DNA of 17,299 bases from Fimbriimonadales bacterium (GTDB lineage: Bacteria > Armatimonadota > Fimbriimonadia > Fimbriimonadales > JABRVX01). The stretch spans positions 1 through 17,299 of the forward strand of contig BTVI01000054.1 of assembly GCA_045862955.1 (NCBI GenBank), read 5' to 3'. Positions 1 to 17,299 of this stretch are shown here, piece after piece; position 1 is the stretch's first letter; each line of letters opens with the position of its first letter. The notes beneath the pieces were generated by a model. The model worked only from the letters and a program-made list of their open reading frames with translations, was not told the DNA's origin and did no database searches. The translations under genes were made by a program, and so were the position numbers.

Positions 1-144
1 AGCTGTTGACGTGCTGCCCACGTGCGCATGCTTCGACAAGCTCAGCATGACGCTGTGGGTGGTGAGGACGCGATTACCGTGTGGCCTGAAGCCGTTGACG
101 TGCTGCCTGCGTGTCCATGCTTCGACAAGCTCAGCATGACGCTG
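1..144. repeat. Two 89-bp-period tandem units, each carrying the 25-bp REP-like repeat CATGCTTCGACAAGCTCAGCATGAC (27-51, 116-140)
   Basis: agctgttgacgtgctgcc.. at 1 and agccgttgacgtgctgcc.. at 90, each followed by an identical 25-mer; lies downstream of the glyA stop and probably continues beyond the window edge. Confidence 0.9.
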
Positions 145-237
145 CGGATGCCGCGTCCGCAGCACCTGAAGGCGATGTCGAGCATGTCCTGCCAGTGAAC
201 GCGAGAACGGTAGAGGGAAAAGCCGGGCCAGTGTTGC

Positions 238-1515
238 CTACCCGTGAACGGGGAAACGGCTGGTGAGGGCCTGAACTTCTTCACGTATCGCGGACCGCTG
301 GGCCTCATCATCGCGGTGGCGTAGCCCTCGCGCCAGCAGCGATGCGATTTGCCGCATCTCTGCCTCTCTCATCCCCCTAGTGGTAACTGCCGGTGTTCCC
401 ACACGAATACCACTAGTGACAAAGGGTTTCTGTGTGTCGAAGGGGATCATGTTACGGTTGGTAGTGATGTTCACCTCGTCCAGCGCGATCTGGGCCTCCT
501 TGCCAGTGCATCCGAACGGTGTTACGTCGGCCAGCGCGAGATGGCTGTCTGTGCCACCCGCGATCAGGCGAAAGCCCTCTTCCTTCATTCCCTCTGCCAA
601 CGCCTGTGCGTTCAGACGCACCTGCCGCTGATAGGCTTTGAACTCGGGCCGCAGCGCCTCGCCGAATGCCACTGCCTTCGCAGCGATGCAATGCATGAGA
701 GGTCCGCCTTGCACCCCTGGGAACATGGTCTTGTTGATGGCGGCGGCGTGCTCCTCGCCACACAGGATCAACCCACCTCGGGGGCCACGCAGCGTCTTGT
801 GCGTAGTCGAGGTGACGAAGTGTGCGTGTGGCACCGGACTCGGATACTCCCCAGCGGCGATGAGCCCGGCCGGGTGAGCCATATCTACCATCAGCAGTGC
901 CCCTGCCTCGTCCGCGATCTGACGGATGAGAGCGAAGTCGATCACCCGCGGGTACACCGTGGCACCGGCCACGATCAGCTTCGGCCTATGGCGGAGTGCG
1001 AGGTCGCGCAGTTCGTCGTAGTCTATCACCTCGGTATCCTGCCGCACGCCGTAGGGGACGACGTTATAAAAGATGCCGCTGAAGTTGACCGGACTGCCAT
1101 GCGTCAGATGGCCGCCGTGAGCCAGGTTCATGGCCATCATGGTGTCACCCGGCTGCAGCACCGTGAAGTACACACCCATGTTGGCCTGCGCGCCACTGTG
1201 AGGTTGGACGTTCGCGTGCTGCGCACCGAACAGCTTCTTCGCGCGCTCGATGGCCAGGTTCTCTGCGACGTCCACGTTCTCGCATCCGCCGTAATAGCGC
1301 TTGCCCGGATAGCCCTCGGCGTACTTGTCGGTCATAACGGATCCGAGAGCTTCGAGCACGGCACGGCTGGCGATGTTCTCGCTGGCAATCAGTTCTAGGT
1401 TCCTCTCCTGTCGCTTCTTCTCGGCCTCGATTGCGGCGTAGATCTCCGGGTCGGACTCGGCAAGCGACGTGGTGCGGAGCCGCTCAACATCAGCGTTGGC
1501 GTAGGCAGGTCCCAT
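238..1515 (-). CDS. glyA: Serine hydroxymethyltransferase
   Basis: Motifs [54 protein letters not shown] (PLP lysine), [14 protein letters not shown]. Start moved from 1539 to the ATG at 1515 because it is preceded by GAGGAAGGAGGAACC (strong Shine-Dalgarno). Confidence 0.98.
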
Positions 1516-1535
1516 GGTTCCTCCTTCCTCGAGCT

Positions 1536-1976
1536 TCACTGCTCGAGGGCTTCAATCTTCGCCAATCGGCGAACGTGTCTGTCCTCGTCGGAAAACGGCG
1601 TGCTGATGAACGTGTTCAACATGGCAATGGCAGCATCGGGGACCGTAGTCCCGCCGCCCAGGCACAGCACATTGGCGTTGTTGTGGCTTCGGGCGAGAAA
1701 CGCCTCTTCCTCGTTGGCCGGGTGTGCTGCCCGGATTCCGCGCATCTTGTTGGCAGCGATGCACATGCCTATCCCGGTCTTGCACACGAGCACGCCGAGA
1801 TCGGCCTGGCCGTTGGTTACGCGTTCGCACACTGCGCGAGCAAAGTCCGGGTAGTCCACGGACTGGGGCCCTCCTGTTCCGAGGTCCTGGGTCTCGATGC
1901 CATGGTCGGCCAGCCAGGCGACCGCCTTCGCCTTTAGTTCGTATCCGGCGTGGTCACTGCCGATTGCGACTCTCAT
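1536..1976 (-). CDS. rpiB: Ribose-5-phosphate isomerase B (RpiB/LacA/LacB family)
   Basis: N-terminal [54 protein letters not shown]; rpiB next to glyA is a common arrangement. Confidence 0.96.
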
Positions 1977-1990
1977 GTTCGTTGCTTCGG

Positions 1991-1996
1991 ATTATA
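1991..1996 (-). promoter_or_regulatory. Putative sigma70 -10 element (TATAAT) for rpiB-glyA
   Basis: attata on + = perfect TATAAT on -, 14 nt upstream of the rpiB ATG, in GC-rich DNA; no clear -35. Confidence 0.5.
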
Positions 1997-2179
1997 CCGA
2001 GCGTCATATTGGCGCACACCGCACGGCAGGGTGGTGGGATTTGGCAAGCGATGGTACTTTGGTACCAAAGACGCGTTCCCGCCGTGTCTCGCCGTGCGAA
2101 CCGACCTGCTTTTTGGGAGGGAGTGAGAAAAAGCCGTGAATCTCTCCCGAGAAGGCCCTGAGTTATGCCGGAATCCGGT

Positions 2180-2185
2180 TATAAT
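2180..2185 (+). promoter_or_regulatory. Putative sigma70 -10 element (TATAAT) for the PEP-CTERM gene
   Basis: Perfect TATAAT followed by an A-rich run, ~100 nt upstream of the likely start. Confidence 0.5.
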
Positions 2186-2282
2186 AAAAGGGCTCCGGCG
2201 CCCCTGAGCGTCGGGCTGCACGTGCGTTGATTAGCCCCACTTTGATTGTCGCTGGATGAGATCAAAAGGAGGGTGGCGACTT

Positions 2283-2822
2283 ATGAGGCGAACCGCCTTC
2301 ATGTCGCTGTTAGCCGCGTCAATTCTCTCGCTCGGCCTGACCAGCCAGGCGCGGGCGCACGATGCGTTCTGGACCGGCTCGTTCTCTTCCACGGGAGAAG
2401 GTGCCGCAGTGTTCCTGGAGCACGAGGACGCTTTTCCGTGGGCGGGCTGGGTCCACGTTACCGTCACGAACGAGAGCGACGTTGCGTGGGGAGATTTTCA
2501 CTTCAAGATCTTCTCCACGGGACAGGATGTCTCGAACGTAGACTGGGTTACGGACCCGCCCTATGAGCCGCAGGGACGGGCGTTCGACTACTGGGTGGTG
2601 GACAACGCGCCGCCGACCGGTGCGACGCTGGACCTGTACTTCTGGAGCGATCCGGTTCTGGTTGGCCAGACCGTTACGATCAGCGTCTACAACGTTAATC
2701 CGGACCACGTGAACTTCGGCGTCTGCTTCTATCCGACGCCGGTTCCGGAGCCTTCGACGCTTGCCGTGTTTGCGAGTGGCTTCGCGGGCCTCGCTGCGCT
2801 CGCCCGCCGTCGGGTGCGCTAG
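2283..2822 (+). CDS. PEP-CTERM sorting-domain surface protein
   Basis: Signal peptide MRRTAFMSLLAASILSLGLTSQARA; C-terminal VPEPSTLAVFASGFAGLAALARRRVR (PEP motif, TM helix, basic tail). ATG at 2283 preceded by AGGAGG is preferred over the ORF-track start at 2256. Confidence 0.92.
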   Translation: MRRTAFMSLLAASILSLGLTSQARAHDAFWTGSFSSTGEGAAVFLEHEDAFPWAGWVHVTVTNESDVAWGDFHFKIFSTGQDVSNVDWVTDPPYEPQGRAFDYWVVDNAPPTGATLDLYFWSDPVLVGQTVTISVYNVNPDHVNFGVCFYPTPVPEPSTLAVFASGFAGLAALARRRVR

Positions 2823-2930
2823 CAGGCTCGTTCGATTGTCGCTACTGGGGCCGCGCCGCTCCCCCGACTAGTGAATGCGCGCTGGCCGTCCCGAGTTTGC
2901 GCAGGATCTGACAAAGACTAGGAACATTTA

Positions 2931-2959
2931 GAAGCCCCGGCGAGGCTAGCCGGGGCTTC
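2931..2959. terminator. GC-rich hairpin between the PEP-CTERM gene and murJ, possible terminator
   Basis: gaagccccggc-gaggcta-gccggggcttc, perfect 11-bp stem; lacks a clear U-tract. Confidence 0.4.
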
Positions 2960-2992
2960 CGCGTTGGCGGCGGCAATCGGGACTGCGGCAGG

Positions 2993-2998
2993 TACACT
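2993..2998 (+). promoter_or_regulatory. -10 element TACACT 6 nt before the murJ GTG (leaderless arrangement)
   Basis: ggTACACTgccaccGTG, no Shine-Dalgarno upstream. Confidence 0.5.
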
Positions 2999-3004
2999 GC
3001 CACC

Positions 3005-4624
3005 GTGTCTCAAACTCCTGGCGGGACCACCGTAGCCCGCGCGTCCGGCATCATGATCGCCGCGATCCTGCTCTCCCGCATCCTCGGCCAAGCGCGAGAG
3101 ACGGTTATCGCGTTCCGGTTCGGACAGGGCGTAGAGGCGGACATGTACCGCGCGGCCTTCTCGGTACCCGACCTCCTCTTCTTCCTCATCGCAGGTGGCG
3201 CCCTTTCGTCCGCATTCATCCCCGTGTTCTCCGAGTACTTCCACACGGACCGCAAGGAAGAGGCGTGGCGGCTCTTCGGCATCATGGCCACGTTCATGGG
3301 TCTGGTGGTCGGCGGCTTCGTAATCCTCACCGAGGTGTTCGCCTTCGAGCTGGTGCGCGTGGTGGCACCCGGCTTCGGCCTGGAGCAAGCAGCTACCACT
3401 GCCTACCTGAGCCGAATCGTCCTACCCGCGCAGTTCGCATTCTTCCTAGGAGGGTTGCTGTTCGCCACCTTCTACGCGCGCAACCACTTCCTAACACCTG
3501 CGCTCGCACCGAATATCTATAACCTAGGCATCATTTGCGGAGCGCTCTTCCTGGTGCCCTTCGTGGAACCGCCCGTGTCTGCGCTCATGTGGGGCGCGCT
3601 CGCAGGGGCGATGGTGGGGAGCCTCATCATACCCGTATGGGTGTTTCGCAGGACCGGTGGCGTGTACAAGCCCGGTCTGGATCTCAAGGACCCGCGCGTG
3701 GTGAAGGTGTTCAAGCTGATGCTCCCCGTGGTGTTAGGTCTGTCGCTGCCGGGAGTGTATGCGTTGCTCGTCCGCGCAATGGCCTCCACCGCCGACCCTG
3801 GCTCTGTAGCAGCGGTCGAGAACGCGAATCGTATCATGCAAGCCCCACTCGGTATCTTCGGTCAGGCGCTCGCACTCGCCGTGTTCCCGAGCCTCTCGCT
3901 GTTCGCAGCGCGCAAGGAGTGGGACAACTTCTCGGCGACACTGCACCGAAGTCTGCGGGTGGTGCTTTTTCTAACTATCCCGGCCTCGGCCCTGCTGCTC
4001 GCCGTACCCGAGGATATCCTGCGCACGCTATTACAATATGGCAAATTCCGCCCGGAAGATACCGTGTACGCAGCGTCTGCGCTACGCCTATTCGCCATCG
4101 GAGTGCCCGCATGGTCGGCTCAGGCGGTGTTGATGCGCGGTTTCTTCTCGCTGCAGGACACACTAACACCTGTCATCCTCGGCACGGTGACCACTGCCAT
4201 CTTCCTACCACTCAGTTGGGCACTCATGCACACCGAGATCGGCTATGCCGGGCTCGCGCTCGGCGTGTCTTTGTCTGCGACGCTATTGTTCGTCCTGATG
4301 CTGGTCGGCATCCGTAGAAAGGTCGGGACCCTGGAGGGACGAAGGCTGGGCGGTCTCCTTGCAGGCTCGCTGGTAGCCGCCACCCTGGCATCCGGGATCG
4401 GGCTAATCCTGGCAGGCTTGGTGCGGACCGCGCTGCTGCACAGCCTGGGACAACCGAACATCGCATCTGCTCTCGCTGCCCTAACCTGCCTGTGCTCCAT
4501 CGCAGTGTTCTACCTGTGGATCGGGAAGCTGCTCGGGCTCGAGGAAACCAAGTACGCGCTCAGCATGGTAGCACGCCGCTTCGGTGCCCGTCCACAGCCC
4601 AACGCGCGCCCGCCCGAGAGCTGA
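3005..4624 (+). CDS. murJ: Lipid II flippase MurJ (MviN family)
   Basis: LLSRILGQARETVIAFRFG, AFSVPDL..GGALSSAFIPVF, ANRIMQAPLGIFG, RGFFSLQDTLTP; many hydrophobic segments over 539 aa. Confidence 0.94.
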   Translation: MSQTPGGTTVARASGIMIAAILLSRILGQARETVIAFRFGQGVEADMYRAAFSVPDLLFFLIAGGALSSAFIPVFSEYFHTDRKEEAWRLFGIMATFMGLVVGGFVILTEVFAFELVRVVAPGFGLEQAATTAYLSRIVLPAQFAFFLGGLLFATFYARNHFLTPALAPNIYNLGIICGALFLVPFVEPPVSALMWGALAGAMVGSLIIPVWVFRRTGGVYKPGLDLKDPRVVKVFKLMLPVVLGLSLPGVYALLVRAMASTADPGSVAAVENANRIMQAPLGIFGQALALAVFPSLSLFAARKEWDNFSATLHRSLRVVLFLTIPASALLLAVPEDILRTLLQYGKFRPEDTVYAASALRLFAIGVPAWSAQAVLMRGFFSLQDTLTPVILGTVTTAIFLPLSWALMHTEIGYAGLALGVSLSATLLFVLMLVGIRRKVGTLEGRRLGGLLAGSLVAATLASGIGLILAGLVRTALLHSLGQPNIASALAALTCLCSIAVFYLWIGKLLGLEETKYALSMVARRFGARPQPNARPPES

Positions 4625-4642
4625 TCTCTCTGTGACACACAC

Positions 4643-4816
4643 TCCGCCAGCCGTCATCGAGGTTAGGTCCTTCCGTCAGCCGACACCGAAGTTAGGTCCT
4701 TCCGCCAGCCGTCATCGAGGTTAGGTCCTTCCGCCAGCCGTCATCGAGGTTAGGTCCTTCCGCCAGCCGACACCGAAGTTAGGTCCTTCCGTTAGTCGGC
4801 ATCGAATTTAGGTCCT
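4643..4816. repeat. Tandem array of 6 x 29 bp (consensus TCCGCCAGCCGTCATCGAGGTTAGGTCCT)
   Basis: Units start at 4643, 4672, 4701, 4730, 4759 and 4788 with no spacers; last unit degenerate. Confidence 0.95.
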
Positions 4817-4820
4817 CGAG

Positions 4821-4870
4821 ATCTCCCTCCCCTTGGAGCGAAGCGGAAGGGGGAGGGTTGGGGTGGGGGT
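4821..4870 (-). repeat. CCC(T/C)CACCCC-type REP-like hairpin, reverse orientation
   Basis: Reverse complement acccccaccccaaccctcccccttccg..ccaaggggagggagat matches the copies at 12237 and 12541. Confidence 0.8.
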
Positions 4871-4886
4871 CACACATACCACACAC

Positions 4887-4916
4887 ATGCCTGCATCCGC
4901 CAGCGGATGCAGGCAT
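4887..4916. repeat. Near-perfect inverted repeat atgcctgcatccgc-ca-gcggatgcaggcat
   Basis: 14-bp arms separated by 2 nt; lies between convergent genes, so may act as a terminator or RNA stabiliser. Confidence 0.75.
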
Positions 4917-4992
4917 CTACCCATCCCTCCCCTCTCGTGGACGATGGGCCACCGGGACGCCACTCCGAGCCTGACATGACGCCGAGCCTCTC

Positions 4993-5729
4993 GTCGTGGC
5001 TGAGCTTGTCGCGATGCCGAGCCTGCCGTCTGCCGGGAACGTCGTGATGCTGAGCGGTACGTCATGCTGAGCCTGTCGAAGCATGGGACCGCCTACCGCA
5101 CGTTTTCGCCTGCACTAGGTGGCTCTGGCACTCACGGATGCATGCTTCGACAGGCTCAGCATGACGGTCCCGGGTGGACTGCAGGCGCTCTATGCCCCGG
5201 CCCGCGTCCGCCGTCTAGCAGCACCGAGGGAATGAAGTAAACCCGAGGACCGCGCCGGGGCAGGGTCGGGGGCGCAAGCGCATGCTTCGACAGGCTCAGC
5301 ATGACGGCGTCCGGGCGCGCCGGGGGATGCAGCCGCCATGCTTCGACAGGCTCAGCATGACGGCGTCCGGGCGCGCCGGGGGATGCAGCCGCCATGCTTC
5401 GACAAGCTCAGCATGACGGCATCTGGGGGCCCGCCGAGGGATGCAGCCGCCATGCTTCGACAAGCTCAGCATGACGATGCAACTGGTTCTGCCTCGTCAC
5501 CCGGACTCTCAGGGCGAGTCACCGACACACCCTGCCTTGGTGCTAGCCCTCACCCCTCTGCGAGAGGGGGGTCACCGGCGACGCCACGCCGGGCCTCTCG
5601 TCATGCCGAACCTGACGTCATGCCGAGAACGTCGTGATGCTGAGCGGTACGTCATCCTGACCCTGACATGACGGCGTCTGGGGCGCGCCGAGGGATGCAG
5701 CCGCCATGCTTCGACAAGCTCAGCATGAC
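4993..5729. repeat. Mosaic cluster of 25-bp REP-like repeats (BIME/REPIN-like)
   Basis: Full copies at 5061-5085 (inverted), 5141-5165, 5281-5305, 5337-5361, 5393-5417, 5451-5475 and 5705-5729, plus degenerate half copies at 4993-5055 and 5600-5662. Confidence 0.92.
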
Positions 5730-5872
5730 GGTTCCGGACAGCAGAAGGCCCTCACTGACCCATCCTCTCGCAGTGACGAGGTTGACAGCATGTAGTAGGC
5801 CAAGTCAACGTCCAGCGTAAGGGCACGCTGGATGTGACATGTCTGGCCGGACGCGGCGCCCTGACCCCACCC

Positions 5873-6601
5873 CTAATGCGGCCCGATCCCCAGCAGCATC
5901 CGGAGCTGCAGCCACTCGATCAGCAGAAAGTACATGCGGTCGATCATCAGGATGAAGCGGTTCATGATGGTCGAGCCGAAGATGGCACCGAACGCGATCA
6001 TCAGCAACCACCTACCCATCTGCGCAGTGCCGCGTATCGCCTTGAACTTCTGCTCGAACGAGAAGAAGAAGTAGGTCAGCACGCAGACGGTGGTAGCAAC
6101 CAAGATCAGGTTGTTGATTGCGGTAGATATGTATACCTGGTTCGGCTCCACCACTTCGGGCTGCACCAGTTGCCAGTGGGTCGGCACTACTGGCACCATG
6201 GAGTCCTGCACCTGAGGCAACCACCGATTGGACCATGCCTTGAACTGCTGACCGGCCCACAACCCGAGAAAGATGCCGATGGGGATGCGACTGAGCCAGC
6301 CGTGCTTGCGGGAGAAGACCGTGAAACCTAACAAGGCCACGGGAACCGGTAGCACCCAGAGGTAGTAGCCCCTGTCGTAGAACGGAATCCACCAGAGCTG
6401 CCGCAGCTCCTCGGTCCAGACGAGCGCGATGACGGTACCGGCACCCAGCCCGAGGAAGATGTGCTCTACCAGCCTATAGAACTTGTTCTCGCGATACAGA
6501 ATGGAGTACAGACCGATCGTGGAGATGGCGCCCGCAGTTACGAACCACCACTCCTTGCTAAACATCTGCTGTAGCTCGATGGCAAGGAAGTTCCCCAGCA
6601 T
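5873..6601 (-). CDS. Polytopic membrane protein of unknown function (last gene of the DUF6754-like operon)
   Basis: 242 aa with ~6 hydrophobic helices; motifs YSILYRENKFYRLVEHIFLG, LTYFFFS, GRWLLMIAFGAIFGSTIMNR; starts 3 nt after the upstream stop. Confidence 0.85.
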   Translation of the reverse strand: MLGNFLAIELQQMFSKEWWFVTAGAISTIGLYSILYRENKFYRLVEHIFLGLGAGTVIALVWTEELRQLWWIPFYDRGYYLWVLPVPVALLGFTVFSRKHGWLSRIPIGIFLGLWAGQQFKAWSNRWLPQVQDSMVPVVPTHWQLVQPEVVEPNQVYISTAINNLILVATTVCVLTYFFFSFEQKFKAIRGTAQMGRWLLMIAFGAIFGSTIMNRFILMIDRMYFLLIEWLQLRMLLGIGPH

Positions 6602-6604
6602 CCT

Positions 6605-7522
6605 CTATGCTCCCCTCGTCTCCGCGCTCTTGCGTGCCATGACCATAGCGACGTTGCCGACGACAATGGCGAGCGTCAGCAAGATCATGGCCGCCGTAAG
6701 CGGTGTCATATACTCCCGACCCAATCCGTAGGCCATCTTGGCAGCATCTTCGCTCGGGCTCAGCTTCGGGTCTTCGGCCATCATCGTCTCGAAATCGTAG
6801 GCCCCGCGCGCTCCGAATGCCACGCCTGCGAGCTGACCGGACTTCTGGTAGGGCAGTGCCTCTGGGAACATGACTCCGGTGCACATCAGTCCCAAGGGAA
6901 CAATCCCGTGCACGCGCTCGACCCACAGTAGGTAGCTGGCCGATGCCGACACGTCCACTACCACGACGAACTCTTTGAGTGACTTTACATCCTTTAGCAT
7001 CTCGGACTTGGTGGCGGGCTGTCCGCGCACCTCGGCCTTGTCCAACGCGCCCTGAATGTTGCTCGTGAGTGACTGGATGTATGCGTCGCCAGCGGGCATG
7101 TAGCCCAGACTGACCCAGTTCTTCCCCTCGATGTAAGGTGGATGGTACTTCTCACGCGCCACCTCGACAAGGGAACTCAGAGCGAAGCCCGCCGCTGCCG
7201 GCTCGGTCAAGGAAATGACTGCAATCCGGTGGTTCTTCCTCATGCACAGCCTGACGAGCGCCTGATACAGTGGCAGGCTCTCGCCTCGCGAGGACATAGT
7301 CCAACCCGAGGAGATGAACACCAGACTCCCGTCCGGCGCGTCGTTGATCAGATCGAACAGCTTCCGAGACTGAGGGAGTGGTTGATTGGGCAGCGACACC
7401 GGATATACGATGAAGATGGACACCACGATGATCAGGATTAGGTAAAGAATCCTCCGATCGATCGTCTGCAGCTTCTCCCACGTCGTCGGTGGATGGGCTT
7501 GGTTTTCGGTCTGCATTTCCAT
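6605..7522 (-). CDS. Membrane-anchored protein of unknown function (N-terminal TM, alpha/beta domain, C-terminal TM)
   Basis: 305 aa; IDRRILYLILIIVVSIFIVYP N-terminal TM, NWVSLGYMPAG motif, C-terminal AAMILLTLAIVVGNVAM TM; 10 nt downstream of the previous stop. Confidence 0.85.
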   Translation of the reverse strand: MEMQTENQAHPPTTWEKLQTIDRRILYLILIIVVSIFIVYPVSLPNQPLPQSRKLFDLINDAPDGSLVFISSGWTMSSRGESLPLYQALVRLCMRKNHRIAVISLTEPAAAGFALSSLVEVAREKYHPPYIEGKNWVSLGYMPAGDAYIQSLTSNIQGALDKAEVRGQPATKSEMLKDVKSLKEFVVVVDVSASASYLLWVERVHGIVPLGLMCTGVMFPEALPYQKSGQLAGVAFGARGAYDFETMMAEDPKLSPSEDAAKMAYGLGREYMTPLTAAMILLTLAIVVGNVAMVMARKSAETRGA

Positions 7523-7532
7523 GCTACACGTC

Positions 7533-8870
7533 CTAGTCGAACAGGGCGCCGCGCTCTAGGTTCAGCCAGATGCGCAACGACATGGCCAAGAGGCCGACAC
7601 CGATTCCGAACTCGACGGCACGCAGTGCCGGAGTGTTGATGACAGTCAGCAACCACTGGGCGACGTTCTCCAAGCGCAAGGAACCTACCAAGGTCTCTGC
7701 AGGGATCCAACTGGTTAGGAACTGGCCGAGTGGCAGCAAGCCGAGAAAAACGATCAGTGCACAAAGCATCAGGATGGAAGCCTCTATCGAGCGCAGTCGG
7801 AACGCGCGATACGCAGCCGACATGATGAAGAACGCAATCATGGAGAACATGGCAGCTTCCATCTGAGCGAACATGTTATCGAACAGTAGCTTGTGTGCAT
7901 CTTGGAAGAACTGTGGCGCCGTGTATGGGTTGTCGGGGCTTCGGTACTCCAGCACCACGACTGCCATGATCGGAATGCACAGCAGCAAGATGAGGCTGAA
8001 CGGCCAGTCCTCGCCGCGTTTTCGTATCCTGCTACCATGGACCCGCAGGAGCGAGTACACCCCCAGTCCAAGCAGCAAACCCGCCATCACGTTCGTCATC
8101 GGAGTAATGGTATCAGTGATGCGCGGCGTCAGGAAGTTCTGGCCCTCGGGATATCCGAACGTGCCGGTCGGGAAGAAGAACTCCGTAGCCCAGAACAGTC
8201 CTGCAAGGAACACACACGTCGCGATGATCCAACGGCGGAGGCGAGTTCCGACACGGGCTAACCCCAGGATGAGGATCAGGGAAACGATGAGAATGCCGAT
8301 AACGGCCGCCCACCAGTACCCACCATGGAGAATGAAGCCGTTCACGAAGGTGACATGCACGCGATATGCCTGGCTCGCTTGCCATGACTCCACGATCGCA
8401 TCGATCGCTTCGGCTGGCGTGAGGCCGGCAACACGCACCGGCCCCACCTGCGGGACCTCCAGTACTCCGTCGAGTCTGATCAGTCTCGTGTACTGCTGAT
8501 CACCTATGAAAACCTGTACGTCTCCGTTAGAAACGATCCGCCCTTCGTTGTCCAGTCGTAGGCCTTCTAGTCGGAACTCCGGTTGCTCGGCGTACTTCCG
8601 TTGTTTACCGAGCTCGGCGAGCATCTCGGCCGCTTCGGACGGCTTCTTGTCGGCAAGCCGCTGCCTTCCGAATGGTGGAACATCAACGGTACCGTCCTGG
8701 GCCACGGTGTACTGTGCAACCTTGCCCTCGACGTTGATGTACAGCTTATCGCCTACACGGATCGTCGGCTCCTCCTCGGGGCCCTGAGCGTAGGCAGCCG
8801 AAAAGAGGCCTAGGATCGACAGACCGAGTGCGGCAGCGAGAAAGCGGGGGAAAACCACTTTGCACCTCAT
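7533..8870 (-). CDS. Signal peptide + two Wza-type polysaccharide-export N-terminal domains fused to a polytopic membrane domain
   Basis: IRVGDKLYINV..VAQDGTVDVPPFGRQRLADKKPSEAAEML and IRLDGVLEVPQVGPVRVAGLTPAEAIDAI resemble the Poly_export pattern; C-terminal half has ~7 TM with SAAYRAFR; the ATG directly abuts the upstream TAG. Confidence 0.82.
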   Translation of the reverse strand: MRCKVVFPRFLAAALGLSILGLFSAAYAQGPEEEPTIRVGDKLYINVEGKVAQYTVAQDGTVDVPPFGRQRLADKKPSEAAEMLAELGKQRKYAEQPEFRLEGLRLDNEGRIVSNGDVQVFIGDQQYTRLIRLDGVLEVPQVGPVRVAGLTPAEAIDAIVESWQASQAYRVHVTFVNGFILHGGYWWAAVIGILIVSLILILGLARVGTRLRRWIIATCVFLAGLFWATEFFFPTGTFGYPEGQNFLTPRITDTITPMTNVMAGLLLGLGVYSLLRVHGSRIRKRGEDWPFSLILLLCIPIMAVVVLEYRSPDNPYTAPQFFQDAHKLLFDNMFAQMEAAMFSMIAFFIMSAAYRAFRLRSIEASILMLCALIVFLGLLPLGQFLTSWIPAETLVGSLRLENVAQWLLTVINTPALRAVEFGIGVGLLAMSLRIWLNLERGALFD

Positions 8871-9722
8871 CTAGGAACCACCCGGTAGTGGAACATTGGG
8901 TGGCTGGGGCTTCGAGAAGAGCGCGTCCCAGCCTCCCGGGCCATACAGCCCTTTGAACTTCATTAGCTCTTCGTTTCCGCCGGCGACGGCGATGGAGACG
9001 AATACGACGCCGAGCAGAATGCTTAGCAGGATGAGCCCCTTGCACAGGTCCTGTCCCACGATGCTTCCCATCAGCACCGGCTCTCGCGAGAGAAACGCAC
9101 TGCCTGCGTAGAACTCGTCGCCAATAATCACATAGTCGCAAGCGGCAACGAAGAATGGTGTCTGCGTCGTTTGGGTAGAGCCTGCCACCTGAATCGCGCC
9201 GACGATGTTGCCCGATTCGGCCAGGATCAGAGACTCGGCAAAGAACTCTCCCAACAAGAAGGCCGCGGCGACTCGCTCGCGCTGGATGAGGCCCGCCACA
9301 CCGGCTGCGAACGCGAACTGCTGAGCAGCGATAAATCGAACCGAATCGGGATCGTATGCTTCCGACCGGTCCTCTTCGCGATACGCATCCTGCACGATCT
9401 CTTGCGCTACGGCGTACACGGCCGCATCGATGCAGGTTAGTCGAATCGGGTTCCCGTAGCGCGCCGCCGTCTTCGTGATGTAGGCGAAGATCTGGAGTGC
9501 CTGAACCGAGATGATGTTCAGGCCACCGATGCCCGGAACCATGAGAATGGGTCGTCCCATCTCCAGGGCGCGCCCCACGGCTTCATCAATGGCCGTCAGG
9601 CCCGCAATCCGACGGATGTAAAGCTGCTTGCCTCGCTTGGCCATCATGATGGCCGAAAGAATAAAGATGGCGAACAGCCCGTACAGGATGACGATGAACC
9701 AGTTCTGATCAGCGTGTTGCAT
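8871..9722 (-). CDS. DUF6754-like membrane protein
   Basis: N-terminal TM then YIRRIAGLTAIDEAVGRALEMGRPIL, QQFAFAAG, GEFFAESLILAE, PFFVAACDYVIIGDEFYAGSAFLSREP and a C-terminal TM; family recalled from these motifs, not searched. Confidence 0.8.
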   Translation of the reverse strand: MQHADQNWFIVILYGLFAIFILSAIMMAKRGKQLYIRRIAGLTAIDEAVGRALEMGRPILMVPGIGGLNIISVQALQIFAYITKTAARYGNPIRLTCIDAAVYAVAQEIVQDAYREEDRSEAYDPDSVRFIAAQQFAFAAGVAGLIQRERVAAAFLLGEFFAESLILAESGNIVGAIQVAGSTQTTQTPFFVAACDYVIIGDEFYAGSAFLSREPVLMGSIVGQDLCKGLILLSILLGVVFVSIAVAGGNEELMKFKGLYGPGGWDALFSKPQPPNVPLPGGS

Positions 9723-10029
9723 TCGCTGTGTCCCTTTCTGGGTCCCTCTTCGCAGCGGCGCCCTCTTCGAGCCTCCGGATCAGGCGCTCGATGTTGCCTC
9801 GGTCTTCGAAGAACTGCGTGTAGTTATCGAAGGCGACCATGCCGCTAAAGGGGATGACGAACGGGGAGACGACGATCGCGGCGTTCGCGGCCACTCGGGC
9901 GATGGGCTTGTGCATCTCCAACCAAAGGATGGCCGGGACAGTAAGCCCCCAGCGCTCCACCTTAGAGGCGAGCAGTTCTGTTATTCTGTCCTTGTCTTCT
10001 TCGGAGAGCGGCTCATCCCAAAGTCGCAT
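9709..10029 (-). CDS. Small hypothetical protein, probably membrane-associated
   Basis: 106 aa with WGLTVPAILWLEMHKP and EDRGNIERLIRRLE; overlaps both neighbours (14 and 17 nt), implying translational coupling. Confidence 0.8.
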   Translation of the reverse strand: MRLWDEPLSEEDKDRITELLASKVERWGLTVPAILWLEMHKPIARVAANAAIVVSPFVIPFSGMVAFDNYTQFFEDRGNIERLIRRLEEGAAAKRDPERDTANATR

Positions 10030-10444
10030 CGTTCCGATACCAATACCCCACAGCCTGCTCCACTTCCTGCTTCCGTTCGCCGAATCGAAGATAAACGCCG
10101 CGGAAGGCCTCGAGTCGACTCGGCTTCTCGAGAGGCGACAGCTTCACTCCATGCGCATCGCTCTTGACCCGCTTCACGTCCTTCCAAGCAATGTGGGTCA
10201 CGTTGATGCCCCACCGGGCGCTTGCACCCTCCTCCGTGATGCGGTACCGAACCGGCAGAAGGAACTCCGACGTCGCACCGAGCACCACCGCAGGCCCGAT
10301 GATCGCCAGCGCAACCGAACCGGCCACGAAGAACCCCACTAGCCCGGCGAACAACGCCGCGACCAGCACGGCAGCTACCTTCTCCGGCTGCTGTGAGGCA
10401 AGCGAAACCGTCCACTCCATCACCGGCGGCGGCTCCTCTGGCAT
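10013..10444 (-). CDS. Two-TM protein with a C-terminal PH-like soluble domain, function unknown
   Basis: Two hydrophobic helices then LPVRYRITEEG..IAWKDVKRV..GVKLSP..SRLEAFRGVYL; start uncertain (10486 in the ORF track, 10444 has GGAGAG upstream). Confidence 0.78.
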   Translation of the reverse strand: MPEEPPPVMEWTVSLASQQPEKVAAVLVAALFAGLVGFFVAGSVALAIIGPAVVLGATSEFLLPVRYRITEEGASARWGINVTHIAWKDVKRVKSDAHGVKLSPLEKPSRLEAFRGVYLRFGERKQEVEQAVGYWYRNDATLG

Positions 10445-10525
10445 TCGGCTCTCCGACTGACCTACAATCTCGCTAGACGTCTGCATGGTGGGGGATGTCA
10501 GACTCTCTTAGGAGGATTCGTTCCG

Positions 10526-11785
10526 ATGCTGATTCCACTTCTCGTTGCGGCATTCCTTGTCTCGGCCAACAGCGGCTCCTCGGTGACCGTCGAGATGAAC
10601 CCCATGCTCGAGGGAGTGCAGAAGGAACGGAGACAAGGCAAGCCCCAGGGGATCCTCCTCGGCGACCCTCCGAGCTTCCTTCGCAGACCCATCGCGGGAA
10701 CCGTCAAGTACGGAATCCTGCACTTCGACGGCGACGAGTTCCTGCTCGCGGTCTCGATGGAACGCCCCGAGGACTGGACGATCTACCTGGACCTGGACAA
10801 GAACGGAGAGTTCTCGGAAGGAGAAAAGCTGGCCACCACGCGTGCGCAGTCTAAAGCGGTGGGTACGGACGGAAAACCGTTCGACCTGTTCACGGTCGTT
10901 GCGCAAACGACGATCCACCGCACCCAAGACGACCGGAGGATGGCCTATCCCTTGACCCTCGCCATCGCTCAGCCCGCGCCGACCTCCCCGGCCCCGAAGG
11001 ACACCCTCATCGTTGTTCGCGACTATGCTCGCTCCGGCAAGGCCAAGATAGGCCAACGCGAGTACCAGCTCGTGCTCGACGACCCGGGAGTAAACGGCCA
11101 CTTCACGCTCGGTGGCAACACCGCCGCGGGTCTGGAACTGCTGATTGACTTAGACGGAGACGGGCACTTCAACCCGTTTTTCGAAAAGCTGCCTCTGGAC
11201 GGGGCCTTCCGGCTGGACGGGTCGGCCTATCGCGTCACGAGCGTCAACCGCTCGGGGACACGCATGGTGATCGAGAGCGGCCATGCGGCCGCGGCAACCG
11301 AAGACAGCCCCAGCTTCTGGGGGACTGCCAAAGGCGACAAGATCGCGCCGTTCGAAGCGCCGCTGCTCGACGGCAAGACGCTCAAGTTTCCGGACGACGT
11401 GAAGGGCAAGAAAGTGCTCTTCATCACCTGGTCCACCCTGCGCCAAGACTGCCCTTCCATCATGCGGCAACTTTCGGCTATGCAGGATCGCCTGGCCGAC
11501 AAAGGCTTGCGGGTCATCGGCATCAATCTGGACGAGAAGGAGCGGAGGGACGCGGCGAAGCGAATGCTCCCGGTGACCCTACCTAATGCTCCCCACATCT
11601 TCGAGGGCTCCGGCCTGTCTGGGCCCATCGCAAAACGCCTGGGTGTGACACATGCACCCGCGACACTCCTGGTAGACGGAGATACCGGCACGGTGCTCGT
11701 CCCCTTCCACGAGGCAGAATGGGCGAAGGCAAACGAATGGCTGTCGAAGGCGCTCGGCCTCGAGACGAAGGGTCAGGGGAAGTAG
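10526..11785 (+). CDS. Secreted protein with DxDxDG-type motifs and a C-terminal TlpA/redoxin-like thioredoxin fold
   Basis: AGGAGG SD at 10510; hydrophobic signal peptide; DLDKNGEF and DLDGDGHF; C-terminal GDKIAPFEAPLLDGK..KGKKVLFITWSTLRQDC..GLRVIGINLD..GVTHAPATLLVDG. Confidence 0.85.
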   Translation: MLIPLLVAAFLVSANSGSSVTVEMNPMLEGVQKERRQGKPQGILLGDPPSFLRRPIAGTVKYGILHFDGDEFLLAVSMERPEDWTIYLDLDKNGEFSEGEKLATTRAQSKAVGTDGKPFDLFTVVAQTTIHRTQDDRRMAYPLTLAIAQPAPTSPAPKDTLIVVRDYARSGKAKIGQREYQLVLDDPGVNGHFTLGGNTAAGLELLIDLDGDGHFNPFFEKLPLDGAFRLDGSAYRVTSVNRSGTRMVIESGHAAAATEDSPSFWGTAKGDKIAPFEAPLLDGKTLKFPDDVKGKKVLFITWSTLRQDCPSIMRQLSAMQDRLADKGLRVIGINLDEKERRDAAKRMLPVTLPNAPHIFEGSGLSGPIAKRLGVTHAPATLLVDGDTGTVLVPFHEAEWAKANEWLSKALGLETKGQGK

Positions 11786-11889
11786 GCTAGCTCCGAGCGG
11801 AGGCCACCACCAGCGGCGCTCTCCATCCTCCAGCCCGGTCTCCGGGTTCAAAGTTACTCCGCGACTGCGAGACAACAGACGACCATCCC

Positions 11890-12618
11890 ATGCCCCGCCC
11901 CGCGTCCACCGCGTCCATGCCTAGACGTTTCGGCTGCCGTCTGCCACCACGCTCTCGCCCAGCGACCGCCCGAGCAGCCGAACGTCGAGGCACCCGGCGC
12001 CAACGGCTCCATGCCTAGACGCTCAGCATGACGCGGCAGAGGGCATGTTGTATTCCCTCACCACTTGCAAAGGATGGGTGACTAGCGACGTCATGCTGAG
12101 CCTGTCGAAGCATGGGACCGCCGACCGCACGCCCCCGCCTAGACGTTTCGGCTGCCGTCTGCCACCACGCTCTCGCCCAGGGACCCCCCGAGCAGCCGAA
12201 CGTCGAGGCACCAGAGGTCCGTGCATGGTGATAGCACCCTCACCCCAGCCCTCTCCCTCTAAAGAGGGAGAGGGAGGGAGACACTACCCCGCGTTGCCCC
12301 GGCCCGCGTGCGCCGCTTGGCAGCAGCGAGTGCATGCCTCGACAAGCTCAGCATGACGTGACAAAGGGCATGCTCACATCCCTCACTTCACGTCGAAGCA
12401 TGGGACCGCCGGCCGCACGTCCCCGCCTAGACGTTTCCATGCCTAGACGTTTCGGCTGCCGTCTGCCACCACGCTCTCGCCCAGCGAGCCCCCGAGCACC
12501 CGAACGTCGAGGCACCGAAAGCCAGGGGCTGGTGATGCCCCCCTCACCCCAGCCCTCTCCCCCGCGAACGGGGGAGAGGGAGGGAGACACTACCCCGCGT
12601 TGCCCTGGCCCGCGTTCG
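11890..12618. repeat. Composite repeat tract: three ~75-nt hairpin modules, two CCCTCACCCC hairpins, two full and two partial 25-bp REPs
   Basis: Hairpin modules at 11918-11992, 12137-12210 and 12440-12514; CCCTCACCCC modules at 12237 and 12541; REPs at 12090-12114 (inverted) and 12333-12357, with fragments at 12022-12032 and 12392-12402. Confidence 0.92.
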
Positions 12619-12644
12619 AGAGCGTAACTTGAGGAGCAGCGCGG

Positions 12645-13529
12645 CTAAACGGTTGCCTTCTCGGGTGCTCCCAAATACTCGCCGGACAGGATCTTCTGGT
12701 ACTCCCCGCCCTCGAACCACTGCTCCAGCTGCTGCGCGCGGAAGATCGGCTGCGGATGCGTGTAGGTCGCGGTGCGCAGCAGGAAGACGATCACCTTCGC
12801 CAGCTTCTCCAGCGCACCAGCCTCTTGATACATCCTCGCCTGGGTCATGAACTCGTCCATGTTCATCTCGTCCGCAAAGCGGCTCTTCCCACCCGCCAAG
12901 ACCATGATAGTCTCCACCGCACCCTGCTTGTCTTGCAGAGTGAGCAGTCCACCGCGATCGCACGTCAGTTCCGCCTGTCGCATCCACTCATAGAAGGCCA
13001 GCACCAGACCGATGGACACCGCATCGCCGAGCCGCAGCGTCATGCGACCCAGCGCATCGAGTAGGGGCAGAATCCACCGCGCGACGGTCATGTACAGAAC
13101 GTGTCCGGCCTTGATGTGCGCCAGCTCGTGGCCCATCAGGTACAGGATCTGCTCGTCCGTGAGCGCGTCCAGCAGCGTGCTGTGAACGGTGATGAACGGC
13201 CGCTCCACGCCGAACGTATACGCGTTCGGCCACGGGTTGAACTTGATGTACAGCTCGGGCTCGGGAACGTCCAGAATGGCGCACGCCTCGCGCATGATGG
13301 CGTAGGGGGTCTTGAACTGGTTGGGTCCGCAGCGGACAGACTCCGCCATGTTCAGCGAGTAGGCCCAGCGGTCTATCCCCAGGTCGTAGAACTTGCGGAC
13401 TACTTGGGGAAGGATGGGCACCTTTCGGAGTGCGTCCAGTGCGAGTTTGTCCGTCTCAGCGGTGAAAGCGTCGGGGTGCATCCCCGGGAATCTCTTACGT
13501 TCGGTCTCGAAAAGCTTGGTCTCGGCCAT
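12645..13529 (-). CDS. M48 family (HtpX/Ste24-like) zinc metallopeptidase
   Basis: PELYIKFNPWPNAYTFG, GHELAHIK (HExxH), RQAELTCDR, THP. ATG at 13529 with AGGGGG upstream is preferred to 13550. Confidence 0.92.
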   Translation of the reverse strand: MAETKLFETERKRFPGMHPDAFTAETDKLALDALRKVPILPQVVRKFYDLGIDRWAYSLNMAESVRCGPNQFKTPYAIMREACAILDVPEPELYIKFNPWPNAYTFGVERPFITVHSTLLDALTDEQILYLMGHELAHIKAGHVLYMTVARWILPLLDALGRMTLRLGDAVSIGLVLAFYEWMRQAELTCDRGGLLTLQDKQGAVETIMVLAGGKSRFADEMNMDEFMTQARMYQEAGALEKLAKVIVFLLRTATYTHPQPIFRAQQLEQWFEGGEYQKILSGEYLGAPEKATV

Positions 13530-13597
13530 AGCGTCCCCCTGTTGCGGCACGTTCCGATGTTCCTACCGCCGCCGGCCGGATTCGGTTGCACCCGCGC

Positions 13598-14569
13598 TCA
13601 GAACGGCGGCGAGAGAACCCCTCGCTCGGTAATGAACCCGGTAATCATGCCGGCAGGCGTCACGTCGAAAGCCGGGTTGTACACCTCGGCTCCCTCGGGC
13701 GCCATCTGCTGTCCGCCCAGCGCGGTGATCTCCTCGGGCCCCCTTTCCTCTATCGGAATCCCGTTCCCGTCGGGCACAGCGGGGTCGAAGGTGCTCAGCG
13801 GCGCGGCCACGTAGAACGGCACCGAGTGCGCCCGGCACAGCACGGCTAGCGAGTAGGTACCCACCTTGTTCGCGGTGTCGCCGTTCTTCGCAATCCGGTC
13901 CGCGCCGACAATGGCGACGTCCACGAGCCTCTGGCGCATCAGCAGGCCCGCCATCCCGTCGGTGACGATCCGGAATGGAATACCGAGGCGCTGTAGCTCC
14001 CACGCAGTCAGCCGCATCCCCTGCAGCCTCGGCCTCGTCTCCAGCACCCACACGAAGGGCCTCTTGCCCTCTGCGAAAGCCGCACGCACCACACCCAGCG
14101 CCGTGCCGTAGCCGCCGGTTGCCAGCGCCCCGGTGTTACAGATAGTTATCACCCGCGCGCGATTGGGAAGCAATTCTGCCCCGCAGCGCGAGAGCGCCCG
14201 GTCCGCATCTACCACTTCCGCGTGGATGGCTCGGGCTGTCTGGAGCAGTTCCATTCCGGCGGAGGCGGCCGCACGCATCCGTTCTACCGCCCAGGGCAGG
14301 TTCACAGCCGTAGGTCGCGCCGTAGCGATGGCCACACAAGCGCGCTCCCACTCGTCTGACCGGGGCACATACTCGCGAGCGGCCAGCAGGACCGCGTACG
14401 CTCCCGCCACGCCGATTGCCGGCGCCCCACGCACCACCATCTCCCGTATTGCCTGAACAGCCTGCCGCCAGTCGGCGCACACCACGTACTCCTCGCGCTG
14501 TGGCAGCAAGCGCTGGTCGAGCAAGACCAAGGCATCGCCTCGCCACTCGATGGGTCGGATTTCGCTCAC
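13598..14569 (-). CDS. mtnA: S-methyl-5-thioribose-1-phosphate isomerase
   Basis: LLDQRLLP, MVVRGAPAIG, RPTAVNL, TICNTGALATGGYGTALG, ETRPRLQG, GADRIAKNGDTANKVGTY, NPAFDVTP. Confidence 0.96.
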   Translation of the reverse strand: MSEIRPIEWRGDALVLLDQRLLPQREEYVVCADWRQAVQAIREMVVRGAPAIGVAGAYAVLLAAREYVPRSDEWERACVAIATARPTAVNLPWAVERMRAAASAGMELLQTARAIHAEVVDADRALSRCGAELLPNRARVITICNTGALATGGYGTALGVVRAAFAEGKRPFVWVLETRPRLQGMRLTAWELQRLGIPFRIVTDGMAGLLMRQRLVDVAIVGADRIAKNGDTANKVGTYSLAVLCRAHSVPFYVAAPLSTFDPAVPDGNGIPIEERGPEEITALGGQQMAPEGAEVYNPAFDVTPAGMITGFITERGVLSPPF

Positions 14570-14572
14570 GAC

Positions 14573-15031
14573 CTACAAGTTCGAGAGCGCTTCCTTTACC
14601 TCTTGCACGTGGCCGGGCACCTTGACCTTACGGAACTCGGCCCTTACTACGCCTTTGCCATCCAGCACGAAGGTGGAGCGCTCGATGCCCATGTACTTCT
14701 TGCCGTACATGCTCTTTTCCACCCAGACGCCGTAGCTCTCAGCGGCCTTGTGGTCCGGGTCCGAAGCCAGAGTGAAGTTGAGGCCGTGCTTCTTCGCGAA
14801 CTTCTCGTGCGAAGCTAGGCTGTCCGGGCTGACTCCCACGACTTTCACGCCGAGCTTCTCGAAGTCCGGCATCGCATCGCGGAAGTCGCACGCCTCCTGC
14901 GTGCATCCCGACGTGTCATCCTTGGGATAGAAGTACAGAACCAACGGCGCGCCCGCGAAGTCCTTCAGTGTCACCGTACCCTGCTGGGTTTCGAGCGCGA
15001 AGTCGGGTGCTTTGCTGCCTTGTCGAACCAA
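14573..15031 (-). CDS. bcp: Peroxiredoxin, BCP/PrxQ subfamily
   Basis: YFYPKDDTSGCTQEACDFRD (peroxidatic and resolving Cys in CxxxxC), GVSPDS, YGVWVEKSMYGKKYMGIERSTF; TTG start with GAGGAGG SD. Confidence 0.95.
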   Translation of the reverse strand: MVRQGSKAPDFALETQQGTVTLKDFAGAPLVLYFYPKDDTSGCTQEACDFRDAMPDFEKLGVKVVGVSPDSLASHEKFAKKHGLNFTLASDPDHKAAESYGVWVEKSMYGKKYMGIERSTFVLDGKGVVRAEFRKVKVPGHVQEVKEALSNL

Positions 15032-16359
15032 TCTCTCGCCTCCTCGTCACGATAAAGCCAACGCACGGTTTCGTCTTGCAGCCGTCTGGCTGCAGCCGTA
15101 TCGGCGTGGTTGACCACTATGCAGAACGCCGCCACCCGCCCCGACTTCGTCCAAACGTAGCCGCTGAGCGAGCTCGCACCGTCCATGGTCCCGGTCTTGG
15201 CGCGAACGCGGCCGGCCAGATCGGTGAGGCGCTTTGCTACCGTCCCTTCCTTGCCTGCGAGCGGGATCGACTCTCGGAAGGCTTCCCCCCAGGGCTGCCT
15301 CACGGCGTGATGTAGCAGCGCCACCATGCTCCGCGCGGTTAGCCGGTTCAACCGCGAAAGGCCCGAGCCGTCCACCACGCGAAACGTTCCGGGTTCCGGG
15401 CCGACGTTTCTCCCGAACGCTTCGACCGCCCGAGCCCCGGTGACGAAGGTGCCGGTGCCGGTTGCCGCGTAGCCAATCTCGAGGAACAGCATCTCCGCGA
15501 CGAAGTTATCGCTGGGTTTGTTGACAACTTGGACAATCTCGTACAGCGGCTTCCCCTCGTGCACGACCTCGGCCATACCGTTCGGCTTCGGGTTCACGGT
15601 GGGCACGCGGACAAGAGCCGACCGGAGCCAGTGCGTGGCCCATGCAGGCGGGTCGGCAATCGAGAGCGCCTGCACCGGCTTCTCGGCCAAGTGGTCGGCG
15701 GCGACTACACCGCGCACCACGTACTCGTCCCGCCACGGCTCGCGGGCAACCCGCAGCGGCCCATCACCCCCATCCACCCGTACCGACCCGAACTCGGGCA
15801 CCACGGTGGCAGTCGGGGGATCGCCGGATTGGACGAACACTTCCACCGTGTTCCGACTCACCGCGAGCGCCGAAAGAGTCGGCAGGTAGTAGTAGCCGAG
15901 GTCGTCGAGCTGCCAGCCGGGGGCGAACGCCTCGCCGCCGTACCGCGAGAGCTCGAGTGCGATGTCCAGTCCATCCGGCATCCCCGCTTCGCGGAGCCGC
16001 GCCACCATCGCTTCGAGGTCCGCGATGCCGAGAAGCGGATCGCCGCCCCCGACCGCGGTCAGCGTGCCTTTCCCAGCGGACCACTCTGCACGCAGCACGG
16101 TCCGGTGGCGGTACTCCGGCCCGAGCAGATCCAACGCGGCGGCCGTCGTCAGCAGCTTCATACCGGATGCCGGAACGAGCAGCAGATCCGGGTTGTGTGC
16201 AAGCAACGGCTGCCCGCCGGTTACATAGGCCGCGTAGACGCCGATGGTCGCGTGGCGCAGCCCCGGCTCCTGCGCGATCCGGGCGAGGCCGGGCGGCAGA
16301 TCGGCCCACGCCACGACCGCGAGCCCGACGAGCAAGCAAGCGAGAGGAAGACGCTGCAT
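14971..16359 (-). CDS. dacB: D-alanyl-D-alanine carboxypeptidase/endopeptidase (PBP4, peptidase S13)
   Basis: Signal peptide; PASGMKLLT (SxxK), GGGDP, KPSDNFVAE (SxN), DGSGLSRLN, KTGT, SLSGYV. Confidence 0.94.
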   Translation of the reverse strand: MQRLPLACLLVGLAVVAWADLPPGLARIAQEPGLRHATIGVYAAYVTGGQPLLAHNPDLLLVPASGMKLLTTAAALDLLGPEYRHRTVLRAEWSAGKGTLTAVGGGDPLLGIADLEAMVARLREAGMPDGLDIALELSRYGGEAFAPGWQLDDLGYYYLPTLSALAVSRNTVEVFVQSGDPPTATVVPEFGSVRVDGGDGPLRVAREPWRDEYVVRGVVAADHLAEKPVQALSIADPPAWATHWLRSALVRVPTVNPKPNGMAEVVHEGKPLYEIVQVVNKPSDNFVAEMLFLEIGYAATGTGTFVTGARAVEAFGRNVGPEPGTFRVVDGSGLSRLNRLTARSMVALLHHAVRQPWGEAFRESIPLAGKEGTVAKRLTDLAGRVRAKTGTMDGASSLSGYVWTKSGRVAAFCIVVNHADTAAARRLQDETVRWLYRDEEARDWFDKAAKHPTSRSKPSRVR

Positions 16360-16482
16360 GTCTTCCCGTTCTGTGCGAGCGCTATACTTCCCCCGTGAGC
16401 GTGGGTGTGATCTGGAACCGCGCGGCGCGGCGTGCTCGGTACTGCTGGCCTTCAGCGGGAGGCAAGCACCAGGTCTAGACGC

Positions 16483-17299
16483 CTAGTCCTTCACCTTGTC
16501 CTTCCAGTACTGGATTAGCTCTTCGGAAGGATAGCTGCCGGAGCCCAGTTTGTCCATGGTCCAGTCCTTGTCCGGCTCGCGGTAGATCATAGAGAGAATC
16601 CGGAGCGCCTCCAGCCTGACGCCCTCCCATTCGTGGTCGAGGAGCGCGGCGACCTGTTTCGCATACTTCTTGCCTTCGTCCGGCCGAAACGGGTTCATCA
16701 GCGCCTTCTGGACGATGAGTGGGTCCCGGTGCGAGTACAACGAGACTGCGGCTTCTCTCCCGTTGGGTAAAAGGCCCAGCCCGCCGACAATCTCGGCGAC
16801 GTGCTCGCGCAGTTTCTCCGATTTGCTCGTGTCCAGCGCGAGCACCACATCGGCGATCTGTTTCGCGGCATCGGGGTCTCCGTAGGTACCTGCAATCACG
16901 TGGCGCAGGATGATCTGTAGCTCGGTCGTCTTCGGCCCGGTCGGGGGTAGGTTGGGAGCTATCTCCTCTCGGTAGAACTTCAGGGGGTCAGGGCCGAACT
17001 GGTTTGCCACCTTCCGATCGCGATCGCTCACGTAGGGTCTGGAGAGCGAGTAGTCGAAGTTGGCCTCTGTGGGCCACAGGCTGACCCGGACCAGGCCGTG
17101 TTCCTCTGACAATCCGCGGTAATCGTCAACTGGAAGGCCTTCGGTTGCGCGCACCCATACGCGCATCATGTCTTTGCCGGGGGAGTCGTGCTTCAGCGGG
17201 AACTTCTCCGGCGCCGAGTCGGGGATGATGTAAGAGTGCCACCTCTCATGAAAATCCGTGACCGCATAGCGAACGCCCTCCGGTAGCCTTACGAAGTCG
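16483..17299 (-). CDS. Hypothetical protein with a C-terminal HEAT-like helical region, 5' end outside the window
   Basis: The frame of the 16483..17169 ORF stays open to the window edge (..DFVRLPEGVRYAVTDFHERWHSYIIPDSAPEKFPLKHDSPGKD-MMRV..); ALLDHEWEGVRLEALRILSMI resembles a HEAT repeat. Confidence 0.7.
   Translation of the reverse strand, partial: DFVRLPEGVRYAVTDFHERWHSYIIPDSAPEKFPLKHDSPGKDMMRVWVRATEGLPVDDYRGLSEEHGLVRVSLWPTEANFDYSLSRPYVSDRDRKVANQFGPDPLKFYREEIAPNLPPTGPKTTELQIILRHVIAGTYGDPDAAKQIADVVLALDTSKSEKLREHVAEIVGGLGLLPNGREAAVSLYSHRDPLIVQKALMNPFRPDEGKKYAKQVAALLDHEWEGVRLEALRILSMIYREPDKDWTMDKLGSGSYPSEELIQYWKDKVKD

Follow-up and report, generated by a model that had tools for sequence, protein, structure and literature searches.

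A DUF6754 membrane gene block as one probable half of a conserved eight-gene system with a reactivase-type ATPase

The closest described relatives of the system considered here are the GlmL/MutL accessory ATPases of glutamate mutase and Or-4 (PF13941, TIGR01319, NF040745, NF040744) and, among related reactivase-type ATPases, the glycerol and diol dehydratase reactivases, whose ATP-driven release offers a comparison for the pair of proteins that we call G and H. One account describes reactivases as spending ATP to swap subunits and to release bound cofactor (PMC7674605). Other described families that touch the system are DUF6754 (PF20539), a family without assigned function, the Wza/OPX export proteins (PF02563), and the ECF and ABC importers. 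A literature search that left most subscription journals and all supplementary tables outside, so that a mention by locus tag could escape it, found no paper naming DUF6754 or PF13941 and no description of the system.

We analyzed a 17,299-nucleotide stretch of contig BTVI01000054.1 from a Fimbriimonadales bacterium (hereafter the window) and conclude that it carries the probable membrane part of an eight-gene system that is conserved, and usually ordered A-B-G-H-C-D-E-F, elsewhere. G is a GlmL-like ATPase of the actin/Hsp70 fold (ASKHA) and H is its barrel-sandwich partner; this genome holds one copy of each, both on other contigs, and two C-D-E-F modules. An earlier note on this DNA had taken six genes of the window as the unit, a boundary that we redraw around four membrane genes with G and H and, more loosely, A and B.

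The gene block and its membrane subunits

The six same-strand reading frames (Table 1) have GC3 values of 0.72-0.84 per frame and junctions of -17, -14, 0, +10 and +3 nt, which recomputation reproduced exactly. As the earlier note had stated, a motif scan of A to F finds the Walker A pattern in none of the six proteins, and the alignments show conservation of the motifs AVGRAxEMGRP, SAAYRAFR, DRRxxxL and ENxFYxxxEH, which lie in C, D, E and F; its claim of hydrophobic segments in all six needs qualifying for B, where the signal is borderline (peak 1.73, with 1.6 reached in 21 of 45 homologues). Profile scans gave no Pfam or NCBIfam match above cut-off for A, B, E or F, and apart from C none of the remaining five genes has a family of its own. 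A promoter scan found none, terminator-like sites occurred at chance level only, no riboswitch was found in eight stretches (the window and seven other loci), viral contigs held no relative of the system, and four sequencing runs yielded as expression data only scattered short contig pieces across the whole window.

Table 1. Features of the gene block, in coordinates of the window
Feature	Position	Strand	Description
Gene A	10013-10486	minus	157 aa; ORF call and hydropathy
Gene B	9709-10029	minus	106 aa
Gene C	8871-9722	minus	283 aa; DUF6754
Gene D	7533-8870	minus	445 aa; Poly_export stretches and membrane core
First Poly_export (Wza N-terminal type) domain of D	8574-8777	minus	PF02563, residues 32-99
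Membrane core of D	7536-8345	minus	conserved, about six helices; one extra helix precedes the core here
Gene E	6605-7522	minus	305 aa; helix-Rossmann-helix
Gene F	5873-6601	minus	242 aa; 6-7-helix membrane protein

The first two genes are loosely attached. A, a single-copy gene in this genome with homologues in 36 of 82 loci at a median identity of 26%, would be an accessory membrane protein; it has an alternative ATG start at 10444 behind a GGAG-type site, giving 143 aa. Its hydrophobic stretch (residues ~34-73) probably forms two helices ahead of a short soluble C-terminal domain, in keeping with half of an earlier description of A as a two-helix PH-like protein, while the PH-like half goes back to one weak bPH_6 match in a homologue (E 0.001, below cut-off). 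B, with homologues in 47 of 82 loci, stands directly before either C (58 of 86) or the ATPase gene G (26 of 86; another gene in 2 of 86), and for this reason is a possible adaptor.

C, earlier described as DUF6754-like, is a full member of PF20539 (E 1.9e-89, 299.6 bits against a cut-off of 27), matching profile positions 11-251 of 257 above the gathering threshold. With 27 invariant alignment columns it is the most conserved membrane subunit. Its model (pLDDT 93.9) places a Rossmann-like alpha/beta domain (~40-212) between helices at 8-29 and 215-248, and lysine and arginine are commoner after helix 1 than before it in 74 of 77 homologues, which predicts that the domain faces the cytoplasm. 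The model of E (pLDDT 95.9) has the same order of elements, in agreement with its earlier reading as a TM-alpha/beta-TM protein; here the K/R excess lies before helix 1 in 77 of 80 homologues and after helix 2 in 70 of 80, and the domain is predicted to face outward. E is the most divergent core subunit among paralogues (25-44% identity), and we infer that it is a candidate for ligand capture.

D joins two parts, as the earlier reading of a Wza-domain/polytopic fusion had recognized. Behind a signal-peptide-like N-terminus come two Poly_export stretches (PF02563 E 1.3e-17, 64.2 bits against a cut-off of 28, best at the first), predicted to be periplasmic, and then the membrane core, so that the domain is fused to an inner-membrane polytopic protein instead of belonging to a stand-alone one as in Wza/OPX proteins. 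The same fusion occurs in three long relatives of D (P0016-P0018), making four proteins in all, with no further copy found in this genome; among the matches listed, the relatives in GTDB loci match the membrane part of D alone. The Wza-like domain is thus a lineage-specific add-on, and it is on this add-on that the idea of a polymer exporter rests. D also scores far below cut-off against EpsE-type NCBIfam models, and the neighbors of the block include no conserved polysaccharide genes or recurring polysaccharide cluster. In an alignment of 77, the K/R counts of the core loops alternate (2.3, 1.1, 4.3, 1.8, 3.1, 0.9, 2.1), predicting that both ends of the core lie inside. F, already described as a protein of about six helices, has six or seven in an alignment of 75 and is predicted to be oriented with its N-terminus outside; it falls into 2907 clusters at 50% identity. 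The 77 homologues of D and the 75 of F gave only scattered weak family matches, with at most 8 members per family.

Predicted structures and K/R topology indicate that C and E share one helix-Rossmann-helix build with their domains on opposite sides of the membrane, and that D and F would be six-helix cores of opposite orientation. Sequence kinship was rejected for both pairs (hhalign probability at most 1.5%), their scores lying within those of column-shuffled controls with trimmed and deeper alignments (168/232 and 159/297 sequences), so the idea of a duplication has fold and topology as its basis; D and F show no significant internal repeats. The fold of C and E is a general one, common to transhydrogenase domain III, sirtuin-type and RCK Rossmann domains (Z 7.5-10.8), with dozens of Rossmann folds tied at 6-15% identity; against PntB and RCK-type folds, Z values of 9.3-10.2 (C) and 7.3-8.0 (E) are tied with those of many unrelated chains. 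With the models of C and E, Foldseek found no structure at E 0.001, and PDB sequence searches with C, D, E, F, G and H returned nothing significant. As the earlier note had supposed, the block thus matches no characterized complex by sequence (profiles, PDB) or by fold (C and E models).

Conservation of the set and its ATPase

Neighborhoods of DUF6754 homologues bear out an expectation of synteny across many phyla. Among loci with room to check, D, E and F come after C in 69 of 69 loci from GTDB and in 41 of 42 from metagenomes, and of the 42 loci in the subset without the Armatimonadota label, 21 include G or H; within the window's own phylum, G lies at most 5 kb from C in at least 12 of 60 DUF6754-positive genomes. 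Five of 15 long F relatives are natural E-F fusions, each of the five with one hydrophobic helix in its linker, which supports a shared complex.

Presence of C and of G is tightly coupled. Across 352 genomes of three phyla, 96 hold both, 252 neither and 4 only one, counts that overstate the number of events because kin genomes are not independent. In the own phylum, C-positive genomes carry G in 60 of 60 cases and H in 59 of 60, and 18 of 20 C-negative genomes lack both; in a second phylum (n = 121), 31 genomes have C and G, 2 have C alone and 88 have neither; in a third, C and G occur in the same 5 of 151; and G accompanies C in 50 of 51 further genomes. The earlier reading of the complex as ATPase-independent is probably wrong, since many lineages have G and H inside the operon, this genome has them at other places, and they are nearly always found together with C.

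G is homologous to GlmL (PF13941 E 3e-129 for a G homologue; G itself against NF040745, E 1.4e-66) with its ATP-binding motifs intact: D13-G15-S-T-T-T-K20, D295-I-G-G-A-T-T-D302 and S430-G-G are invariant in 18 of 18 sequences, and we take them to be the phosphate-1, phosphate-2 and adenosine motifs of ASKHA proteins. G nevertheless scores below all three curated cut-offs (NF040745, 225 against 475; TIGR01319, 175 against 204; NF040744, 212 against 600), is ~140 aa longer, has additional sequence at its C-terminus, is paired with or fused to H (an Atlas cluster of 92 consists of G-H fusions, which were also seen in genome loci), and travels with membrane genes rather than with a mutase. This genome, 97.6% complete, yielded no glutamate mutase E (PF06368), whose control gave a signal in one genome alone and there below cut-off, and no PF09043, whose control never gave a signal.

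The system was found in 131 of the 151 genomes sampled from the own phylum, 33 of 121 of the second, including five anammox-type genomes, and 5 of 151 of the third, and in many candidate phyla too, a patchy spread that fits an accessory function. It was not found in any of the 14 model genomes searched, which explains why it has gone unstudied. One G accompanies two or three modules in eight genomes (G177, G179, G182, G183, G214, G242, G279 and the present one, G000), while in five (G162, G224, G248, G267, G284) G copies equal or exceed the modules, and detached G-H pairs occur, so G-H may also have other clients. Identity decreases from the inner components to the outer ones (G 62, C 54, H 50, F 43, D 42 and E 35%); in most membrane complexes the outer domains change quickly, and the divergence of E is therefore weak evidence of specificity. 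Scans of neighboring genes (71 of 97 candidates in the main one, after removal of 37 near-redundant or short loci, and further genes in another) returned a mixture of genes of amino-acid or peptide type (gcvP, lysine aminotransferase, PepQ, M28 peptidase, 2-oxoacid oxidoreductase) and others (prs, glmU, recO, zwf, pgi, metK, tatD, V-ATPase), and the genes flanking the block across loci name no substrate.

Proposed function and competing explanations

Judged from fusions and synteny, C, D, E and F probably form one complex that works with G-H. For the system as a whole we tentatively favor ATP-driven import, by a new architecture, of a small solute or a cofactor. E would capture the ligand outside, D and F would form the path through the membrane, C would receive the ligand inside, and G-H would pry it loose with ATP, much as their reactivase-type relatives act on B12 enzymes. 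A single G-H pair would supply several C-D-E-F modules that differ in specificity, with A and B as accessories. More tentatively still, we suggest that this may be a new class of primary active transporter, in which a reactivase-type actin/Hsp70-fold ATPase drives a pseudo-symmetric heterotetramer born of an ancient inverted duplication (C-D and E-F), ligand-binding Rossmann domains cap both faces, and one ATPase is shared by interchangeable modules across many uncultured phyla. We know of no solute transporter energized by an actin/Hsp70-fold ATPase. ECF and ABC importers resemble the proposal in working principle only, in that one energizing module goes with several membrane ones and the outer subunit varies; here the co-occurring ATPase is of the ASKHA class, and none of A to F shows similarity to known permease or binding-protein families or an S-component match above cut-off. 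Peptide uptake is weakened as a specific role because the five anammox-type genomes carry the system.

An unlikely alternative is envelope export or modification, following a logic like that of Dlt: G-H would activate or deliver a substrate with ATP, C, D and F would pass it outward, and E would attach it to a polymer, lipid or protein at the surface. The outer add-ons are of envelope type (Poly_export on D, fn3 on C, large inserts in D and F), retention in the anammox-type genomes suits a general cell function, and between phyla G keeps a high identity of 55-70%. The add-ons, however, vary by lineage and many lack them; the genes beside the block include no recurrent glycosyltransferase, flippase or acyl-carrier gene; just three residues of E are invariant and H has no invariant lysine at the tip of its barrel-sandwich hairpin; and tandem modules with one shared ATPase suit uptake better.

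Somewhat less likely again is a transmembrane sensor or gated channel, in which E would sense an outside ligand, D and F transmit the signal or let ions through, and C together with G-H act as an RCK-like nucleotide-dependent switch. A variable outer domain with a conserved inner one fits receptors too, and RCK domains are among the tied folds of C (KtrC, Z 10.2, rmsd 2.6, 115 aligned; MthK, Z 9.8, rmsd 3.3, 117 aligned), but they do not rise above other Rossmann folds, C has no TrkA_N match in Pfam, and the surroundings show no conserved regulator, kinase or cyclase gene.

We consider improbable an ion-coupled redox or energy-converting complex of transhydrogenase- or Rnf/Nqr-like design, independent of ATP hydrolysis and with G-H as assembly or repair factors. 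Transhydrogenase domain III (4j16_C) aligns with C (Z 9.8, rmsd 3.2, 137 aligned) and E (Z 7.5, rmsd 4.1, 150 aligned), H weakly matches RnfC/NqrA-type barrel-sandwich domains, and the pair D and F echoes the two oppositely oriented six-helix subunits RnfA and RnfE, a question raised by RnfE being the sole PDB match of the D profile (E 0.21). Kinship of D and F with RnfA/RnfE was rejected, at hhalign probabilities of 0.1-1.5% against 99.9% for RnfA versus RnfE as a control; moreover, the alignments of D, E and F hold no invariant Cys or His, and a search for Rnf/Nqr succeeded in only 20 of 36 genomes that bear the system, the present genome not being among them.

FtsA, MreB and PilM are actin-like proteins that polymerize or dock at the membrane, and G might likewise build a membrane-anchored scaffold for cell shape or an appendage; we hold this to be quite improbable. 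Its fold-family motifs, its usual single copy and a weak match of one homologue to an actin-like morphology protein model (E 0.08) are set against its far closer relation to GlmL than to cytoskeletal actins, the lack of recurring division or pilus genes nearby, and the failure to find the system in 20 of 151 own-phylum genomes, including 14 of 14 searched of one family. That G is an ordinary B12-mutase reactivase with an incidental link to the membrane genes is very improbable and already largely refuted, for all its profile similarity to GlmL; against it stand its sub-threshold scores, its greater length and its tracking of C across three phyla, next to the search for glutamate mutase E in this genome, which found none with the weak control noted above.

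Annotated as a glutamate-mutase helper, G is mislabelled in a way that can mislead metabolic reconstructions. Whatever cargo it moves, the system amounts to a sizeable, conserved machine whose parts can be listed concretely.

The six-gene block and its surroundings

The six same-strand reading frames described in the earlier note are all present, with identical junctions (-17, -14, 0, +10 and +3 nt) and GC3 values of 0.72-0.84, and C is a DUF6754 gene by family match, as had been suspected; its nearest relatives carry the Armatimonadota label. Products A, B, E and F gave no family match above cut-off, and a pattern scan of all six proteins returned no Walker A motif, in agreement with the first reading. 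The claimed fusion of a Wza domain to a polytopic protein is borne out at the start of D, and since the Poly_export-D fusion recurs in three other proteins, we regard it as real but lineage-specific; the outer domains that C, D or F bears in other lineages are unrelated to it.

Features of the window, by position
Feature	Position	Strand	Assignment
PEP-CTERM protein	2256-2822	plus	family match
MurJ flippase	3005-4624	plus	family match
Intergenic repeat array	4614-5760
29-nt tandem repeat	4643-4816
Gene F	5873-6601	minus	ORF
Gene E	6605-7522	minus	ORF
Gene D	7533-8870	minus	ORF, two Poly_export stretches at start
Gene C	8871-9722	minus	ORF, DUF6754
Gene B	9709-10029	minus	ORF
Gene A	10013-10486	minus	ORF
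Divergent gene, 419 aa, exported-looking	10526-11785	plus	C-terminal thioredoxin-like (AhpC/TSA, TlpA-type) domain
Intergenic repeat array	11886-12588
Five-gene run	12645-17169	minus	M48 peptidase (family match) first

The PEP-CTERM and MurJ genes, and those at 238-1976 that we take to be glyA-like and rpiB-like, are not conserved beside the system. In the divergent thioredoxin-like protein, the usual CxxC motif is missing its first cysteine. After its peptidase gene, the five-gene run presumably holds mtnA-like, Bcp peroxiredoxin-like and DacB-like genes; it includes a 228-aa HEAT-like protein. The intergenic repeats look like REP elements, with an element of ~26 nt present in both orientations (six or more copies on the left side of the operon, and further ones on its right side), and an ORF in another locus of the source genome (L083 6459-7406) is, we assume, a possible REP-associated tyrosine transposase.

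A conserved C-D-E-F module and its probable partners G and H

Synteny, the check proposed in the earlier note, holds across genomes: among the best 80 GTDB loci, all 69 that leave 3 kb or more of room have D, E and F following C within 4.5 kb (40/40 in the subset not labelled Armatimonadota), and the three genes follow C in 41/42 metagenome contigs. A and B are less constant than the other genes, occurring in 36/82 and 47/82 loci. Record titles of C loci name Zixibacteria, Cloacimonadia, Eisenbacteria, Fermentibacteria, Riflebacteria, Planctomycetota, Symbiobacterium, Terriglobia and Ignavibacteriaceae; Bathyarchaeota is the commonest phylum in one Atlas cluster of E, F relatives form 2907 clusters at 50% identity, and every source name returned for E relatives was "hypothetical protein". 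A search for DUF6754 found it in 131 of 151 Armatimonadota genomes, and 14 control genomes gave no match. At five loci (L081, L082, L075, L078, L080), from chromosome-level or large-contig assemblies, one of the genes G, D, E and C seems to be frameshifted, probably through sequencing errors.

Clustering of neighbouring genes revealed two additional recurring genes: G (~605 aa), a GlmL-like PF13941 "MutL" protein that scores under the cut-offs of true GlmL models, and H (~375 aa), with a weak match to RnfC-type barrel-sandwich domains. A-B-G-H-C-D-E-F is the commonest full order outside Armatimonadota, with C-D-E-F-B-G-H and A-B-C-D-E-F-G-H among its variants, and G or H is present in 21/42 loci with room that are not labelled Armatimonadota. 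G-H fusions make up an Atlas cluster of 92 members and also occur at several fetched loci.

Among 80 Armatimonadota genomes searched for G and H (all 20 DUF6754-negative and 60 of the 131 positive), the positives carry G in 60/60 and H in 59/60, and 18 of the 20 negatives, whose two exceptions are 92-93% complete, lack both; the negatives belong to six families, one of which accounts for 14, and thus represent few independent losses. A second phylum has C with G in 31 genomes, C only in 2 and neither in 88; in a third, both occur in the same 5 of 151 genomes. Further C-bearing genomes show a G match in 50/51, two of these being a divergent type or fragment only. Because of this association and the ATP-binding motifs of G, invariant in 18/18 sequences, the ATPase-independent mode previously proposed is unlikely; the system is most likely ATP-coupled, and we infer that G and H are physically linked to the membrane proteins.

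The barrel-sandwich hairpin tip of H (L086 6505-7734) bears an aromatic, glycine-rich loop where lipoyl carriers have lysine, and residues 279-290 form a long invariant stretch. Its pattern and one Atlas cluster name suggest that its middle may be swivel-like and its C-terminus KOW-like. Divergent G-H pairs and fusions (850-980 aa, 37-47% identical to G) stand at loci without C-D-E-F (L249-L257, L259, L261-L265), mostly in genomes that also have the standard set, and the system is split differently at L147, L149, L153 and L166, where only G-H-C or H-C are clustered and D-E-F lie elsewhere. In one genome (G162, L246-L248) there are four G genes of full length; two of them form a tandem behind A-C-D-E-F, and another comes directly after a gene pair that is presumably ETF-like.

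Folds, topology and the second module

Models of C (pLDDT 93.9, pTM 0.86) and E (pLDDT 95.9, pTM 0.91) share an element order of membrane helix, helix, six strand-helix units and membrane helix, and match the same solved chains across the whole domain, among them 1kjn_B (134 aligned residues for C at Z 10.2 and rmsd 3.4, 138 for E at Z 9.5 and rmsd 3.2), sirtuin 3u31_A and transhydrogenase domain III. As modelled, this resemblance is generically Rossmann-like, with 330 chains reaching Z 8 for C and no Foldseek match for either model at E 0.001. Lysine or arginine follows the first helix of C in 74/77 homologues and precedes that of E in 77/80, which points to domains facing opposite directions; the outer-type N-terminal extensions of C relatives, fn3 in one, agree with this charge-based orientation. 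Loop charges predict an N-in D core and an N-out F, a topology that requires an extra helix in E-F fusions, and all five fusion linkers have one additional hydrophobic helix. These fusions, 5 of 15 long F relatives, may have a single-lineage origin. The arrangement suggests an inverted duplication relating C-D to E-F, but no profile comparison detected kinship between them. D and F were also considered as RnfA/RnfE relatives, and this was rejected.

In the source genome the system takes a dispersed form, its ATPase pair lying away from the window: the single G is on contig C6 and the single H on C5. A and B are likewise present once, whereas C, D, E and F each occur twice. The second module breaks at the D/E boundary, with C-D on C12 (L083 8128-10628) and E-F on C8 (L084 8478-10249), the latter 70 nt upstream of a secA-like gene; its D carries a ~340-aa soluble insert with no Pfam match.

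A putative ATP-coupled importer and its rivals

In several genomes, C-D-E-F modules stand in tandem while G is present only once (L071, L075, L078, L080, L150, L155, L157), though elsewhere G numbers two to four copies. Between loci, median identity falls from G (62%) through C (54%), H (50%), F (43%), D (42%) and E (35%) to B (28%) and A (26%), and paralogues within one locus or genome are 46-64% identical in C and 25-44% in E. A common inner energiser with a conserved inner and a variable outer domain fits an importer. GlmL is presumed to work as B12 dehydratase reactivases do, in which an ATP-driven subunit swap frees the bound cofactor. PMC7674605 describes this swap in the dehydratase reactivases. 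We therefore propose that a ligand would be captured by E and pass via D and F, and that G-H would use ATP to free it from C.

Among the rivals to such an importer, a machine for envelope export or modification is unlikely and a sensor or gated channel somewhat more so; a redox complex is improbable, a scaffold still less plausible, and an ordinary reactivase very improbable. The source genome gave no match to glutamate mutase E, nor any to lysine aminomutase in a search whose control gave no match either.

As to substrate, neighbouring genes are mixed in kind and a riboswitch search of the window and seven other loci found none. Five second-phylum genomes with C and G, chosen as look-alikes, all encode 809-826-aa matches to hydrazine synthase alpha, a family that also matched one control genome; if they are anammox autotrophs, a role involving a cofactor, an ion or the envelope would be likelier than peptide uptake. 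A literature search on DUF6754, PF13941 and the system, with most subscription journals and supplements outside its scope, returned no description, although the glutamate mutase of three genes that PMC5167688 names in Dictyoglomus could be this system. What stands of the earlier interpretation, its ATPase-independence apart, is that these genes belong to a real, widespread and undescribed membrane system.
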